A stretch of DNA of 64,000 nt from the IMG/VR virus record IMGVR_UViG_3300032334_000315, positions 32,001 to 96,000 of that record; one strand, given 5' to 3'. The translations under genes were made by a program, and so were the position numbers. Within the stretch, counting starts at the first letter, position 1. Every line of letters begins with the position of its first letter. The stretch is from a virus. Positions 1 through 64,000 of the stretch are shown in pieces. The notes under the pieces were generated by a model, which saw only the letters and a program-made list of their open reading frames with translations, was not told the origin of the DNA and did no database searches.

Positions 1-373
1 CAAAGCCATATTTTTTAAACGTATCAAGGAACAGCTTCTTATCGTCTAGATCCGCGCGAGCGGTACAGATGATAATACGCTTGTTAGGATGCGCACGGAA
101 TCTGCTAATCATTTTCTTAGCGGTCTTGAATACAGTCTCAATTGGCTTTGCGGTATCAGCGAACACCTTAGATGATCGGAATTGAGCGAAGTCAAATTCC
201 TCACCAGGTTTTAGCGCATACACATTGAACTCAGCTGGTGTCAATTTCTCAACAACCTTGCCATCTTTTCTGACGAGGACTTGTGTCGTGGTGCTGAATA
301 GCGTGTCGTCAATGTCAAACACCGACAGACTACCAGAAACATCCTCAGCTATGAACTCGCGGAATTTTAGCAT
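1..373 (-). CDS. HAD-superfamily phosphatase-like protein, partial (runs off left edge)
   Basis: Manual translation from ATG at 373: MLKFREFIAEDVSGSLSVFDIDDTLFST...IICTAR; DxDxT motif I and TAR motif II; not in ORF track. Confidence 0.75.
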   Translation of the reverse strand, partial: MLKFREFIAEDVSGSLSVFDIDDTLFSTTTQVLVRKDGKVVEKLTPAEFNVYALKPGEEFDFAQFRSSKVFADTAKPIETVFKTAKKMISRFRAHPNKRIIICTARADLDDKKLFLDTFKKYGF

Positions 374-380
374 CGTATCC

Positions 381-388
381 TATTTATA
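381..388 (-). promoter_or_regulatory. T4-type late promoter TATAAATA
   Basis: tatttata on plus strand, 7 nt upstream of HAD ATG. Confidence 0.75.
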
Positions 389-390
389 AT

Positions 391-426
391 AAAACGAAAA
401 AGGGGGAAGCGTTATTGCTCCCCCCT
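391..426 (-). terminator. Rho-independent terminator after TIGR02594 gene
   Basis: GC stem ggggga-agc/gct-ccccc followed by a U-rich tract on minus strand. Confidence 0.75.
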
Positions 427-458
427 GACTAACATAATAAAAGGCACCTCCTTGTATG

Positions 459-1319
459 CTAGCCCAATTTTCTGTAGCCCAGCAGCTTGTTTGCTGGGTA
501 GTAAGCTACGCTAACTTCTTTGTTCTGGTTACCACCAAGAACCTTGATGTATCTAACACCATCAACAGTTTCCTCACCGACATAGAATCCAACATGGCCT
601 GCCGAGCTATTCTTGCCTCGTGAGAACACCGCAATATCACCTTCTCTTGGATATGTAGTAGGAATTCCGTACCCTAAAAAGCTGCGAGCTAATAGAGAAC
701 CTGTGCCCTGGTATCCAGCCTTGTTTAATACCGCATTTGCGAAAGCTGCACACCATGGAATACGAACTGGATCCACCTTCATATCATTACCATCTGATAG
801 TAATTTGGTAAGATCGGAACGATCTTTTCTTACATTTAAGCCTTCCCACTCTCTTGCAATCCGCACCGGTTCTGGTGCAAACATAGGGCGTGGATTCTCA
901 CGGCGCACAGGTTGTTCATGGTGTGACTGAGATAGTGTGGTGCTGCCCTTAGGAAGCTCGGTATTCAAATCAATAACAGCCATTACTGGTTTAGCTTTAG
1001 GCTTCTTATGCTCAACTGGTGGTGCATCTAGCTTTTGCCAACCAGCAAAAAACTGTGATGCTTCGGCTCTCTCCCTATCCTGTCTAAAGAAATTTGCAGG
1101 CGTGTCGTCATCATATGTAGACGCAACAACAGCCGCAGCTGGAACTACTTTCTTTGCTTGCAACTGCTTGCAGAATTTTGCAAGATGCGCGTACCTGTCT
1201 TGTACGCTTAGGTTACAATATCGTTCCGCGGTTTTCGCTGAAACTTTCTTCTTTGGTTCGGCTTCTGCGGTGTTACACAAGAACACCAACATGAGTACAG
1301 CCATGGTTGTTTTTAACAT
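459..1319 (-). CDS. TIGR02594-family (NlpC/P60/CHAP-like) cell-wall hydrolase with N-terminal signal peptide
   Basis: PWCAAFANAVL, GHVGFY and LGGNQ motifs; hydrophobic N-terminus ending AEA. Confidence 0.8.
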   Translation of the reverse strand: MLKTTMAVLMLVFLCNTAEAEPKKKVSAKTAERYCNLSVQDRYAHLAKFCKQLQAKKVVPAAAVVASTYDDDTPANFFRQDRERAEASQFFAGWQKLDAPPVEHKKPKAKPVMAVIDLNTELPKGSTTLSQSHHEQPVRRENPRPMFAPEPVRIAREWEGLNVRKDRSDLTKLLSDGNDMKVDPVRIPWCAAFANAVLNKAGYQGTGSLLARSFLGYGIPTTYPREGDIAVFSRGKNSSAGHVGFYVGEETVDGVRYIKVLGGNQNKEVSVAYYPANKLLGYRKLG

Positions 1320-1328
1320 TTTAGTCTC

Positions 1329-1556
1329 CTATTTAAATCTAGGATCCTTAACTAAATCGTCGTAACCACCAACATGCTCGTCATTGATAAAAATCTGCGG
1401 TACTGTACGATAGTCAGGATACTGCTTAACGAAATCTTCACGGGTAATATGTTTACCAATCTTGAACTCAGTAAATTCAAGATGGCGGTCCTTGAAGAAA
1501 TCTTTGGCCGCAGCACAATAACTGCACACGTCCTTTGTGAACATTTTAATCTGCAT
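1329..1556 (-). CDS. nrdC: Glutaredoxin
   Basis: CSYC, TVPQIF, GGYDDL. Confidence 0.9.
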   Translation of the reverse strand: MQIKMFTKDVCSYCAAAKDFFKDRHLEFTEFKIGKHITREDFVKQYPDYRTVPQIFINDEHVGGYDDLVKDPRFK

Positions 1557-1586
1557 TACTTAATTCTCCAGCCGTTGAATATCTAT

Positions 1587-3008
1587 TTAGAATTTGAAAT
1601 TACCGAACTTTGACTTTGGTTTGGTACGATCACGGTCTTCCATACCAAACTTAGAGTTGTCCATTACAGAATCAGATCGCTTGGTCTTACCACCACGACT
1701 ATCATCAATCAGGTCATCCTGTGCGCTATCCTCAGCATCAAATAGACGCATTTTGGTTCTGTCGATGCCGAGCATGAACCTTTTGTTGATAGCTGGATCA
1801 GCATAGCGGTTCTTCAATTGCTTTACCATTACCTGCCCACGCTCGTCTGCGTCTTCGGTACGGATAAGAGCAATCATAAAGTCGGCCGTAGCTGGTAGAC
1901 CAAACGACTCGGAAGTATCTTCAAGACCAGGATCGCTTGAGGTATAGCCAGACCTGGTTGTCTGTGTGGCTGATACGATGGGTAGATTTTTCTCTACCGC
2001 AAGGCCACGAAGCTCTTCTGCAATAGCCTTAATGTATGTATAACTATTCACATTTGCACCAGGCTTGATCCGTGCGGACATGCAGATATTCAGGTAATCA
2101 ATGTAGATGATATCTGGCACAAAATTTCGCTTTAGATTTAGCTCATTCAGGAGGTGCCTAAAATGGCCCGCATGTGCAGACGCAGTAGGGTATTCCTTGA
2201 TGATAAGCTTGCCAGTTGTCTTCGCTCGGAGTCTAGCAATCTTCTTTTCGTACATATCACGCGGTAGCTGCCCAAGGTCTTCTAGCGGCACATTCAGCAG
2301 GTTGGCATCAATGCGCTCTGCGATTTTCTCTTCGGCCATTTCCATCGTGATATAGAGAACATTCTTACCAGACGCAAGATTATTTGCTGCGAAGTGGCAC
2401 ATCATCAAAGTTTTACCAGCACCGGTGCCAGCGAGGATGATATTGAGAGACTTGCGAGACAAACCACCACGAGTGATATCGTTCATCAGACCTAGATCAA
2501 ACGGAATCTTTTCTTCTACGCGATGGTAGAAATCATATCGCTCACCGAAGTCCTCGATGAAATCGTGACCAACATGAGAATCAAAAGACACACCAAGGGC
2601 CTCTGATAGGATCTCAGGGATGCTACTAGATGACCGGTTCTTATCTTTACCATCAAGAATGGTAATGCTTTCCATGATAGCGTTATGGACAGCTTTCTCT
2701 TGGCAAAATTTCTCGGTGTTATCAAGCAACCATTGAATGTCGGTAGGTTCTGGTTCGCTGAGATTAGCAACTACCTCAAGAGCCCGCTTATGCTCTTCCT
2801 CGGGCATGTTGGTTGCATTGTCCAACTCAACTGCAAGAGCTTCGCGTGTGGGCCTAGAATTATACTTCATCATAAAATCATGAACGCGCAGGAATACCGC
2901 GCGTTCACTACCATTGGTAAAATATTCATCTTTAAGAAACGGGAGGGTCTTCCGTGCGAAGTCCTCGTTGTGTACCAGGTTCTTCAGGATTGTCTGTTCT
3001 ATTCTCAT
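1587..3008 (-). CDS. gp41: Replicative DnaB-like helicase
   Basis: AGTGAGKT Walker A, IDYLNI, SESFGLPATAD, QLKNRY; start placed at MRIEQ. Confidence 0.95.
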   Translation of the reverse strand: MRIEQTILKNLVHNEDFARKTLPFLKDEYFTNGSERAVFLRVHDFMMKYNSRPTREALAVELDNATNMPEEEHKRALEVVANLSEPEPTDIQWLLDNTEKFCQEKAVHNAIMESITILDGKDKNRSSSSIPEILSEALGVSFDSHVGHDFIEDFGERYDFYHRVEEKIPFDLGLMNDITRGGLSRKSLNIILAGTGAGKTLMMCHFAANNLASGKNVLYITMEMAEEKIAERIDANLLNVPLEDLGQLPRDMYEKKIARLRAKTTGKLIIKEYPTASAHAGHFRHLLNELNLKRNFVPDIIYIDYLNICMSARIKPGANVNSYTYIKAIAEELRGLAVEKNLPIVSATQTTRSGYTSSDPGLEDTSESFGLPATADFMIALIRTEDADERGQVMVKQLKNRYADPAINKRFMLGIDRTKMRLFDAEDSAQDDLIDDSRGGKTKRSDSVMDNSKFGMEDRDRTKPKSKFGNFKF

Positions 3009-3303
3009 CGGACCCAATTTTCCCTACATTGTCTGCTAGAATATGATAAATGATGGAAGCAATAACATCTTCCATACGGCGTTTTACTTCAGGATCTTCA
3101 GGCGTTGAACCTTCAACGATATGGTAATTGAAGGTCAGCAATGCACCTTCTTCGTCTGGTGCGCCAATCTTTAGATTTACATAGTGATATACCAAACCTT
3201 CGAACTCGCCATCCATAACATGGATGCATGTGAAATCTTGTACACTTGGATGATCTAAGTGAGTATAGCGTGGTGCAACGGGATTATCAATAACATTATT
3301 CAT
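2932..3303 (-). CDS. Hypothetical protein at the T4 gp40 position (between uvsX and gp41)
   Basis: ORF from MNNVIDNP overlaps uvsX stop and the 5' end of gp41; synteny only. Confidence 0.55.
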   Translation of the reverse strand: MNNVIDNPVAPRYTHLDHPSVQDFTCIHVMDGEFEGLVYHYVNLKIGAPDEEGALLTFNYHIVEGSTPEDPEVKRRMEDVIASIIYHILADNVGKIGSDENRTDNPEEPGTQRGLRTEDPPVS

Positions 3304-4342
3304 TATCTTCACCGTCTTCCATGATAGAACCCATAGCCATCTTGTACTTGCTTTCAATGTACTGAGAGAAATCGGTTTCCTTGAACATCTTCAACCAGAA
3401 CTCTTTGTTGTTGACAATATCTCCTGCTCGGAAGTTTGGAGTATGGACTTCTCCAGTTTCCTTATCGACTGTTGCATACCATCCATTCTTAGGCTTAATA
3501 ATATAACCGCCGTCGAGAGCAACATCAAGGAGGCCTGACCAACGATTAATACCACCTTCGAAAGAGACAGTAATTGGAATCTTGGACTTCTCTTTGACAT
3601 AGCGCGACTTCTCAACATTGATAACGAAATGGTAGCCTTGGATCTCAGTGCCGTCCTTGTCTTGCTGACGACCAAGAATCCAGATAGCGTCGGATGAATA
3701 GTACGAGCCAGTACCACCACCAACGATATCTTTGGGATACAAACCAATTTCTTTATAAGTGTGATTGACGACGATCATAGGCATATCCTTGAGCGTCAGG
3801 TGTGGTGTAATCATACGGAACAAAGACTTCAACTGCTTTGCTCTGGACATATCAGCGACCGACTTACCGTCTAGCGCATCGTCCACTTCTTTCTTTGATG
3901 CAAGATTACCAATTGAGTCAATAACAATCATAACATGCTCGTCGCGTGAAATTTCTTTCATCTGCTGCATGATATCAAACTTCAGTTCTTCAATATCCGT
4001 GATCGGTGTATGCACCACAGAATAAAACGGAATACCAAATGTTTCAAAGTAAGACTGAGGAGTACCAAACTCAGAATCATAAAACAATACGATACCATCG
4101 GGATACTTCTTTAGAAACGACGAAGCCATAAGCAAAGCAAAGCCAGTCTTGAAATGCTTTGACGGACCAGCGAGCATTGTAAGGCCCGGTACAATACCGC
4201 CATCAACGCTACCAGATAGTGCTACGTTAATCATGGGAACAGAAGTAGGAATCATATCCTTCTTCGCGAAGATTTTGCTATCAGCCAATGTGGACGTGAA
4301 AGCGATTGTAGAGTTTTTGATTAGTTTATCTTTAAGTGACAT
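3296..4342 (-). CDS. uvsX: RecA-like recombinase
   Basis: AGPSKHFKT, YDSEFG, DSIGNLAS, EKSRYVKEKSKIP. Confidence 0.95.
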   Translation of the reverse strand: MSLKDKLIKNSTIAFTSTLADSKIFAKKDMIPTSVPMINVALSGSVDGGIVPGLTMLAGPSKHFKTGFALLMASSFLKKYPDGIVLFYDSEFGTPQSYFETFGIPFYSVVHTPITDIEELKFDIMQQMKEISRDEHVMIVIDSIGNLASKKEVDDALDGKSVADMSRAKQLKSLFRMITPHLTLKDMPMIVVNHTYKEIGLYPKDIVGGGTGSYYSSDAIWILGRQQDKDGTEIQGYHFVINVEKSRYVKEKSKIPITVSFEGGINRWSGLLDVALDGGYIIKPKNGWYATVDKETGEVHTPNFRAGDIVNNKEFWLKMFKETDFSQYIESKYKMAMGSIMEDGEDNE

Positions 4343-4363
4343 AGTACCTCCATTAATATAAAC

Positions 4364-4392
4364 ATCATACCATAGGCATGTGTAATTGTCAA
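4364..4392 (-). promoter_or_regulatory. sigma70-type promoter for uvsX
   Basis: TTGACA-17 nt-TATGAT with extended TG. Confidence 0.75.
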
Positions 4393-4908
4393 CTATTTTT
4401 CTAACAGAAGGAATAGATTTCTATTTCCATACGATTGGTTTTCAGTGTAGCTACAGTCTTTGATAGAGAAGCGAGAAGATAGTTTTTTCACAAAATATTC
4501 TGGATCATTTCTCCATTCACCAGGCACTCTAATGTTGCAGACCAATGCTATGTTTGTTAAATTAAAAATGTCATCAACCACATCATCAAAATATTCACAT
4601 TCAATTGTGTTGAATACATTATAGCATACCGTCAAATCAGCCGATTGATTTGGTCTAGTCGACCACTCATCGACAAAGGGATCATAATTTATCAGTTTAA
4701 TGTTTTCTGGAATTCTAAAATGATCTGTTCCGTGCCCGCAACCATAATCTAATAAAGACTTTGGCTTATACAATTCAAAAAAATACGACATACGCTTTAT
4801 GCTGCCATCGCGCATTGTGAATGCGTATTTGTTATTGCGAGATTCTACAGACCAGTTGCCTTTGTCTTTATGCAATTCGTTATAGTCTTTACTCCACAAT
4901 TGCTTCAT
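4393..4908 (-). CDS. Class I SAM-dependent methyltransferase
   Basis: LLDYGCGHG motif I, YDPF; AT-rich; ATGA overlap with gp43 stop. Confidence 0.7.
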   Translation of the reverse strand: MKQLWSKDYNELHKDKGNWSVESRNNKYAFTMRDGSIKRMSYFFELYKPKSLLDYGCGHGTDHFRIPENIKLINYDPFVDEWSTRPNQSADLTVCYNVFNTIECEYFDDVVDDIFNLTNIALVCNIRVPGEWRNDPEYFVKKLSSRFSIKDCSYTENQSYGNRNLFLLLEK

Positions 4909-7436
4909 ACAAAGAATGCCTCAAGTGTAGATTGCTTTTCAGTATGCCAATTGATGGTGTTTAGAATTGTGCGAAGTGGATCAAGAAAAGTCTTTTCAAA
5001 CTGAGTATCGTAGTCGATATATTTATCCAATCCAAACTCTGGCGGCAACTGAGAGATTACCGCAATCACATTCTCATGGATAGGATTTGGCATCTTCATA
5101 TAAGCAAAGCGGATCTTTTCACCGTCTTTGATTTGCTCGTATTTTTTCGTAAGCTTCATCTGTTGCAGCTTCTTATTGAATACGATAGCACCACGCACAT
5201 GCATGGGAACGCTCTTCGTCTCGTATTGATATTTAGTGAGGTTCTGAACACTGCGAGGAAATGCAACATCTTCAAATGGTAACTTGCGAAACTCTTTACG
5301 GAACTTTTCAATGTACCTATGCAGGTCATCTTCGCTCTGCGTCATAACGATATTAAGAACATCTTTAATGGCCGTACGGCAAGCTGCTGGTGTTGAAGAC
5401 TTTACAGCTTCCATACCCATGATCTTTAGTTTTGGCTTAGCATAGCGCACACCTTCGGAATCATGGACATTGAGAATGTATCGCTTCTTCGCGGTCCAGA
5501 TGCCACGGTCTGCAATGACTTCGCGCTTCATATTCATTTTTTGCTGGAAGGCACACATACGTTCAGCAAGATCCTGATAGATTCTGTCAATAACTGGTTC
5601 CATTTTATCGCTAGCCACCTTATCAAGAAAGTTAATGATCTTTTCTTTGAGTTCCGGAGTAAGCCCTTCAGCCTCAATTCTCTTTTCAAAGACGCTATGT
5701 ACCAATTTATCAAAGCTAATATAAAGCGAATCTGTATCAGACGCAATAACATAATCATAATCCTCCGTCTTCAATAATTTGTTGAGATACTTATTCATTT
5801 CATTTTCAGCCCAACGAATTGATAGTTGCCCGCCGAGAGTGATAGCGGTAGCTTGGTCAATATCAAAGAAACGGAAATGCTGATTACCGATAGCGCCATA
5901 TGCGGAGTTCAACTGTACTTTCTTTGCAAGCTGCATATTCTTGTAGCGTGAGATATCTTTAACAGCCTGTTTTTTCTCAGCTTCGGTCTTTGCATTCTCG
6001 TAGGCCTTTTGAGCAAGGATCATCTTGTCCTTGTACACCACACGGTCATTGTACATGCGCTGCATAATCGTAGGCAAGAACCCTTGCTTCGCTTTGCTAA
6101 AGAAACAACCATTCGCAGCAAGGCCATAACCATCAGGCACTTCTGGCATATTACCAGCAAGCAGATCATCAATCGTAACGTCTGCTGTGATTGCATAGCC
6201 TTTCGCGTTCACATGAATGGTTTCAGGTGAAATGTTATACTGCATAATCAAATGTGGATACAGACTGTTCAAATCAAAAGACATGACCCATGAGTGCGAA
6301 CCAACCTGTGGGTCTTTCACATACGCACCAACAAACACCTCGTCCTTGCTACCACCACCGTTGAGCGGTACCGCAATTCTTTTCTTCCACAAATGGTTGT
6401 GCGTGATAACATCCCACATACGCACTTGCGTGAACACGTCGGCAATGGTAACCTTCGCGTCATACGCGAGCGCGAGAGCCATATCAATCAGCTTCATCTT
6501 ATCATCTAGCTTCACGATAAGTTCCACGTCGATGATATTGTAGTCAATAAACTTAGTATGATCTTTCATGTAGAATTCGTGGAGTGTCTCAAATTCAGAG
6601 TGATCTAGTTTCTTCTCACCAAGTTCAACATTGGCAATATGGTCAAGACGATATGATTCCTGCTGAGAGTATGTGAATTTCTTATACATCTCAAGGTAAT
6701 CAAGTGTAGCCACACCACCAATATCATATGCAACCTGCACCTTGTTGAATGTCATTTGAACTCGTCTCTCACGGACATTTTTCCATGGTGAGAGGCGCTT
6801 CATTTCACTTTCACCAATGACCGTTGTCATACGTTTGGCAAGATAAGGAATATCAAACCATGTGATATTCCAACCAGTGACGATATCGGGATAACCATCG
6901 TGCGCCCACTCACTCAGAAAACGAATGAGCAATTCTTTTTCGTTGACACAGTGATGGTAGAAAACGTCATTGCGTGTTGGTGTGTATGGCTTTAAACCAA
7001 ACACATGAAAGATCGGGCCTTTCTTCAACGTGATGGCTGTGACGGTATCCGATGCTCGCTCAACAGCAGGGAAGCCATTCTCAGAACTCACCTCAATATC
7101 GAGATATGCAACCTTGATTTGGTCACGATCATATGGCACATCGGTTGGATATTCTTCATTCAGGTACGTGTAGACGAACCGTTGCAGACCAAAGATATTG
7201 AAATTGGTCACGTCTTCATATTGCTTGAGAAAGTCCTTAGCTTCATTGATGGATTCAAATTGTATTGGCTCAAGCGAAAGCCCACGAATGTCGGTCCAGC
7301 TTGCATTTTCATGCTTTGACTGGACAAACATCGTGGGCTTGTAGGGAATCTTTTCGTTGAACTGTAGCCCGCGGTCGTAACCGCGAACCAAGATGTTGTT
7401 GCCGAACTGCATCGCATTGGTGTAAAATTTGCTCAT
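4905..7436 (-). CDS. gp43: Family B DNA polymerase
   Basis: LDIEV exonuclease, FDLNSLYPH, KVQLNSAYGAIGN, SDTDS, KKRY. Confidence 0.97.
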   Translation of the reverse strand: MSKFYTNAMQFGNNILVRGYDRGLQFNEKIPYKPTMFVQSKHENASWTDIRGLSLEPIQFESINEAKDFLKQYEDVTNFNIFGLQRFVYTYLNEEYPTDVPYDRDQIKVAYLDIEVSSENGFPAVERASDTVTAITLKKGPIFHVFGLKPYTPTRNDVFYHHCVNEKELLIRFLSEWAHDGYPDIVTGWNITWFDIPYLAKRMTTVIGESEMKRLSPWKNVRERRVQMTFNKVQVAYDIGGVATLDYLEMYKKFTYSQQESYRLDHIANVELGEKKLDHSEFETLHEFYMKDHTKFIDYNIIDVELIVKLDDKMKLIDMALALAYDAKVTIADVFTQVRMWDVITHNHLWKKRIAVPLNGGGSKDEVFVGAYVKDPQVGSHSWVMSFDLNSLYPHLIMQYNISPETIHVNAKGYAITADVTIDDLLAGNMPEVPDGYGLAANGCFFSKAKQGFLPTIMQRMYNDRVVYKDKMILAQKAYENAKTEAEKKQAVKDISRYKNMQLAKKVQLNSAYGAIGNQHFRFFDIDQATAITLGGQLSIRWAENEMNKYLNKLLKTEDYDYVIASDTDSLYISFDKLVHSVFEKRIEAEGLTPELKEKIINFLDKVASDKMEPVIDRIYQDLAERMCAFQQKMNMKREVIADRGIWTAKKRYILNVHDSEGVRYAKPKLKIMGMEAVKSSTPAACRTAIKDVLNIVMTQSEDDLHRYIEKFRKEFRKLPFEDVAFPRSVQNLTKYQYETKSVPMHVRGAIVFNKKLQQMKLTKKYEQIKDGEKIRFAYMKMPNPIHENVIAVISQLPPEFGLDKYIDYDTQFEKTFLDPLRTILNTINWHTEKQSTLEAFFV

Positions 7437-7441
7437 GGTGT

Positions 7442-7470
7442 ATAGTACACCATCGTCATCAAATTGTCAA
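7442..7470 (-). promoter_or_regulatory. sigma70-type promoter for gp43 (probably leaderless transcript)
   Basis: TTGACA-17-TACTAT, 5 nt before ATG at 7436. Confidence 0.7.
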
Positions 7471-7776
7471 CCCGTTTCTTGCGATTACCAAACCGGAACC
7501 AAATGAGGTGTTGTAAGCATTCTCTACATCAACCATTGGCTCATAGACAAAGAGAATATTAGACGAACTGACCACGATCTCTTTGTTCTTTGCCATTGGT
7601 AGGTAATCAAGAAGGCCCATACTGGCTTTACCATTTGTGCCCTGTTGCATCACAATAGCAGCGGGCTTCTTGATTACGATGTTATGTTGACCAAACGCAC
7701 TCACTTTACCAATCACTTCATCGCCGGTAAAAAACCTAACGACCATCACACTTTCAACATTCTGAGCATCATCCAT
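7459..7776 (-). CDS. Conserved T4-like hypothetical protein (Sm-like beta pattern)
   Basis: RFFTGDEVIGKV...YNTSFGSGLVI pattern; position upstream of gp43. Confidence 0.6.
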   Translation of the reverse strand: MDDAQNVESVMVVRFFTGDEVIGKVSAFGQHNIVIKKPAAIVMQQGTNGKASMGLLDYLPMAKNKEIVVSSSNILFVYEPMVDVENAYNTSFGSGLVIARNGLTI

Positions 7777-7786
7777 TTTATAATCC

Positions 7787-8254
7787 TTATTTGGTTACGC
7801 CTTGCATTTTCTCTTGTCCTCTTGACCAAGCAGAGATACCAAGAACTGCACCCATTGCTAGATGGAACAAACCAGCGCCTTGCAGCGTAAGTGGATTCCA
7901 TTGCGTTAGTGGTTGCTTCATCATAACTTGCACGACATTCCACATAACAGGGAAAATAGCCATGTCTAAGCAACAAATGACCATATAGCACCAACCCATT
8001 GCAGGGCGCCACTTCTTGACCATCCAATCTTCATTCTGCTTTGCGTTCTCTGCTTCCCACTGTTTCTTTTCCAGTTCAATCTTAGCAAGCTGAGCTGCTT
8101 CGGATAACTGTGGTGCAGCAGGTGCAGACGCTACGCGAGGACTTGAGTCCACATATGTAGTCGGGATCGCAGCACCTGCTCCCTTGGTTGCAGGTGGTAT
8201 TTCATCCATCGCAGGCTTTGCGATAGGTTCGTCAGTTGTGCCAAACTTTGGCAT
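7787..8254 (-). CDS. Holin (GTA-type 3TM family)
   Basis: WRPAMGWCY and LFHLAMGAVLGISAWSRGQEK TM segments; directly after endolysin. Confidence 0.7.
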   Translation of the reverse strand: MPKFGTTDEPIAKPAMDEIPPATKGAGAAIPTTYVDSSPRVASAPAAPQLSEAAQLAKIELEKKQWEAENAKQNEDWMVKKWRPAMGWCYMVICCLDMAIFPVMWNVVQVMMKQPLTQWNPLTLQGAGLFHLAMGAVLGISAWSRGQEKMQGVTK

Positions 8255-8264
8255 CGGTGTCTCC

Positions 8265-8879
8265 TTATGAAAAGATTTCTAGTGCTGCTTCATAATGAGA
8301 TTTACGATCTTCTAGACCGATTGTGCCACCGTTGATTTTTTTAGTTACTGTTAGAATATCGCCTTTGTCAGCCCACTGATTTAGTTCGCGTGAGTCCCAG
8401 AACCAACCAGCTGACCATGCTGCACCTTCTTCTGTGCTGAGCCATTCAGTTGCTTCCTCGAGAGGCCATCCCATATCAGCCGCGAAGGCTTGATAGTTTG
8501 ATTTGCCTGTCAGTTGGATAAGCCCACGCCCGCAGTAGCGGAAACCATCGCCAGAATTTTCATCACCGTTACCCATGCGCGAGGCATAGACACGATTAGC
8601 AATCTTCTGTGGATTCTTAGCGAACGGTGCTGTATCCACACCACGAAAATACTTAGGGAAAATTACCTTCAAGCGGTCTGCTGAATAGTTTAGGTTTTCC
8701 TTGATCGTTCTGAGACCACCAGATTCATGGCCTACCTGAGCAAGGAACATTGAGATACGTTGAGGGGTATTGATTTCATAGAAGTCCATTACATCATTTA
8801 AAGGTTCCACATATTTCTGAATAACATCTTCGCCCGTATCTTCGAAGAACTCATTCAACTGTTCGAATGTAATAGCCAT
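8265..8879 (-). CDS. Glycoside hydrolase family 19 endolysin
   Basis: FLAQVGHESGG, ENLNYS, GRGLIQLTGKSNY, TKKINGG; SD AAGGAG before MAIT. Confidence 0.9.
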   Translation of the reverse strand: MAITFEQLNEFFEDTGEDVIQKYVEPLNDVMDFYEINTPQRISMFLAQVGHESGGLRTIKENLNYSADRLKVIFPKYFRGVDTAPFAKNPQKIANRVYASRMGNGDENSGDGFRYCGRGLIQLTGKSNYQAFAADMGWPLEEATEWLSTEEGAAWSAGWFWDSRELNQWADKGDILTVTKKINGGTIGLEDRKSHYEAALEIFS

Positions 8880-8896
8880 AGTCACTCCTTATTGAG

Positions 8897-9061
8897 TTAC
8901 TTTCTATTTAGTGTGGTCAGAGCAACCATAGGAATATCACCACGATATAATCCGATGTCGGATAGTTCTCTATCTGACAAACGATTTAGTTCTTCTAGGG
9001 CCTTGTAATAACGGCGTGTGTCTTCTACTCGCTGTGCGAGATATGTAAATATGTTTTGCAT
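8897..9061 (-). CDS. DUF1127 (YjiS-like) small protein, 54 aa
   Basis: Manual translation MQNIFTYLAQRVEDTRRYYKALEELNRLSDRELSDIGLYRGDIPMVALTTLNRK; LSDRELxDIGLxRxDI signature; GGAG SD; below the ORF-track cutoff. Confidence 0.85.
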   Translation of the reverse strand: MQNIFTYLAQRVEDTRRYYKALEELNRLSDRELSDIGLYRGDIPMVALTTLNRK

Positions 9062-9082
9062 GTGTCTTTCTCCAAACGATAA

Positions 9083-9107
9083 TAGCGAGCCGGTCTCCCG
9101 GCTCGCT
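9083..9107 (-). terminator. Stem-loop between hsp20 and DUF1127 gene
   Basis: agcgagccgg...ccggctcgct 10-bp inverted repeat. Confidence 0.55.
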
Positions 9108-9136
9108 TACATAATATAGAATTCAATGGGTTGTAA

Positions 9137-9580
9137 TTAGTCGATGTTGATCTTCTTAGGCTTCTGGTTCTCTGGTACGATGTTTTCCAACCACACCTTG
9201 AGAATACCATTCATCAGTCCAACATTGTTTATCACTACGGTATCAGCGAGAGTGAATGTGCGATTGAAGGCACGCTCTGCGATTCCCTTGTAGTAGTAGT
9301 ACTCTTGAGCTTTATCCATATCACTGGAATCTTTAGTGTTACCAGAGATAGTTAGCTTACTTCCATCAAGTATTAACTCGATATCTGTCTTTGCAAATCC
9401 TGCGACAGCCATTTCGATGACGTACTTATTATCATCGACCTTCTTGATATTGTATGGAGGATATCCAGGAAGGTTCTTACCGATACCATCCAACTGCGAA
9501 GATAGCAGCTTGAATGTCTTATCAAAACCGATAGAGAATGGATCAAATGCAGCGAGTTGTGCGTAGTCGTTCTTAGTCAT
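9137..9580 (-). CDS. hsp20: Small heat shock protein (Hsp20/IbpA family)
   Basis: YPPYNI, IEMAVAGF, KGIAERAFNRTFTLAD, NGILKV; start MTKND after AGGAGG. Confidence 0.93.
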   Translation of the reverse strand: MTKNDYAQLAAFDPFSIGFDKTFKLLSSQLDGIGKNLPGYPPYNIKKVDDNKYVIEMAVAGFAKTDIELILDGSKLTISGNTKDSSDMDKAQEYYYYKGIAERAFNRTFTLADTVVINNVGLMNGILKVWLENIVPENQKPKKINID

Positions 9581-9636
9581 AGTATGACCTCCTATTAGGC
9601 AAGGTTGATTATGTGACCCCGAGGGCATCACGGTTT
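9581..9636 (-). promoter_or_regulatory. ROSE-like RNA thermometer in hsp20 5' UTR
   Basis: Two hairpins; the 3' one ACCUUGCCUAAUAGGAGGU pairs UUGC with the SD. Confidence 0.6.
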
Positions 9637-9644
9637 TATTTATA
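9637..9644 (-). promoter_or_regulatory. Late promoter TATAAATA for hsp20
   Basis: Exact consensus just upstream of the leader. Confidence 0.75.
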
Positions 9645-9707
9645 TGTAGCGAAGAAGATATATCCCCAACGCTACACATAAATTCAAGAAGGTAGAAGCT
9701 GCGTCGA

Positions 9708-10118
9708 TCAAGCGACCTTTCCGCGGTTCTTACCGATATTATATTTAGCTTCCAGCTTCCACTCATTCTTCTCCTTGTGCGTGAGAATTTTGATCTGATT
9801 CAATGAAGCGATAGGATCTTCTGAGGCCTTAGGATCAACAAGGTCAATCAACTCCCATTCAGCGAGTAGATTTGCGATCTTATTCCGACGGGCTTTATCG
9901 TCATCAGAGAAGTTGGTTGGCTTACCATCAAGCGCAAATAGTTCCTTGAAGTGGACCACATAGTAGCGGCCCTGCTTGTGGAAGATATGACAAGATTGAT
10001 AGAGTGTGGATTTTTCTGCGGACGCGACACCGATGCGGCTAAGCGTTTCGCGAATCTTTAGGAAATCTTCTGGTGTCTTTAGTCGTACCTCAATCATGGA
10101 TTCAATAATGGATTGCAT
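9708..10118 (-). CDS. regA: Translational repressor RegA
   Basis: DFLKIRETLSRIGVAS, LYQSCHIFHKQGRYYVVHFKELFALDG, KYNIG. Confidence 0.95.
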   Translation of the reverse strand: MQSIIESMIEVRLKTPEDFLKIRETLSRIGVASAEKSTLYQSCHIFHKQGRYYVVHFKELFALDGKPTNFSDDDKARRNKIANLLAEWELIDLVDPKASEDPIASLNQIKILTHKEKNEWKLEAKYNIGKNRGKVA

Positions 10119-10123
10119 TGTGT

Positions 10124-10507
10124 TTACCTTTTGCCAAGTAACGACCTGATCTGGTCTACTTGACTAGGTGTCAATACGGTCAGTGCTTGTTTAGCTTCTG
10201 AACGACCATAGCCGAAGAACTCCATAATCAGGTCGACAGAATCGTTCTTTTCTTCTTTTTGCCACTTGGCAAACTTACGGTTCTGTTTCCTGATTATATT
10301 TATAAAATACTCATACTGCATTAGTTTGTCCAGGTGGCCACGCTGGTTCATCTCGTTGGCATACAGTATGCAGTCTTGGTGGTACGATAACGACCGGTTG
10401 GTAAGAAAAGGCACGTATGCCTTTTCCTGTTCTTCACCATGCCCGCGCATCATATTTGATTGCTTGGGCTTCATAATCGAGTTGACGTAATCGAAAGGAC
10501 TAGTCAT
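10124..10507 (-). CDS. gp62: Clamp loader small subunit
   Basis: PFDYVNSI, YVPFLTNRSLS, ANEMN, RKFAKW; synteny. Confidence 0.9.
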   Translation of the reverse strand: MTSPFDYVNSIMKPKQSNMMRGHGEEQEKAYVPFLTNRSLSYHQDCILYANEMNQRGHLDKLMQYEYFINIIRKQNRKFAKWQKEEKNDSVDLIMEFFGYGRSEAKQALTVLTPSQVDQIRSLLGKR

Positions 10508-11814
10508 AGCGAGCTTTTTGATACGAAGCCCTTGAATGGAGTACCGTCCGCATTTACGACGACCTTCTCAATAAGATCACCATTTGGAGAAATTAACTGC
10601 GGCATAAACCCGTTGAATCGGATTGAACCGGTTTCCATATAATGATTTATGATATCTTCCTTGCTTGCATTTGCGAGGGGATGTGAACTAGGAAATTCAC
10701 ATCCTGATCGTACATTTTCATTATATCGCATCGTTGCCAACACCTTAAGTTTTGCCTTAAAAGCCTTCTCGCACTTCTCTCTTTCGCCTTTGATTCCCTT
10801 TGGATTGTCAAAACAATCTTTAGAATCAACAAAAAGTGTGACATATCGAATTGATCCATCTGTTGGCAACTTGTCACGCAAAACATCGCTTATTCTGACA
10901 TCCTTTGACGCAAACGGTACGTCGAAATGTGAAGTGAACCAAGTAAGATGTGGTCTTGTACCTCTCTTAACATTTTGTCCAGATTCAATAGTCTCAACTG
11001 TGCCGTCAATAGCATCATAAGAACTTCTTTTCAAAGCCTTTTTCATCATCTTCTTAATGTTCGTTTCAGAAAATTTGCCCTGAATCTTATAGAACTTTAA
11101 ATAGCGAGAAAATCCATCTTCAGATGCTTCGAATAGATTACGCTGTACAGCATATATGAAGCCAGATTGAACGTCTATCATTTCTAATGGCTTAGATACA
11201 GTGTGCTGCATATTCGACTCTGTACCATGAGCTTCGAGTGCTTCATAGTTATTATATTTAAAAAGATCGACAAGAGCAAAATTATATTTGCTGTTTTTTG
11301 TTGCAGCAAAAAGCTGCTGTAGGGCCGTAATACGGTGCCTACCAGAAAAAAGCCAATATTTCTTCTTTGAATGTGGATCATCGCGTAAGATTTCTGCCAT
11401 TCGCTTCGCAGGAATTTCTACAACGTACAAACGCTGTTGTGAGTGTATCCATCCATCTTCCGAACCCAAGCTGAGTGAGAGTCTAGCAACATGTGCAGCA
11501 TCAACAGGAATATGTCTTCCGCCAATGTTTTTCTTTGAAGAAAAGAACTCAAGATCAATCTCTTCAAGCGGAATAATTTTCGTGTCGATATATTCCATTG
11601 CGGTCGAATGTACGCCTATAGCCAAGAATCTCTTTTTGGTTTCATCGTCTTGAAACTGAAGTGTATCAGGAAGACTATGAGGCGGACAAAAAGATATTGA
11701 TTTGGCTACATCATAAAGTGGCTTGCTGTTTAGCGAGAAAACATTGTTCTCTGTGCCGAACAAGGCATCTTCAATGGTCTGTAAATTTAAAGCTTTTGTT
11801 TTATGGACTTTCAT
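10504..11814 (-). CDS. Hypothetical protein with ParB/Srx-like motif
   Basis: WLFSGRHRITAL resembles the ParB GxHRxxA motif; 436 aa; has its own promoter. Confidence 0.5.
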   Translation of the reverse strand: MKVHKTKALNLQTIEDALFGTENNVFSLNSKPLYDVAKSISFCPPHSLPDTLQFQDDETKKRFLAIGVHSTAMEYIDTKIIPLEEIDLEFFSSKKNIGGRHIPVDAAHVARLSLSLGSEDGWIHSQQRLYVVEIPAKRMAEILRDDPHSKKKYWLFSGRHRITALQQLFAATKNSKYNFALVDLFKYNNYEALEAHGTESNMQHTVSKPLEMIDVQSGFIYAVQRNLFEASEDGFSRYLKFYKIQGKFSETNIKKMMKKALKRSSYDAIDGTVETIESGQNVKRGTRPHLTWFTSHFDVPFASKDVRISDVLRDKLPTDGSIRYVTLFVDSKDCFDNPKGIKGEREKCEKAFKAKLKVLATMRYNENVRSGCEFPSSHPLANASKEDIINHYMETGSIRFNGFMPQLISPNGDLIEKVVVNADGTPFKGFVSKSSL

Positions 11815-11923
11815 ATTGCACCTTCACTTTGGTTTAATAGACGAGAACGATTCTCAATCTATGGGCATATCATATCAAACTTTTTACGGCTTGTCATTAC
11901 ACTTTTACAATAGGTAAGGTCTA

Positions 11924-12865
11924 CTATTGCTTGAACTCACAATCAATCATAATCTGCGTCATACATGCAGCAAGGTTGATTTCTTGGTCAACAACAAACG
12001 CAGCCTTGTACTGATAGTCAGCCAAAATCAGAATCAACTGTGGTACAGAATTCTGATCTAGGATATCATAAGCGGTATCATACAGAGAACGGAATAGAGT
12101 ATTCACGTCCGCGCTAGAGTTAGTGCCAATCCACTTTCGCATGTTCTCAAACTCGCGGTTCTTCAAACACTTGACAAGTTCGCTGATATTAGTATTATCA
12201 ACCGATGCAAGGATACCAGTGTCAATTTTACCACGCGCAGCATACCTCTGGAACTCATTGAGTACACGCCGCCAATCGGGCAGATGCTTTTTGATTACCT
12301 CTGCGACTGCACCTTTATCATACTCAACATTCTCAGCCTCAAGGATCCAAATGGCTCGCTTCATAAACTCAACAGCAAGACCACCAAGTTGCTTCTTCTG
12401 GATCTTAAAGTCTACAACAGCGCACCGAGAATGTAGTGGTTGGATAATTCGGTTCTTGAAATTGCAGGTGAGAATAAATCCACAGTTACTTGAGAACTCC
12501 TCCATGAAGTTTCTGAGTGCGGGCTGTGTGGAACTAGCGTTGAGGTAATCCGCCTCATCCAAGATAACATACTTACGACCTCCACCAAATGATACGGTAC
12601 CTGCATAGTTGCGAATTTCATTTCGCAGTGTGTCAATGTTACCATTCATTGACCCATTGATAATTAAATAGTCAGCATTGATCTCGTCAAGCATAGCACG
12701 AGCGACCGTTGTCTTACCGACACCAGCAGTGCCAGCAAGCAACAGATTAGGAATGCTGCCGTCGTTTACGAATTGTTGGAATGTTTGCTTCAGGTCATCA
12801 GGTAGAATGCAATCGGCAATCTTATGCGGTCTATAGCGTTCAACCCAAAGGAATTCTTCACGCAT
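11924..12865 (-). CDS. gp44: Clamp loader large subunit
   Basis: WVERYRP, GTAGVGKTT, ILDEADYL, LHSRC. Confidence 0.95.
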   Translation of the reverse strand: MREEFLWVERYRPHKIADCILPDDLKQTFQQFVNDGSIPNLLLAGTAGVGKTTVARAMLDEINADYLIINGSMNGNIDTLRNEIRNYAGTVSFGGGRKYVILDEADYLNASSTQPALRNFMEEFSSNCGFILTCNFKNRIIQPLHSRCAVVDFKIQKKQLGGLAVEFMKRAIWILEAENVEYDKGAVAEVIKKHLPDWRRVLNEFQRYAARGKIDTGILASVDNTNISELVKCLKNREFENMRKWIGTNSSADVNTLFRSLYDTAYDILDQNSVPQLILILADYQYKAAFVVDQEINLAACMTQIMIDCEFKQ

Positions 12866-12875
12866 GTTGGCTCCA

Positions 12876-13334
12876 TCAGTTCCAAGAAGACACAGAATAT
12901 CGCTGAAGGATTTTCTGTTCCTCTTCGGTCATTTCAAAAATTTCACGCATACCATCTTGCTTGATCGGAATAAGAATCATATCGCGACCATCTTTGGTGG
13001 TATACTTATTGTATTGTAACCCATCTTCTGGAAAAATGCAATACACTTTTCCTGCGCTGTAGTGTTTTTCTTTTGCGTTTGGTACAGAAACGAAAATCAA
13101 TCGACAAACATTTTGGCATTTGCGTAATTGATTTGGCTTGATGGTAAATGCATCCTTGTAGACGAATGGTACCTGAGTTTTAATCTCGGCCCATTTACCG
13201 TCTATCAATGCATCTTTGTGGCTGTCATATTGGTCGATAGAAGCTTTGACCTTCATATCTTTTTCACTATACCAATTTAATACGATACTCTCACCTGCGC
13301 GACCGAGCTTCGACTGCTTGCTATCTTGTGTCAT
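12876..13334 (-). CDS. Putative PD-(D/E)XK nuclease
   Basis: LGRAGE helix followed by KD...AEIKTQ. Confidence 0.5.
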   Translation of the reverse strand: MTQDSKQSKLGRAGESIVLNWYSEKDMKVKASIDQYDSHKDALIDGKWAEIKTQVPFVYKDAFTIKPNQLRKCQNVCRLIFVSVPNAKEKHYSAGKVYCIFPEDGLQYNKYTTKDGRDMILIPIKQDGMREIFEMTEEEQKILQRYSVSSWN

Positions 13335-13357
13335 TTCACATATCCATAACGAAAGAT

Positions 13358-13373
13358 GGGGGCTTTCGCCCCC
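13358..13373 (-). terminator. GNRA-tetraloop hairpin after gp45
   Basis: GGGGGC-GAAA-GCCCCC on minus strand. Confidence 0.6.
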
Positions 13374-13378
13374 ACCGA

Positions 13379-14050
13379 TTAGGCATCAAAAGACGAACCA
13401 GATTCCGTTGCGACCCAGTAATGACAGATGCCATCAGTGGATGCAAAGTATGCGATACCCTTTGAAGATACCTTCACATCATAGTCCTTACCACCCATGA
13501 CCTTAAGATTGTCAACCTTGAAGATCATCTTATAGTTCTTCTCAGCCTTTCCTACAGGGCTCTTGAAACGATTCGTGGAATCGCTCCGTGAATCAATAGC
13601 GCAGAAGTATGCGTTACCATGTTCACCGAGAAGAGCAATTTCTGGCAAAGTAAGGAGCGAAGCTTGACGCAATGCTCTTTGAAGCTTCGCTGCTTCCAGA
13701 ACAAAAGCCACATCAACCGAAGGTAGCGTGACTTCCTTGGTAGGAAGGCTGGGAAGAAGCTCTGCCTTTGCACGAACGATATCAGAGATATCACCACTTC
13801 CATTTGAGATGGAAATGAACGTGTCATTGACAGAGATATCAGGATTCTCGTAGTCACTCAGAACGCCAATGAACTGAGAGAGATCAAAGACACCAAATTC
13901 AGTGTCAATGGTATCTTCAATCTTTACCTTAGCGAAGACTGTCTTTTGTGGTGAGACCGTCTTCAATTCAGAACCAGTAGTAAACAACATGCTAGGATTG
14001 ATTGACGCAAAATTCTTTAATACGTCAACCGTAGACTTAGAAATTTTCAT
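13379..14050 (-). CDS. gp45: Sliding clamp
   Basis: MKISKSTVDVLKNFASINPS, FGVFDL, YWVATE. Confidence 0.93.
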   Translation of the reverse strand: MKISKSTVDVLKNFASINPSMLFTTGSELKTVSPQKTVFAKVKIEDTIDTEFGVFDLSQFIGVLSDYENPDISVNDTFISISNGSGDISDIVRAKAELLPSLPTKEVTLPSVDVAFVLEAAKLQRALRQASLLTLPEIALLGEHGNAYFCAIDSRSDSTNRFKSPVGKAEKNYKMIFKVDNLKVMGGKDYDVKVSSKGIAYFASTDGICHYWVATESGSSFDA

Positions 14051-14076
14051 GGTATATTCCTTCACTCAAGATAATC

Positions 14077-14105
14077 ATAATAGCAGGTGTGAATGCGAAT
14101 GTCAA
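14077..14105 (-). promoter_or_regulatory. sigma70-type promoter for gp45
   Basis: TTGACA-17-TATTAT. Confidence 0.75.
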
Positions 14106-14106
14106 G

Positions 14107-14964
14107 TTACTTTTTCTTAGATGCCATCTGATCGAGATCAGCAGTCGCACCAGCGCCAATCTGAGCCAGATCAATGAGAGAACCAGCAAACACATATGAA
14201 CCCATGTGCTGGAGCTTCATCCATGGGCAGAGCCATGTCTTAACGTCAATGTCCCACATCTTCTGACAGAACCAATAATCTTCTGACAGATACCGCTTAG
14301 ACTTAGGATCAATCTCGGCCTGGAAATACTGCATGATTTCACGGGTACCATCGAAGTGCGCGGTACGTACATGGTCGGGCAGATAGTTGTACTGAGGATA
14401 TGCAGCCGCAAACTTTTCCAACGCAGAACGCTGGATCATCATAAAGCCAGTACCACCTTCAAGTACCTCTACAGGCTCATCAAGCGGAATGGATCCAGAA
14501 CCCTGCTTAGGGTTGAAAACATAATCGCCAACATACTTCTCGAGGTTCTCTGGATCCTTATCAGCAAAGCCACGATCTACCGCCCGCTTGATCTTTTCCC
14601 ATGCGATACACTTCTTGGGATACGGACCGCATACGATTTCCTTATCGTTGCCAGCTTCCGCAATGACCGACAATGCAATAACATCATTTGGATCAAAGCC
14701 AATGTCGGCGTCGATGAACATCAAGTGAGTACAATCAGAACGCAAAAATTCGTCCACGAGGTAATTTCGCGCACGAGTGATTAGGGATTCGTTGAAGAGG
14801 TAATAGAAGCGGACATCCATGCCATACTGTGCAGCCATAGATGCAAGGTCAGCAGTGGACTTGGTATACGAACCACCACACATACCGCCGTACATTGGTG
14901 TGGCAATTAAAATTTTACGCTTACGCAGTTCTTCAATAGAAACAGAAACTTCATATGTTGACAT
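14107..14964 (-). CDS. GT-A fold glycosyltransferase-like protein
   Basis: IATPMYGG, SLITRARN, FIDADIGF (DxD), GTGFMMI, LSEDYWFC, HMG. Confidence 0.7.
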   Translation of the reverse strand: MSTYEVSVSIEELRKRKILIATPMYGGMCGGSYTKSTADLASMAAQYGMDVRFYYLFNESLITRARNYLVDEFLRSDCTHLMFIDADIGFDPNDVIALSVIAEAGNDKEIVCGPYPKKCIAWEKIKRAVDRGFADKDPENLEKYVGDYVFNPKQGSGSIPLDEPVEVLEGGTGFMMIQRSALEKFAAAYPQYNYLPDHVRTAHFDGTREIMQYFQAEIDPKSKRYLSEDYWFCQKMWDIDVKTWLCPWMKLQHMGSYVFAGSLIDLAQIGAGATADLDQMASKKK

Positions 14965-15003
14965 AACAACTCCATGTTAAATTGCAGTAGTATATATGGA
15001 AAA

Positions 15004-15240
15004 TTAAAGCTGTTCTGCCGCTTCTTGCTGCTTCTTTTTCCAACGACGAATGGCCTGGATTTTATCCAAGCGGCGCTTCATGGAAGGCTTCGTGTAATGT
15101 TCGCGCTCAGAAAGGTCTCGCATGATACCATCAGCTTGAACTTTCTTTTTCAAAACACGCAATGCACCATTGATATCATTGTTCCGAACTGTAACACTCA
15201 GACCACGAAGATGGGCGTAGGGAATTTCATCGTTATTCAA
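15004..15240 (-). CDS. rpsU: Ribosomal protein bS21
   Basis: VTVRNNDINGALRVLKKKV...REHYTKPSMKRR. Confidence 0.9.
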   Translation of the reverse strand: MNNDEIPYAHLRGLSVTVRNNDINGALRVLKKKVQADGIMRDLSEREHYTKPSMKRRLDKIQAIRRWKKKQQEAAEQL

Positions 15241-15255
15241 TTTTAGACTCCATTA

Positions 15256-15286
15256 AAAATAGGGTGAGGAATGCTCCCCACCCTAT
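15256..15286 (-). terminator. Terminator after HTH gene
   Basis: atagggtg/caccctat stem with U tract on minus strand. Confidence 0.6.
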
Positions 15287-15296
15287 ATAGCACAAA

Positions 15297-15503
15297 TTAA
15301 GCAGCGATGCGGTAGTAAAGCTTGCGCTCACCATTTACCTTGCGGTAGTTGCTGTAGATTGTGTGGCTTTCGCGAAGGTCGCTAACACGCTTATAGATAC
15401 TTTCCTTAGGAATGCCAGTGAGCTTAGAAAGCTTAGCGACAGTGACACCGGGACCGGTGTTGTTACGACGAAGGTGCTTTTCAATCAAGGACATCTGTGA
15501 CAT
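15297..15503 (-). CDS. Small winged-HTH DNA-binding protein
   Basis: VTVAKLSKLTGIPKESIYKRVSDLR helix-turn-helix with a wing; GGAG SD before MSQM. Confidence 0.65.
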   Translation of the reverse strand: MSQMSLIEKHLRRNNTGPGVTVAKLSKLTGIPKESIYKRVSDLRESHTIYSNYRKVNGERKLYYRIAA

Positions 15504-15534
15504 GTATTTCTCCATAATTTAAGTTATATTAGTC

Positions 15535-16740
15535 TCAGAAAAAGATTTCCTGAGACTTCTCCGAAACAGCATCGGCTGCAGGAGTGGCGGGGATGGGATT
15601 GATCGTAGGATCAACCTTGCTATAGAGATCAAGGAACGCGGTCTTGGTCTCTTCATCGAAACGGTTAATGCAGAACTTGATGGCCTTCATGCGGTCACCG
15701 AGCATCAGGTACGTCTGCGCGATATGCACCAGACGGCGAGTAGAAATGAGTTCATCAATTGCGCCATCAGCAAAGGTCTTGCGGATGATTTCTGACCAGA
15801 CGGTTAGATGGTCAATGAACGAAACATCAGCCTTTGGCAAATCATTACCGAGATAGTTGACGAGGATCTTCTTTTCAATCTGAACAGTAGGATATTCCTG
15901 CTCGACCGTGATCGGGAAACGCTCAAGCCAAGCATCGTCAAGCATGGTAGCAGCAACATAGCGACCATCCTCAGAGCCACGGCCTTTGGTGTTAGCAGTG
16001 ACCATCACATTGAAGCCATCAGCTGGCTTGACAATCTCGCCGGTCTTCTTCACATAGTAAGACTTGCCTTCGAGAATACCCTGGAGACACATAGCCTTGC
16101 CAGGATCAGCACGGTCAGCCTCGTCAATCAGCAACAGAGCGCCGATTTCCATCGCACGGAGCACCGGGCCCTTCATGAACTTGGTCTCGCCATTGATAAG
16201 ACGGAAACCACCGATCAGATCGTCCTCGTCGGTCTCACGCGACATTTGCACACGAATCATTGCCCGCTTGGCTTTGCTGCAAGCCTGCTCAACCATGAAA
16301 GTCTTGCCGTTGCCAGAGTGACCAGAAATGAACACAGGAAAGAACTTGCCAGACGCGATGATCTTTTCGATCATCTTGAACTCGCCAAACGGCACATAGT
16401 TCTTGTCCTTCTCGGGCACCGCAGCATAATCATGCTCGGACACTGCGTTAGGATCAAACTTGGTAGTGGTAGCCACTGGCTGAGCCTTGCGAATGGGAAC
16501 GATATCGGCTGCCATAGCAGCAATGGACGTGGTATCTTCAACGCTAGGCGCGCCAACCATCGTCGGCAAACGATACTTGCCATGGCTAACACGATATTCG
16601 TCAACAAAAAGCCAGCTGAGAGTGCGGATATCCACACCAAGCGACTCCGCAAACTTTAGCACATTACCACGCGCAACCACTGCGTCAGCACCAAACTTGC
16701 TGATGGCTTTCTCGAGGAACTTAGACTGATTGGTATGCAT
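15535..16740 (-). CDS. cobS: CobS-like MoxR AAA+ ATPase
   Basis: GHSGNGKT, ETDEDDLIGG, LLIDEAD, TANTKGRG, LERF, ISTRRLVHI. Confidence 0.9.
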   Translation of the reverse strand: MHTNQSKFLEKAISKFGADAVVARGNVLKFAESLGVDIRTLSWLFVDEYRVSHGKYRLPTMVGAPSVEDTTSIAAMAADIVPIRKAQPVATTTKFDPNAVSEHDYAAVPEKDKNYVPFGEFKMIEKIIASGKFFPVFISGHSGNGKTFMVEQACSKAKRAMIRVQMSRETDEDDLIGGFRLINGETKFMKGPVLRAMEIGALLLIDEADRADPGKAMCLQGILEGKSYYVKKTGEIVKPADGFNVMVTANTKGRGSEDGRYVAATMLDDAWLERFPITVEQEYPTVQIEKKILVNYLGNDLPKADVSFIDHLTVWSEIIRKTFADGAIDELISTRRLVHIAQTYLMLGDRMKAIKFCINRFDEETKTAFLDLYSKVDPTINPIPATPAADAVSEKSQEIFF

Positions 16741-16770
16741 TGGATCACCTCATCTCATCATCATATAAGT

Positions 16771-16799
16771 ATTATAGCATTGGTAAGCTGGATTGTCAA
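16771..16799 (-). promoter_or_regulatory. Consensus sigma70 early promoter
   Basis: TTGACA-17-TATAAT exact. Confidence 0.85.
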
Positions 16800-16802
16800 C
16801 CA

Positions 16803-16961
16803 CTAAATCCGTTCGATGGTAGGTTTACCAACGAGTCCAGTAGAAGCCAACAAACGACGCATGAAATCAAACGCATCCTGGAGATAACGGAACTTGGCAG
16901 TCTCGTCCGACAGGAGCTTGTTTTCATCCTTGAGTGTATATGATACTTTGAACATAGCCAT
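16803..16961 (-). CDS. Hypothetical 52-aa early protein
   Basis: Manual translation MAMFKVSYTLKDENKLLSDETAKFRYLQDAFDFMRRLLASTGLVGKPTIERI; AAGGAG SD; own promoter. Confidence 0.7.
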   Translation of the reverse strand: MAMFKVSYTLKDENKLLSDETAKFRYLQDAFDFMRRLLASTGLVGKPTIERI

Positions 16962-16983
16962 CTCCTTTTGTCATCATGTTACC

Positions 16984-17012
16984 ATTATAGTTGGTAATGA
17001 GGGATTTGTCAA
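16984..17012 (-). promoter_or_regulatory. Consensus sigma70 early promoter
   Basis: TTGACA-17-TATAAT exact. Confidence 0.85.
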
Positions 17013-17033
17013 CCCCTCATTTTTGCTTTGTAT

Positions 17034-19376
17034 TTATACAGCAATTTTGTCGATAAACTTAGCCAACACAACACGGGACGTACCGCGCTTGGATTGTGCG
17101 TTGGCAAACGCAGTTTTCAGTTTACCCTTGGATGAATCCGCAGCAATATCACCCATGCCAGAACTCTCGGTACGCAAGTCTTTGCCGCCCTTGATATAGT
17201 AGAACTCATTGTGGCCGTACAAGCCAGGCACAATGGCATACTGGTTAGAACGGAAAGACTTAGCCATCAGGTCAGCATCATACCAGTTTGACCCAGCCAT
17301 CTGGGCGCCGCTGGTAACGTCACGGGCACTGTTGGTAATGTAGAAGCCAACAAGATTAACCTTCATCGTATCACGGATGAGTTTAGCATACATCGAGGTA
17401 TACTGGTGGCTATGCTCGAAATTCAAGCGGATTTGGCGCTTGCTATGCTCATCGGTCAGGAATGTGGTACGGTTGTTGTTGATAGAAGTACCAGCCAAAT
17501 GGCCACGCTGACCATTCTGCTTGTGCAGAATGTATGATGGATGATCGGACTCACCATCGGTAATCGTCACCATGTTCACAATCTCGAGGTTCTTCTCCTT
17601 TGTGAACTTGGTAATGATATCGCGACCCAACATCAAGGAATCATTGAACGGTGTTGATCCCAGGCTGAGGAACTCAAACGGGTCGCGGAATTTATTGAAG
17701 ATAACATCACGGACATAATGCTTCACATTATTATAGCCAGCAGGAACCAGATCACAATTGGTATAGTTCTGGATCATACCTGAAATAAGCAATGTGGAAC
17801 ACATGAAATTGAAATCACGCAGGTTCATGCCTTCGTGAAACAATTCCAGTAGTGACAGTTCCGTGTTAGGGTATACGAAATGCTTGCCAACACGATTGTC
17901 AATGTTACGCCATTCGGTGTTGATTTTGGTTCGCATATCGTGGTACTTCAAAGTAGCAGGATGCTTATAACCTGCACCAGCTAAACCGGTCGAGAAGCCA
18001 TAGATACGGTGTGGGATGTTAGCACGGCGACAAAAAGTAGCCAGGGTAATCATCTGTTCAACCGCACCGCGGATATGCCCAGACATGGAACCCGACAGGT
18101 CGAGATATACGACAAGCCCGTGGTTCTTGCCAGTCGGCAGTACCGTGAGACGACGGAAGATATCCTCGCTGAACTTATAGCTGTGGATCTTTGTCGTATC
18201 AATGGTACCAGTCTTGGACTGCTTGCTACGGGAATAGGCCGTAGCAGCCTTCTTCATTTCGAACTCCTTGACCATATAATTGATGGCATTGTTATTGTCG
18301 CTACGGAACTTGGAGAACACACGACCAGCGAAAGCCTGATAATCAGCCGCCTTGCCAAGGTTGATATCATGCTGAGCATACTTCAGGATATCGCCATACT
18401 TCACAATGAAGTTATCCGAATTGATATCCTTCGGCAACACCACATAACGGAGTTCCCTGCCGAGCATAGTAGGATCAACCAAATCCTGCATCTTATCAGA
18501 CAGAGCCTTATCAGTGGTAGCCTCTTCTATCTGACCACCAGACTTACGGCGCGAGGGCTTCGGTTTGTCCTCATCATTACCATCGCCGACTTCATCTTGA
18601 TCGGACTCGCCTTTTAACCCTTTATCGCCGTCTTCCCAATCGTCACCTTCCTCGCCGTCTTCGCCGTCGTCACCAAGTTCCTCAGCATCTTCCCAATCGT
18701 CACCTTCCTCGCCGTCATCATCATCAAGGGTGCGGGTAGAAACGTCACGCTTTTCTTCATCCAGGTCTTCCTCTTCCTGCTCCGCCTTTTCTTTGGCAAA
18801 AGCAAGGAGATCATTAGCAAGCTGGACGGCCTCATCCCATGTGTGGATGTCCTCAGCCCGCTTCACAAACACCTGTTCGTCATCCGAGAACGGCACCTGC
18901 ATATGAGAACCAACCTTGAAGTAAAGGTTGATACGGTCAATGGTTGACAGTTGATCGGGATTGGTAGACTTCACATTGAAAAAGTCCGACTCGAAAAGCC
19001 ACTTGTAGCCATCGTGAAAATCACGGCGCGAACCGGGGAACTTAGCCTTAATCTTACGCTCAATCCGCGCGTCCTCAACCACATTCAGATAACCCTGGAA
19101 TGTGCGCGACACACGGCGACCGTCTGATTCCTCAACGGCGTCAATAGCACCTTTCCAGCCATCGCACGGAGTCTCAAGGGCATGCCCGACCTCGTGAAGC
19201 ACCAGCAGATGATACAGGCTCTCGGTCATTTCCTGCCACATAGGCAGACGCAGAACGCGGTTCTTAACATCAAAAGACGCAGTGACCACGGGTGCATGTT
19301 CCACAGCAATGTTCTCAGCGGCAAGCAATTTAGCCAACTTGTCAAGCGCGCCAGGCGATACCAGTTTCTCAGCCAT
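17034..19376 (-). CDS. CobT-like vWA protein with N-terminal HExxH domain and acidic linker
   Basis: HEVGHAL, NVVEDARIE, D/E-rich linker, YLDLSGSM MIDAS, STP, ITDGES; MoxR partner. Confidence 0.85.
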   Translation of the reverse strand: MAEKLVSPGALDKLAKLLAAENIAVEHAPVVTASFDVKNRVLRLPMWQEMTESLYHLLVLHEVGHALETPCDGWKGAIDAVEESDGRRVSRTFQGYLNVVEDARIERKIKAKFPGSRRDFHDGYKWLFESDFFNVKSTNPDQLSTIDRINLYFKVGSHMQVPFSDDEQVFVKRAEDIHTWDEAVQLANDLLAFAKEKAEQEEEDLDEEKRDVSTRTLDDDDGEEGDDWEDAEELGDDGEDGEEGDDWEDGDKGLKGESDQDEVGDGNDEDKPKPSRRKSGGQIEEATTDKALSDKMQDLVDPTMLGRELRYVVLPKDINSDNFIVKYGDILKYAQHDINLGKAADYQAFAGRVFSKFRSDNNNAINYMVKEFEMKKAATAYSRSKQSKTGTIDTTKIHSYKFSEDIFRRLTVLPTGKNHGLVVYLDLSGSMSGHIRGAVEQMITLATFCRRANIPHRIYGFSTGLAGAGYKHPATLKYHDMRTKINTEWRNIDNRVGKHFVYPNTELSLLELFHEGMNLRDFNFMCSTLLISGMIQNYTNCDLVPAGYNNVKHYVRDVIFNKFRDPFEFLSLGSTPFNDSLMLGRDIITKFTKEKNLEIVNMVTITDGESDHPSYILHKQNGQRGHLAGTSINNNRTTFLTDEHSKRQIRLNFEHSHQYTSMYAKLIRDTMKVNLVGFYITNSARDVTSGAQMAGSNWYDADLMAKSFRSNQYAIVPGLYGHNEFYYIKGGKDLRTESSGMGDIAADSSKGKLKTAFANAQSKRGTSRVVLAKFIDKIAV
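18631..18716. repeat. 29-bp direct repeat in acidic linker
   Basis: tcttcccaatcgtcaccttcctcgccgtc at 18631 and 18688 (DGEEGDDWED x2). Confidence 0.9.
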
Positions 19377-19400
19377 TACCTTCTCCTCAATTCATTATGT

Positions 19401-19429
19401 ATAGTACCACATGGCGCGCGGTTTGTCAA
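19401..19429 (-). promoter_or_regulatory. sigma70 early promoter
   Basis: TTGACA-17-TACTAT. Confidence 0.75.
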
Positions 19430-19627
19430 CTAGCAATCTCGGTCATAATCTTGCCATTCTTGCATCTCGGATGGCTGACCATCATCCTCATAATCATCGC
19501 CTTCGTTAATCGCGTCAATTTGCATGACACATTCCAGCATTTCATGCCAATATTCTTCGGCGTCAACATCACCGGTCATTTCAGCCATGCGGATCTGATC
19601 CATTATTTCGGCGTAAGAAAAGTCCAT
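19430..19627 (-). CDS. Highly acidic 65-aa early protein
   Basis: GAGGAG SD before MDFSY; 22 D/E versus 2 R and no K. Confidence 0.7.
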   Translation of the reverse strand: MDFSYAEIMDQIRMAEMTGDVDAEEYWHEMLECVMQIDAINEGDDYEDDGQPSEMQEWQDYDRDC

Positions 19628-19638
19628 CTCAATTCTCC

Positions 19639-19818
19639 TCAGTCGGAAGCCCAATCGTCCAGTTTGTAGTTCCAATAGTCGGCGTAGTTCTTGGCTTCCT
19701 CAGCCACTTTCTCTACCGCCCACGCCTTAGACTTGAAACCCTGTCCGTCTTTAGCGGCTTCGAGTTGCTTGATGAGAGCATCAATACCCTCGTTCATTTT
19801 GTGTTCCAACTGGGTCAT
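19639..19818 (-). CDS. Hypothetical early protein (59 aa)
   Basis: GAGGAG SD before MTQLEHK. Confidence 0.65.
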   Translation of the reverse strand: MTQLEHKMNEGIDALIKQLEAAKDGQGFKSKAWAVEKVAEEAKNYADYWNYKLDDWASD

Positions 19819-19828
19819 AGGATTCTCC

Positions 19829-20101
19829 TCAGAGGTAAACACGGCGGGTGTTGTCGGTGTCGGCAAACTGGTTGGTAACGCCACGCTCGGGCCGAATGCC
19901 GGGCTGCACACCTTCAAAGCCAATCTGCTCGGCATCAAGGTAGTTATAGCCACGGTAGGCATCATCGGTGAGGAGTGAAGACTCCAAGAGAACGATAACA
20001 CCGACCCGCTCATCCCGCGTGGACGAGGGCGAAGCCAACAGACGGTTAGCAATCTCGGTGAGAGTGGAAGCGCGGACAGTTTTGCGAAGGACTTTTCTCA
20101 T
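19829..20101 (-). CDS. Hypothetical early protein
   Basis: ORF from MRKVLRK, GAAAGG SD, YRGYNYL motif. Confidence 0.6.
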   Translation of the reverse strand: MRKVLRKTVRASTLTEIANRLLASPSSTRDERVGVIVLLESSLLTDDAYRGYNYLDAEQIGFEGVQPGIRPERGVTNQFADTDNTRRVYL

Positions 20102-20115
20102 GGTGTAAACCTTTC

Positions 20116-20463
20116 TCAGATGATGCCGGTCCATTGGACGGTGGGGTAATCGCGGAGCACTACATTGCCGCGGGCCTTGTTTTTCGCAGGCGCTTTCCAG
20201 CTAGCCGCTTTCAGGATATCACCCTTGCAGAATTTACCCATATCGGTCATGCAAATGAAAGAGTGAACCGAAGCATTGGTTGTGCCGGCATACTTGATGA
20301 CCTTCACATAGCGGCTGCCAATTTCGTAGGACAGGGTGCGGTTGAATTCATCAACCATCTCAGCGGTCCAAGGCGAGTTGGCATGTTCGCCGCGGAACTT
20401 GAAAGCGGCATAATCAGCGCGGATAGCGGCAAGGTAGAGGTCGAGCTTGCGAATGGAAAACAT
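20116..20463 (-). CDS. Conserved phage early protein
   Basis: SVHSFI, GDILKAASWKAPAKNKARGNV, QWTG. Confidence 0.7.
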   Translation of the reverse strand: MFSIRKLDLYLAAIRADYAAFKFRGEHANSPWTAEMVDEFNRTLSYEIGSRYVKVIKYAGTTNASVHSFICMTDMGKFCKGDILKAASWKAPAKNKARGNVVLRDYPTVQWTGII

Positions 20464-20478
20464 GGTTGAACCTTTCAA

Positions 20479-20685
20479 TTAGCGAGAAGCAAAGCCGGCA
20501 TTGCGGAGGGTGGTCAATTTGCGGCCTTGCGAGGCAATGGAAGCAAAGTGGCGAAACGTCTTGACCTTGGCATTAGAAGTCTCGCAACGGGTCACATAGC
20601 CACCGTTAGACAGGAACTGTGCAATAGCGTCTTGGGCGGAATCGCGAAGGGCTTGACGACGGTTCGGGTTTGTTGCTACGCTCAT
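20479..20685 (-). CDS. Hypothetical basic early protein
   Basis: First ORF behind the 20732-20760 promoter; IAQFLSNGGYVTRC. Confidence 0.6.
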   Translation of the reverse strand: MSVATNPNRRQALRDSAQDAIAQFLSNGGYVTRCETSNAKVKTFRHFASIASQGRKLTTLRNAGFASR

Positions 20686-20731
20686 GGTGTGTCTCTCTTC
20701 TCTCTTGTCTTTCAACTCATCTTATATTCTT

Positions 20732-20760
20732 ATAATAGCAAAGAACCATGCCATTGTCAA
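20732..20760 (-). promoter_or_regulatory. sigma70 early promoter
   Basis: TTGACA-17-TATTAT. Confidence 0.8.
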
Positions 20761-20782
20761 ATCGACAAAACGCAAGCAAAAA

Positions 20783-20817
20783 CAATGACTTAGGAATTTG
20801 CGGTTCCTAAGTCATTG
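20783..20817. repeat. 14-bp perfect inverted repeat with IHF-like arms
   Basis: caatgacttaggaa-7 nt-ttcctaagtcattg, flanked by phased T-tracts. Confidence 0.8.
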
Positions 20818-20881
20818 AAATTACTCGCTAATTATTTTTGATTTTTTTTCGGTTTTTCCGATTATTTTTGTAATTCTTTTA

Positions 20882-21694
20882 TTACATAAGTAACAAATTG
20901 TTACAATCACTTCTTTTCCAGAAAGCGGGTCTACTGTTCCAGCATTGCGTTGGTACCTTTTCGTACCCGTGCGCTTTCAATGTAGCACCAAACGCCCGAC
21001 CCGCCTGAGAACCAGACATGGTATTGCCAAGGTGCAAATAGGAATCGAAATGCCCGATAGCATCGGAATTGAAGGTGTTCGCGAATAGCAGGTATTTTGG
21101 CTCACAATCTTTTAGCACCTCGATCAGATGTTCGATCGGTGTTTGGATATGCTCAAAATACTCGGACGCAAAAATCAAATCAGCCTTGAGGCCCTTGTGA
21201 TTACCGCGCATCTGAAATGCGTGTAAATTCCCGAGGTAGCTGGACATGGCATATTGACTGCTGCCTTCAAAGTTGGTACCGTATACATCCGCTTTCGGAA
21301 AAATCTTTTTCAATTCAACGGTGGTATATCCAGAACCACAACCAAGATCAAGGACAGTACCAACACCGACCATCGACTCGACAATGCTTTTACCAAACAT
21401 AGACCGAGACGATTGGATGTCCTTGAGATACCGCTTTGAATATTTTGTCCAACACAACCAGGTCTCGCAGAAATAATACGGGTCAGCGTAGACCGAATAA
21501 TCTGGATTCTTTGGATCAATTGCGAGCGAAGCATACCACTTTGTCTCAAGGCTTGCCATCTCTACGGTATCACCTGGATTATATGGCTTCTTATCGTGGC
21601 GCTTGACAGCCGCTAGTGCTTCTCTCCTAGCGGTGTCAATATCAATATCAGCGAACTTGGCACATAGATTTAAATATTCATCAAGCGGTGTCAT
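20882..21694 (-). CDS. Class I SAM-dependent methyltransferase
   Basis: VLDLGCGSGYT, ASEYFEHI; start MTPL abuts the upstream GT stop. Confidence 0.75.
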   Translation of the reverse strand: MTPLDEYLNLCAKFADIDIDTARREALAAVKRHDKKPYNPGDTVEMASLETKWYASLAIDPKNPDYSVYADPYYFCETWLCWTKYSKRYLKDIQSSRSMFGKSIVESMVGVGTVLDLGCGSGYTTVELKKIFPKADVYGTNFEGSSQYAMSSYLGNLHAFQMRGNHKGLKADLIFASEYFEHIQTPIEHLIEVLKDCEPKYLLFANTFNSDAIGHFDSYLHLGNTMSGSQAGRAFGATLKAHGYEKVPTQCWNSRPAFWKRSDCNNLLLM

Positions 21695-21695
21695 A

Positions 21696-23108
21696 TTATC
21701 CTTTGAAGTCGGTAACCAGTTCCATACCATAGTTGTTGATGCCTGTTGGAATCTGGACATCAGGCTTCATAATCAATTTATTCTTTTTGAACTGGTTGTA
21801 ATCCACGTAATGATGGTGACGACCAAACCGAATGACCTTTGTCGTAACGTCTGGGTGCATCTGATAAAGCATTTCAGATTTTGGATCAGTACCCTCAGCA
21901 GCATAGAACTCTGCGGTGTTACCACCACCGAGCGTCTGCGTTGCAGCTTTACCCTGCAAGAATGAATTGAACTGGATCGTACACTGCCCAGCTTTCAATA
22001 CACGAAGGCAGATATCGGTGTCTTCATTGTATCGTCCACGCCATCTGAACTCACAGGAGTTGTCAATCAATAGCACCGAATAAATGCGAGTATTGGTTAC
22101 GAATGCGGGATATTTACCATTGGGTGCAATGAAGAACCTGTACTGAAAACCGGAAATTGGTACATTCTCAAACCGATCAACAAAGTCCTCAGCCGCGCGG
22201 AAGATAGCACCACTCTCAGTACGGATACGAAAGTTTTGGTGGAGTCTGTAGAAATCGGAGATGTTATCATCAAGAACCCAATGACGTTTAGCACCGAGAG
22301 ATATAGCATGATCCCAACACCAGTTACGCGCACGACCAGGGCCGTCACCGTGATTAGAGAACGGCAATACCAAAATCTTTGCAGGATCAATGACAGCCGC
22401 ATAGGACTCATAATCTTGCGGTTCAATAGCAATGTAATATGGCACCTGCATCCGTTCAAGCGACCGAGCAGTCAACCGACTATCAGCACGGCCCTTCGAT
22501 ACGATGTAGAGTGGGTATTGTGGATTGGTGTGATTGCCATTGGACTCTACCCACCGCTTCTTAGCGTTAGCATCGCGGTCAAGCTTCGGATACCAAATGC
22601 TGTTGGTATTCTCAGATAGATTTTGATCGACAACCTTCGCGAAGGCCTTGTAGCCGTCTTCATCATAGAAACGCATATCAATTTTATGGTATGGCTCATA
22701 GTCTTCCTGAATGTACTCAGGCATGCCAGTCCATAGCTTGCGCCACTTATCATCAGCCGTAGGCTTTAGTTTCTTCTTGGGCTTCTGCGGTACAGCATCT
22801 TTATCAAGGAACTTATACGTCTTAACATCGGGATCAAACAGAAATGATCTTGATTCTGGATACCAGATTTCGTCCGTCAAAATGTCCTGCTGGATCAGAT
22901 TGACAAACTCTTTCAAATCTTCTTTGGTACGAAAGCTAACATAGATTGACTTGTACGCGCCACCAATATCTTTAGTCGTGGCTTTGTATGTTGGCGTCTG
23001 GTCAACGAAATCTGGATCATCAATGAAATTGGCTACGGTAGAAATAGACTCCGCAGCTTTGAGATCCATACAACTATCATATACCGTGGATTCTTTAATG
23101 TCACTCAT
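21696..23108 (-). CDS. TET-associated (TAGT/GREB1-like) glycosyltransferase with duplicated N-terminal module
   Basis: YPLYIVSKGR, ARNWCWDH, HWVLDDNI, WRGRYNEDTD, GGNT, HHYVDY. Confidence 0.75.
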   Translation of the reverse strand: MSDIKESTVYDSCMDLKAAESISTVANFIDDPDFVDQTPTYKATTKDIGGAYKSIYVSFRTKEDLKEFVNLIQQDILTDEIWYPESRSFLFDPDVKTYKFLDKDAVPQKPKKKLKPTADDKWRKLWTGMPEYIQEDYEPYHKIDMRFYDEDGYKAFAKVVDQNLSENTNSIWYPKLDRDANAKKRWVESNGNHTNPQYPLYIVSKGRADSRLTARSLERMQVPYYIAIEPQDYESYAAVIDPAKILVLPFSNHGDGPGRARNWCWDHAISLGAKRHWVLDDNISDFYRLHQNFRIRTESGAIFRAAEDFVDRFENVPISGFQYRFFIAPNGKYPAFVTNTRIYSVLLIDNSCEFRWRGRYNEDTDICLRVLKAGQCTIQFNSFLQGKAATQTLGGGNTAEFYAAEGTDPKSEMLYQMHPDVTTKVIRFGRHHHYVDYNQFKKNKLIMKPDVQIPTGINNYGMELVTDFKG

Positions 23109-23118
23109 TGGTTTTCCA

Positions 23119-23655
23119 TCATGCAGTTAATCTTGATTTTATAATCCTATCATACTTCTTCTTCTGTGTCAAGCCCTGTTCTAAATGGAATCTATTGGCG
23201 CGCTTTTGAAACGTGATGCCATCGAGATGGTCTAGCTCATGGAGAAATACTCTGGCTGTATATCCCTTGAACATCGTAGTGCCAGCAGTGCCATCCCAGC
23301 CAGAAAAGCGAACTTCAAATTCAGATGGTCGCTTGATTTTTAAAAACAAACCAGGGTATGAAATACACCCTTCTTCATGCACCACAGTCTCGGTACCCAT
23401 TGTCACTATGCGCGGATTGAAAACAGAAATCACACTATCAGGATCAGTAAAGTTACCAATGACAAAGGCACGTGTCATAATGCCAATCTGACAGGCTGAC
23501 AGACCTACGCCTTTATTAGCAATCATCTGTTCCTTCAGCATGTAGAAAAGCTTCTCAGCCGATAGGATGCTACCATCTTCCATTGTGTAACCAGTATCAA
23601 AGTTAAATGGCTTACACACCTGCTTCAAACGTGGATCGTTGCCCGGAATAATCAT
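23119..23655 (-). CDS. def: Peptide deformylase
   Basis: GVGLSACQIG, EGCIS, HELDHLDG. Confidence 0.95.
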   Translation of the reverse strand: MIIPGNDPRLKQVCKPFNFDTGYTMEDGSILSAEKLFYMLKEQMIANKGVGLSACQIGIMTRAFVIGNFTDPDSVISVFNPRIVTMGTETVVHEEGCISYPGLFLKIKRPSEFEVRFSGWDGTAGTTMFKGYTARVFLHELDHLDGITFQKRANRFHLEQGLTQKKKYDRIIKSRLTA

Positions 23656-25361
23656 GATATCATCCTACTAAAGTTTTTCTGTTTTGTGAATCGGAGTGTG
23701 CTTGTGAATTTATCTTGCAGAACATCGCCCTTATGAGAGATGACGAAGATGTTTGTGTCTTCCACATTATGTATAAGCTTCAGGAACTCATCGCAGCCGT
23801 TAGCGTCAAGCGAAGCATCAAATACCTCATCAAGGATAAGCAGATTGGTGTTGACGCTGTTCTTCATGCGAGCGATGGAACGCCATGTAAACAATAGCGA
23901 AAGGTCAATACGCATTTTCTCGCCTTCGCTGAATGAATCGTATGTGAAATCGTCACGGTGGCGTGACAAAATCTTTTCTTCAAACGTCTCATTCAGTTCA
24001 AACTTAACAAAGAAATCCATAGCTGCAAGGTACTTGTTGACAAGCGTATTGATAACTGGTACATATTGCTTGATGATCCGAGACTTGATGCCTGAGTCGC
24101 GCAGAATTATTCCGGCAAGATCGTGCATCTCTCTCTGTGCAAGTAGATGCTTTTTACGCTCCAAGAGATCAGCAAATTTCGCTTGGAGTTCTTTAATGAT
24201 TTCCTCGTGTCCAGTACTGACGGTCTCTTTCTCGAGGCCCTCAATTTCTTTTTGCCAGATAGAGATTTCTTTTTGGCTTGTGCGAACATCGGCTTGGATG
24301 CTATTGAGGCTCGATTGATGTTTATGGATTTGCCGAAGTACTCGCTCAATGCCCTCTCTACGTTCTTCGCATGATGCAATTTCTCCAGATAGCTTAATGA
24401 GCGCATCTTCAATGTCGGCAATTGTCTTTTCTTTCTCATCTATTTTCTCACACTTAATTGCTTGGTCGATATCCTGTGTGCATGTTGGACACTCATTGTT
24501 ATCGTGGTAAAATGCAATTGACTTTTTTGCATTAGCTTTCTTTAGTGTCAAGCTTTTCTCTAAAGCAAGAAGCTTGCGCTGCCTCTCAATAACAGAGTCG
24601 TGGTCATCTGTAGACTCGGTTAGCTGTGCGATAGTTTCTTGCTCTTCCTGTGCATTGACCATCGCACTATCAATAGCTTGTTCCAGCTCAGCAATCCGCT
24701 CGCGGCGCTCAAGAATCTTTTCGCCCTTATGATCCTCTTGTTGCTTACGCAGTTTTTCCTGCACAAGAATGGAATCGGATGTGGATACCATATCGCGTTC
24801 ATTTAGATTGTAGTCCTCACGCGCACCCGTGACGCGATCCTTCAATAGCAAAGCCATTGACGAGAACACACGGATGTCCAACAGGTCTTCAATAACCTCA
24901 CGGCGATTGTTAGTTGATAGCTGCATGAATGGTACGAACGATGACGAACCGAGAATGACAACCTGCGTGAACGACTTCATAGTGAGCCGCAAGATATTCT
25001 TCTCAAGCATCTCCTGATAATCACGCGCAGCAGCTTCCTGATCCAGAAGCTTGCCATTCTCTATGATTTCAAAGATAGCTGGCTTGATACCACGCCTAAT
25101 TAGATATTGCTTATCACCAACCGTAAACTCTACCTCAACGACAACATCTCGGCCATTGACAGAGTTGATTAGCTGATCCTTTTTGATCTTACGGAATGGC
25201 TTGCCATACAACGAAAAACACAATGCATCCAACACAGTAGATTTGCCAGCACCATTCTCACCAACAATAAGAGTTGATGGATTGGCATCTAGCGAAATCT
25301 CTGTGAAGGCGTTGCCAGTGGATAGAAAATTCTTCCAACGAACGGATGTAAAATGTATCAT
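23652..25361 (-). CDS. gp46: SbcC/Rad50-like recombination ATPase
   Basis: GENGAGKST, CPTC hook, FSEGE, LDEVFD, ISH. Confidence 0.95.
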   Translation of the reverse strand: MIHFTSVRWKNFLSTGNAFTEISLDANPSTLIVGENGAGKSTVLDALCFSLYGKPFRKIKKDQLINSVNGRDVVVEVEFTVGDKQYLIRRGIKPAIFEIIENGKLLDQEAAARDYQEMLEKNILRLTMKSFTQVVILGSSSFVPFMQLSTNNRREVIEDLLDIRVFSSMALLLKDRVTGAREDYNLNERDMVSTSDSILVQEKLRKQQEDHKGEKILERRERIAELEQAIDSAMVNAQEEQETIAQLTESTDDHDSVIERQRKLLALEKSLTLKKANAKKSIAFYHDNNECPTCTQDIDQAIKCEKIDEKEKTIADIEDALIKLSGEIASCEERREGIERVLRQIHKHQSSLNSIQADVRTSQKEISIWQKEIEGLEKETVSTGHEEIIKELQAKFADLLERKKHLLAQREMHDLAGIILRDSGIKSRIIKQYVPVINTLVNKYLAAMDFFVKFELNETFEEKILSRHRDDFTYDSFSEGEKMRIDLSLLFTWRSIARMKNSVNTNLLILDEVFDASLDANGCDEFLKLIHNVEDTNIFVISHKGDVLQDKFTSTLRFTKQKNFSRMIS

Positions 25362-25540
25362 TTCTTTCCAATAATATCACGAGGATGGTCTTGATTATCC
25401 CATCTGTATCGCCCAGTAGAATGTTGAGCGAACCGTTTCGCTTCGTTATTCTCAAAGACAGTTACGCCACCAGTCTTATAGATATATCGGTATTCATTAC
25501 CTTCACGATCAAGGTAAATCACACTTGGCTCAAATTCCAT
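25358..25540 (-). CDS. Hypothetical protein (60 aa)
   Basis: Fills the gap between gp47 and gp46 with overlapping start/stop. Confidence 0.6.
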   Translation of the reverse strand: MEFEPSVIYLDREGNEYRYIYKTGGVTVFENNEAKRFAQHSTGRYRWDNQDHPRDIIGKK

Positions 25541-25541
25541 A

Positions 25542-26600
25542 TCAAACTTCCATTTTCATTGCTTCATTGTATAGAGAATGCATTAGATTGTCAAGCTCTT
25601 TTGTGTCAACGCTTGTTTCTAGTGTGCCAATATACTTAGACAAAATCGTAAGGGTATCTTCGGCCTCGTTCAATAGATCATTCTCGTCAATGGTGTCCAT
25701 GTTGCGATGGTCTTCAACGATTACCACCTCAATAGGATTGGCTTCATAAAGCTTTGTGGTAAACAAATCAAACGCAAACGGATTATCTTTACCTTGTACG
25801 ATAAGCTTCACATACGCGCCCGCGTATTTTGAAAAGTCTCTATCAAGCAAAGCTTCGGTGGTAACATCCTTATCGTTATACCACATCTTACGGAACATCT
25901 TGAATGGATTTTCTATAAACGCCAGTTCACGAGTTTCCGTATCAAGGATATGGAATCCTTTGGGGTCATCGTAGTCGCTCCAAGTAAACTCAGCATGGCT
26001 ACCAAGGTAGTGAATGTTCCCAGCAGAAGACCTGTGATGATAATGACCGCTAAGTACCATATCGAACCTACCAAACAAACCACGATCATCTCCATGGCTG
26101 ACTGGACTACCTCGATACATTTCAAAACCTGCAAGCTCGAGGTGGCCCATGCAGATTTGAGCGTTTGTTGTGCTGATAAGCTGTAGCGTTTCATCACGGT
26201 TATCATCGCAGATCCATGGAATGAAAAGAATTGGAACGCCATCAACTTTTACCTCTCTAGCGGACTCATAGATACAGAAATCATTTCCGTAGATTTCTCG
26301 GATTGAATTTACAGAGTTCGTATTTTTGAAATAGGTATCGTGATTTCCGATGATGAGGTGTGGACGGATTTCTCTTTGGTGTAGCGGTCTAATAAAATCT
26401 TCTCGTAGTCGCTTAGCTGTATTGATATTAAGATATTTACGACGGTCAACCAAATCACCGAGATGGATAACAGTGTCAATGCCATGAGTATCGAGATACG
26501 GAAAGAAAATGTCATCTAAGAATTTCTTGTTGTTGTCGAGAAATGCGGAATTGTCATTACGCACACCCCAGTGCGTGTCAGTGATAAGTGCAATCTTCAT
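25542..26600 (-). CDS. gp47: SbcD/Mre11-like nuclease
   Basis: TDTHWG, GDLVDRR, GNHD, SGHYH. Confidence 0.95.
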   Translation of the reverse strand: MKIALITDTHWGVRNDNSAFLDNNKKFLDDIFFPYLDTHGIDTVIHLGDLVDRRKYLNINTAKRLREDFIRPLHQREIRPHLIIGNHDTYFKNTNSVNSIREIYGNDFCIYESAREVKVDGVPILFIPWICDDNRDETLQLISTTNAQICMGHLELAGFEMYRGSPVSHGDDRGLFGRFDMVLSGHYHHRSSAGNIHYLGSHAEFTWSDYDDPKGFHILDTETRELAFIENPFKMFRKMWYNDKDVTTEALLDRDFSKYAGAYVKLIVQGKDNPFAFDLFTTKLYEANPIEVVIVEDHRNMDTIDENDLLNEAEDTLTILSKYIGTLETSVDTKELDNLMHSLYNEAMKMEV

Positions 26601-27193
26601 TGTGAATTCAACTTCGCTTCTTTAGTTTCAGCGGCCTTAGCTTTCTTAGCAATGCTGGAATCTTCAAAGTCTTTCATAAAGCGTTCCATCTGTTCCTGTG
26701 ACCACTCACCATACTTGATATCGGTATCATAAGACCTGATATCACCGCCTTGATTTTCAGATGTAGCACCCATAATGTTTGCTTGTTCAATGGCTGCATA
26801 CTTGGTATATAAATGACGCTTCTCTCGTTGAATGCGGCGAAGAAATGCAAAGTAAATAATCTGCGTGAAGTATGCGAATGGATTCTTAGACTTCGCAGGG
26901 TCAAAGTTATTCAGATATAGCAGGCAATTCTCAATACCATCTGAAATCATTTCCTCGCGGAACGTGTAGTTTGAGAAGTTTGGCTTGTATGCAAGGTGTG
27001 TCGCAATCTTCATAATAGCTTCACCGATATAATGTGGAATGCGCGGTAGCTCTTTACCAGCTTCCTTAGCAGCTTGCACTTTCTCTCTATGGATTACCAA
27101 TGCATCAAATAAATCCACATTGTTCACATAATGCTTTTTCTTCTTAGGTGGTTTGGCATAAGTAATGAAGACCGGCTCTAATTTTTCAGTCAT
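26597..27193 (-). CDS. gp55: Late sigma factor
   Basis: HYVNN, NFSNYTFREEMISDGIENC, NPFAYFTQIIYFAFLRRIQREK. Confidence 0.95.
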   Translation of the reverse strand: MTEKLEPVFITYAKPPKKKKHYVNNVDLFDALVIHREKVQAAKEAGKELPRIPHYIGEAIMKIATHLAYKPNFSNYTFREEMISDGIENCLLYLNNFDPAKSKNPFAYFTQIIYFAFLRRIQREKRHLYTKYAAIEQANIMGATSENQGGDIRSYDTDIKYGEWSQEQMERFMKDFEDSSIAKKAKAAETKEAKLNSQ

Positions 27194-27202
27194 AATATAC
27201 TC

Positions 27203-27565
27203 CTAGTGGATTGATAAGCTAATGCCATTTGCAGATTCGGCCATATTGCGAATCATTTCTTGGCGCGCTTCATACTTACGCTTCTCTTCTAGCATATCAA
27301 GGGTGCGTTGGTAGCGTTCTGCGATATCTAATTCTACTTGAGAATACACCATTACGTTGCATTTGTCAATAGTTATTTTGCTTTCCATGAGCGAATCAAA
27401 TGGAATCCAACGCATTATGGTTGTTGTCAATACCCCAGTGTCAAGATTTGGCGTGGCATCAACGACGAATGGCTGGCAAACATATAGGCAATCCTCGTCT
27501 TCACCTTCATAGGTACATAGAACATCATCGCCATTATTCATCTTCAAATAATACACTTCGCTCAT
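27203..27565 (-). CDS. Conserved T4-like hypothetical protein
   Basis: LKMNNGDDVLC...RWIPF; between uvsW and gp55. Confidence 0.65.
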   Translation of the reverse strand: MSEVYYLKMNNGDDVLCTYEGEDEDCLYVCQPFVVDATPNLDTGVLTTTIMRWIPFDSLMESKITIDKCNVMVYSQVELDIAERYQRTLDMLEEKRKYEARQEMIRNMAESANGISLSIH

Positions 27566-29024
27566 TGGAACTCTCCTTTAGTTTGATGGTGTGCATTTCA
27601 TATGCAAACCCCTCAGAGTTGTACATCTTCACACGTTCAATAAGGTGGTTCAATGTGAAGTTCTTATTGTTGCCGATAGTAAGATTGTCTGCAATATCGA
27701 ATAGTGTCATGCTGTCTTTGGTATCAGATACGCGCAGGCCACGCCCGACCGATTGCATAGTTCTAACGCGGCTTTTAGTTGGGCTTGCGAATATGACATT
27801 ATGTAGGTTCTTGATATTTATGCCTGTACTAAAGGTGCCGTAGGACGCAACGATAATAGCATCGTTCTCCTTCTCAACGATAGCACGAATAGCCTCGCGC
27901 TCTTCACCATCGACACCACCATGAACGAAAAACACCTTGCGATTGCCTGCTTTCTCACCAATCATATCATACAGAATAGCACCATGCTTTTCAACATATG
28001 AATAAAGGATCAGCGTATTCCCCCCGAGAGATACAGCAAGATTACGAATGAATTTATTGCGAGGTTCAAAAGAAATAATGTGTGCAATTTCATCTTGATA
28101 TGTACCACCTTTTAGTTTCTTAGCTTCTGCAACAGGATGATTCAACACCAGAACTTTGATTTTCAAATCAGCAAGTGTGCCTTGATCCATTAGTTCGCGG
28201 GACGATATAATCTTGGTTGCTGGACCAAAAAGACCCTCAAGGACTAGTTCATTGACCTGTGAGCCATCAAGCGTACCTGTGAGACCAAACCGATACTGAG
28301 TATTGACCATGGATGTCATAATCTTAGTAAGGCTCTGTGCTTTGAACAGATGTGCTTCGTCACCGACAATCAACTCAAAAGATTCGAAAAATCTTTTATC
28401 CATTTCGTAAACGGATTGCCAGGTTGAGATAACAATTGGTTTATCAGTTTGTTTATCTTGCCCTCCAAAAATTCGGTGAACGAACTCATCAGATACAAAA
28501 CCATAGTCGGCAAAATCAGAATACAGCTGGTGCACCAAAGAAATAGTTGGCACAATAATAAGAGTACGGCAGTCATAGTACCTCGTCAGAAGATAGATGA
28601 TAAGTGATTTACCAGAGCCAGTAGGAGAAACCAAAACACAGCGTTTGTTTCTAACAGCGAGAGCAAATGCGCGTAATTGGTGGTCGTGTGCTTCAAAAGG
28701 CAGTGAAAGTGATTGTGCAAATTCTTTAGCTTCAGCCAGTGAGAATTCTTCTGTTGCGTCAAAACCATCAACCGACTCGACGGTGTAATCACGCTCTTGC
28801 CCCCAACGCATTACCTCGCGTGAGAGGCCGTGGTAGATTTGATTGTTGCGAGAGTTGAATAGACGGATCTTACCGTCCCAATGTTTTGCTTTGAACGCAG
28901 GGCTATACTTAGCACCAGGTACCTCAAACGTAAGATGCTCAGCTAGTTCTCTTGCAATACCAGGGTCACACTCAACACGGATGAAAGCTTCGTTTACTTT
29001 GTGCAATCTGATATCAGAATCCAT
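27534..29024 (-). CDS. uvsW: SF2 helicase UvsW
   Basis: SPTGSGKS, DEAH, GLTGT, QSVGRGLR. Confidence 0.95.
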   Translation of the reverse strand: MDSDIRLHKVNEAFIRVECDPGIARELAEHLTFEVPGAKYSPAFKAKHWDGKIRLFNSRNNQIYHGLSREVMRWGQERDYTVESVDGFDATEEFSLAEAKEFAQSLSLPFEAHDHQLRAFALAVRNKRCVLVSPTGSGKSLIIYLLTRYYDCRTLIIVPTISLVHQLYSDFADYGFVSDEFVHRIFGGQDKQTDKPIVISTWQSVYEMDKRFFESFELIVGDEAHLFKAQSLTKIMTSMVNTQYRFGLTGTLDGSQVNELVLEGLFGPATKIISSRELMDQGTLADLKIKVLVLNHPVAEAKKLKGGTYQDEIAHIISFEPRNKFIRNLAVSLGGNTLILYSYVEKHGAILYDMIGEKAGNRKVFFVHGGVDGEEREAIRAIVEKENDAIIVASYGTFSTGINIKNLHNVIFASPTKSRVRTMQSVGRGLRVSDTKDSMTLFDIADNLTIGNNKNFTLNHLIERVKMYNSEGFAYEMHTIKLKESSNERSVLFEDE

Positions 29025-29451
29025 TTGTGAACTTTCTCCACTCAATAGCCGACTTGATATCATAACCACGCTGATGAATTGCTTTGATGATTGAGGTTAG
29101 CGTTTCGACCTTCTCTTCCTGCATAGAGATGCGGTTGTCTAACTTCATCAACTCGCTATCAGAATCCACATAATTATGCACCTCATTCTTCAATACCTTG
29201 TGAAGAAAAGGTTCACGGCTCATGCGCTCGAGGTCATCGGGATTGTTTAATGTGCCAAGGTAATACTCACGCAAGTCCTTATACAGACCTTTTTTCTTAG
29301 CCATGCATGATCTCAGAAGCGACCTTTCAATGGCTAAGATTTGAATATATTTGGCGTGAAGGGAAGAAATTGCGAGGCTATCGCGATCTAAGTTAAGATC
29401 GTCATATAGCGCGTCTTTTGACCAGTTCTCAAGGATGTCTTCAAGTTTCAT
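29014..29451 (-). CDS. uvsY: Recombination mediator
   Basis: LHAKY, YYLG, RGYDIKSAIEWRKF. Confidence 0.9.
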   Translation of the reverse strand: MKLEDILENWSKDALYDDLNLDRDSLAISSLHAKYIQILAIERSLLRSCMAKKKGLYKDLREYYLGTLNNPDDLERMSREPFLHKVLKNEVHNYVDSDSELMKLDNRISMQEEKVETLTSIIKAIHQRGYDIKSAIEWRKFTNGF

Positions 29452-29457
29452 ATGTAC

Positions 29458-29486
29458 ATAATACCATTAAGTTTGAGCATTGTCAA
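29458..29486 (-). promoter_or_regulatory. sigma70 promoter for uvsY (probably leaderless)
   Basis: TTGACA-17-TATTAT, 6 nt before ATG. Confidence 0.75.
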
Positions 29487-29499
29487 TGCATTATTTGTA

Positions 29500-29528
29500 T
29501 TGACAACCGACTATATCTGAGGTATAAT
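29500..29528 (+). promoter_or_regulatory. Divergent consensus sigma70 promoter, antisense to gp3
   Basis: TTGACA-17-TATAAT exact; no credible plus-strand ORF downstream. Confidence 0.7.
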
Positions 29529-29553
29529 AAGGATGTTGTACCGGGTCAGTCTA

Positions 29554-30099
29554 TTACTCGTCTAGCGCATACTTACGATATCTGAATACCGCTGTGGCCT
29601 CTAGATAATCAATTGTCGTATTGGTAGACGTAAATGCTAATTCTGTAAGTGAGATTGGGAAGCAATCATAAAAGAAGATGTTGATATTTAGATTCTTAGC
29701 ACTGGTCAATACCGAAAGAACTGCGTCTGATACGAATGTGGTTGCATTACCGACTGGTCTAAAACCAACTGAGTTATTACGAATGTCTTTTGATAGGTCG
29801 CGTGTTTGCCCAAGATCATCAGGGTGACCAAGGCCTACAAGCCATTTCTGAATCTCAAAATAGTTCTTTAGATCCTCATCGACCTTAAATGTAACAGCTA
29901 ACGGCTCGTATGTCAACCTATCTCCTGGGCGCGGTACATACGCGAACGGAGTTGGCGTCTCAATAGGATTCATAGAAATGGCTGGAATAGAAACGCCTTG
30001 AGCAAAATAATTGACGTTAGGCAGACGCTTGATGGCAAACTGAAAGCCATTTTGCCCTAGCATATTAATGTTTTCAGGTTGATTTTGGTACGCTGTCAT
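29554..30099 (-). CDS. gp3: Tail completion / tube terminator protein
   Basis: FQFAIKRLPNVNYF, PGDRLTY, VDEDLKNYFEI, FPISL; true start MTAYQ. Confidence 0.85.
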   Translation of the reverse strand: MTAYQNQPENINMLGQNGFQFAIKRLPNVNYFAQGVSIPAISMNPIETPTPFAYVPRPGDRLTYEPLAVTFKVDEDLKNYFEIQKWLVGLGHPDDLGQTRDLSKDIRNNSVGFRPVGNATTFVSDAVLSVLTSAKNLNINIFFYDCFPISLTELAFTSTNTTIDYLEATAVFRYRKYALDE

Positions 30100-30104
30100 A
30101 TAGC

Positions 30105-30112
30105 TATTTATA
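30105..30112 (-). promoter_or_regulatory. Late promoter TATAAATA for gp3
   Basis: Exact motif 5 nt before ATG. Confidence 0.75.
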
Positions 30113-30114
30113 AT

Positions 30115-30142
30115 AAAAAAGGGAGAGCATTTCTGCCCTCCC
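30115..30142 (-). terminator. Terminator after gp23
   Basis: gggagagca/tgccctccc stem with U6 tract on minus strand. Confidence 0.75.
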
Positions 30143-30199
30143 AGTTTGCGGCTTGAAACCGTCTTGTATTGCCTCGCCTTTGAATCAGCGAGGTTTTTA

Positions 30200-31591
30200 T
30201 TACATAAGGTTTGTGACCTGCACAAAGCGGTAGTAAAGGTTTGCGCGGGCATCGCCGAACGCACCGATAGCACCAGTGGCATCGTTCGTTGCGAATGGGT
30301 TTGCAACCATTCCGTAACGAGTCTTGAAGCCAATCTTTGGCTGGAAGGTGTTTTCACCAACTGCACGAACCATCTGAAGTGGTACGTATGGGCAATAGAA
30401 CAGACCAGCGTCAAATGCTGAAGAGCCCTTATAGCCGATTGTGAAATACTGCTTACCAGATGCAGAAGAGAAGTATGGATCAATGTAAACCTTGATACGG
30501 CCACCAAGAACACCAGCGAAGGTATTGCCTGTGTCGTCAACATTTAGATTGTTAGATAGAGCAGGTGTGTAATCAAGAACGCCTGCCATCTGAAGAGCCG
30601 AAGCTACGTCAGAACCGCAGATGATTACGTTACCCTTACCACGACGAGTTGCCTTAGCAATCTGGTTCGCTTCGCGCTCAATCTGGAACAATAGACCCTT
30701 GAACTTTTCTACCATCCAACGACCGTTAGAGTCAACGTCTAGGTTAAACGTACCTGTTGAAGTTACGTTTTCCTGAGCGCCGGCTGTAGCAGTATAGTTG
30801 ATTGTACGAACAACTTCACGGTTGATTTCAGAAAGGATTTCAGCAGCAAGAATGTTTGATAGTTCCTGCTCAGCATCAAGACCGTGAATGGCCTTAAGAT
30901 CCTGTGCAAGTTCCATTGTGTATTCTGCCTTGAGAGCGCGGCTAACTGCTGTTACAGCAACCTTCTCAATGCTGAATGCCATTTCCTGGAAATCGTTACC
31001 ACGTCCGTCACCAAGAGCTTCTGCGCGAGCAGTAGTCATACCTGTTGACATGTTATAGCCAGCAGCGCCAGCAGTTACACGACCAGTTGGATCAGAACCA
31101 GACTGAGAACGAACTGAAGTGTTAGCAACAACAAATGAAGACGCTGTATTGCCTTTAGCAGAACCAGAGAATGTGGTATTTGCTTCGTTGAATAGAGCTT
31201 CTGCACCTGTCTGGCTGTTATAACGTGAACGCATTGCGAAGATAAGGCCTGTTGGACCTGTCATTGGCTGTACGCCGCAGATATCATACGCAATTAGGTT
31301 AGGCATAGAACGACGAACCAATGAAATAAGTACTGGATCGAATGTGTCGATGGAACCAGCTGCGGCTGTAGATGACGATGCACCCATAGCGTTTGTTGGA
31401 GCTGTTTCACCTAGTAGTGATGGAGCCTGGTAACCACCAGATCCAAAACCTTGTTCGCGAGCTGACTTTTCCTGGTTTTCCAGAAGCTGTGCTACTACTG
31501 AGCGGCGGTGCGCATCCTTGATTGGAGATAGATCGCTATGCTCCAGGACTGGCTGCCACTTTTTCTGAACTTGTTCATTCAGAGATTGCAT
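30200..31591 (-). CDS. gp23: Major capsid protein
   Basis: LLENQE, GVQPMTGPTGLIFAMR, ELAQDLKAIHGLDAE, FQPKIGFKTRYG. Confidence 0.98.
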   Translation of the reverse strand: MQSLNEQVQKKWQPVLEHSDLSPIKDAHRRSVVAQLLENQEKSAREQGFGSGGYQAPSLLGETAPTNAMGASSSTAAAGSIDTFDPVLISLVRRSMPNLIAYDICGVQPMTGPTGLIFAMRSRYNSQTGAEALFNEANTTFSGSAKGNTASSFVVANTSVRSQSGSDPTGRVTAGAAGYNMSTGMTTARAEALGDGRGNDFQEMAFSIEKVAVTAVSRALKAEYTMELAQDLKAIHGLDAEQELSNILAAEILSEINREVVRTINYTATAGAQENVTSTGTFNLDVDSNGRWMVEKFKGLLFQIEREANQIAKATRRGKGNVIICGSDVASALQMAGVLDYTPALSNNLNVDDTGNTFAGVLGGRIKVYIDPYFSSASGKQYFTIGYKGSSAFDAGLFYCPYVPLQMVRAVGENTFQPKIGFKTRYGMVANPFATNDATGAIGAFGDARANLYYRFVQVTNLM

Positions 31592-31631
31592 GTTAGTTCT
31601 CCTTATTGATTTCAACTAATGTTATAAAAAC

Positions 31632-32729
31632 TTACTTTTTGATACCGCGACTAATCGCAGACATGTAAGCAGCCATTTCGCCCGGAACCTGCTTTTCAGC
31701 GATTTCTTCGCCCACTGGTTCCTCATCGAGTGTTACGCTTTCGTTCAAGGGGCCGGCCGAACCTCTTGTTGGGAAATAACTCTCACGAAGGGTAGCAATT
31801 TTCTTCTGATATGACTCAATGTCATCGAAGTCAACTGCTTCAGAAAGCGATTGTAGTTTTGCGTATTGCGTATCTGCAAGACCTTCTGAAACTTCATTGA
31901 ACGCAATTACGCGCTCAAATTCTTTGATTTGAGCTGTTAGCTCAATATTCTTTTCAATTTCTTCGTTGATAACGGACTCAAGAACTTCAACCTGATTAGC
32001 AAGTTCTTCGGTTACATCAACGGCTTCATCTGGAATGTCGATGTAGTGTTCTGTGAATAGATCCTTAAGACCCTTCATGAAACCTTCTACGATCTCAGCC
32101 TTTAGACCACGCTCTACAGCAACGGCATTGTTTTCCATCCAGCTCTCAACAACATAGTCGAGATATGTGTCTACGCGCTCAACTAGTGACTCGCCTAGGC
32201 TTTCTGTTTCTTCAGATAGAGCCAATTCAAATCTTTCATCAAGAACAGAAATCTGCTCATTGACCTTGGTTAGAACGGCTGCTTCAAATACTTCAGTTGC
32301 GCGAGCAATGAAATCAGCAGAAACGTCGGTGCCTTCAAAGATGGCCTTGATATCATCGGACACGTCGAGGTCTTCCTTTGTTAGACGGGCAATCTTGGAT
32401 TCAGCAACACGGCCCTTTGGATTAACAGAATTACCCTGCATTGGGTTTGTCTTATCGCCCTTGAATGAATCATAAGCTATTGATACTTCGGCCTTCTTCA
32501 TTCCAGAGAGTGCTTGAATCATAGAGTTAATCATACCAACCTTTGTGTATGGCTTAACGCTAGAACCCTGCATTGGGTTTGTTCTATCACCAGAATTCTG
32601 CGAACCACCGGGAGGTGATGCATTTGCTCCAGTAGGCTCAGGAACCTCAGCATTAACGCCGAAGCTCGCTCTCTTTGCTTCTTGTACGTCGAGCTTATCG
32701 ACATTTGTGTCCTGAACTGACATATTCAT
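31632..32729 (-). CDS. gp22: Prohead core scaffold protein
   Basis: FEAAV, VDTYLDYVVESWMENN, LFTEHYIDIP, LRESYF. Confidence 0.92.
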   Translation of the reverse strand: MNMSVQDTNVDKLDVQEAKRASFGVNAEVPEPTGANASPPGGSQNSGDRTNPMQGSSVKPYTKVGMINSMIQALSGMKKAEVSIAYDSFKGDKTNPMQGNSVNPKGRVAESKIARLTKEDLDVSDDIKAIFEGTDVSADFIARATEVFEAAVLTKVNEQISVLDERFELALSEETESLGESLVERVDTYLDYVVESWMENNAVAVERGLKAEIVEGFMKGLKDLFTEHYIDIPDEAVDVTEELANQVEVLESVINEEIEKNIELTAQIKEFERVIAFNEVSEGLADTQYAKLQSLSEAVDFDDIESYQKKIATLRESYFPTRGSAGPLNESVTLDEEPVGEEIAEKQVPGEMAAYMSAISRGIKK

Positions 32730-32766
32730 TTCTCCTCAGGTGTTATCAAAAAATGTTTCTTATGTT

Positions 32767-32774
32767 ATTTATAA
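32767..32774 (-). promoter_or_regulatory. Late promoter TATAAATA for gp22/gp23
   Basis: Exact motif in intergenic region. Confidence 0.75.
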
Positions 32775-32776
32775 TA

Positions 32777-33433
32777 TTAGAGTTTTGACAAGAACTTTTT
32801 AAAAGCCTCAATCATTACCTCTTCTTTGTTGCGAGTGGTTCCATAACCTTCTTCAATTTGATCGCGAATCTCAGCAACCTCGCGTTCATGTAGAACGCCA
32901 TTTTCCCAAACCCACTCTTTGCCTTCCATGATACCACGAACAAACGCTTGTGGTGCAGAAGGATCAGCAACGATATCAGCAGCGGTAGCAAGGTAGAAAT
33001 CACTACCTACTTCCATGATACCATTTCTCTTTGTTAGTGTTCCCATACCGCGTGAAGATACACCAAGGTTGGCACCTTCCTTCATAAGATCCTTGACGAT
33101 CTTACCGTATGGTGTGTCCATGATCTTTGCACGACCAATAGCATTAGAACCTTCCATGTGAAGATCCTTAATCATGTGTGATACGCGCTCTAGGTTAATG
33201 TTTGGACCTGCAGGATGGCCTAGTTCACCATATGCACGGTTGGTGTCGATATATGCACCACGGTACCTATCGACTTCGCGTGAGACAACATCAACGGGAT
33301 AAACACGACCGTTTTTGTTTTGAATACCAGCTTGCATGAAAATGCCTTCAATGAAGAAGTTCTTTTCACCAGACTCGGTAGCTTCGGTTACGATTTGAAT
33401 ATCGCTTTCGTTTAGTTCGCAGATTAGCTTCAT
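32777..33433 (-). CDS. gp21: Prohead protease
   Basis: NKNGRVYP, GELGHP, GVSSRGMG, DIVADPSAP. Confidence 0.96.
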   Translation of the reverse strand: MKLICELNESDIQIVTEATESGEKNFFIEGIFMQAGIQNKNGRVYPVDVVSREVDRYRGAYIDTNRAYGELGHPAGPNINLERVSHMIKDLHMEGSNAIGRAKIMDTPYGKIVKDLMKEGANLGVSSRGMGTLTKRNGIMEVGSDFYLATAADIVADPSAPQAFVRGIMEGKEWVWENGVLHEREVAEIRDQIEEGYGTTRNKEEVMIEAFKKFLSKL

Positions 33434-33855
33434 TAGTAACGCGAACCTCCTGTGATGGCTACCGTCTTATGCAGCTTGAGAATAAGCGTTGCAGGACCAC
33501 TATTGACTTTTGTAATCGTTACGTTTGATGTTGACATTGCGGTGGTATTATCAATCAAACGGCTATCAGAAAGATCAACATAATCTGCACCAGATAGAAC
33601 AAGTGCCATACTTGCACCGCGCTTGATTTCAAAATGTACATTGTTTGCGCCACCGCAATTGACTTCGGCTGAAATAATGTTCATGCTGACAACGGTTTCA
33701 CCAGCAGAATTGGCACCCCACACAGGAACACCACCACCAGTGGTAGTATCAGCAGCATTCAATTTGATTCCACCGCTATTATGAAACTTAGCAATAATCC
33801 AACCACCTTTGGTTTGCTTATTCATAATGCCTTCGTTATTAGAAACAGCGGCCAT
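33433..33855 (-). CDS. Hypothetical virion protein upstream of gp21
   Basis: Beta-rich ORF ending LILKLHK; synteny. Confidence 0.55.
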   Translation of the reverse strand: MAAVSNNEGIMNKQTKGGWIIAKFHNSGGIKLNAADTTTGGGVPVWGANSAGETVVSMNIISAEVNCGGANNVHFEIKRGASMALVLSGADYVDLSDSRLIDNTTAMSTSNVTITKVNSGPATLILKLHKTVAITGGSRY

Positions 33856-33858
33856 GTG

Positions 33859-34443
33859 TTACTCCACTTCTGAATTTGCTACAACGAAATCCATAATCGT
33901 TGTGAATGAGTCTGCGTCTCTGTTAATCATGTCGCGGAATAACTCTTGGTTCTCACCAGTAAGCTTTGAATAAGTTTCACCAATGATATCAAGTGTCTCT
34001 TCGTTTACTTCTACAACATCACCATTTTCCAATTCAATTTCAAACGTCTCTTCGCTTGATTCTGTAATTGAAGAACGGTCATTGAAAACTTCTTCTGCAT
34101 ATGCAGCAACAGACGACTGGCTACGAACTGGTGTCAAATCACCTTGCTTGGATGCGTTTGCGCGTGTCTTTGATTGCTGACCTTTAAAACCAGACTTATC
34201 AGCAAGATCAGATGTGCCCTGCTTGATGATGCCACGATCACCGCTATTTGGCTGATGCTTTGCTTGACCCATTGATTTTGCATTCAATACATTATCTGTA
34301 TTCTTTGCTGGATAAGCGGTATCATGCTGAGTGTGTGCATCTGCAAAATCTGCTTCGCCCTTAGCTTTTGGCTTCAAAGCATCAGATTCGGCATCTTTCT
34401 TAGAGACCGATACAGCTTCACGGAGTTCTTTAAACGTCTTCAT
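33859..34443 (-). CDS. Putative prohead core/internal protein
   Basis: MKTFKELRE N-terminus, Glu-rich, in head-core cluster. Confidence 0.55.
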   Translation of the reverse strand: MKTFKELREAVSVSKKDAESDALKPKAKGEADFADAHTQHDTAYPAKNTDNVLNAKSMGQAKHQPNSGDRGIIKQGTSDLADKSGFKGQQSKTRANASKQGDLTPVRSQSSVAAYAEEVFNDRSSITESSEETFEIELENGDVVEVNEETLDIIGETYSKLTGENQELFRDMINRDADSFTTIMDFVVANSEVE

Positions 34444-34624
34444 CTGATACGATCTCCTGATCTTCGACTTCTTCCTGAGGAGTCAACATGTTTGATGCAA
34501 TTTCAATTCGTCTTAGATCAAGCGCATCTGAAATCTTTGCTGATAGCGCAGCACCAATATGCTCGCGAAATGCGTTAGCATCTGATGAAGCTGCTGCTTG
34601 AATTGCTAATTGAATCTCTTCCAT
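34430..34624 (-). CDS. Small acidic prohead core protein (gp67-like)
   Basis: KISDALDLRRIEIA plus acidic tail; late promoter at 34649-34656. Confidence 0.6.
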   Translation of the reverse strand: MEEIQLAIQAAASSDANAFREHIGAALSAKISDALDLRRIEIASNMLTPQEEVEDQEIVSDEDV

Positions 34625-34664
34625 ATTATATACCTTTCTGTGATAATCTATTTATAAAAATGCG

Positions 34665-35405
34665 TTAGTATTCAATAATGATTAGTCCTGGCGCACCAGT
34701 TCCACCTGCGCGAGCGGTAGCGGCCGTGCCATTTCTTGCACCTGACCCACCAGCACCATATCCAGATCCTGGTTGTCCTGCTTGACCAGCAGCAGTTTCT
34801 GGCATAACACCACCTTGACCCCAACCTAATGGAGTGTGAGCACCAATACCGGCTATGTTAGTTGTTGCTGCCATAACACCACCTGCACCACCTGGATATC
34901 CTGTTAAACCCATTACGTTAGATGTACCAAATCCTGATGGACTTGGTGTACCACCAGCACCACCAGCAAGTACCGAAGTAGCGAGTGTTCCGCCTAGGCC
35001 ACCGCCTGCTGAATATGTTACGCTGTTATAGATAATAGAAGAAGGAGATCCAGCAGCACCAGCAGCACCAGAAGCACCTGCGGCTGTAGTACCAGCAACG
35101 GTATATGTTAATGTGTAAACACTAGATACTACAGTGATATAAGCAACAACAACAGATGAAGATCCACCACCACCTCCCATTTGACCAGCAGTAGCAGCGG
35201 TACCACCACCTGAACCACCAGCACCGATGATAGTCGCTTTAAACTTAGCACCAGCATATTGAAGTGCTGCTGGTAATGTGTATGTTACAGATGTTCCTGT
35301 TGTGAACGCAACAAGGTTCATAAATCCAGCACCAGCACCAGCAATCAAAGCAGCATCTACTGTTGCTGATCCGTATACTCTTGTTCCGCTAATCAACTTT
35401 GCCAT
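34665..35405 (-). CDS. Gly-rich virion appendage protein
   Basis: IIGAGGSGGG...GAPGLIIIEY Gly-rich domain. Confidence 0.7.
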   Translation of the reverse strand: MAKLISGTRVYGSATVDAALIAGAGAGFMNLVAFTTGTSVTYTLPAALQYAGAKFKATIIGAGGSGGGTAATAGQMGGGGGSSSVVVAYITVVSSVYTLTYTVAGTTAAGASGAAGAAGSPSSIIYNSVTYSAGGGLGGTLATSVLAGGAGGTPSPSGFGTSNVMGLTGYPGGAGGVMAATTNIAGIGAHTPLGWGQGGVMPETAAGQAGQPGSGYGAGGSGARNGTAATARAGGTGAPGLIIIEY

Positions 35406-35417
35406 ATTAATTCTCCG

Positions 35418-38400
35418 TTATTGTTGACCAGTTGGATTACCAACAGCAGCAGGATATCCAGAAACTCGGTCTGCGGTAAGCGTTGCTGGATATGCACGAC
35501 CAGTTCCCCATATGATTCTAACGCATCCAGGTCCACCATTCCCGCCTGGTTGATTATTACCATCCCCAGCGCCACCTCCACCTCCAAATCTCCCACCATG
35601 AGGAGGCTGATTTGCACCATTAGGATATGGTGTAGCAGTATATCCTCTTTCACCTAATTGCACACCAGAAGCTGTTGTTGTTGCAACACCTCCTGATCCA
35701 CCACCACCACGACCACAACTAGAACCAGCTCCTGCATAAGAAGTTCCTGCTATACTAGCAACTGCGACAGAACCAAATGGTGAAGTTCCACCACCTCCAC
35801 CACCAACAGCATAATATAGTCCAGCAGTTGCACTGCCTCCCCCGGATCCACCTGCACCTCCAGATGTAGATGCAACCCCTGAACCAGCAGTTAGTGTAGG
35901 AACAGTTCCGGTAACAGCACCACCAGCACCTCCAGCAACAGTGTATCCACCAGCTCCGCCACCACCACCACCAGCATATGTTCCGATTCCAGCGCCACCG
36001 GCACCACCAGCAAAACCAGTACCAGCACCAACTGTGCCACCAGCACCACCGGCAGGTGCTGCGTTTGTTCCTCCTGGTTGACCGCCGTTAGCGATAATTG
36101 TTGAAGCAAAAGAACTTGCTCCACCAGCAGTCGGAGTTCCGCCATATACTCCTGGAGCACCACATGTTATCGTATATGTTGTTCCACCTGTTACGGCAAT
36201 GCTTGCACTATATGCTAATGCGCCTCCTCCACCGCCGCCTCCTCCGTTTGGTCCACCGCCTCCGCCTGCACCAATAGCTACAGCAGAAACGGCTGTGTAT
36301 CCTTTCGGTGCTGTAAATGTGAATACGCCTGGAGTTCCTGTATAAACTAAGTTAGGCCCAGAAACATAATCTGGATAAGCACACCAACATTGACCACCAC
36401 CAGGTAATGCAAGTGGTTTTGAAGTATCAGCAACAAGTACAGTCGGCGCAGTTGCCAAGATAGTTCCTGATGTTGAATCAGAACGTAATTGCAATTGAAT
36501 ATCTTGAACACCTTCTTGCAATATGTCTTGACCAACTGTTAACGCGAGTGTTCCTGTTCCATTTGTGATAGGAATTGATCCTTTGTTATCTACAACAAAA
36601 GGATAATCAGGATAATTACGATTTACGATTGTGCTTGGTGGATAATAAAGTGCGGTGCCTTTGATGATACGAATGTTAGAAAGATATCCAACCCATCGCG
36701 CACCACCTGGATCTTGACCAATATTTAATACCGAACCATCATCATATATTGCTGTTGTATGAGCATATTGTCTAACCATTAGTCCGTTTATATAAAGATA
36801 GATAACTCCATTTGTTTTGGTAATCGCAAAATGATACCATGTGCTGATAGCAAATGTTCCTGCAGTGGCATCGTTAATAGTCCAAGCTGAACCGTCGGCA
36901 TTAGCAACTCTTAGATGGAATCTGCTTGCTGTTGTTGTTGATGTGCCAAAATTAACACCGCTGATATTGGATCCGGATCTCTTATAAATCAAACCTTTAT
37001 TGATAGTAGTCGCGCTCGTGTATAGATATCCTTCAATAGTGAAATCATCTGTTGAACCAAAAACAAAATTTTGACTGTGAGGAACATAAAGATATTGTGT
37101 TGTTCCGTTGAATTGATAACTATAAGTGCTGGCAAATGGAATAATAGTGCTACCTGCTGTAACAGTAGCAATGTTTGTTATAGTGTTTATGCCAGTAACA
37201 TCAGTGATAGTCGCTGATTGGGCCGTCAATAGTTTTGTATTAGTGACCGCTGTTAATGCGATTGTCGATGGTAAAAATCCATGTGGATAATTCCAAATCA
37301 TTCTAAGTGCACCAGCACCTCCAGCACCACCAGTAGGATTTCCTCCACCTCCTCCACCTCCATAGATAGCACCAGCACCACCTACAGTCGAGGTTGCGTT
37401 ACCGCCGTTAGAACCTCCAGAACCACCATATCCTCCTTGCCCTAAAATAGCGCCAGTTGAACCTGCAAGATTGACACCACCTAATCCTAGATTTGAAATA
37501 CCTAGAAGACCTACACCGCCACCACCACCACCGTTTCCGGTAGATGTATTAACTACGGTTCCTGTGCTGTCTAATATTCCGGCGCCGCCGCCAGTTGATC
37601 CACCACCACCACCGTTTAGGGAATTTTTTCCTGATTGCGATATATTACCACTCCAAACTCCGCCATTGCCGCCGGCGGCTGTATATCCACCAGCTCCACC
37701 ACCTCCATTTCCTAATGATCCTGATGCAGGCCATCCACCAGCTCCACCAGCAAAACCTGTACCAGCACCTACTATACCACCATATCCTCCATTAGTAGCA
37801 GCATTTCCACCGCTCGCATAAACAATAGTACCATCATTCCAGTAAGTAGGAGCTCCATTAGTACCAGCAGCGACACTAGTGCCACCTACTCCACCTATTC
37901 CAACTTGAATTGGATAAACAGTACCTGGAACAACAGCGACATCTTTAACATATGACAAAGCGCCACCACCGCCTCCGTGTGGACCAGCTGTATCACCACT
38001 TCCACCACCACCAACACAAACAACACTAATACGATACACACCATCAGGACATGTCCAGTTAGCAGCACCAGTTGTCATAGTACCAAGACCTGTGCCTGTT
38101 ACAGTAGATGGATATACACCTTGTGCAAACCAGTCAGAGCCAACTGTTATCGTTAGATTGTTTGTTGGTGTTGTTAATCCTAAGCTTGCACCAGGAATTG
38201 TTATCGTGTCACCAATTTGATATCCTGATCCAGGAGATGTCGGTATTACGGTAAGAACACCATGTGTAGCCATAGTGGTAGTCGCATTGTTTTTTCTAAT
38301 GCTGAATACTGCACCTGTTCCTGAACCACTCGTTGCTGATTGCGTAAGACCTGTGAATGACCAAAGCGTAGCAGTAGCAGTTCCAGACCATGTGAGCGGA

Positions 38401-40382
38401 GTAACGCCATACACAAGGCCGCCGCTAAAATCTGCTGCCGCCATTGAACCAGTATTTGTATAGTATAATATGCCAGACCTTGATAGTGGAGCATTTATTG
38501 TGTATGTTACCGTATCACCTTCATTCACTATTTTTTTATCTGGTGTTATTGTGTACGCGAGTGAAACTTCGTCAATTGAATCATAAACTTGATATGACGA
38601 AGATGTTTGTTTTCTTACAGTAGTACCAGATGTTGCGGTTAATCTTGATGGATTAAGAGTATATTCATCAAACGAACTTTTTATGAATAAGTTACCTCCG
38701 TTAGTCAAACGACTGTCTGACCATGTTATTGAGCTTGCAGTAGGAAAAACTGTTGCTGCTAGTGAATTCCATACGATTCTGATTGCTCCGGCGCCACCTG
38801 CTGCTGCACTAGATCCACCGCCACCACCGCCATATGCGCCGCCTACATCTGTTGCATATCCAGTTCCACCACTGGTACCACCAGAACCACCAGTACCTGC
38901 TACACCTAAACTGTTTCCTGCTGTACCATTACTCCCTAATCCATATAATCCAACGCCACCGCCGCCAGCAGCTCCAGCAGCTCCACCACCACCACCTCCT
39001 CCAGTAGACGATGTTGCGCTTGTATATGTTAGAGATGGATATGGTCCATTTACTGTGCTGCCGTTACCACCGGTGCCAGTATATCCACCAGCGCCGCCGC
39101 CGCCAGCTGATTCTAATGTACCTTGGCCATTACCACCAGTGCCTCCTGCAAATCCAGTTCCAGCTAATACGGTGCCACCAGCACCACCAACAGGGCTAGC
39201 GTAATTACCGCCTGTATAACCACCACCCGCTGCTACAGTAGAAGTATTATTGAAATAACTTGTTCCACCAGATCCTCCATTGTAATCGCTAGGAAATCCT
39301 GCAACTACGGTATATGTTGTACCAGGAGTAACCGAATAGTTATTAATATATGCAAGAGCAGCTCCACCGCCACCTCCACCACCATTATATCCACCAGTAC
39401 CACCTCCACCAACACAAACAACACTAACACTAGTAACACCAGCTGGACATGTCCATGTGAATGTTCCAGCAGTACCAGAGTATGCTAGTGTTCCTGCTCC
39501 TGATGTTGCTGATATAGTAGAAGGATAAACAGCTATTGCGTCTGTATAAACATTAGAACCGCTTGATGGACTATATTCATCAAATGTACCAGGTATCTGA
39601 AGCACACCACTATTAGTAAATCGTTGTGCTAGTGTGCCAACAGTCGCATCTGTAGTGTCGGATAAAGTTAATGTTTCTACTATAACATTGTCACCAAAAG
39701 GACCGTTATTTGTTACAGAAACTAATGATCCTGTGCCTGTTGCAGTATTAACGAAAGTTAAATGGTTTGGCCCATCATCGTATATAATAGGAGATACCGC
39801 TGTTAATAATACAGTTCCGCTAATAGCGGTTAATGTTGATGTGGGAACTGTGTATGTTGTACCGGTATATAAAGCAGTTCCAATAACTATGCGGTGATTT
39901 GATATATAATAATCGGCATATGAAATTGCTCCAGTGTTTTCTGAACCATTAACGTGCCAATTGGCTGCGCTTGTTATTGAGCCTGATATAGTAGTCGTTG
40001 CTATACGAGAACCATCAACATATAAAGATAATGCTGTGCCGGATCTAACATATGCGATATGATACCAACGATCCGGAATAAAATTATAAGTCGTAAGGCC
40101 TGTGGTAGCGGCGCTTCCACCAATAAGAACAGCAGCGTTGAGTGATACATCATTTGTAGATGGATAATTGAAAGTAGCAGCAAGAAATGTTGATGAACCA
40201 GTATTCCATACACCAAAAAGGGATGTATCTCTTTGGGCACCACCAAACATAGAAGAATTAAATCTCACGAATGCTTCTATGGTCCAGTTATTAGTACCAA
40301 AAGCAAGAGTTCCGGTAAATCTTAACTGACCACCATTATAATAATCAGTTCCTTGGCACTTATAAGCATAATCAATAGCCAT
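35418..40382 (-). CDS. Large adhesin/fibre protein: 2 LamG domains, 3 Gly-rich domains, split Ig-like domain
   Basis: WTIEAFV..WYHIAYVR and FTIEGYL..WYHFAITK LamG motifs; three WTCPxGV..GGGG..RIxW-type units. Confidence 0.8.
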   Translation of the reverse strand: MAIDYAYKCQGTDYYNGGQLRFTGTLAFGTNNWTIEAFVRFNSSMFGGAQRDTSLFGVWNTGSSTFLAATFNYPSTNDVSLNAAVLIGGSAATTGLTTYNFIPDRWYHIAYVRSGTALSLYVDGSRIATTTISGSITSAANWHVNGSENTGAISYADYYISNHRIVIGTALYTGTTYTVPTSTLTAISGTVLLTAVSPIIYDDGPNHLTFVNTATGTGSLVSVTNNGPFGDNVIVETLTLSDTTDATVGTLAQRFTNSGVLQIPGTFDEYSPSSGSNVYTDAIAVYPSTISATSGAGTLAYSGTAGTFTWTCPAGVTSVSVVCVGGGGTGGYNGGGGGGGAALAYINNYSVTPGTTYTVVAGFPSDYNGGSGGTSYFNNTSTVAAGGGYTGGNYASPVGGAGGTVLAGTGFAGGTGGNGQGTLESAGGGGAGGYTGTGGNGSTVNGPYPSLTYTSATSSTGGGGGGGAAGAAGGGGVGLYGLGSNGTAGNSLGVAGTGGSGGTSGGTGYATDVGGAYGGGGGGSSAAAGGAGAIRIVWNSLAATVFPTASSITWSDSRLTNGGNLFIKSSFDEYTLNPSRLTATSGTTVRKQTSSSYQVYDSIDEVSLAYTITPDKKIVNEGDTVTYTINAPLSRSGILYYTNTGSMAAADFSGGLVYGVTPLTWSGTATATLWSFTGLTQSATSGSGTGAVFSIRKNNATTTMATHGVLTVIPTSPGSGYQIGDTITIPGASLGLTTPTNNLTITVGSDWFAQGVYPSTVTGTGLGTMTTGAANWTCPDGVYRISVVCVGGGGSGDTAGPHGGGGGALSYVKDVAVVPGTVYPIQVGIGGVGGTSVAAGTNGAPTYWNDGTIVYASGGNAATNGGYGGIVGAGTGFAGGAGGWPASGSLGNGGGGAGGYTAAGGNGGVWSGNISQSGKNSLNGGGGGSTGGGAGILDSTGTVVNTSTGNGGGGGGVGLLGISNLGLGGVNLAGSTGAILGQGGYGGSGGSNGGNATSTVGGAGAIYGGGGGGGNPTGGAGGAGALRMIWNYPHGFLPSTIALTAVTNTKLLTAQSATITDVTGINTITNIATVTAGSTIIPFASTYSYQFNGTTQYLYVPHSQNFVFGSTDDFTIEGYLYTSATTINKGLIYKRSGSNISGVNFGTSTTTASRFHLRVANADGSAWTINDATAGTFAISTWYHFAITKTNGVIYLYINGLMVRQYAHTTAIYDDGSVLNIGQDPGGARWVGYLSNIRIIKGTALYYPPSTIVNRNYPDYPFVVDNKGSIPITNGTGTLALTVGQDILQEGVQDIQLQLRSDSTSGTILATAPTVLVADTSKPLALPGGGQCWCAYPDYVSGPNLVYTGTPGVFTFTAPKGYTAVSAVAIGAGGGGGPNGGGGGGGGALAYSASIAVTGGTTYTITCGAPGVYGGTPTAGGASSFASTIIANGGQPGGTNAAPAGGAGGTVGAGTGFAGGAGGAGIGTYAGGGGGGAGGYTVAGGAGGAVTGTVPTLTAGSGVASTSGGAGGSGGGSATAGLYYAVGGGGGGTSPFGSVAVASIAGTSYAGAGSSCGRGGGGSGGVATTTASGVQLGERGYTATPYPNGANQPPHGGRFGGGGGAGDGNNQPGGNGGPGCVRIIWGTGRAYPATLTADRVSGYPAAVGNPTGQQ

Positions 40383-42955
40383 TATCCAAACACCGTATCC
40401 AATGAGCTAGTCGTAGTGTTATAATATGTATAGGCCACACTTGTGCCACTTGTTGTGTTAGAAGCATATCCCACACGTCCAGCAGTATATATGTTGCCAG
40501 TAACACCAACACCGCCAGTCACTTTGAATGCACCGGTCAGATTAGATGTTGATGCTGTTGTATCTGTAACAGTAGTGGCACCAGAAATTGTTCCGCCAGT
40601 GAATGAACCACCACCACCTGTTGCGGTAAATGTTATAGTATCAGTCGTTGGATTAGCAGCGATAGTGATGCCTGACCCAGCAACAAGAGTAAGTCTATCG
40701 GTTGTTGAATCAGCAGAAACTACGTTTGCACCTACAAGAATTCCTGAGAATCCGTTAGCAGCAGAACCACCACCGCCTGCTACAGGAGACCAATAGATGC
40801 CTGTACCTGATGTGCGGAGATAATAACCAGCCGTACCAGCAACACCGTTAGCCGTTAGAGTGCCAGTGATTACTGGATTATTTTTAGTTAGATATAGCGT
40901 TGATGCGTTTGCAACCTGCAATCTATCACTGATAAGAGTTCTAAGCGCAGTGTTAGTGCCAGTAAGATTGGTGTTAATTAGATTGATGCGCAGGTTCGTG
41001 TTTGCGAGCGCAGCACGTTCAATTGCTTTTGTTTGGTAAACAGACGCAGCGTTAGCTACTTGAAGCCTATCGGATACCAATGTGCGAATAGCAGTGTTAG
41101 TACCAGTTAAACCAACCCAAGATGCTTTAGCTAATAATAACGTATTGACGTTTGCAACTTGGTATCTGTCACTGATAAGTGTACGGAGTGCAGTGTTAGT
41201 GCCCGTCAATCCTGCCCATGTAGCTTTTGCATTTAGTAGCGTATTGACGTTTGCAACCTGATACCTATCATTAATCAATAGACGAAGAGCAGTGTTAGTA
41301 CTAGTTAAATTGGTATTGATTAGGTTGATACGACTTGCTTGTGTGCCAATATAAGAATTTGTATTTGCGAGCGCAGCACGTTCAACTGCTTTTGTTTGAT
41401 AAATTAATGCAGCATTCGCTACCTGAAGTCTATCACTAATAAGTAAACGAAGCGCAGTATTGGTACCAGTTACCGACGCCCATGAAGCTTTGGTTGCAAT
41501 GTATGAATTGGTATTTGCAAGGTACACTTTTGTGTTAGCAACAGATATTTTAGTTGCAATAAGACTGGCCGTTGACGTAGCAAAGTTAGGGTCATTTGCT
41601 AAAGCAGCAGCAAGTTCATATAGTGTGTTTAGTGTGCCGGGCGCTGAATTGACAACAGCCGCAACAGATGTGTCCACATAATTACGAATGGCCGTATTTG
41701 TGCTTGTTAATGCAGACCATGATGCTTTTGTAGCAATATAAGAATTTGTATTTGCTAATGCTGCTCGTTCTACGGCTTTCGTTTGATAAGTTGCTACCGC
41801 ATTTGCAACCTGTAGTCTGTCACTGATAAGTGTTCTCAGTGCAGTGTTAGTTCCTGTAACGCTAGTCCAAGTGGCCTTAGCTGCTAACAATGTGTTGACA
41901 TTGGCTACTTGATATCTATCAGATACTAGAGTACGGATAGCTGTGTTAGTTCCAGTAAGCGCAGACCAAGATGCTTTAGTAGCAATGTAAGAATTGGTAT
42001 TAGCGAGTGCAGCACGTTCAACAGATTTGGTTTGATACGTTGCAACTGCGTTTGCTACTTGTAAATACTGAGTAGTAGAGCCTCCGCCACCAGTTAGAAG
42101 ATTAGTACCTACACCACCAGCCGCAGCAGTTAAATCAATATATACACCACGAGCAGATCCACCTTGTTCAAAAATTCTTAGTTTGTTTTGATATGCGTCA
42201 ATAGTTATGCCACCACTAGTTGTTGCATTTGGTGGTTTTGCTAGATTTATTTGGCCGCCTTCATCACCACTAGCGAGAGTTGAAGTCAATTCGGAACCAC
42301 TAACAATTCCAGTTGCTGTTATTGTGCCTGTAATTGACGGATTAGATAATGGTGCATATGTAGCAGCAGCATTGGCAACTTGTAGGCGATTATTGATTAA
42401 TGTACGAAGTGCGGTATTAGTTCCAGTTAAATTGGTATTGATTAGGTTGATACGAAGATTTGTATTGGCGAGTGCTGCTCTTTCTACTGCTTTTGTTTGA
42501 TAAATCGCTGATGCGTTCGCTACCTGAAGTCTATCGCTAATAAGTGTACGAAGTGATGTGTTAGTACCAGTAAGCGCAGACCAAGATGCTTTTGTTGCAC
42601 CAATAGCAGTAGCATTAGCAACTTGCATTCTGTCAGATATCAAAGATCTTAATGCGGTGTTAGTACCAGTGAGATTGGTATTGATTAGATTAACACGAAG
42701 ATTGGTATTTGCCAGCTGAGACTTGATAAACGAATTCGTATTTGCAAGATATGCTTTGGTATTAGCAACTTGCATACGGTCACTGATAAGTGTACGAATA
42801 GCAGTGTTGGTTGATGTAAGCGCAGACCATGATGCACCACCAGAAACTGGTGTTGACCAATATGCCGTATTGCTAGTCGTATTGGCCGTCAGCACCTGAC
42901 CATTTGTTGATCCTGTGACAGTTATTTGTTGTGGTAATATTTTTTGTACAGCCAT
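40382..42955 (-). CDS. Repetitive coiled-coil fibre protein
   Basis: Repeated QVAN / ERAALANTNS / TGTNTALRTLISDR modules; APGTLNTLYELAAALANDPNFAT tail-fibre motif. Confidence 0.8.
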   Translation of the reverse strand: MAVQKILPQQITVTGSTNGQVLTANTTSNTAYWSTPVSGGASWSALTSTNTAIRTLISDRMQVANTKAYLANTNSFIKSQLANTNLRVNLINTNLTGTNTALRSLISDRMQVANATAIGATKASWSALTGTNTSLRTLISDRLQVANASAIYQTKAVERAALANTNLRINLINTNLTGTNTALRTLINNRLQVANAAATYAPLSNPSITGTITATGIVSGSELTSTLASGDEGGQINLAKPPNATTSGGITIDAYQNKLRIFEQGGSARGVYIDLTAAAGGVGTNLLTGGGGSTTQYLQVANAVATYQTKSVERAALANTNSYIATKASWSALTGTNTAIRTLVSDRYQVANVNTLLAAKATWTSVTGTNTALRTLISDRLQVANAVATYQTKAVERAALANTNSYIATKASWSALTSTNTAIRNYVDTSVAAVVNSAPGTLNTLYELAAALANDPNFATSTASLIATKISVANTKVYLANTNSYIATKASWASVTGTNTALRLLISDRLQVANAALIYQTKAVERAALANTNSYIGTQASRINLINTNLTSTNTALRLLINDRYQVANVNTLLNAKATWAGLTGTNTALRTLISDRYQVANVNTLLLAKASWVGLTGTNTAIRTLVSDRLQVANAASVYQTKAIERAALANTNLRINLINTNLTGTNTALRTLISDRLQVANASTLYLTKNNPVITGTLTANGVAGTAGYYLRTSGTGIYWSPVAGGGGSAANGFSGILVGANVVSADSTTDRLTLVAGSGITIAANPTTDTITFTATGGGGSFTGGTISGATTVTDTTASTSNLTGAFKVTGGVGVTGNIYTAGRVGYASNTTSGTSVAYTYYNTTTSSLDTVFG

Positions 42956-42969
42956 CTACACCTATTTAT

Positions 42970-43887
42970 TCAAAAAGTTATTGACCAAGTACCCGATAAG
43001 CTCCACTTGTATGTTCTATATCCACCCGCAACAGTAATAGTCGGTGATCCTGTTGTTGTTACAGCAGCAGGATATGTGTCTGGATAACGAATGATAACAT
43101 TTCCAAATGTTCCAGCTTGACCACCATATCCACTAGCTCCACCAGCTCCGCCGTGTCCTGGTATTGTTGTAGTTGGCGAAAGATCCGTAGTGGCAGTTCC
43201 AGCTAATCCGCCGCTACAGTATGTGACACTTGATCCAGAAATAGTACTTACAATTCCAGCGCCAGCCAAGAAGTTTCCTGGGCCCCCAGCACCTCCACCA
43301 GCTCTAGGAGTATTAAGACTACCAGTTATTAGTGTTCCGCCACCTGCGCCACCATCATATCCCTGTCTCGGAGCATTTAAATAAGTTGATCCTGGATAAA
43401 CACCTCTTCCTGGACCCGCAGCGATACTATTTGATCCGTTCCACCAGAATGCAGCCGCTGAACCACCGCCAGAACCTCCACTTAAACCAGAAACGCCGCT
43501 ACTCTGTGTATATGCACCACCTCCCCCTCCTCCTTTGCAAGTTATTGATAAGGATGTTCCAGTAAGAGAGCTATCTGCGCCACTGTTTCCGCGGCCAAAT
43601 GTGCTTGTGCTGACACCACCATAACCAACTACAATCGCATATGTTAATCCCGACATAGATCCCGTAATAGATTGTGTGCCGATTAATAATCCACCAGCGC
43701 CACCTCCAGCACCTTTGCCACCATACGCGCCTCCGTCACCACCTCCACCAGAACCACCTCCAGCAGCAACAAGATACTCTAAAGCTATTGTGCTTATCGT
43801 TTGCAGATTTGCTCTTTTTGAAGATATTTTTTTTAAACTAATTTTTCGCAAAGACGCAAAACTTTTTGATAATATCTTAATACTCAT
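42970..43887 (-). CDS. Gly-rich virion protein
   Basis: EYLVAAGGGSGG...VIIRYP...ITVAGGYRTYKW. Confidence 0.7.
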   Translation of the reverse strand: MSIKILSKSFASLRKISLKKISSKRANLQTISTIALEYLVAAGGGSGGGGDGGAYGGKGAGGGAGGLLIGTQSITGSMSGLTYAIVVGYGGVSTSTFGRGNSGADSSLTGTSLSITCKGGGGGGAYTQSSGVSGLSGGSGGGSAAAFWWNGSNSIAAGPGRGVYPGSTYLNAPRQGYDGGAGGGTLITGSLNTPRAGGGAGGPGNFLAGAGIVSTISGSSVTYCSGGLAGTATTDLSPTTTIPGHGGAGGASGYGGQAGTFGNVIIRYPDTYPAAVTTTGSPTITVAGGYRTYKWSLSGTWSITF

Positions 43888-44216
43888 TAAGTTATCTCGG
43901 TACCAAATGCTAAAAACGACATGGTTGCCGAACTGGAATAAACAGTAATTACATCGGTTGTGCCTAATGTTATTCCAAGAGTTAAATATATGGAATCATT
44001 TGCCGGCAAAGCAGCATCATAAGCAATATATTGTGTCGCAGCTAATGCAGCTCCAGCTGGTCTAATTGCTACCCTATAAGTGCCAGAACTAGCAGCCTGG
44101 TTGCAAATAACAATGGTAGATATGATTGCGCTTGTTGCGCTAGGTACTGTGTACAAAGTTGTTGCTGTCGTAGCTGATGGATTTACGTTTCCTAAAACTT
44201 TATATGCTGACGCCAT
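43887..44216 (-). CDS. Small beta-rich virion protein
   Basis: YKVLG..PSATTATTLYTVP..FGTEIT. Confidence 0.65.
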   Translation of the reverse strand: MASAYKVLGNVNPSATTATTLYTVPSATSAIISTIVICNQAASSGTYRVAIRPAGAALAATQYIAYDAALPANDSIYLTLGITLGTTDVITVYSSSATMSFLAFGTEIT

Positions 44217-44219
44217 TTT

Positions 44220-44870
44220 TCACATTCCTCCTAATAATAACCAACCTATATATGGATCACCTGCTGGTCCTGCTGGCCCAGTTGCACCAGTCGCTCCATT
44301 TGTTCCTGCCGCACCAGTTAATCCAGCAACAACAACACCTTCCATACTTCTCGCTTCAATAACAGCAGTGTTGTATGGCGCAGATGTAAATGCTAATGTG
44401 GTTCCTGAAATGGTATAGTGTGTTGTTGGTATTTGCAAAATTCCATTTATCGTAACGATAACATTTTTCTGCTGAACCACCGATGTGCTGAGAGTGAAAT
44501 TTGTTTGTGATCCATTACCAGTAAAAGTTTGAGATGTTGCATCTACAGCCGCGCCTGCCGCCCCACCAGCAGCTGGACTCCAATAGATTCCTGAGCCAGA
44601 TGCGCGTAGATAATAACCAGCCGTACCAACAGATCCATTAGCTGTTAGTGTGCCAGTTATTACGGGATTATTTTTTGTGAGATATGTAGAAGCTGCGTTG
44701 GCTACTTCAAGATACGGAGCTACGAAATCAAAGACAACCGTGCCGTTGGAAGAATATATCTTCTTGTCTTTGGTATTGATAGCAAGTTCACCAGTAGCAA
44801 TATCTGAGGTTGTCGGCACTTTCCCGGCAACGCTACTGCGTTTTATTTTAATCTGTGAAGCCACACCCAA
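44220..44870 (-). CDS. Short fibre protein with Mtd-N-like N-terminus and collagen stub
   Basis: IKIKRS..GELAINT; FTGNGSQTNFTL..VTINGILQ; GxxGxx tail. Confidence 0.65.
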   Translation of the reverse strand: MGVASQIKIKRSSVAGKVPTTSDIATGELAINTKDKKIYSSNGTVVFDFVAPYLEVANAASTYLTKNNPVITGTLTANGSVGTAGYYLRASGSGIYWSPAAGGAAGAAVDATSQTFTGNGSQTNFTLSTSVVQQKNVIVTINGILQIPTTHYTISGTTLAFTSAPYNTAVIEARSMEGVVVAGLTGAAGTNGATGATGPAGPAGDPYIGWLLLGGM

Positions 44871-44929
44871 CTCCTAGAGAGGAAGGCCAAGGGAAACACT
44901 TGTCCCTTGGCCTGAGTGATTATATTTAG

Positions 44930-46516
44930 TTAGTAAGTTCCGCCGTCTATGATTGCGTCAAGCTGAGCAAGACCGTAACCAGCGCCAGAGATGTTAACAG
45001 TAGATGTTGGTTCTACAGATAGGCCTGTATATACCTTGAACACGCCATCTGTAGCATCTCTGAAGAGACCAGCATACTTAGTGCCGCTTGATGTGTACAT
45101 GCCGTAGAAACCGGTGTCAACTGCGTCTGTTGAGTTATTAGCAGCCAACTTAATCATTGAGTCATCGACGTTTAGTGTCGATGATGAGATATAAGTAACT
45201 GCACCTTCAACTGTCAAGTCACCATCAATGATTGCAGAACCAGTAATACGAGTATTACCAGAAACAGCAAGATTGGTGCTGATTGTCATACGGCCTGTAT
45301 GAGCTAACAGACCAGATGTAGTTGGATTAGACTTAGTTGCATATGTCGCAACAGCATTCGCTACCTCAAGGTAGATATTCTGTCTTGGCATCGCATCCCA
45401 GTAAGCATTTGTACCGTTCGTGCGAAGAAGATAACCAGCTGATCCAAGCGAGTTATTAGCCTTAAGACCAGTGACGCTGGTGTTTCCAGAAACCTCAAGG
45501 TTTGTGCTGATAGTAGCACGTCCTGTATGCGCTAGAATTCCAGATGTTGTTGGATTAGAAGAACTAGCCTTTGTTGCAATATACGAGTTGGTGTTAGCCA
45601 ATACCGTATTGAATGTGGTTGTGCTTACCTTAGTGCCAATATAGCTGTTGGTATTAGCAAGAGCCGAATTGAAGGTAGTTGAATTGACCTTAGTTGCAAT
45701 GTAGGTATTGGTATTAGCAAGATCAAGTCTAGCCTGGCTCTTTGTCTGATACGTCACAGCCGCATTAGACATCTGAAGTCTGTCAGCAATCAATAAACGA
45801 AGCGCAGTGTTTGTGCCTGTTAGATTTGTATTAACAAGCGTGATACGCTGACCTTGCGTAGAAATATATGCATTAGTATTTGCGAGGTCGGTATTGTGTG
45901 TGGTTGTGTTAAGCTTAGTCGCAATATAGCTGTTGGTATTCGCAAGATGCTGACGCTCAACTAACGCATTCGCTGCAATATACGAATTGGTATTCGCAAG
46001 GTCAGTGTTATGTGTAGTTGTGCTTACTTTTGTGCCAATGTAGGTATTGGTATTAGCAAGTGCAGAGTTGAAAGTGGTACTGCTTACTTTAGTTGCAATG
46101 TAGCTGTTTGTGTTAGCAAGGGCCAGCTTGAAGGTAGTGTTACTTACCTTAGTTGCGATGTAGGCATTTGTGTTAGCAAGCTGTGACTTGATGTATGAGT
46201 TGGTATTAGCAAGCGCACTATTGAAGGTCGTAGAATTGACCTTAGTTGCGATGTACGAATTGGTATTCGCAAGAGCAGACTGGAATGTTGCATTGGAAGC
46301 TGCATAAGCTTTCGTAGCAAACTTAGCGTTAGCATTAGCTACCGTAATATATGCGCCAATGTTGAACGAAGCAGAACCACCGATTTCGAATACAGCAGAA
46401 CCATTCGATGTATAGATTTTCTTATCTACTAAGTTAACCGCTAGTTCGCCTGCATATAGACTACCTGGCGCTGAACCAGGCGTACTACTGCGTTTGATTT
46501 TGATAATTGAAGCCAT
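44930..46516 (-). CDS. Repetitive fibre protein (ANTNSYIATK repeats)
   Basis: IKIKRS..GELAVN N-terminus, ~11 ANTN repeats, C-terminal IDGGTY. Confidence 0.75.
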   Translation of the reverse strand: MASIIKIKRSSTPGSAPGSLYAGELAVNLVDKKIYTSNGSAVFEIGGSASFNIGAYITVANANAKFATKAYAASNATFQSALANTNSYIATKVNSTTFNSALANTNSYIKSQLANTNAYIATKVSNTTFKLALANTNSYIATKVSSTTFNSALANTNTYIGTKVSTTTHNTDLANTNSYIAANALVERQHLANTNSYIATKLNTTTHNTDLANTNAYISTQGQRITLVNTNLTGTNTALRLLIADRLQMSNAAVTYQTKSQARLDLANTNTYIATKVNSTTFNSALANTNSYIGTKVSTTTFNTVLANTNSYIATKASSSNPTTSGILAHTGRATISTNLEVSGNTSVTGLKANNSLGSAGYLLRTNGTNAYWDAMPRQNIYLEVANAVATYATKSNPTTSGLLAHTGRMTISTNLAVSGNTRITGSAIIDGDLTVEGAVTYISSSTLNVDDSMIKLAANNSTDAVDTGFYGMYTSSGTKYAGLFRDATDGVFKVYTGLSVEPTSTVNISGAGYGLAQLDAIIDGGTY

Positions 46517-46519
46517 TTC

Positions 46520-47212
46520 TTAATTCCTTTTTAGCTTTGAACCTTTTGATAAGCCGGTTCTGACTGGGGTTACAACGACGGGTTCCTCTTTAGGCTCTAA
46601 TATAGTTGTCTTTCGAACTCTGTCTGAAACGACACCAGTTGGTCTGGCACTTTTTCTAACCGGAGCTTTAACATTCTCAAGAATTTTATCTATAAGATCA
46701 TTATTGTGTTTGACACTTTTTGAGTTTTCAGCATGTATGATGCCTTTACGCCTATTTTTTTCAGCTTTTGCTAAATTATTGGCCATCAAATCAAAACCAG
46801 AACTAACTGTTGTGGTTTGCTCTGCGAGTACATCGCGCACCAAACCCTTACGTTTCTTGTTCTTTCTCGGATCATGCTCACCTTTAATGTCAAATCCAGT
46901 AACAATTTTTGCAGTCTTAGCCTTAGTACCCGTTGACCCTTTCTTATTGCTCAGAGTAGGACGTGGGCTTAGCATCATCAATTCATCTTTATATTGTCTA
47001 TTTATATCTTTGAGATTTTCAATCTCTGCTTCGTAGTCTTCCTTTAGGAACGCCACTTCATCCGCATGTTTGGTGTCTATCTTACTCATCTCATTTTCTA
47101 GATAAGCAACCTTGGTCTCAAGCATGACGATTGATGACATGAGATTGCTGATTTTATTCTGCTGTTGCTCAATATAAAGATTGAGTGTTTCCGATTCTTT
47201 ATCTGTTTCCAT
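46520..47212 (-). CDS. Hypothetical coiled-coil, Lys-rich protein
   Basis: N-terminal heptads, basic low-complexity C-terminus. Confidence 0.55.
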   Translation of the reverse strand: METDKESETLNLYIEQQQNKISNLMSSIVMLETKVAYLENEMSKIDTKHADEVAFLKEDYEAEIENLKDINRQYKDELMMLSPRPTLSNKKGSTGTKAKTAKIVTGFDIKGEHDPRKNKKRKGLVRDVLAEQTTTVSSGFDLMANNLAKAEKNRRKGIIHAENSKSVKHNNDLIDKILENVKAPVRKSARPTGVVSDRVRKTTILEPKEEPVVVTPVRTGLSKGSKLKRN

Positions 47213-47221
47213 GGCGCGCCT

Positions 47222-48208
47222 TTAAAAAGAACCTCCGTCTAGGTCGGTAAAAGCTGGTGTTCCGTTAGATGTTATTTGCATTACAGATCCGCTGCTACCG
47301 GTTATGAATCCTATCACAGAACTATTGGCTCCAAACATCACACCATTCTTAGTGAATGAAGATAGGCCTGTGCCACCATACTTTGTTCCTAATACAGTCT
47401 GCAAGACTAACTCTGATATGCTTGTCTTACCCGTGGTACTGGAAGACGTAACGATTGTCTGCGTCAGGTTGTTAGCTTGTGTGACTTGGAAAACACCAGC
47501 ACCTGAAACGCCAAGCGATACTCTACCAATATATATCGTATTTGAAGCCACATATAGGCTTTTGAAACGTCTTCCAGGAGAACCTAACGAATAAGTATTG
47601 TTAGCAGCTGGAATTATATCGCGAACTGATATGGTTGTCGCTACGGTATTTGATATTTTTGTTGCCAGCGCATTGTTTACGTTTGCAGCAAAATTGGCAT
47701 TGTTGCCCATTGCCATCGCGATTTCGCGAAGCGTATTTAATACCTCAGGAGCTGAGTTAACCAGCTGTGAAATTTGATTAGCCACATACAGACGAAGTGC
47801 GGTATTGTTGGCTGTAAATGTTAGTGTCTTATTACCACTAGACGTATTGCTAGTGGTAATCTTAATGCCTTGACCACCAATAATTTTAATCGTGTCTTCG
47901 CCTACGGCCACGAGAGCCGCTTGTCCCGGCACATTCCATGTTTTGAACGAACTGCCTAGACTGACCTTGACTGTATTATTACCCCAACTTGCAACAGAAA
48001 ATCCAGTGTCTTTATCAAAACGGATTGCTGATATACCAGAGAACGAATTGGTAATTGTGTTGGCGGTATTGATTTCACTGACAACGATACCGGTTACGAC
48101 ATTAGCAACCTTCTGGTCAACATATCTCTTAGTAGTCGCGTCCGTATTAGCGGTAGGCGTATCTAAGTTTCTGAATACTGTTGGTGTTGGAAACGAAAGT
48201 ACAGCCAT
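47222..48208 (-). CDS. Fibre-like virion protein
   Basis: DATTKRYVD, APEVLNTLREIA, IIPAANNTYSLGS, YGGTG, LDGGSF. Confidence 0.7.
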   Translation of the reverse strand: MAVLSFPTPTVFRNLDTPTANTDATTKRYVDQKVANVVTGIVVSEINTANTITNSFSGISAIRFDKDTGFSVASWGNNTVKVSLGSSFKTWNVPGQAALVAVGEDTIKIIGGQGIKITTSNTSSGNKTLTFTANNTALRLYVANQISQLVNSAPEVLNTLREIAMAMGNNANFAANVNNALATKISNTVATTISVRDIIPAANNTYSLGSPGRRFKSLYVASNTIYIGRVSLGVSGAGVFQVTQANNLTQTIVTSSSTTGKTSISELVLQTVLGTKYGGTGLSSFTKNGVMFGANSSVIGFITGSSGSVMQITSNGTPAFTDLDGGSF

Positions 48209-48211
48209 TTC

Positions 48212-49387
48212 TTATGTTACCACATATATTGTTGTTGCAGCGGAGAAGTTCGTGAAGCCATAAACATTATATGTATAACCAGAGATTGACTGGTTTGTGT
48301 AAGAAACAGTTGGCGTAAGCACAACGTCGCTTCCCAAGAAGATATATTTAAAAGTTCTAGCGGCAGAGGTTGGTGTTGCGATCCATGTATAATCAGCAGG
48401 AGTAGCAGTTGTCATTACAGTTTGACCTACAGCAAATGCTGAATTATTATGACTATCACTTGTTGAGATAGATGGGTTTGAACCCGATTGTGTGATTTTC
48501 CAGAACAGTGGATAGTACACGCTCGCTGGGCCGCGCGTGACTGTTCTATTAGCAGATGTTGCGGTACCAGCACCATTGAGACCAGTTCCGCTATAGTCTT
48601 GAGTGGATAGCGTATAGCTCAACGTGCTGTCTATTGCTGCGCTGGAACCAGCTGTTGAACCGCTAGTGGTTAGCGTTGCCGTGCCTCCTCCAGTATATGA
48701 TGTGGTACCAGCAACGCTTGAACCTGTGACAGCCAAAGACCAGTTGAATGCTTGACTTGTAAGCCAAAACTTAACTGGATTTGTTGCCCAATTTGCTGTG
48801 ATAGATGATACATTGAAAACAGTAGGTGCAGTGCCGGATAGAGTTGTGCCAGATCCAGTTCTTACCGAACGATTCGTCGTCAAGCTATATGTTATGGCCG
48901 TTGAGCTTCTTATCTGAATTGCGGATGAAAAATGTGTAGACGATAGTGTGTATGTTCCGCCTGTTCCAGAAAGACCAAGAGTGTTTCTTAGGAATGTTCC
49001 GCTTAGATTCGTAACACCAGCGATGTTGATATAGTCGCCGTCCTGTATATTAAACGTAGAATTTGTCAAACTAATAGTAAATACGATATTCTGTGTGTTC
49101 ACTGTACCATTAGCATAGTCGGTATATTGATTCTTGGTAGAACCGCCAGATGCCCATGTGTTTGTGAAAGAAGATGCTTCTGCGCCTAGCTTTTGAATCG
49201 TGAATACACCACCAGGAAACTGATTGTTTGCAGTCAACACAACAGACAACGAATCACCGGCAGTGATATTAGTCACTGTGCTGGTTATAAACGTGTTCCC
49301 AAGCGTGTTTACTTTACCAATGACCTCATTGATCTTGGTTCTCACATCTTTGAATTTTATGGAAGAGTTTGCAGTTGTGATGGCCAT
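48212..49387 (-). CDS. Ser/Thr-rich virion protein
   Basis: FKDVRTKINEVI N-terminus, beta-rich S/T body. Confidence 0.6.
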   Translation of the reverse strand: MAITTANSSIKFKDVRTKINEVIGKVNTLGNTFITSTVTNITAGDSLSVVLTANNQFPGGVFTIQKLGAEASSFTNTWASGGSTKNQYTDYANGTVNTQNIVFTISLTNSTFNIQDGDYINIAGVTNLSGTFLRNTLGLSGTGGTYTLSSTHFSSAIQIRSSTAITYSLTTNRSVRTGSGTTLSGTAPTVFNVSSITANWATNPVKFWLTSQAFNWSLAVTGSSVAGTTSYTGGGTATLTTSGSTAGSSAAIDSTLSYTLSTQDYSGTGLNGAGTATSANRTVTRGPASVYYPLFWKITQSGSNPSISTSDSHNNSAFAVGQTVMTTATPADYTWIATPTSAARTFKYIFLGSDVVLTPTVSYTNQSISGYTYNVYGFTNFSAATTIYVVT

Positions 49388-50520
49388 TATCCACCCAACG
49401 CTACTATACGAGCCTCTAGTGCTGATATTTGCGCCAACGCATTATTCAATGCCGTCGTTAAAATACCAACTGTGTTTGATGTAACAACACCGCCTGTGAC
49501 ATTGACGACAATCAAATCGTTTTCTCTTAGTTCACCAAGTGTTGTTGTTGATACAGTTGCTATGTTATTTGCTGCACCAGATGCTACTGTTCCTGCTTGC
49601 CACTTACGAGTTGTTGCGTTATAGACAAGGGCTTGGCCTTCGGTAGCTGTTTTCAAGCTTGCGTAGTCAACGTCATCCAACTTGTGTAGATTAACTTCAC
49701 CAGAACCAGGTGAGCGTGATATTCCCATCGTTGCTGAATATGCGATTCTTGATAAGCGATTTTCCGCAGCCGTCAAGAATACTTCTACTTGTCTTTTTAG
49801 TGGGGCTATATCGGGAGCAGGTCCAACTGGTCCTATAGGCCCAGCTTCACCCGTTAACCCCTGGGCGCCGTCTTTGCCAGGTAACCCTTGAGGGCCCCTC
49901 TCACCGGGACTGCCGGGATTACCGGGTCTTCCATCAGCACCTCTAGCTCCGTCGGCACCTCGTTCTCCGCGTTCACCAGCAACACCTGGGAGTCCTTGCT
50001 CTCCACGCTCTCCACGTTGACCAGCAACTCCTGGTTCTCCGCGCTCGCCTCGTTCTCCACGTTCTCCACGTTCTCCTCGCTCTCCAGGAATACCTGTAAT
50101 TCCTTGTTCGCCGCGGTTGCCTTTTTCGCCCTTTTCGCCATGCTCTCCCTTTTCTCCGCGTTCTCCGCGTTCTCCAATAGGACCCTGTATTCCTTCAGGA
50201 CCAGTTTCACCACGTTCTCCTTGGTCACCACGAAACCCGCGAGGGCCTGTTGGACCAATTTCTCCTTGTATGCCTTGCTGCCCTTGTAATCCTGGGACAA
50301 AATATTCTCTATGGAACTTATCTTCTATATGTTGGATAAGTTCTTCTCTAACTTGATTGGCTTCTGATTTCGCAAATTTTGAAGCGACAGATAGAATCTT
50401 TGCTTTCTCTAATTCGGTGTTGGAATTTTCCGCAACAAAGCGGCGGCGCAACTCGTCGGTTTCCGCTTTAGCAAACTTAGAAGCTATCGAAAGGATTTGT
50501 GCTTGCTCTAGTCCCTTCAT
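49387..50520 (-). CDS. Collagen-like protein
   Basis: ~50 consecutive Gly-X-Y triplets, GSGEVNLHKLDDVD, C-terminal coiled coil. Confidence 0.85.
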   Translation of the reverse strand: MKGLEQAQILSIASKFAKAETDELRRRFVAENSNTELEKAKILSVASKFAKSEANQVREELIQHIEDKFHREYFVPGLQGQQGIQGEIGPTGPRGFRGDQGERGETGPEGIQGPIGERGERGEKGEHGEKGEKGNRGEQGITGIPGERGERGERGERGERGEPGVAGQRGERGEQGLPGVAGERGERGADGARGADGRPGNPGSPGERGPQGLPGKDGAQGLTGEAGPIGPVGPAPDIAPLKRQVEVFLTAAENRLSRIAYSATMGISRSPGSGEVNLHKLDDVDYASLKTATEGQALVYNATTRKWQAGTVASGAANNIATVSTTTLGELRENDLIVVNVTGGVVTSNTVGILTTALNNALAQISALEARIVALGG

Positions 50521-50522
50521 CT

Positions 50523-52394
50523 CTATAGTGCATCCTTGATCTCTTCCATGTCCTCTATATCTTCTTTAGACACCTTTTCAATTGCGCGAGTCATATTCTC
50601 AATAAGGCGTTTATCTTCTTCGCTAAGAGGTTTTGGCACAAATGGTTCGTACTCTTCCTTCTTTACCGAAGCTTTCTTCTTAGTATCTCCAGAGACTTTG
50701 ATCTCTACCTTCTGTGTCTTAGGTGCAGCAGCCGCAGCAGGTTTTGCAACGGCCTTTGCTTTATCAGCTGGTCCATTCTTAGAACCTAATGCAGCAGCTT
50801 TAGCATCCAACTCTTTGCCTTTGATTTCCATGTCTTTCATGTCCATCTGTTGCTGAGTTTTCTGCATTTCTTGTTCGTGGTCTTGTTTCTGCATCTCTAG
50901 TTCATTGCCCATTGGATCCGGCTCAGAAGCAATCTGCTTGTCCATTTCTTCAATTTCTTCCTCAGTCTGACGAAGAACATGCTTGCGAATCCATTCAACC
51001 GAATAATACTTACCAACATATTGATCCACAACCTGTAGAGTTGCAAGACGTTGGTTAAGAACTTCCTGTTCCTTCATTTCAGAATAATAGTTGTCGCGTT
51101 GGAAATCATAGCGAATATCATTCTTCATTTCTTTCCACTCTTCACGGGTCATTACACCCTTGAGAACGAGCTGGATTTCTAGGAGATGGTCAAAGATGTG
51201 TGCAAATCTATGGCGCAGACGGTCAATGAATTTTGCGAACTTGATTTCATCGCGTGAGATTTCACCTTGACGACCCATAGAGAATGTGCCTTCTGGCTCA
51301 AGACGAGACACGGGAACAGAAAGGGCCTTGTATAGTTTCTTTTTGAAATACTCAACATCGTCCATCTGCCCAAGGTTTTCACCACCTGGCAGTGTAGTGA
51401 TTTCAGTACCACGGCCACCTTCACGACGCGGAAGCCAATAGTCTTCCAACATAGTCATGAACTTACGGGTATCTTGTACATCACCAGTTTCAGCATTATA
51501 GACAAGGCGGTTCTTATGACGAACCATCATATCACGAACATACTGCTCGGCTTTTGCCTTAGGCAAGTTACCAACGTCAATATAGAAAATACGACGCTCA
51601 GGTGCGCGAGCGAGACGATAGATAACTACCGCGTCTTCCAGCATACGCAACTGATTGACTGGCTTGATTGCCTTATGAAGATGGGAAAGAACCATACGAT
51701 TACGATGATCCATGATGCTACTGTGTGTGTAGCAGATGGAATCCTTAGCAATCTTTACGCCCTGTGTGGCTGTACCTGATTGAAGACCTGCTACATTGTA
51801 AAGGAAATATTCTTCATATGGTGGTACGATAAGCTTCGCATTGGTACCAACGATTGGTGTACGTTTGATTGGCTGACGGACTTTGCGAATGCGTCTTGGG
51901 TCAATATAGCGAAGCTCTTGGATACCTGCGCGGGGGTTCTTGATATCTACCATGATATGATAGAACATACGGCCATCAACGTACCAACGACGAAAAATGT
52001 CGTAAGCTAGATTGGAAAAATCCAATAGCTCAAGGACAGTTTTAAATTCTTCTTCAATTTTCTTTTTGATTGATGCTGGTTGTTTTAGATCATCCATATC
52101 CAGCGATACGGGTTCAGCATTATCATCTGTAATGATTGCTTCATTTACGATATCATCAATGGCTGCTTCTACTTCCGGATACAACGCCATTTCGCGATAG
52201 CGGGTTACTAGATCCGCTTCGCTTTTTGCAGTACCTTCGAAATCGACGTAAGTGCCGTAAGCACCGCCTGGCGCAACTTCAATTGCGCCATCGGTATTTG
52301 GTGGAGGGGCAAACGATGGTATCTGTTCGGCCTGTCTGACCTCAGATGTATCGTCCACCTTTCCAATACGGAATCCAAAAAGTTCAATCGCCAT
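50523..52394 (-). CDS. gp20: Portal protein
   Basis: WYVDGR, YIDPRRI, RAPERRIFYIDVGNLP, EDYWLPRREGGRGTEITTLPGG. Confidence 0.97.
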   Translation of the reverse strand: MAIELFGFRIGKVDDTSEVRQAEQIPSFAPPPNTDGAIEVAPGGAYGTYVDFEGTAKSEADLVTRYREMALYPEVEAAIDDIVNEAIITDDNAEPVSLDMDDLKQPASIKKKIEEEFKTVLELLDFSNLAYDIFRRWYVDGRMFYHIMVDIKNPRAGIQELRYIDPRRIRKVRQPIKRTPIVGTNAKLIVPPYEEYFLYNVAGLQSGTATQGVKIAKDSICYTHSSIMDHRNRMVLSHLHKAIKPVNQLRMLEDAVVIYRLARAPERRIFYIDVGNLPKAKAEQYVRDMMVRHKNRLVYNAETGDVQDTRKFMTMLEDYWLPRREGGRGTEITTLPGGENLGQMDDVEYFKKKLYKALSVPVSRLEPEGTFSMGRQGEISRDEIKFAKFIDRLRHRFAHIFDHLLEIQLVLKGVMTREEWKEMKNDIRYDFQRDNYYSEMKEQEVLNQRLATLQVVDQYVGKYYSVEWIRKHVLRQTEEEIEEMDKQIASEPDPMGNELEMQKQDHEQEMQKTQQQMDMKDMEIKGKELDAKAAALGSKNGPADKAKAVAKPAAAAAPKTQKVEIKVSGDTKKKASVKKEEYEPFVPKPLSEEDKRLIENMTRAIEKVSKEDIEDMEEIKDAL

Positions 52395-52443
52395 TTATTT
52401 TCCTTCAAGGTCTAATCAATTATATAGGAAAACTAAAGCGATC

Positions 52444-53052
52444 TTAATCGTCAATCAAGTTGCCGAGTAGGTCGGCTTCAACTGACCAGTAATCGTATGC
52501 GAACTCCACGGTAAATTCTTCAATCGCGTCTGTTGTTTCCCAGTTTAGATCAATGTTTGAAATGTTTAGAGGGAAGATGTTGTTAAAAGTATATATGCGT
52601 GTAGGAATAGCCGCATCACCAGCCGCTGTACCAGAACCATATACACCTGTCTTTGCGTAGTGGCGAACAGTAGCGCGTGAGCGATATGCTGCTTGACCAG
52701 ACTCAAAGATAAGACCAGGGTCACGAAGGTTATTTTCGTGGCTGTTAATTGCTGCTGACCAATCTTCGAACGCATGACGGATTGAGAAATCTTCGTCGTT
52801 CATAATAGTTACGGTCCAATTGTCAAATGTTCTGTTACCAGCCATCTTGACCTTGCGACCGAAATAGGGCACTTCAATTTGCCCTACTGTTGATTGTGGA
52901 ATCGACGAGGCTTTACAGACGAATCGAAACTGTGCTTCTGCTGTAGGATTTGCTAGTCCAGCTGGGAGTGTCAAGAACACCTCAAAAAGAGATGCCCTTG
53001 CGCCACCGTATGGAAGTCCTAGAGAAGCGAAAGTTGTTACATTAAAGGGCAT
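52444..53052 (-). CDS. gp19: Tail tube protein
   Basis: GGARASLFEV, YFGRKVKMAGNRTF, IEEFTVEFAYDYW. Confidence 0.95.
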   Translation of the reverse strand: MPFNVTTFASLGLPYGGARASLFEVFLTLPAGLANPTAEAQFRFVCKASSIPQSTVGQIEVPYFGRKVKMAGNRTFDNWTVTIMNDEDFSIRHAFEDWSAAINSHENNLRDPGLIFESGQAAYRSRATVRHYAKTGVYGSGTAAGDAAIPTRIYTFNNIFPLNISNIDLNWETTDAIEEFTVEFAYDYWSVEADLLGNLIDD

Positions 53053-53095
53053 ATTATTTGTCTCCCTACCTTTTCTCTTTATTTATTCGCCAAAA

Positions 53096-55051
53096 TTAGA
53101 ACTTTCCTACCACTTCAGTGAAATCTACGCCTGTGCGTACAGCCACGAAGTTAAGCTGGATAAAGTTAATTGAACGAGCTGGCTTAATGTAGATATCACC
53201 AATGAACTCGTTACGGTCGATAACTTCGCCTGTGTTGTTTGTTTCGTCGCAAACTACACGGAAGTCTGTGATACCACGACGACCCTGAACGTCACGAAGG
53301 AAAGGTTCTACCATGGCCTTGAACTGTGCGCGTGTGAATGCATCGTTAAATTCAAACAATGTGAACTTAGCCGCAGTTGCGATTGCCTTTTCAAGCACAA
53401 TGAATAGGCGACGAACATTGATACGATCAAAAGCTGATGGCTTAGAAAGCAATGTCTTGTCACCGAATAGGATTGTACCCTGACCCGGGAATGTCACAAT
53501 TGGATTGATGCCATTCTTGTATAGTTGGTCACGATCGGCCTTACCTGGATTGTAGGACATCTTGATAACATTCTTGATGCCTCCACGGTTATAACCGGCT
53601 GGTGACCACCAAGGATCGCGATCATTGTCTGTACGAACCATTAGACCAGCGGTATCACCATTCGAAGGAATGTAGCGATACAAGTCGTTATACTTATCGT
53701 ATTGATACTTCCAACCGGAATCCATAATTGCATATGAAGTTGAAGGTAGAAGATTACGATACGCAATAATGTCGTTCTGTTCTTTACCAGAATAGCTATT
53801 GTTGTTTACGCAATCGCTATAACGAGGAGAAAATATAGCTACGCAATCCTTACGATATTCAACAATGTTATTGATGATGTGAATGGCACGTGTCTGAGTG
53901 GATGCACCAGAAATAAGTAGTGAAACATCAACATCTTCGGCATTACGGAAAAGATTATATCCATTAATATAATCTGCTTCGCGCGGCTGAGAACCATCGC
54001 GACCTTTACCTAGTGACGCATTCTGTGGACGAGAAGCCGCACTTCCTGTAGTATTGTTAAAATTGATAGATGATGCAATCTTAAAGCCAGTTCTAAATCC
54101 ATTAGGATGACCAGACCACCAAAGCCATCTAGAATTCTGATTGATATAGTCTTTATAGTAGATATTTGTGCCGTTTTCGCTACGAGCATCAATGGCCTTT
54201 GATAGGCCTTCGTGAATTTCAAGAACTGTATTGGCAAATCCACTAATACCACCATCCTCGTCAGCTATAACGATATGCATTTCGTCGTTAGTTGCGCCGT
54301 GGCGAGAAGCATCAGCGGATGTTCCTGGTGAATTGCTGACTCTGTTATAGAATTCCCAACGACGCACAACTGATGACTGCGTAATATTGTTGCCAATATA
54401 ACGATCTTTTAGTGTGATGGTTTTACCAGCTGCGTTAAGACCGGATACTACCACTTCAATTTTATCGGGGCCCGCAAGAAGAATATCGCCTGGTGTCAAC
54501 ACCAAAGCTTGGTTAGCTGATGCTGTTGCTGTTGTTGAACCGTTAGCAAAAGCAATTGTACCAGAAAGTGTTGACTGGTATGCGTTTGCAGATCCACACA
54601 TAGAAACTCTGATGTTGTTGCCTATAACACCGGGATACTTAGCAATCCAACCACCAGTTGATGCAACGCCGGTAGAATAATTTAGCCCGTAGTCTTCTTC
54701 ATTCTTGATGATGACGTTTGTATTGTTATTTGCGTTAGCATGTGCATTTCTTGCAACTGTAGTATCGGATGAGCGGGTTGATGCGTTTGCATCACGAACC
54801 ACGCGAGTTACATACAATGCATTGCCATAAGACAAAAAGTTTGCTGCTGTGAAGAAATCTACCGCTGTGTTTGAACCAGGCTTAGTAAAATTAGCAACAA
54901 GCGTATTTTCCGAGTCTGTAAGAACACGAATGCCTATTGGACCCCAAGAAAAGTGTCCCGCAAATGCTCCTGTTGTACTGCTGACTGCCGGAATAATCGT
55001 AGTAAGATCAATCTCACTTACGTTAACTCCGGGAGAGATTTGAAATGGCAT
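53096..55051 (-). CDS. gp18: Tail sheath protein
   Basis: SPGVNVSEIDLT, WWSPAG, FDRINVRRLF, KPARSINFIQLNF; late promoter 55104-55111. Confidence 0.97.
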   Translation of the reverse strand: MPFQISPGVNVSEIDLTTIIPAVSSTTGAFAGHFSWGPIGIRVLTDSENTLVANFTKPGSNTAVDFFTAANFLSYGNALYVTRVVRDANASTRSSDTTVARNAHANANNNTNVIIKNEEDYGLNYSTGVASTGGWIAKYPGVIGNNIRVSMCGSANAYQSTLSGTIAFANGSTTATASANQALVLTPGDILLAGPDKIEVVVSGLNAAGKTITLKDRYIGNNITQSSVVRRWEFYNRVSNSPGTSADASRHGATNDEMHIVIADEDGGISGFANTVLEIHEGLSKAIDARSENGTNIYYKDYINQNSRWLWWSGHPNGFRTGFKIASSINFNNTTGSAASRPQNASLGKGRDGSQPREADYINGYNLFRNAEDVDVSLLISGASTQTRAIHIINNIVEYRKDCVAIFSPRYSDCVNNNSYSGKEQNDIIAYRNLLPSTSYAIMDSGWKYQYDKYNDLYRYIPSNGDTAGLMVRTDNDRDPWWSPAGYNRGGIKNVIKMSYNPGKADRDQLYKNGINPIVTFPGQGTILFGDKTLLSKPSAFDRINVRRLFIVLEKAIATAAKFTLFEFNDAFTRAQFKAMVEPFLRDVQGRRGITDFRVVCDETNNTGEVIDRNEFIGDIYIKPARSINFIQLNFVAVRTGVDFTEVVGKF

Positions 55052-55126
55052 AGACTTATCTCCTCTATAGACGAAGGTATTCTTCGATTTATTCTTGTTC
55101 TTTTATTTATAAAAACGAGGCTTTTG

Positions 55127-56746
55127 TTACCCAAAGCGAAAGTCGCCAAAACCCATTCCAGTTGGTATTGGATCGTCAATTGCCTCTATTTCCTGTCTAC
55201 CATCGTCTATAAATCCTACCGGAAGTAAGTCGTCATGCACATCCTTCATAGTTTCACGAGCTAAATTTTGCCTAATGTCACTGTTCATTAAGTCTTTAAA
55301 ATATGCCTGAGTTATGAGCCACCCAAAAAGAACCAGAGTCATAGCCAAATCATCGTGGCAACCTTCTTCGGCTTTGTAGGTGTCTTTATCCTCTACGAAT
55401 GTCGTCAGTTCCTCAATCGTATCAAAATCGGTTATCAGGAGTTTATTACTCTCAATAATCGTCTTCAGATTTGAACAGCCAATTTTCTTGACCTGTTTCG
55501 TAGTACGCACACCGAAGGCCGACTTAGCTGAGAATCCACCACCAACTTTGATAGCTTTTCCCTTAGAGAACGACGCTATCACATTCTCATATTCAAGATC
55601 CATGAACAGAGAATTCACTACCTGTTGACCAATATTGTTGGTTTCACCTAGAACATATGCGTTATTGTACCAGCGAGCAAACCGATAAACCACATCTGGA
55701 AACAGAAGTGGCGAGACGTTTTTGTCCCTATATTTGGCTACCTGTCGGTACGGCACCTGTGATACATCAAAGACGGACAGGGCTGAGTAGTCGCCGCCGA
55801 CACCTTCGGACACATCAAAGACCATAATATAGGATTTGTTTGGATTTGGTAGCTCATAATAGTCTAACCCAAACTTATCTTTTTGAGGGCGAACGTGCGT
55901 CAGTTCGCGGAGCTTTACTGGGTTAATAAGAGTGCTGGATGAACCGATGAACTCGCATTCAAATTCCTGACGGAACTGTTCTTCACTGGTGTTGGCAATC
56001 GTCTGCTTCTTCCATTCTTCGTCGCGGCCGGGCACGTCAGCCCAATGGATCTCAACAGGTGCATATTCACTATTGCCTTCAATAGCATCTGTCCACATAC
56101 GGTAGAAATGATTCATACCGAGAGGTGTGGAAACGATTATAATCTTAGTCGTCTTACCAGATGAAATTGTAGGATAAGTAGACGCAAAGAACGCATCCGC
56201 TAGATTGCGCTGGACGTGCGCGAACTCGTCAAGGAAAATCAGGTTGAATGAGCCACCGCGGATAGCACTGGATGACGTAGCAGCAGCGAGAACCTTTGAT
56301 CCATTTTCCAGTTCGATGTTACCTTTGTTCCAGACGACAACACCCTGCTGAAGCCAGATCGGAAGATATTCATATGCAAGCTGAAGTTTGGCTAATAGGT
56401 CACGCGCAAGCGCGCCCTTGTTCGCGAGAATAGCCACATTCTGTTGGTCTGTGAATAGAATAAGCCAGAGGATATATGCGATAGATGTGGTAGATTTGCC
56501 TACCTGACGAGGAAGTTTGCAGATAGAGAAACGGTTGTCCGCAAACGTGTGGAGCATCTTCGCTTGGAAGTCCCACATTTTGAACGGCATAAGACCGTGA
56601 TCTACGTTGACGATCTTGACATAAGTACGAGCGAAATATTCAACGTCTTTCGCGCATTTTATATACTCTTCAACCTGCTCTTTGGTATACTGAATAGGCA
56701 CTCCATATCGTTTAAGATTTGGATTGCCGAGATACGTCTTGCTCAT
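55127..56746 (-). CDS. gp17: Terminase large subunit
   Basis: YLGNPNLK, PRQVGKST, LDEFA, VSTP, HDDLAM. Confidence 0.97.
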   Translation of the reverse strand: MSKTYLGNPNLKRYGVPIQYTKEQVEEYIKCAKDVEYFARTYVKIVNVDHGLMPFKMWDFQAKMLHTFADNRFSICKLPRQVGKSTTSIAYILWLILFTDQQNVAILANKGALARDLLAKLQLAYEYLPIWLQQGVVVWNKGNIELENGSKVLAAATSSSAIRGGSFNLIFLDEFAHVQRNLADAFFASTYPTISSGKTTKIIIVSTPLGMNHFYRMWTDAIEGNSEYAPVEIHWADVPGRDEEWKKQTIANTSEEQFRQEFECEFIGSSSTLINPVKLRELTHVRPQKDKFGLDYYELPNPNKSYIMVFDVSEGVGGDYSALSVFDVSQVPYRQVAKYRDKNVSPLLFPDVVYRFARWYNNAYVLGETNNIGQQVVNSLFMDLEYENVIASFSKGKAIKVGGGFSAKSAFGVRTTKQVKKIGCSNLKTIIESNKLLITDFDTIEELTTFVEDKDTYKAEEGCHDDLAMTLVLFGWLITQAYFKDLMNSDIRQNLARETMKDVHDDLLPVGFIDDGRQEIEAIDDPIPTGMGFGDFRFG

Positions 56747-56883
56747 TTTTTATTTTTCTTAGGATTAGCAGCCGCTTTGGCTACAAGTTCTTCAACTGTT
56801 GGTTCTCTTTTAACTTTTTGCGACGGCATTGGAAGAACCAAGTTTGGATTTTTCATTGTATCGTCTAGGATCTTTTTTAGCAT
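56743..56883 (-). CDS. Hypothetical 46-aa basic protein between gp16 and gp17
   Basis: Manual translation MLKKILDDTMKNPNLVLPMPSQKVKREPTVEELVAKAAANPKKNKK; overlaps gp16 stop and gp17 start. Confidence 0.55.
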   Translation of the reverse strand: MLKKILDDTMKNPNLVLPMPSQKVKREPTVEELVAKAAANPKKNKK

Positions 56884-57290
56884 CACTTTCTCCCGTTGAT
56901 TAATTGTTGCAACTCGGATGTGCTGCCAACAAAAATCGAATTATTAATTGTCTGTGGTGTTGGATCTTTTTCGTCAATCCGCTTTAACTCTTTTAGTTTC
57001 TTCTGAATGTCCAGAAGATCCTTATTGGCATCCACCAGTGTTTTAATTAACTGGCCTACCACTTCAAACGCTCGAGGATGCTCGGATGTTTTGGCTACAA
57101 TAAGAGCTTCTTCCAGAGCATCGCTACCCTGGTTAATAATCTGGTGTAGGTTATTTCTTGCTGTAGCAAAATCGCTATCCAAATCGGAATCAACGTCAAC
57201 CCGCTTTAATGGTTGTACCATTGCAGGAGATTCTGTAGGCAAATTTAATGCCTGTTCGATGCTTTTCTCAAATATTGTTTTGTCACTCAT
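56883..57290 (-). CDS. gp16: Terminase small subunit
   Basis: DFATARNNL, EHPRAFEV, FVGSTSELQ; start MSDKT. Confidence 0.92.
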   Translation of the reverse strand: MSDKTIFEKSIEQALNLPTESPAMVQPLKRVDVDSDLDSDFATARNNLHQIINQGSDALEEALIVAKTSEHPRAFEVVGQLIKTLVDANKDLLDIQKKLKELKRIDEKDPTPQTINNSIFVGSTSELQQLINGRK

Positions 57291-58155
57291 CGTTACCTGT
57301 TCTTGGGTTATATTTAAATCCATCTGTGAAGAAGAATGTGTTTGACGCAAATCCATAATTTGAATTTGCTGAAATTTGTGAATACGGAATAGACGCAGCA
57401 CTGTTTGTTGTTGGTGATCCGTTTGCTAATAGTCCTGGCGTTACTACCACACGAGAACTGCGAGCGGTACGAGCAACATCTTGAAGCGTAATTTTGCCAG
57501 AAGAATTTGCAACCACACCAAAGTCCACCTGTGCGCGCTTGATAACACCCTGGCGACGAACTGGTCCGTAGAAGTATCCTTTAACTGTGAAATCCAATGT
57601 GTATATGATAGCACGACGATTTTCAAAGCTACCATCATATGTATCTTCAATTGAAACCGTATTGAGAACGGTAGGAATATCCATGTTGATATTCATGCCA
57701 GGAATTAGCTTTACGGTGTTTGTCCACTCTGGCCCAAAATAAGGCACAATTTGCTCTAGGACTTGTGCGCCATCATCAGCGTTACGCACATACGCATAGA
57801 GATTGAATGTCATATCATATGGCACTGGCATATGCTGGTAATCAGCCTTGTTGTTGTCGGATACCACCACTATGTTTTTACCTTTGGTATTAAGACGACG
57901 AGTACCATCATAGTTGAGTGTGGTCATTTCAAATGCAAGACGAGGTAGCTGAATTGAGATTTGTTGATCCAAGTTAGGATCTTGTTCCGTACGAGTCAAG
58001 AACTTTTCTTTTGGACCATATGCGATAGGCACCGCAACCGCTGACGCAGTGGTGCCATCTTTATTATATTGCTTGACCACGATATCGTTGAACATGTTAC
58101 CAAACATGATAACATATTTTCGCAGTGACTGGTGGTAAAACTGTGATCCGAACAT
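57283..58155 (-). CDS. gp15: Tail sheath terminator
   Basis: FGNMFNDI, VPIAYGPKEKF, LPRLAFE, EQIVPYF. Confidence 0.93.
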   Translation of the reverse strand: MFGSQFYHQSLRKYVIMFGNMFNDIVVKQYNKDGTTASAVAVPIAYGPKEKFLTRTEQDPNLDQQISIQLPRLAFEMTTLNYDGTRRLNTKGKNIVVVSDNNKADYQHMPVPYDMTFNLYAYVRNADDGAQVLEQIVPYFGPEWTNTVKLIPGMNINMDIPTVLNTVSIEDTYDGSFENRRAIIYTLDFTVKGYFYGPVRRQGVIKRAQVDFGVVANSSGKITLQDVARTARSSRVVVTPGLLANGSPTTNSAASIPYSQISANSNYGFASNTFFFTDGFKYNPRTGNDE

Positions 58156-58988
58156 TAGTACCTATCAACCTCTGAGAATGGATTGCGTTCACTGAAGTCA
58201 ATAAACTCCAGTGATTTCTGCGTGAAGTATTCATTATTGGCTGTTAGTGTCTGTACCTCTATGCGATATTCATTCAACATGAATCCGCCATCTTCGTTCA
58301 TCAGATATGTGCCATCTTCCAGCATTGTCTGATAGATGAGGATATTCTGGTCATAGCGCGTACCAATCGCGTCAATATCAGTGTTGCCAGTAGCAATAGC
58401 ATCTGGGCCAATACGATCCACGAGTTCGCAATTCAAATCGTATGTGTATAGTTTACCGTGCTGGTAGAAGATAGCCTCGTGTTCAACAAACTTGATTTCG
58501 TATAGCTTCTTATTCAGTGGAAAATAGATCCAGTCACCTTCAAATGGACGAGGTGTCGTAATGCTATAGTTATTACCGTTGCCGGATTCTAACATGATAC
58601 ACTGTGTATTGCCCCATGAGTTGGTATCAGCAGTTTCTACCTGATAATTATAGCCAACTTCCGTTATGAGTTTCTCAGTTGTGATTTGATTCCAACGCTT
58701 ACGAGCCATCGTAAACGTGATGGAGTCATTGATCTGGAGATTGAACTTGGATAGAAAATCACCTTCGCCCTCAAAGCCTTGAACATTTTTAATATAGACT
58801 TCAATATCAACCGCATCATCAAATGTGGATGTTGGATCTTCACCAAGAAGTGGATCCACATTTTGAAGTGTGCGCGGCAAATACTTTACGTCCAGACCAT
58901 AAATCTTAATCGCTTGCACGATAAGATCCTCAGCAAGATCCTGCTGGCGCCCGTATGTGAATGGTCGGAAGTATTTGTTTGTTGTCAT
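58155..58988 (-). CDS. gp14: Neck protein
   Basis: YGLDVKYLPR, GEGDFLSKF, EGDWIYFP, DFSERNPF. Confidence 0.93.
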   Translation of the reverse strand: MTTNKYFRPFTYGRQQDLAEDLIVQAIKIYGLDVKYLPRTLQNVDPLLGEDPTSTFDDAVDIEVYIKNVQGFEGEGDFLSKFNLQINDSITFTMARKRWNQITTEKLITEVGYNYQVETADTNSWGNTQCIMLESGNGNNYSITTPRPFEGDWIYFPLNKKLYEIKFVEHEAIFYQHGKLYTYDLNCELVDRIGPDAIATGNTDIDAIGTRYDQNILIYQTMLEDGTYLMNEDGGFMLNEYRIEVQTLTANNEYFTQKSLEFIDFSERNPFSEVDRY

Positions 58989-58990
58989 TC

Positions 58991-59734
58991 TTAGCCGATC
59001 ATATCCGTAACAGGCAAGCTATAGTCATTAATGAGCGATGCTTCCATCGTTGTTATCATATCGTTTGCTTCTTCCCAAATCTTCTGTCCATTAAATGCAA
59101 TACCACCAGGAAGCTGCATGCCTTCATATAGCTTTAGATTCTCGCCCCACTGGCGCTTCACGAGCGCGGTCGCGTACTGTTTTAACCATGAATCGTTCCA
59201 TACATCCGTATATGTGTTCGGATCCAAACTTGCATATCCATCCACGATAATACTATATCCTGGCTGTACGTCGGTGGACCATGCCATGTCAATGTGTAGG
59301 GTATTAGTGTGGCGATTGAAACGGATAGGTTTTTTACCGACAAAGATTTCTTCCAGCGTCTCGATGTGGCGCATAGCCATAACATATGGTGCCACAGAAA
59401 CGCTGGTAATATTGAATAGCTCGTTTAGATGAAGCTGATAGCGAACATTGAACATACTGGTCGTGCTATAGCTATCGCCGAGATCAAAGATACGGGTAAC
59501 GCCAATGATGCTTTCCGGAAGAGTAATGTAACGATTGGTAATGTCGGTAGGAGTAACCACATGCCTATAGAGAACATGTTCGGTGCCATCATAGTGGTAA
59601 TCGCGGTACTTTGCAATAGCGTCGTCGATACGATCTTCGACCTGCTCGTCATCCACATTGATATCAATAACTGGCGCTCCGAGGCGGCGCAGGATATAGT
59701 CTTTGAATTCCTGTCTTGATGCTGGAATAGCCAT
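58991..59734 (-). CDS. gp13: Neck protein
   Basis: LRRLGAPVIDINV, KRQWGENL, LPGG. Confidence 0.93.
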   Translation of the reverse strand: MAIPASRQEFKDYILRRLGAPVIDINVDDEQVEDRIDDAIAKYRDYHYDGTEHVLYRHVVTPTDITNRYITLPESIIGVTRIFDLGDSYSTTSMFNVRYQLHLNELFNITSVSVAPYVMAMRHIETLEEIFVGKKPIRFNRHTNTLHIDMAWSTDVQPGYSIIVDGYASLDPNTYTDVWNDSWLKQYATALVKRQWGENLKLYEGMQLPGGIAFNGQKIWEEANDMITTMEASLINDYSLPVTDMIG

Positions 59735-59793
59735 TTATCACTCCGAGTTAGTTCTGCTATTTATGTTCTTGACTATTTAGTCTATATAGTGCT

Positions 59794-60756
59794 ATGATTC
59801 GTTTGATCGTAATGCTCTTTATTGGCTTCATCTCGCTTGCGGCTGCGGCGGCTGAGCTAAAAATAATCACTCCATCCAATGACGATAGCTATAATATCAA
59901 CGCCAGGATTCTATCCAGGCATCTCGGTAAATACTTACCAGACAATCCTACTATAACTATCCAATCCATGCCAGGCGCTGCGAGCTTAGTTGCAGCCAAT
60001 TACATATACAATATTGCGCCGAGAGATGGTAGCGTTATCGGCATTGTCTATAAAGAGATTCCGTTTGTCGGGCTATTAGGCGGTGACGGAGTCCAGTTTG
60101 ATCCTAATCATTTCAACTGGATTGGGTCGGTAGCAGACGGCCGCAAGGATGCTGTTATTCTATGGGCCAATGAACCGAAGTTTCGGTCAGACTTCGTTGT
60201 AGGTGCTGAGGGTGCCACATCAGGCAACATGGCTTTGTTTGTCAACAAAATGCTTGGCACCAATTTCAAGATTGTCGGTGGTTATCCAACGACCGGTGCT
60301 AACCGTCTCGCGCTTGAGCGCAAGGAAGTGGATGCGGTTATCTATAGTTTGATTGGTATCAAAACGCAAAAGCCCAACTGGTTACAGTCAGGCAGCGGCA
60401 TCTATCCAACGCTTCAGTTTGGCAACGGTACGGCCCGTCTACCAGAATATAAAGAAGTTCCAGCACTGGCTGAATATGTAACAGACGACAAAGACAGAAA
60501 GCTCCTTCATGCTTTTGAATCCCAGTTCATAATGTTGCGCCCATTCGTAGCACCGCCTGGCGTGCCAAAAGCTCGCATAGATGAACTACGCAATGCGTTC
60601 TCAAAAGCAATGGTGGATGCTGAGTATGTTGAAGATGCGCGCCGTGCAAACATAGATATTAATGCTATCAGCGGTGCTGATATGGAAACCATGATAAAGA
60701 CTCCAGTAAATATCGAAACGCTCGATAGTCTCAAACAGATTTATAAGGTAAAGTGA
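59794..60756 (+). CDS. Bug/TctC-family periplasmic solute-binding protein
   Basis: Signal peptide; ARILSRHLGKYLP, MPGAASLVAANYIYNIAPRDG, FNWIGS, RPFVAPPGVP. Confidence 0.85.
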   Translation: MIRLIVMLFIGFISLAAAAAELKIITPSNDDSYNINARILSRHLGKYLPDNPTITIQSMPGAASLVAANYIYNIAPRDGSVIGIVYKEIPFVGLLGGDGVQFDPNHFNWIGSVADGRKDAVILWANEPKFRSDFVVGAEGATSGNMALFVNKMLGTNFKIVGGYPTTGANRLALERKEVDAVIYSLIGIKTQKPNWLQSGSGIYPTLQFGNGTARLPEYKEVPALAEYVTDDKDRKLLHAFESQFIMLRPFVAPPGVPKARIDELRNAFSKAMVDAEYVEDARRANIDINAISGADMETMIKTPVNIETLDSLKQIYKVK

Positions 60757-60757
60757 A

Positions 60758-61438
60758 ATGTTCGAACATGCTCTATTTCCTACACTGTTAACCGAATTTG
60801 AATATCCAGAAAAAGATGCGTTCAAAAATGCTTTTTACCAGGGCATCTTCAAGTATATGTCACCCGAAGGATACTCAAGCGAGTTCACTGGCCATGTGAA
60901 TATCCACCATGAACCATCGTTTGAGCCATTCTTCAAGTTTGCTTCAGATTGCGTCAAGCAATATATCGCAAGACTTCACTTGGATCCAAACCTGTTTGAG
61001 TACAATGTGGTCAAAACATGGATGAACATTACTAAAAATCGTATGACACCTATGCACAATCATGCGGACGCGCACATGTCATTTACCTACTACATTAACA
61101 TTCCAAAAGAGTTCTCAAAGCCTATTCGTTTCTTCAACTACAATATGAGACATGAACCGTTCCCAGGTTGTATCAAGTTTAATGATCCATCAAAATGGGA
61201 CGACTTCAATGCATACACATGGCAGATTGAACCACAAGAAGGCAGACTGTTTGTTTTCCCAGCAAATTTGACGCATGACACCGTAGGCCATGAAGAAGAG
61301 AAAGAACCAGGATGCTTCACTCCAGACGATCTGGATCAGATGCGCGTCTGTCTTGCGTGTGATATTCTTCTAACATATAAAAATAAAGCAGCGAAACCAT
61401 TGGGTGTCCAACCTGTGAGTAACTGGAGAATTTTCTGA
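60758..61438 (+). CDS. 2OG-Fe(II) oxygenase (TIGR02466-like)
   Basis: LFPT, WMN, HNHAD, FTYY, VFPANLTH. Confidence 0.75.
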   Translation: MFEHALFPTLLTEFEYPEKDAFKNAFYQGIFKYMSPEGYSSEFTGHVNIHHEPSFEPFFKFASDCVKQYIARLHLDPNLFEYNVVKTWMNITKNRMTPMHNHADAHMSFTYYINIPKEFSKPIRFFNYNMRHEPFPGCIKFNDPSKWDDFNAYTWQIEPQEGRLFVFPANLTHDTVGHEEEKEPGCFTPDDLDQMRVCLACDILLTYKNKAAKPLGVQPVSNWRIF

Positions 61439-62058
61439 TGGCAAAGTATACAACAATTTATAATGATCCATACCGTCGCGCTAAGATTACTTTGCCGTTT
61501 GCATTTTGGGATGGAGCATTCTCAGACGAAGAACTAAAAGCGGTTATTGAGTATTGCGATTCATTCGGTGTCGAACAGAGTACGCTTACTGGCACCACAG
61601 ACATTGAAGAAATTAAAAAGTACCGCGAATCAAAGATTAAGTTTCATGAGCGTAATCAGGACAACGGCTGGATCTTTGACAAACTAAACTTCATCATTCA
61701 GTCTATCAACGAGATGTATTATGGCTTTGATTTGAATGGATATAATGTGTTCCAGTATACCACATATGACGCTGAAGACGAAGGCCGATATGATTGGCAC
61801 ATGGATATGGCAATGGGCCATGAGCAACCTGGTGTGGCTGAAATTCGCAAGCTATCACTCACTCTCCTATTGGACGATGAGTTTGAGGGTGGTGAGTTCC
61901 AGATCAATGGTAGCAATGCACATGAACCTATCATTGCAGAATTGAAAAAAGGACGGGCTATTTTGTTCCCGTCCTTTATGATTCACCGTGTTACGCCAGT
62001 CACAAAAGGCAAGAGGCGATCAATCGTTGTCTGGGTAGTAGGACCAAAGTTCCAGTAA
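61438..62058 (+). CDS. PKHD-type 2OG-Fe(II) oxygenase
   Basis: YDWHMD, RKLSL, FEGGEF, FPSFMIHRVTPVTKGKRRS. Confidence 0.9.
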   Translation: MAKYTTIYNDPYRRAKITLPFAFWDGAFSDEELKAVIEYCDSFGVEQSTLTGTTDIEEIKKYRESKIKFHERNQDNGWIFDKLNFIIQSINEMYYGFDLNGYNVFQYTTYDAEDEGRYDWHMDMAMGHEQPGVAEIRKLSLTLLLDDEFEGGEFQINGSNAHEPIIAELKKGRAILFPSFMIHRVTPVTKGKRRSIVVWVVGPKFQ

Positions 62059-62970
62059 CTACTTCAACACAATGTCTTTTTCATACTTATCGACAATTTT
62101 ATTTATTTTATCAATTTCTTGTTGAATTTTTTCTCGTTCAAAACATCTGAGTTCATGACCAATCTTCTCAAGTAGTTTTATAAAATCAGTCGATCCACAT
62201 ATTTTTGGCAAAAAAATATCAAACGTCTTTACAAATTCAACTCTTTCTTTCGGTACAGAAAATCCGACAGTTGATACAAAATTAAAATCTGGAACACCAA
62301 CATGTTTTCCATTAGGAATATTTGATGCTTCTAAACTAGATGATAAGATTGGTCTCAAGCCTATGATGTCTTGTGGCGAAAATATTGTATAGTCAGCTTC
62401 GTTTACCAATATGCTTTTTGTTATTTCATATGGTGATGTGTAATTTAAATCTTTAGATTTAAAGCCAATCGACTTTAATAAAACAACATTAAGATACGGT
62501 GTTATTGCATTTGTTGTTGTATTCCCAAAGTATACAGTTTTTCCTGAGCTAAAAAGATTTTTTAAATCATTAAACGATTTGATATTTGATTTCGGGTTAA
62601 CGGCAAGATGAAAAGGTGTTCCAGAAAAAGATTGTACTTGAACAACATCACTATTTCGATTATAGGCATTTATATTTGGGCTGGTATATCTACCTAAAGT
62701 GACACCGGATATACCAGACCAAATCAGAACGTCTTCGCCGGCTCTGGCCGCAGATATAGCTCTAAGGGTAGCATTATCTCCACCAGCTCCTGGTATTGAA
62801 GTAAGCCGAAATTGAACATCATTCTGAATAATATTGAGTTGAGATATTACTTCTGTCCCTACAAGCATTCCAACACTGCCTGGGGTAAACATCGAGTAAA
62901 CATTTACTTCTTTTGCCATAGCACAATTTGACAATAGTAAAAAAAATAATGCAAACATTTTATTAAACAT
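62059..62970 (-). CDS. Divergent Bug/TctC-like solute-binding protein
   Basis: Signal peptide ending AMA; IPGAGG, IKSFNDL; ~300 aa; AT-rich. Confidence 0.6.
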   Translation of the reverse strand: MFNKMFALFFLLLSNCAMAKEVNVYSMFTPGSVGMLVGTEVISQLNIIQNDVQFRLTSIPGAGGDNATLRAISAARAGEDVLIWSGISGVTLGRYTSPNINAYNRNSDVVQVQSFSGTPFHLAVNPKSNIKSFNDLKNLFSSGKTVYFGNTTTNAITPYLNVVLLKSIGFKSKDLNYTSPYEITKSILVNEADYTIFSPQDIIGLRPILSSSLEASNIPNGKHVGVPDFNFVSTVGFSVPKERVEFVKTFDIFLPKICGSTDFIKLLEKIGHELRCFEREKIQQEIDKINKIVDKYEKDIVLK

Positions 62971-62982
62971 AATAAAATTTCC

Positions 62983-64000
62983 TTAAAATTCTGGCTTAAA
63001 TTGTCCGAGATAATAAAGTCTAGAAAATAGAGTCTTATTCAAGTTTGATTTGTTTGCTATTTTATCATATTTTTTCCATTTGTGCGATTGATAATCAGCA
63101 TAAAAATCATGCGCCGTATGAGATATACCAATAGTTTCTACCAACTTTATATCGGGACTTATTTTTGTTGGTTTAGAGCCAACAAAAATATTTGGATCCC
63201 AATCCGGATAAATGATTGTATTATACCATCTATCTAAAATAAAACCTGGTGGACATTTTATTTTTGGATCAGACAATGCGTTTTTTACCACATTTCGTAT
63301 GTACATCCACTCATTATATAATTTTTTACTTTTTGCCAATTTATCAATAATTACTTGACACTGTTTTACCGGTATCATTGGAAAATCTGGTGACCAGTAA
63401 AAATCTTCGACTGTATATGGAGCACCTTCTTTTTGAAGAGATACTCCGATATTTGCGAGAGTGATATCGGAAAACAAAAAGAAAATTTTACCATCGTCGG
63501 TAATGTCAATAATGGGTTTTTCGAGGCCTCTGATAACAGCTACATTTTCTTTTGTTATAGACTGTCTTTCGTGTTTAATTAAAAGTGGTGACCAATTTTT
63601 TCCTACACCTCCTGTAACCCATCTAAGTGACCTAGGTTCATCGTTATGACCAAGATACTCATATTTTTTTCCACCTATTTGCGTGATTAAATTTTCCGAC
63701 GAATCAATCAATGTAATTTTAGTGTTTGGACTATATTTTTTAATTTTATTTAACTGTGGTATAACGGCCATCTCAAATTCCATAAACTCGGTGAGATCCT
63801 CGTCATTAAGCAATATGCTACGATCCAATCTATTAATCGCTCTCTGGTGATGAACAATAACGATCTCATCTAAAAAAATATTATTTTTAAGAAAAGTTTC
63901 CAAAACTTGTGTTGAATCGCTACCTCCGGAATATCTTAAAATTAGATATCGGTATTTATCACGCAACTGTTGGGCGCGATCTCTATACAGGACCGATATG
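62983..64000 (-). CDS. PP-loop (adenine nucleotide alpha-hydrolase) family protein, start beyond window
   Basis: RAQQLRDKYRYLILRYSGGSDS PP-loop; frame is open to the window edge; GLEKP, EDFYWSPD. Confidence 0.7.
   Translation of the reverse strand, partial: ISVLYRDRAQQLRDKYRYLILRYSGGSDSTQVLETFLKNNIFLDEIVIVHHQRAINRLDRSILLNDEDLTEFMEFEMAVIPQLNKIKKYSPNTKITLIDSSENLITQIGGKKYEYLGHNDEPRSLRWVTGGVGKNWSPLLIKHERQSITKENVAVIRGLEKPIIDITDDGKIFFLFSDITLANIGVSLQKEGAPYTVEDFYWSPDFPMIPVKQCQVIIDKLAKSKKLYNEWMYIRNVVKNALSDPKIKCPPGFILDRWYNTIIYPDWDPNIFVGSKPTKISPDIKLVETIGISHTAHDFYADYQSHKWKKYDKIANKSNLNKTLFSRLYYLGQFKPEF

Follow-up and report, generated by a model that had tools for sequence, protein, structure and literature searches.

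Positions 59794 to 64000 of the window (the whole 64,000-nucleotide stretch of DNA that was analysed) are best explained as the near end of a composite accessory island in the hypervariable neck/tail-fibre region of a phage genome. The core of the island is best explained as a modular unit consisting of a small protein, a PP-loop enzyme and an exported TctC-fold binding protein, and the pairing of the latter two probably serves to capture a small acid and modify it chemically. Swappable pairings of this kind recur in many uncultured phages, and no publication describing the pairing of a binding protein with a PP-loop enzyme in phages was found.

The window belongs to a 154.7-kb record (154,689 bp, 93% complete according to CheckV) from an uncultured T4-like phage that probably infects an alphaproteobacterium. 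The phage origin proposed in an earlier note on this DNA is supported by homologues of T4 gp13, gp14 and gp15, which adjoin the island. The island is located between the neck genes (next to gp14) and tail-fibre-like genes, and extends beyond base 64000. A tmRNA is also present in the phage genome, a likeness to the pelagimyophage/cyanomyophage group. The five ORFs that the earlier note had reported were all recovered, at the same positions:

59794..60756, plus strand: SBP1, a highly diverged exported TctC-fold binding protein of 320 aa (signal peptide; profile alignment).
60758..61438, plus strand: ox1, a 2OG-Fe(II) oxygenase of 226 aa (PF13759, 2OG-FeII_Oxy_5; phrog_81).
61438..62058, plus strand: ox2, a prolyl-hydroxylase-like 2OG-Fe(II) oxygenase of 206 aa (PF13640, 2OG-FeII_Oxy_3; phrog_61).
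62059..62970, minus strand: SBP2, an exported TctC-fold binding protein of 303 aa and downstream partner of PP1 (signal peptide; AlphaFold model).
62983..64000 (window part), minus strand: PP1, an asparagine-synthetase-like PP-loop adenylating enzyme (SGGSDS motif; AF2 model).

SBP1, ox1 and ox2 are the only convincing plus-strand genes within the window and meet the minus-strand PP1-SBP2 pair stop to stop. PP1 is cut at the window end, the window holding the C-terminal 338 of its 400 codons; the whole gene (400 aa, L001:4983-6185) has its start codon at window-equivalent position 64185 (L001:6185). The minus-strand unit, o156-PP1-SBP2, faces a second unit, PP2-SBP3, just beyond the window end. 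The genome as a whole encodes three exported TctC-fold proteins, five PP-loop paralogues and two cyanophage-type 2OG oxygenases, and a fatty-acid-hydroxylase-like gene is also present. The two TctC genes noted earlier are thus those of the window and not the genome total, and the single PP-loop gene seen there is one of five. TctA and TctB, which the earlier note had not seen in view, were not found anywhere in the 154,689-bp record. GC content is 0.41-0.46 in the plus-strand trio and 0.33-0.37 in the PP-SBP block (PP1 0.328, SBP2 0.327), compared with 0.433 for the genome.

The PP-loop and binding-protein genes are linked well beyond this genome. A TctC-like or DctP-like gene was the immediate neighbour of 60 of the 123 PP-loop genes in 78 viral loci (56 on the same strand), 3.4 times the mean of 1000 gene-order shuffles (mean 17.4, maximum 30). 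Such a gene was present in 61/78 loci. The adjacency holds for two different binding-protein families (TctC-like and DctP-like) and recurs on independent ENA scaffolds. Moreover, distances between PP-loop enzymes were strongly correlated with those between their partners (Mantel rho 0.79, reached by 0/999 permutations), and each of the paralogous pairs in a single genome matches the same cognate pair elsewhere. Co-occurrence across phages, which had been set beforehand as a test, therefore lies far above chance, and the pairs also co-diverge.

PP-SBP pairs are transferred as units. PP1-SBP2 is a two-gene insertion of 2.1 kb and 33% GC that is absent from the collinear closest relatives (L002 and L003), and the flanks of the island share ~85% DNA identity with L003 while the PP-SBP core has been replaced or inserted. 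Some pairs are located far from structural genes, for example beside RecA-like and radical SAM genes. A small gene is found upstream of 44/123 PP genes; the o156 family is conserved upstream of PP1-type genes, and the small upstream proteins (125-185 aa) show no homology between subfamilies. PP3, the fifth paralogue, lies beside capsule-synthesis-like, outer-membrane beta-barrel and radical SAM-SPASM genes, the last of which neighbour PP genes elsewhere too. No glycosyltransferase or fibre gene was consistently adjacent across 80 loci. The box CTAAATAG stands before the o156-PP1-SBP2 unit, and an identical one precedes the neck gene, which hints at late expression.

The hallmark of the PP-loop ATP pyrophosphatase superfamily is a pyrophosphate-binding SGGxDS loop that ends the first strand of a Rossmann-like domain. 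PP1 carries this motif as SGGSDS, positioned already at residue 86, and S-G-G-x-D-S is invariant in all five paralogues and in a 66-sequence alignment. The best matches of its AF2 model (pLDDT 94) in Foldseek and VIA-align were only PP-loop enzymes, namely GMP synthetase, NAD synthetase, LarE and AsnB. AsnB was closest (E. coli, 1ct9; Z 11.5, rmsd 5.2, 289 residues, VIA-align), as the asparagine-synthetase-like label of the earlier note had anticipated, followed by human ASNS (Z 11.1), beta-lactam synthetase (1jgt, 10.0), TsnB9 (7ylz, 8.9) and carbapenam synthetase (1q15, 8.3); the remaining PP-loop enzyme classes scored Z ~7. With these relatives PP1 shares the SGGxDS motif and a structural match of ~290 residues (Z 8-11.5). 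The likeness to AsnB is to its synthetase domain, with the C-terminal helical part included. From the model it is expected to be an adenylating, amide-forming enzyme of the carboxylate-activating branch, and its chemistry would be ATP-dependent carboxylate adenylation followed by amide or lactam formation. Unlike AsnB, PP1 contains no N-terminal glutaminase domain (no GATase or Asn_synthase Pfam match), only a ~60-residue N-terminal remnant, and it has no detectable sequence similarity to AsnB. Its family comprises 1,762 clusters at 50% identity in a representative library, is almost only viral, has no Pfam model and yielded no sequence match in the PDB, even using a 66-sequence profile. PP1 itself had no match in Pfam, PHROGs, NCBIfam or PADLOC, and none of the five PP paralogues, three binding proteins or o156 matched a PADLOC model.

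SBP2 has a signal peptide ending in AMA, directly before KE. The best 13 PDB entries matched by its AF2 model (pLDDT 93) in Foldseek were all binding proteins of tripartite tricarboxylate transporters (TTT; TM 0.71-0.78), led by AdpC, BugE, BugD, TphC, TBP, MatC and Bug27 (TM 0.72-0.78), which places it in the two-domain type II fold of the Bug family; SBP2 had no Pfam match. It is 34% identical to SBP3, which lies just outside the window, passes the Pfam TctC model at 44.4 bits and matches solved TTT proteins. The cysteine pair C258/C276 of SBP2 is kept in 28/46 relatives. SBP1, whose signal peptide is visible in the translation, scored 16.5 bits against Pfam TctC (PF03401), under the cut-off of 27, and its family profile aligned over the full length with that of the phage TctC-like proteins (hhalign probability 99.4%, 289 columns). 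Signal-peptide-like N-termini, judged by eye, are present in all TctC-like proteins of the 80 loci. Fold and export signals, together with the lack of TctA and TctB in the genome, bear out the earlier description of exported TctC-fold proteins without transporter genes.

In its fold, its signal peptide and the lack of an adjacent TctAB, SBP2 resembles the Bug/TctC orphans BugD, BugE, AdpC, TphC and MatC. Orphan Bug proteins with no TctAB nearby are the rule in many bacteria, where their genes also adjoin enzymes, in that case ones that act on the presumed ligand (PMC5812351). In contrast to bacterial Bug/TctC proteins, those described here are phage-encoded, are at most ~27% identical to bacterial members, have a PP-loop enzyme as constant neighbour and are missing the signature ligand loop. 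This loop, P-F-x-A-G-G-x-x-D, is near-universal in TTT proteins and holds the waters that bind the ligand carboxylate (PMC5812351). In a loose pattern search it was missing from SBP1, SBP2 and SBP3 and was found in 0/24 and 0/13 members of their subfamilies and in 8/27 of another phage TctC subfamily. The binding proteins may therefore recognise something other than an ordinary carboxylate.

As to ligand class, direction of transport and chemistry, we tentatively prefer uptake of an acid via the host's TctAB, followed by cytoplasmic adenylation and amidation. The binding protein would be secreted to the host periplasm, capture a small organic acid or a compound resembling one and pass it to a TctAB-type membrane carrier, which would be the host's own here and is phage-encoded in a few relatives. 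In the cytoplasm, the PP-loop enzyme would use ATP to activate the carboxyl of the imported compound as an acyl-adenylate and then join it through an amide bond to ammonia or an amine, so that the compound would be trapped or converted for the phage. TTT binding-protein genes located beside enzymes have been read as importing carboxylated substrates for those enzymes (PMC5812351). Among relatives, gene orders of TctC-PP-x-TctB-TctA (L045) and PP-DctP-TctA (L057) were found. Also in favour of this reading, the DctP-like partners keep the canonical carboxylate-binding arginine in 21/26 cases.

Counting against import and tailoring is the scarcity of TctA, found in 4/50 PP-carrying viral records and absent from most, two near-complete jumbo genomes among them. 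The missing carboxylate loop of the binding proteins counts against it as well, as do the DctP-like partners of related phages, which have no signal peptide; those at least act in the cytoplasm and not as periplasmic receptors. The site in the structural region and the late-type box also fit it poorly, late infection being an odd time for nutrient uptake.

Cyanophages carry PstS-type auxiliary genes, which encode a periplasmic binding protein feeding a host transporter. Import and tailoring would be analogous in that the phage contributes the soluble receptor alone, the rest of the uptake system being the host's. Here, in contrast, the transporter family is another one, the receptor is paired with a cognate cytoplasmic enzyme, and several diverging copies are located in the structural region.

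A rather unlikely, if credible, alternative is decoration of the cell surface or the virion, in which the PP-loop enzymes would act, by amidation or ligation, on a carboxyl of a host envelope component (glycan, lipid or peptidoglycan precursor) or of a phage fibre protein. In the periplasm, that structure would also be the target of the exported TctC-fold proteins, through binding, masking or delivery, with altered host recognition or a block to superinfection as the outcome. The location between neck and tail-fibre-like genes is consistent with this, the counterpart region of pelagimyophages and cyanomyophages being a hypervariable 'host recognition cluster' with many genes for envelope modification (PMC7029224). 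Like that cluster, the island lies between gp14 and the tail fibres and mixes fibre genes with enzymes; unlike it, the island holds PP-loop and TctC genes, none of which are described there alongside the glycosyltransferases and radical SAM cassettes (PMC7029224). The swapped PP-SBP core between ~85% identical flanks, which resembles fibre tips, the late-type box, the neighbours of PP3 and the missing carboxylate loop also favour decoration. However, some relatives have the enzyme gene in one operon with TctB and TctA, PP-SBP pairs occur far from structural genes too, and a consistently adjacent glycosyltransferase or fibre gene is lacking in the 80 loci.

A further reading, which we consider unlikely, is a virus-specific 'capture-and-ligate' system, in which each cognate pair of binding protein and amide ligase recognises one particular acid and joins it to an amine acceptor, possibly a phage fibre or host-envelope component. 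Exchange of pairs would then adjust host recognition or the exclusion of rival phages, much as fibre-tip swaps do. The binding protein could be exported or cytoplasmic, and such a system, improbable as it is, would be of a kind not yet described.

The earlier note had instead proposed a make-and-sense or sequestering system. On this reading, a small amide or cyclised product of the PP-loop enzyme would leave the cell and be bound by the cognate exported protein, which would either sense it as a signal or keep it from others. Co-divergence of enzyme and binding protein as cognate pairs and the lack of transporter genes in this genome are in line with this, and a precedent is found in the Bug-family protein BctC, whose gene adjoins a two-component system responsive to the BctC ligand (PMC5812351). 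However, nothing in the cassette indicates an exporter, a sensor kinase or precursor-peptide machinery, cytoplasmic DctP-like partners do not fit an extracellular signal, and TTT systems are importers, the phage-encoded membrane parts being TctA and TctB. The operons that combine the enzyme with TctB and TctA therefore favour import and tailoring, and make-and-sense appears doubtful, indeed quite improbable.

Lasso-peptide cyclases are asparagine-synthetase homologues and belong to the same superfamily branch as PP1, which likewise has small ORFs upstream. It is conceivable, and very unlikely, that the PP-loop enzymes cyclise or amidate a gene-encoded peptide or small upstream protein in a RiPP-like manner, with radical SAM-SPASM enzymes and oxygenases as tailoring partners. 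The small genes before 44/123 PP genes, the conserved o156 family and the radical SAM-SPASM neighbours of PP3 and other PP genes would suit such a role. Against it, the upstream proteins are too long (125-185 aa) and not conserved between subfamilies, and RiPP clusters have no need of a binding protein, the constant partner here. Moreover, Pfam scans of all cassette ORFs revealed no leader peptidase, PqqD-like recognition protein or short precursor peptide, unlike lasso-peptide clusters.

That the genes are unrelated cargo (independent morons) lying merely side by side is scarcely credible and, for the PP-SBP pairs, is contradicted by an adjacency above all 1000 shuffles, seen for two binding-protein families and on independent assemblies, and by pairs that move and diverge together; the widespread occurrence of ox1 and ox2 without the remaining genes and the higher GC of the plus-strand trio make it possible only for the link between these pairs and the oxygenases.

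ox1 matched PF13759 (E 1.2e-11, 45.4 bits, cut-off 27) and phrog_81 (E 9e-26), with homologues of ~30% identity in Prochlorococcus, Synechococcus and Pelagibacter phages. ox2 matched PF13640 (E 1.9e-14, 54.8 bits, cut-off 27) and phrog_61 (E 4e-31), and its homologues were found in 364 GenBank phage records, for the most part cyanophages. Because both families are widespread in cyanophages and pelagiphages without PP-loop and binding-protein genes, the island is regarded as composite. Of the single system envisaged earlier, the link between PP-loop enzyme and binding protein has stood, whereas the oxygenases are ordinary ones. SBP1 and the two oxygenases form a separate neighbouring operon, which may tailor either the same compound as the PP-SBP units or another. 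SBP1 opens this tightly packed three-gene operon, the start of ox2 overlaps the stop of ox1, and the synteny SBP1-ox1-ox2 holds in most related loci carrying SBP1.

All five ORFs reported in the earlier note were recovered exactly in place, on a single viral record of 154,689 bp (43.3% GC, CheckV completeness 93%) whose minus strand carries nearly all genes; the window spans its bases 32001-96000. They are listed below with the genes that follow past base 64000. L001 is a piece of the same genome (90001-110000; window coordinate = L001 coordinate + 58000), and the coordinates of L082, another piece, equal those of the genome.

Genes of the island and of the cluster around the distant paralogue PP3
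59794-60756, plus strand: SBP1, binding protein with a classical N-terminal signal peptide, under the Pfam cut-off
60758-61438, plus strand: ox1, 2OG-Fe(II) oxygenase
61438-62058, plus strand: ox2, 2OG-Fe(II) oxygenase
62059-62970, minus strand: SBP2, binding protein with a classical N-terminal signal peptide, no Pfam hit
L001:4983-6185, minus strand: PP1, PP-loop enzyme with SGGSDS, full gene 400 aa, truncated by the window end
Directly upstream of PP1, same strand: o156, 144 aa
Diverging from o156: PP2, 43% identity to PP1, with the third binding protein, SBP3, at once after it
After SBP3: o266, PP-loop protein of 266 aa
After o266: fatty-acid-hydroxylase-family gene
After the hydroxylase gene: PP4 (fourth paralogue) and the small gene o143, then fibre-like genes
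L082:8756-9898, minus strand: PP3 (fifth paralogue), 85 kb from the island
L082:7166-8620, minus strand: radical SAM-SPASM gene, PP3 neighbour
L082:9898-10443, minus strand: outer-membrane beta-barrel gene, PP3 neighbour
L082:11054-12031, minus strand: capsule-polysaccharide-synthesis-family gene, PP3 neighbour

Both oxygenases score above their Pfam cut-offs, and S-G-G-x-D-S is kept in all five PP-loop paralogues. The remark that no TctA/TctB transporter was in view holds genome-wide: no TctA, TctB or DctP was found in the whole 154,689 bp. The PP3 cluster (L082:7166-12031) has an envelope-directed look and lies outside the main island.

Directly upstream of the island are homologues of T4 gp15 (PF16724, E = 4e-71), the T4 neck protein and a head-tail adaptor, and past it are tail-fibre-like genes and an ORF of ~1,940 aa. 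The site, beside gp14 and ahead of the fibres, matches that of the hypervariable 'host recognition cluster' known in pelagimyophages and cyanomyophages (PMC7029224). The gp15 homologue shares only ~40% identity with any GenBank phage, the nearest being a Stenotrophomonas phage and Methylophilales phage Melnitz. Neither DNA nor protein searches turned up any match to the region, PP1, PP3 or SBP3 in GenBank phages, leaving no cultured relative from which annotation could be transferred. Two RNA features were located:

L088:3301-3690 (genome 139301-139690), minus strand: permuted (two-piece) tmRNA with tag ANDNAPISYALAA, called by ARAGORN, adjoining tRNA-Gln
L082:75-4479 and 10557-10631: array of 20 tRNA genes

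One tRNA of the array has the anticodon CTA (amber-reading, labelled Pyl by ARAGORN) and one TCA (opal-reading, labelled SeC). An alphaproteobacterial host fits the tmRNA and the array, which are compatible with it and no proof of it.

SBP1 and SBP2 keep the fold of TctC, the binding protein of tripartite tricarboxylate transporters (TTT), but fail the Pfam cut-off and the signature loop of that family. With the AlphaFold model of SBP2 (pLDDT 93), the top of the PDB list held only TTT binding proteins (AdpC, BugE, BugD, TphC, TBP, MatC and Bug27; TM 0.72-0.78). A profile of the 12 relatives of SBP1 matched a phage TctC-like profile at 99.4% probability over 289 columns; the PDB gave no hit to the SBP1 family profile. 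SBP3 shares 34% identity with SBP2 and reaches 44 bits against Pfam TctC; its match to TTT proteins of solved structure has E = 8e-11. The loop P-F-x-A-G-G-x-x-D, which positions the ligand carboxylate, is near-universal in TTT proteins, yet it is absent from SBP1, SBP2, SBP3 and every member of their subfamilies.

PP1 went unmatched in Pfam, NCBIfam, PHROGs, PADLOC and PDB sequences, and against the PDB sequences both PP1 and a 66-sequence profile of its family gave chance hits only. An exhaustive structural comparison of its model (pLDDT 94, pTM 0.92) bore out the earlier description of an asparagine-synthetase-like enzyme: E. coli asparagine synthetase B ranked first (Z 11.5, 289 residues aligned), followed by human ASNS (11.1), beta-lactam synthetase (10.0), TsnB9 (8.9) and carbapenam synthetase (8.3), with the remaining PP-loop classes at Z ~7. 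All five of these enzymes build an amide or lactam after adenylating a carboxylate. Asparagine synthetase has a glutaminase domain, whereas PP1 lacks one and falls outside that family by sequence; the nitrogen donor, if any, would therefore be ammonia or an amine. The PP1 family comprises 1,762 clusters at 50% identity in a library of 1.8 billion proteins (892 at E<=1e-30), is encoded at no fewer than 413 IMG/VR loci, and its nearest ESM Atlas clusters are 99-100% viral. It is among the larger viral protein families still without a database model, and found no match among 50,697 GenBank phage records. In the genomes of 185,579 bacterial and archaeal species just three weak loci were found; each comes from a metagenome-assembled genome, and two sit on contigs 2-3 kb long, so that bacterial context is uninformative on function. 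Four metagenome proteins (P0021, P0044, P0050 and P0054; 677-689 aa) carry an o266-type short PP-loop protein N-terminal to a PP1-type enzyme, and these natural fusions suggest that the two types of paralogue may work together. No fusion of enzyme and binding protein was seen among the best 150 family members. The complex predicted for PP1 and mature SBP2 had a score of 0.00 with the verdict 'no answer', which counts neither for nor against an interaction.

The 25 closest viral loci share the syntenic order o454, o143, PP4, hydroxylase, o266, PP, binding protein, ox2, ox1, SBP1 and neck genes; in them a PP1/PP2-type gene adjoins an SBP2/SBP3-type gene, both on one strand and either of them first. 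This arrangement recurs on an independent ENA scaffold of 167.7 kb. In more distant loci the neighbour is either another signal-peptide TctC subfamily (Pfam E = 2e-10) or a DctP-family TRAP binding protein (Pfam E = 1e-48), the latter never with a signal peptide. Neighbours were counted with custom HMMs for 123 PP genes in 78 viral loci, 61 of which hold at least one TctC-like or DctP-like gene. Such a gene is the immediate neighbour of 60 of the 123, on the same strand in 56 of the 60. In 1,000 within-locus shuffles of gene order the count averaged 17.4 and peaked at 30, against the 60 observed; as the loci are related, this comparison is not a probability. The co-occurrence across phages proposed as a check is thus found, and it covers many contexts and two binding-protein families unrelated to each other. 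Organic acids are the ligands of both, TctC and DctP. The canonical ligand-binding arginine of DctP (PMC5812351) is kept in 21 of 26 DctP-like proteins, which are predicted to be cytoplasmic. DctP-family proteins beside a PP-loop enzyme, with no signal peptide and the arginine mostly kept, occur at L034:12805-13755, L038, L058, L064 and others.

GC content is 33% in the PP1-SBP2 genes and 43% genome-wide. L001 and the related viral contig L003 are collinear at 85% DNA identity as far as the ox2 stop codon; the 2.1 kb with SBP2 and PP1 has no collinear counterpart in L003, and collinearity returns within o156. A wider low-GC block (0.33-0.37 vs 0.43) runs from window position 62059 through 64000 to L001:9580 and holds SBP2, PP1, o156, PP2, SBP3 and o266; its flanks share ~85% and 74% DNA identity with L003 and its core is replaced or inserted. 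This block behaves as a recombination hot spot. Across 45 non-identical pairs, enzyme and partner distances correlate (Spearman 0.79, reached in 0 of 999 permutations), a correlation for which shared descent alone can suffice. Where a genome has two pairs, each enzyme and its own partner match one shared cognate pair elsewhere, as with the second pair of L090 (PP1 62% and SBP2 49% identity). This paralogue pattern shows the pair, not its single genes, to be the unit of duplication and transfer. Independent cargo is contradicted for the pairs by adjacency and co-transfer. For the link between pairs and oxygenases it is plausible, as the oxygenase families are common in cyanophages and pelagiphages without the pairs.

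TTT systems are importers. Two related loci carry their own TctA (three genes) and TctB in an operon with the PP-loop enzyme (L045:2799-5035 and 9108-13713; L057:9974-13626). L045 reads TctC-like, PP, a 203-aa gene, TctB and TctA, and 5 kb off lies another TctA-TctC pair; L057 reads PP, DctP-like and TctA. In many bacteria orphan Bug proteins relying on a distant TctAB are the norm, and TTT receptor genes beside enzymes have been interpreted as importing the carboxylated substrates of those enzymes (PMC5812351). Given this context, these precedents and the carboxylate-activating enzyme class, the best-supported reading, offered tentatively, is that the binding protein would serve acid import and the PP-loop enzyme would adenylate and then amidate the imported acid.

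Two other readings are kept alive by the absent TTT loop in SBP1-3 and their subfamilies, the cytoplasmic location predicted for the DctP-like partners, the rarity of TctA (4 of the 50 viral records that carry a PP gene, the 50 being mostly fragments), the position in the host-recognition region, and a CTAAATAG box ahead of the o156-PP1-SBP2 unit like that before the neck gene. In this genome the CTAAATAG motif is ~10-fold enriched upstream of genes (12 of 28 sites in ~4% of sequence space); the 20-kb locus has a single exact copy of the T4 late box TATAAATA, ahead of a fibre gene, and sigma-70 and terminator scans stayed at background level. That the pairs decorate the host envelope or phage fibres is unlikely, and the make-and-sense system of the earlier note, which draws on the same five points, is more doubtful still. 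RiPP-like maturation is weak, since no leader-processing genes were found and the small proteins encoded upstream are long and, from one subfamily to the next, unrelated (profile comparison showed no homology; best c43 vs c190, 6.8% probability).

Both the observation and the co-occurrence are real, and the module is assembled from parts of known kinds. Searches of the literature on TctC and tripartite tricarboxylate transporters in phages, and of that on asparagine-synthetase-like enzymes with binding proteins, turned up no account of a phage module of enzyme and TctC/DctP. Steady pairing with two unrelated acid-binding receptor families offers a testable handle on PP1-family function. Pairs that import and trap particular organic acids would make up an auxiliary metabolic module of a new class for aquatic phages; pairs that decorate the fibres or the envelope of the host instead would be a new way to change host range. 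PADLOC returned no hit. Related islands (L004, L006, L024, L026, L038, L041 and L081) often carry tryptophan-halogenase-like flavoproteins, Rieske oxygenases, radical SAM enzymes and DUF2061 membrane proteins, which is an oxidative tailoring set.
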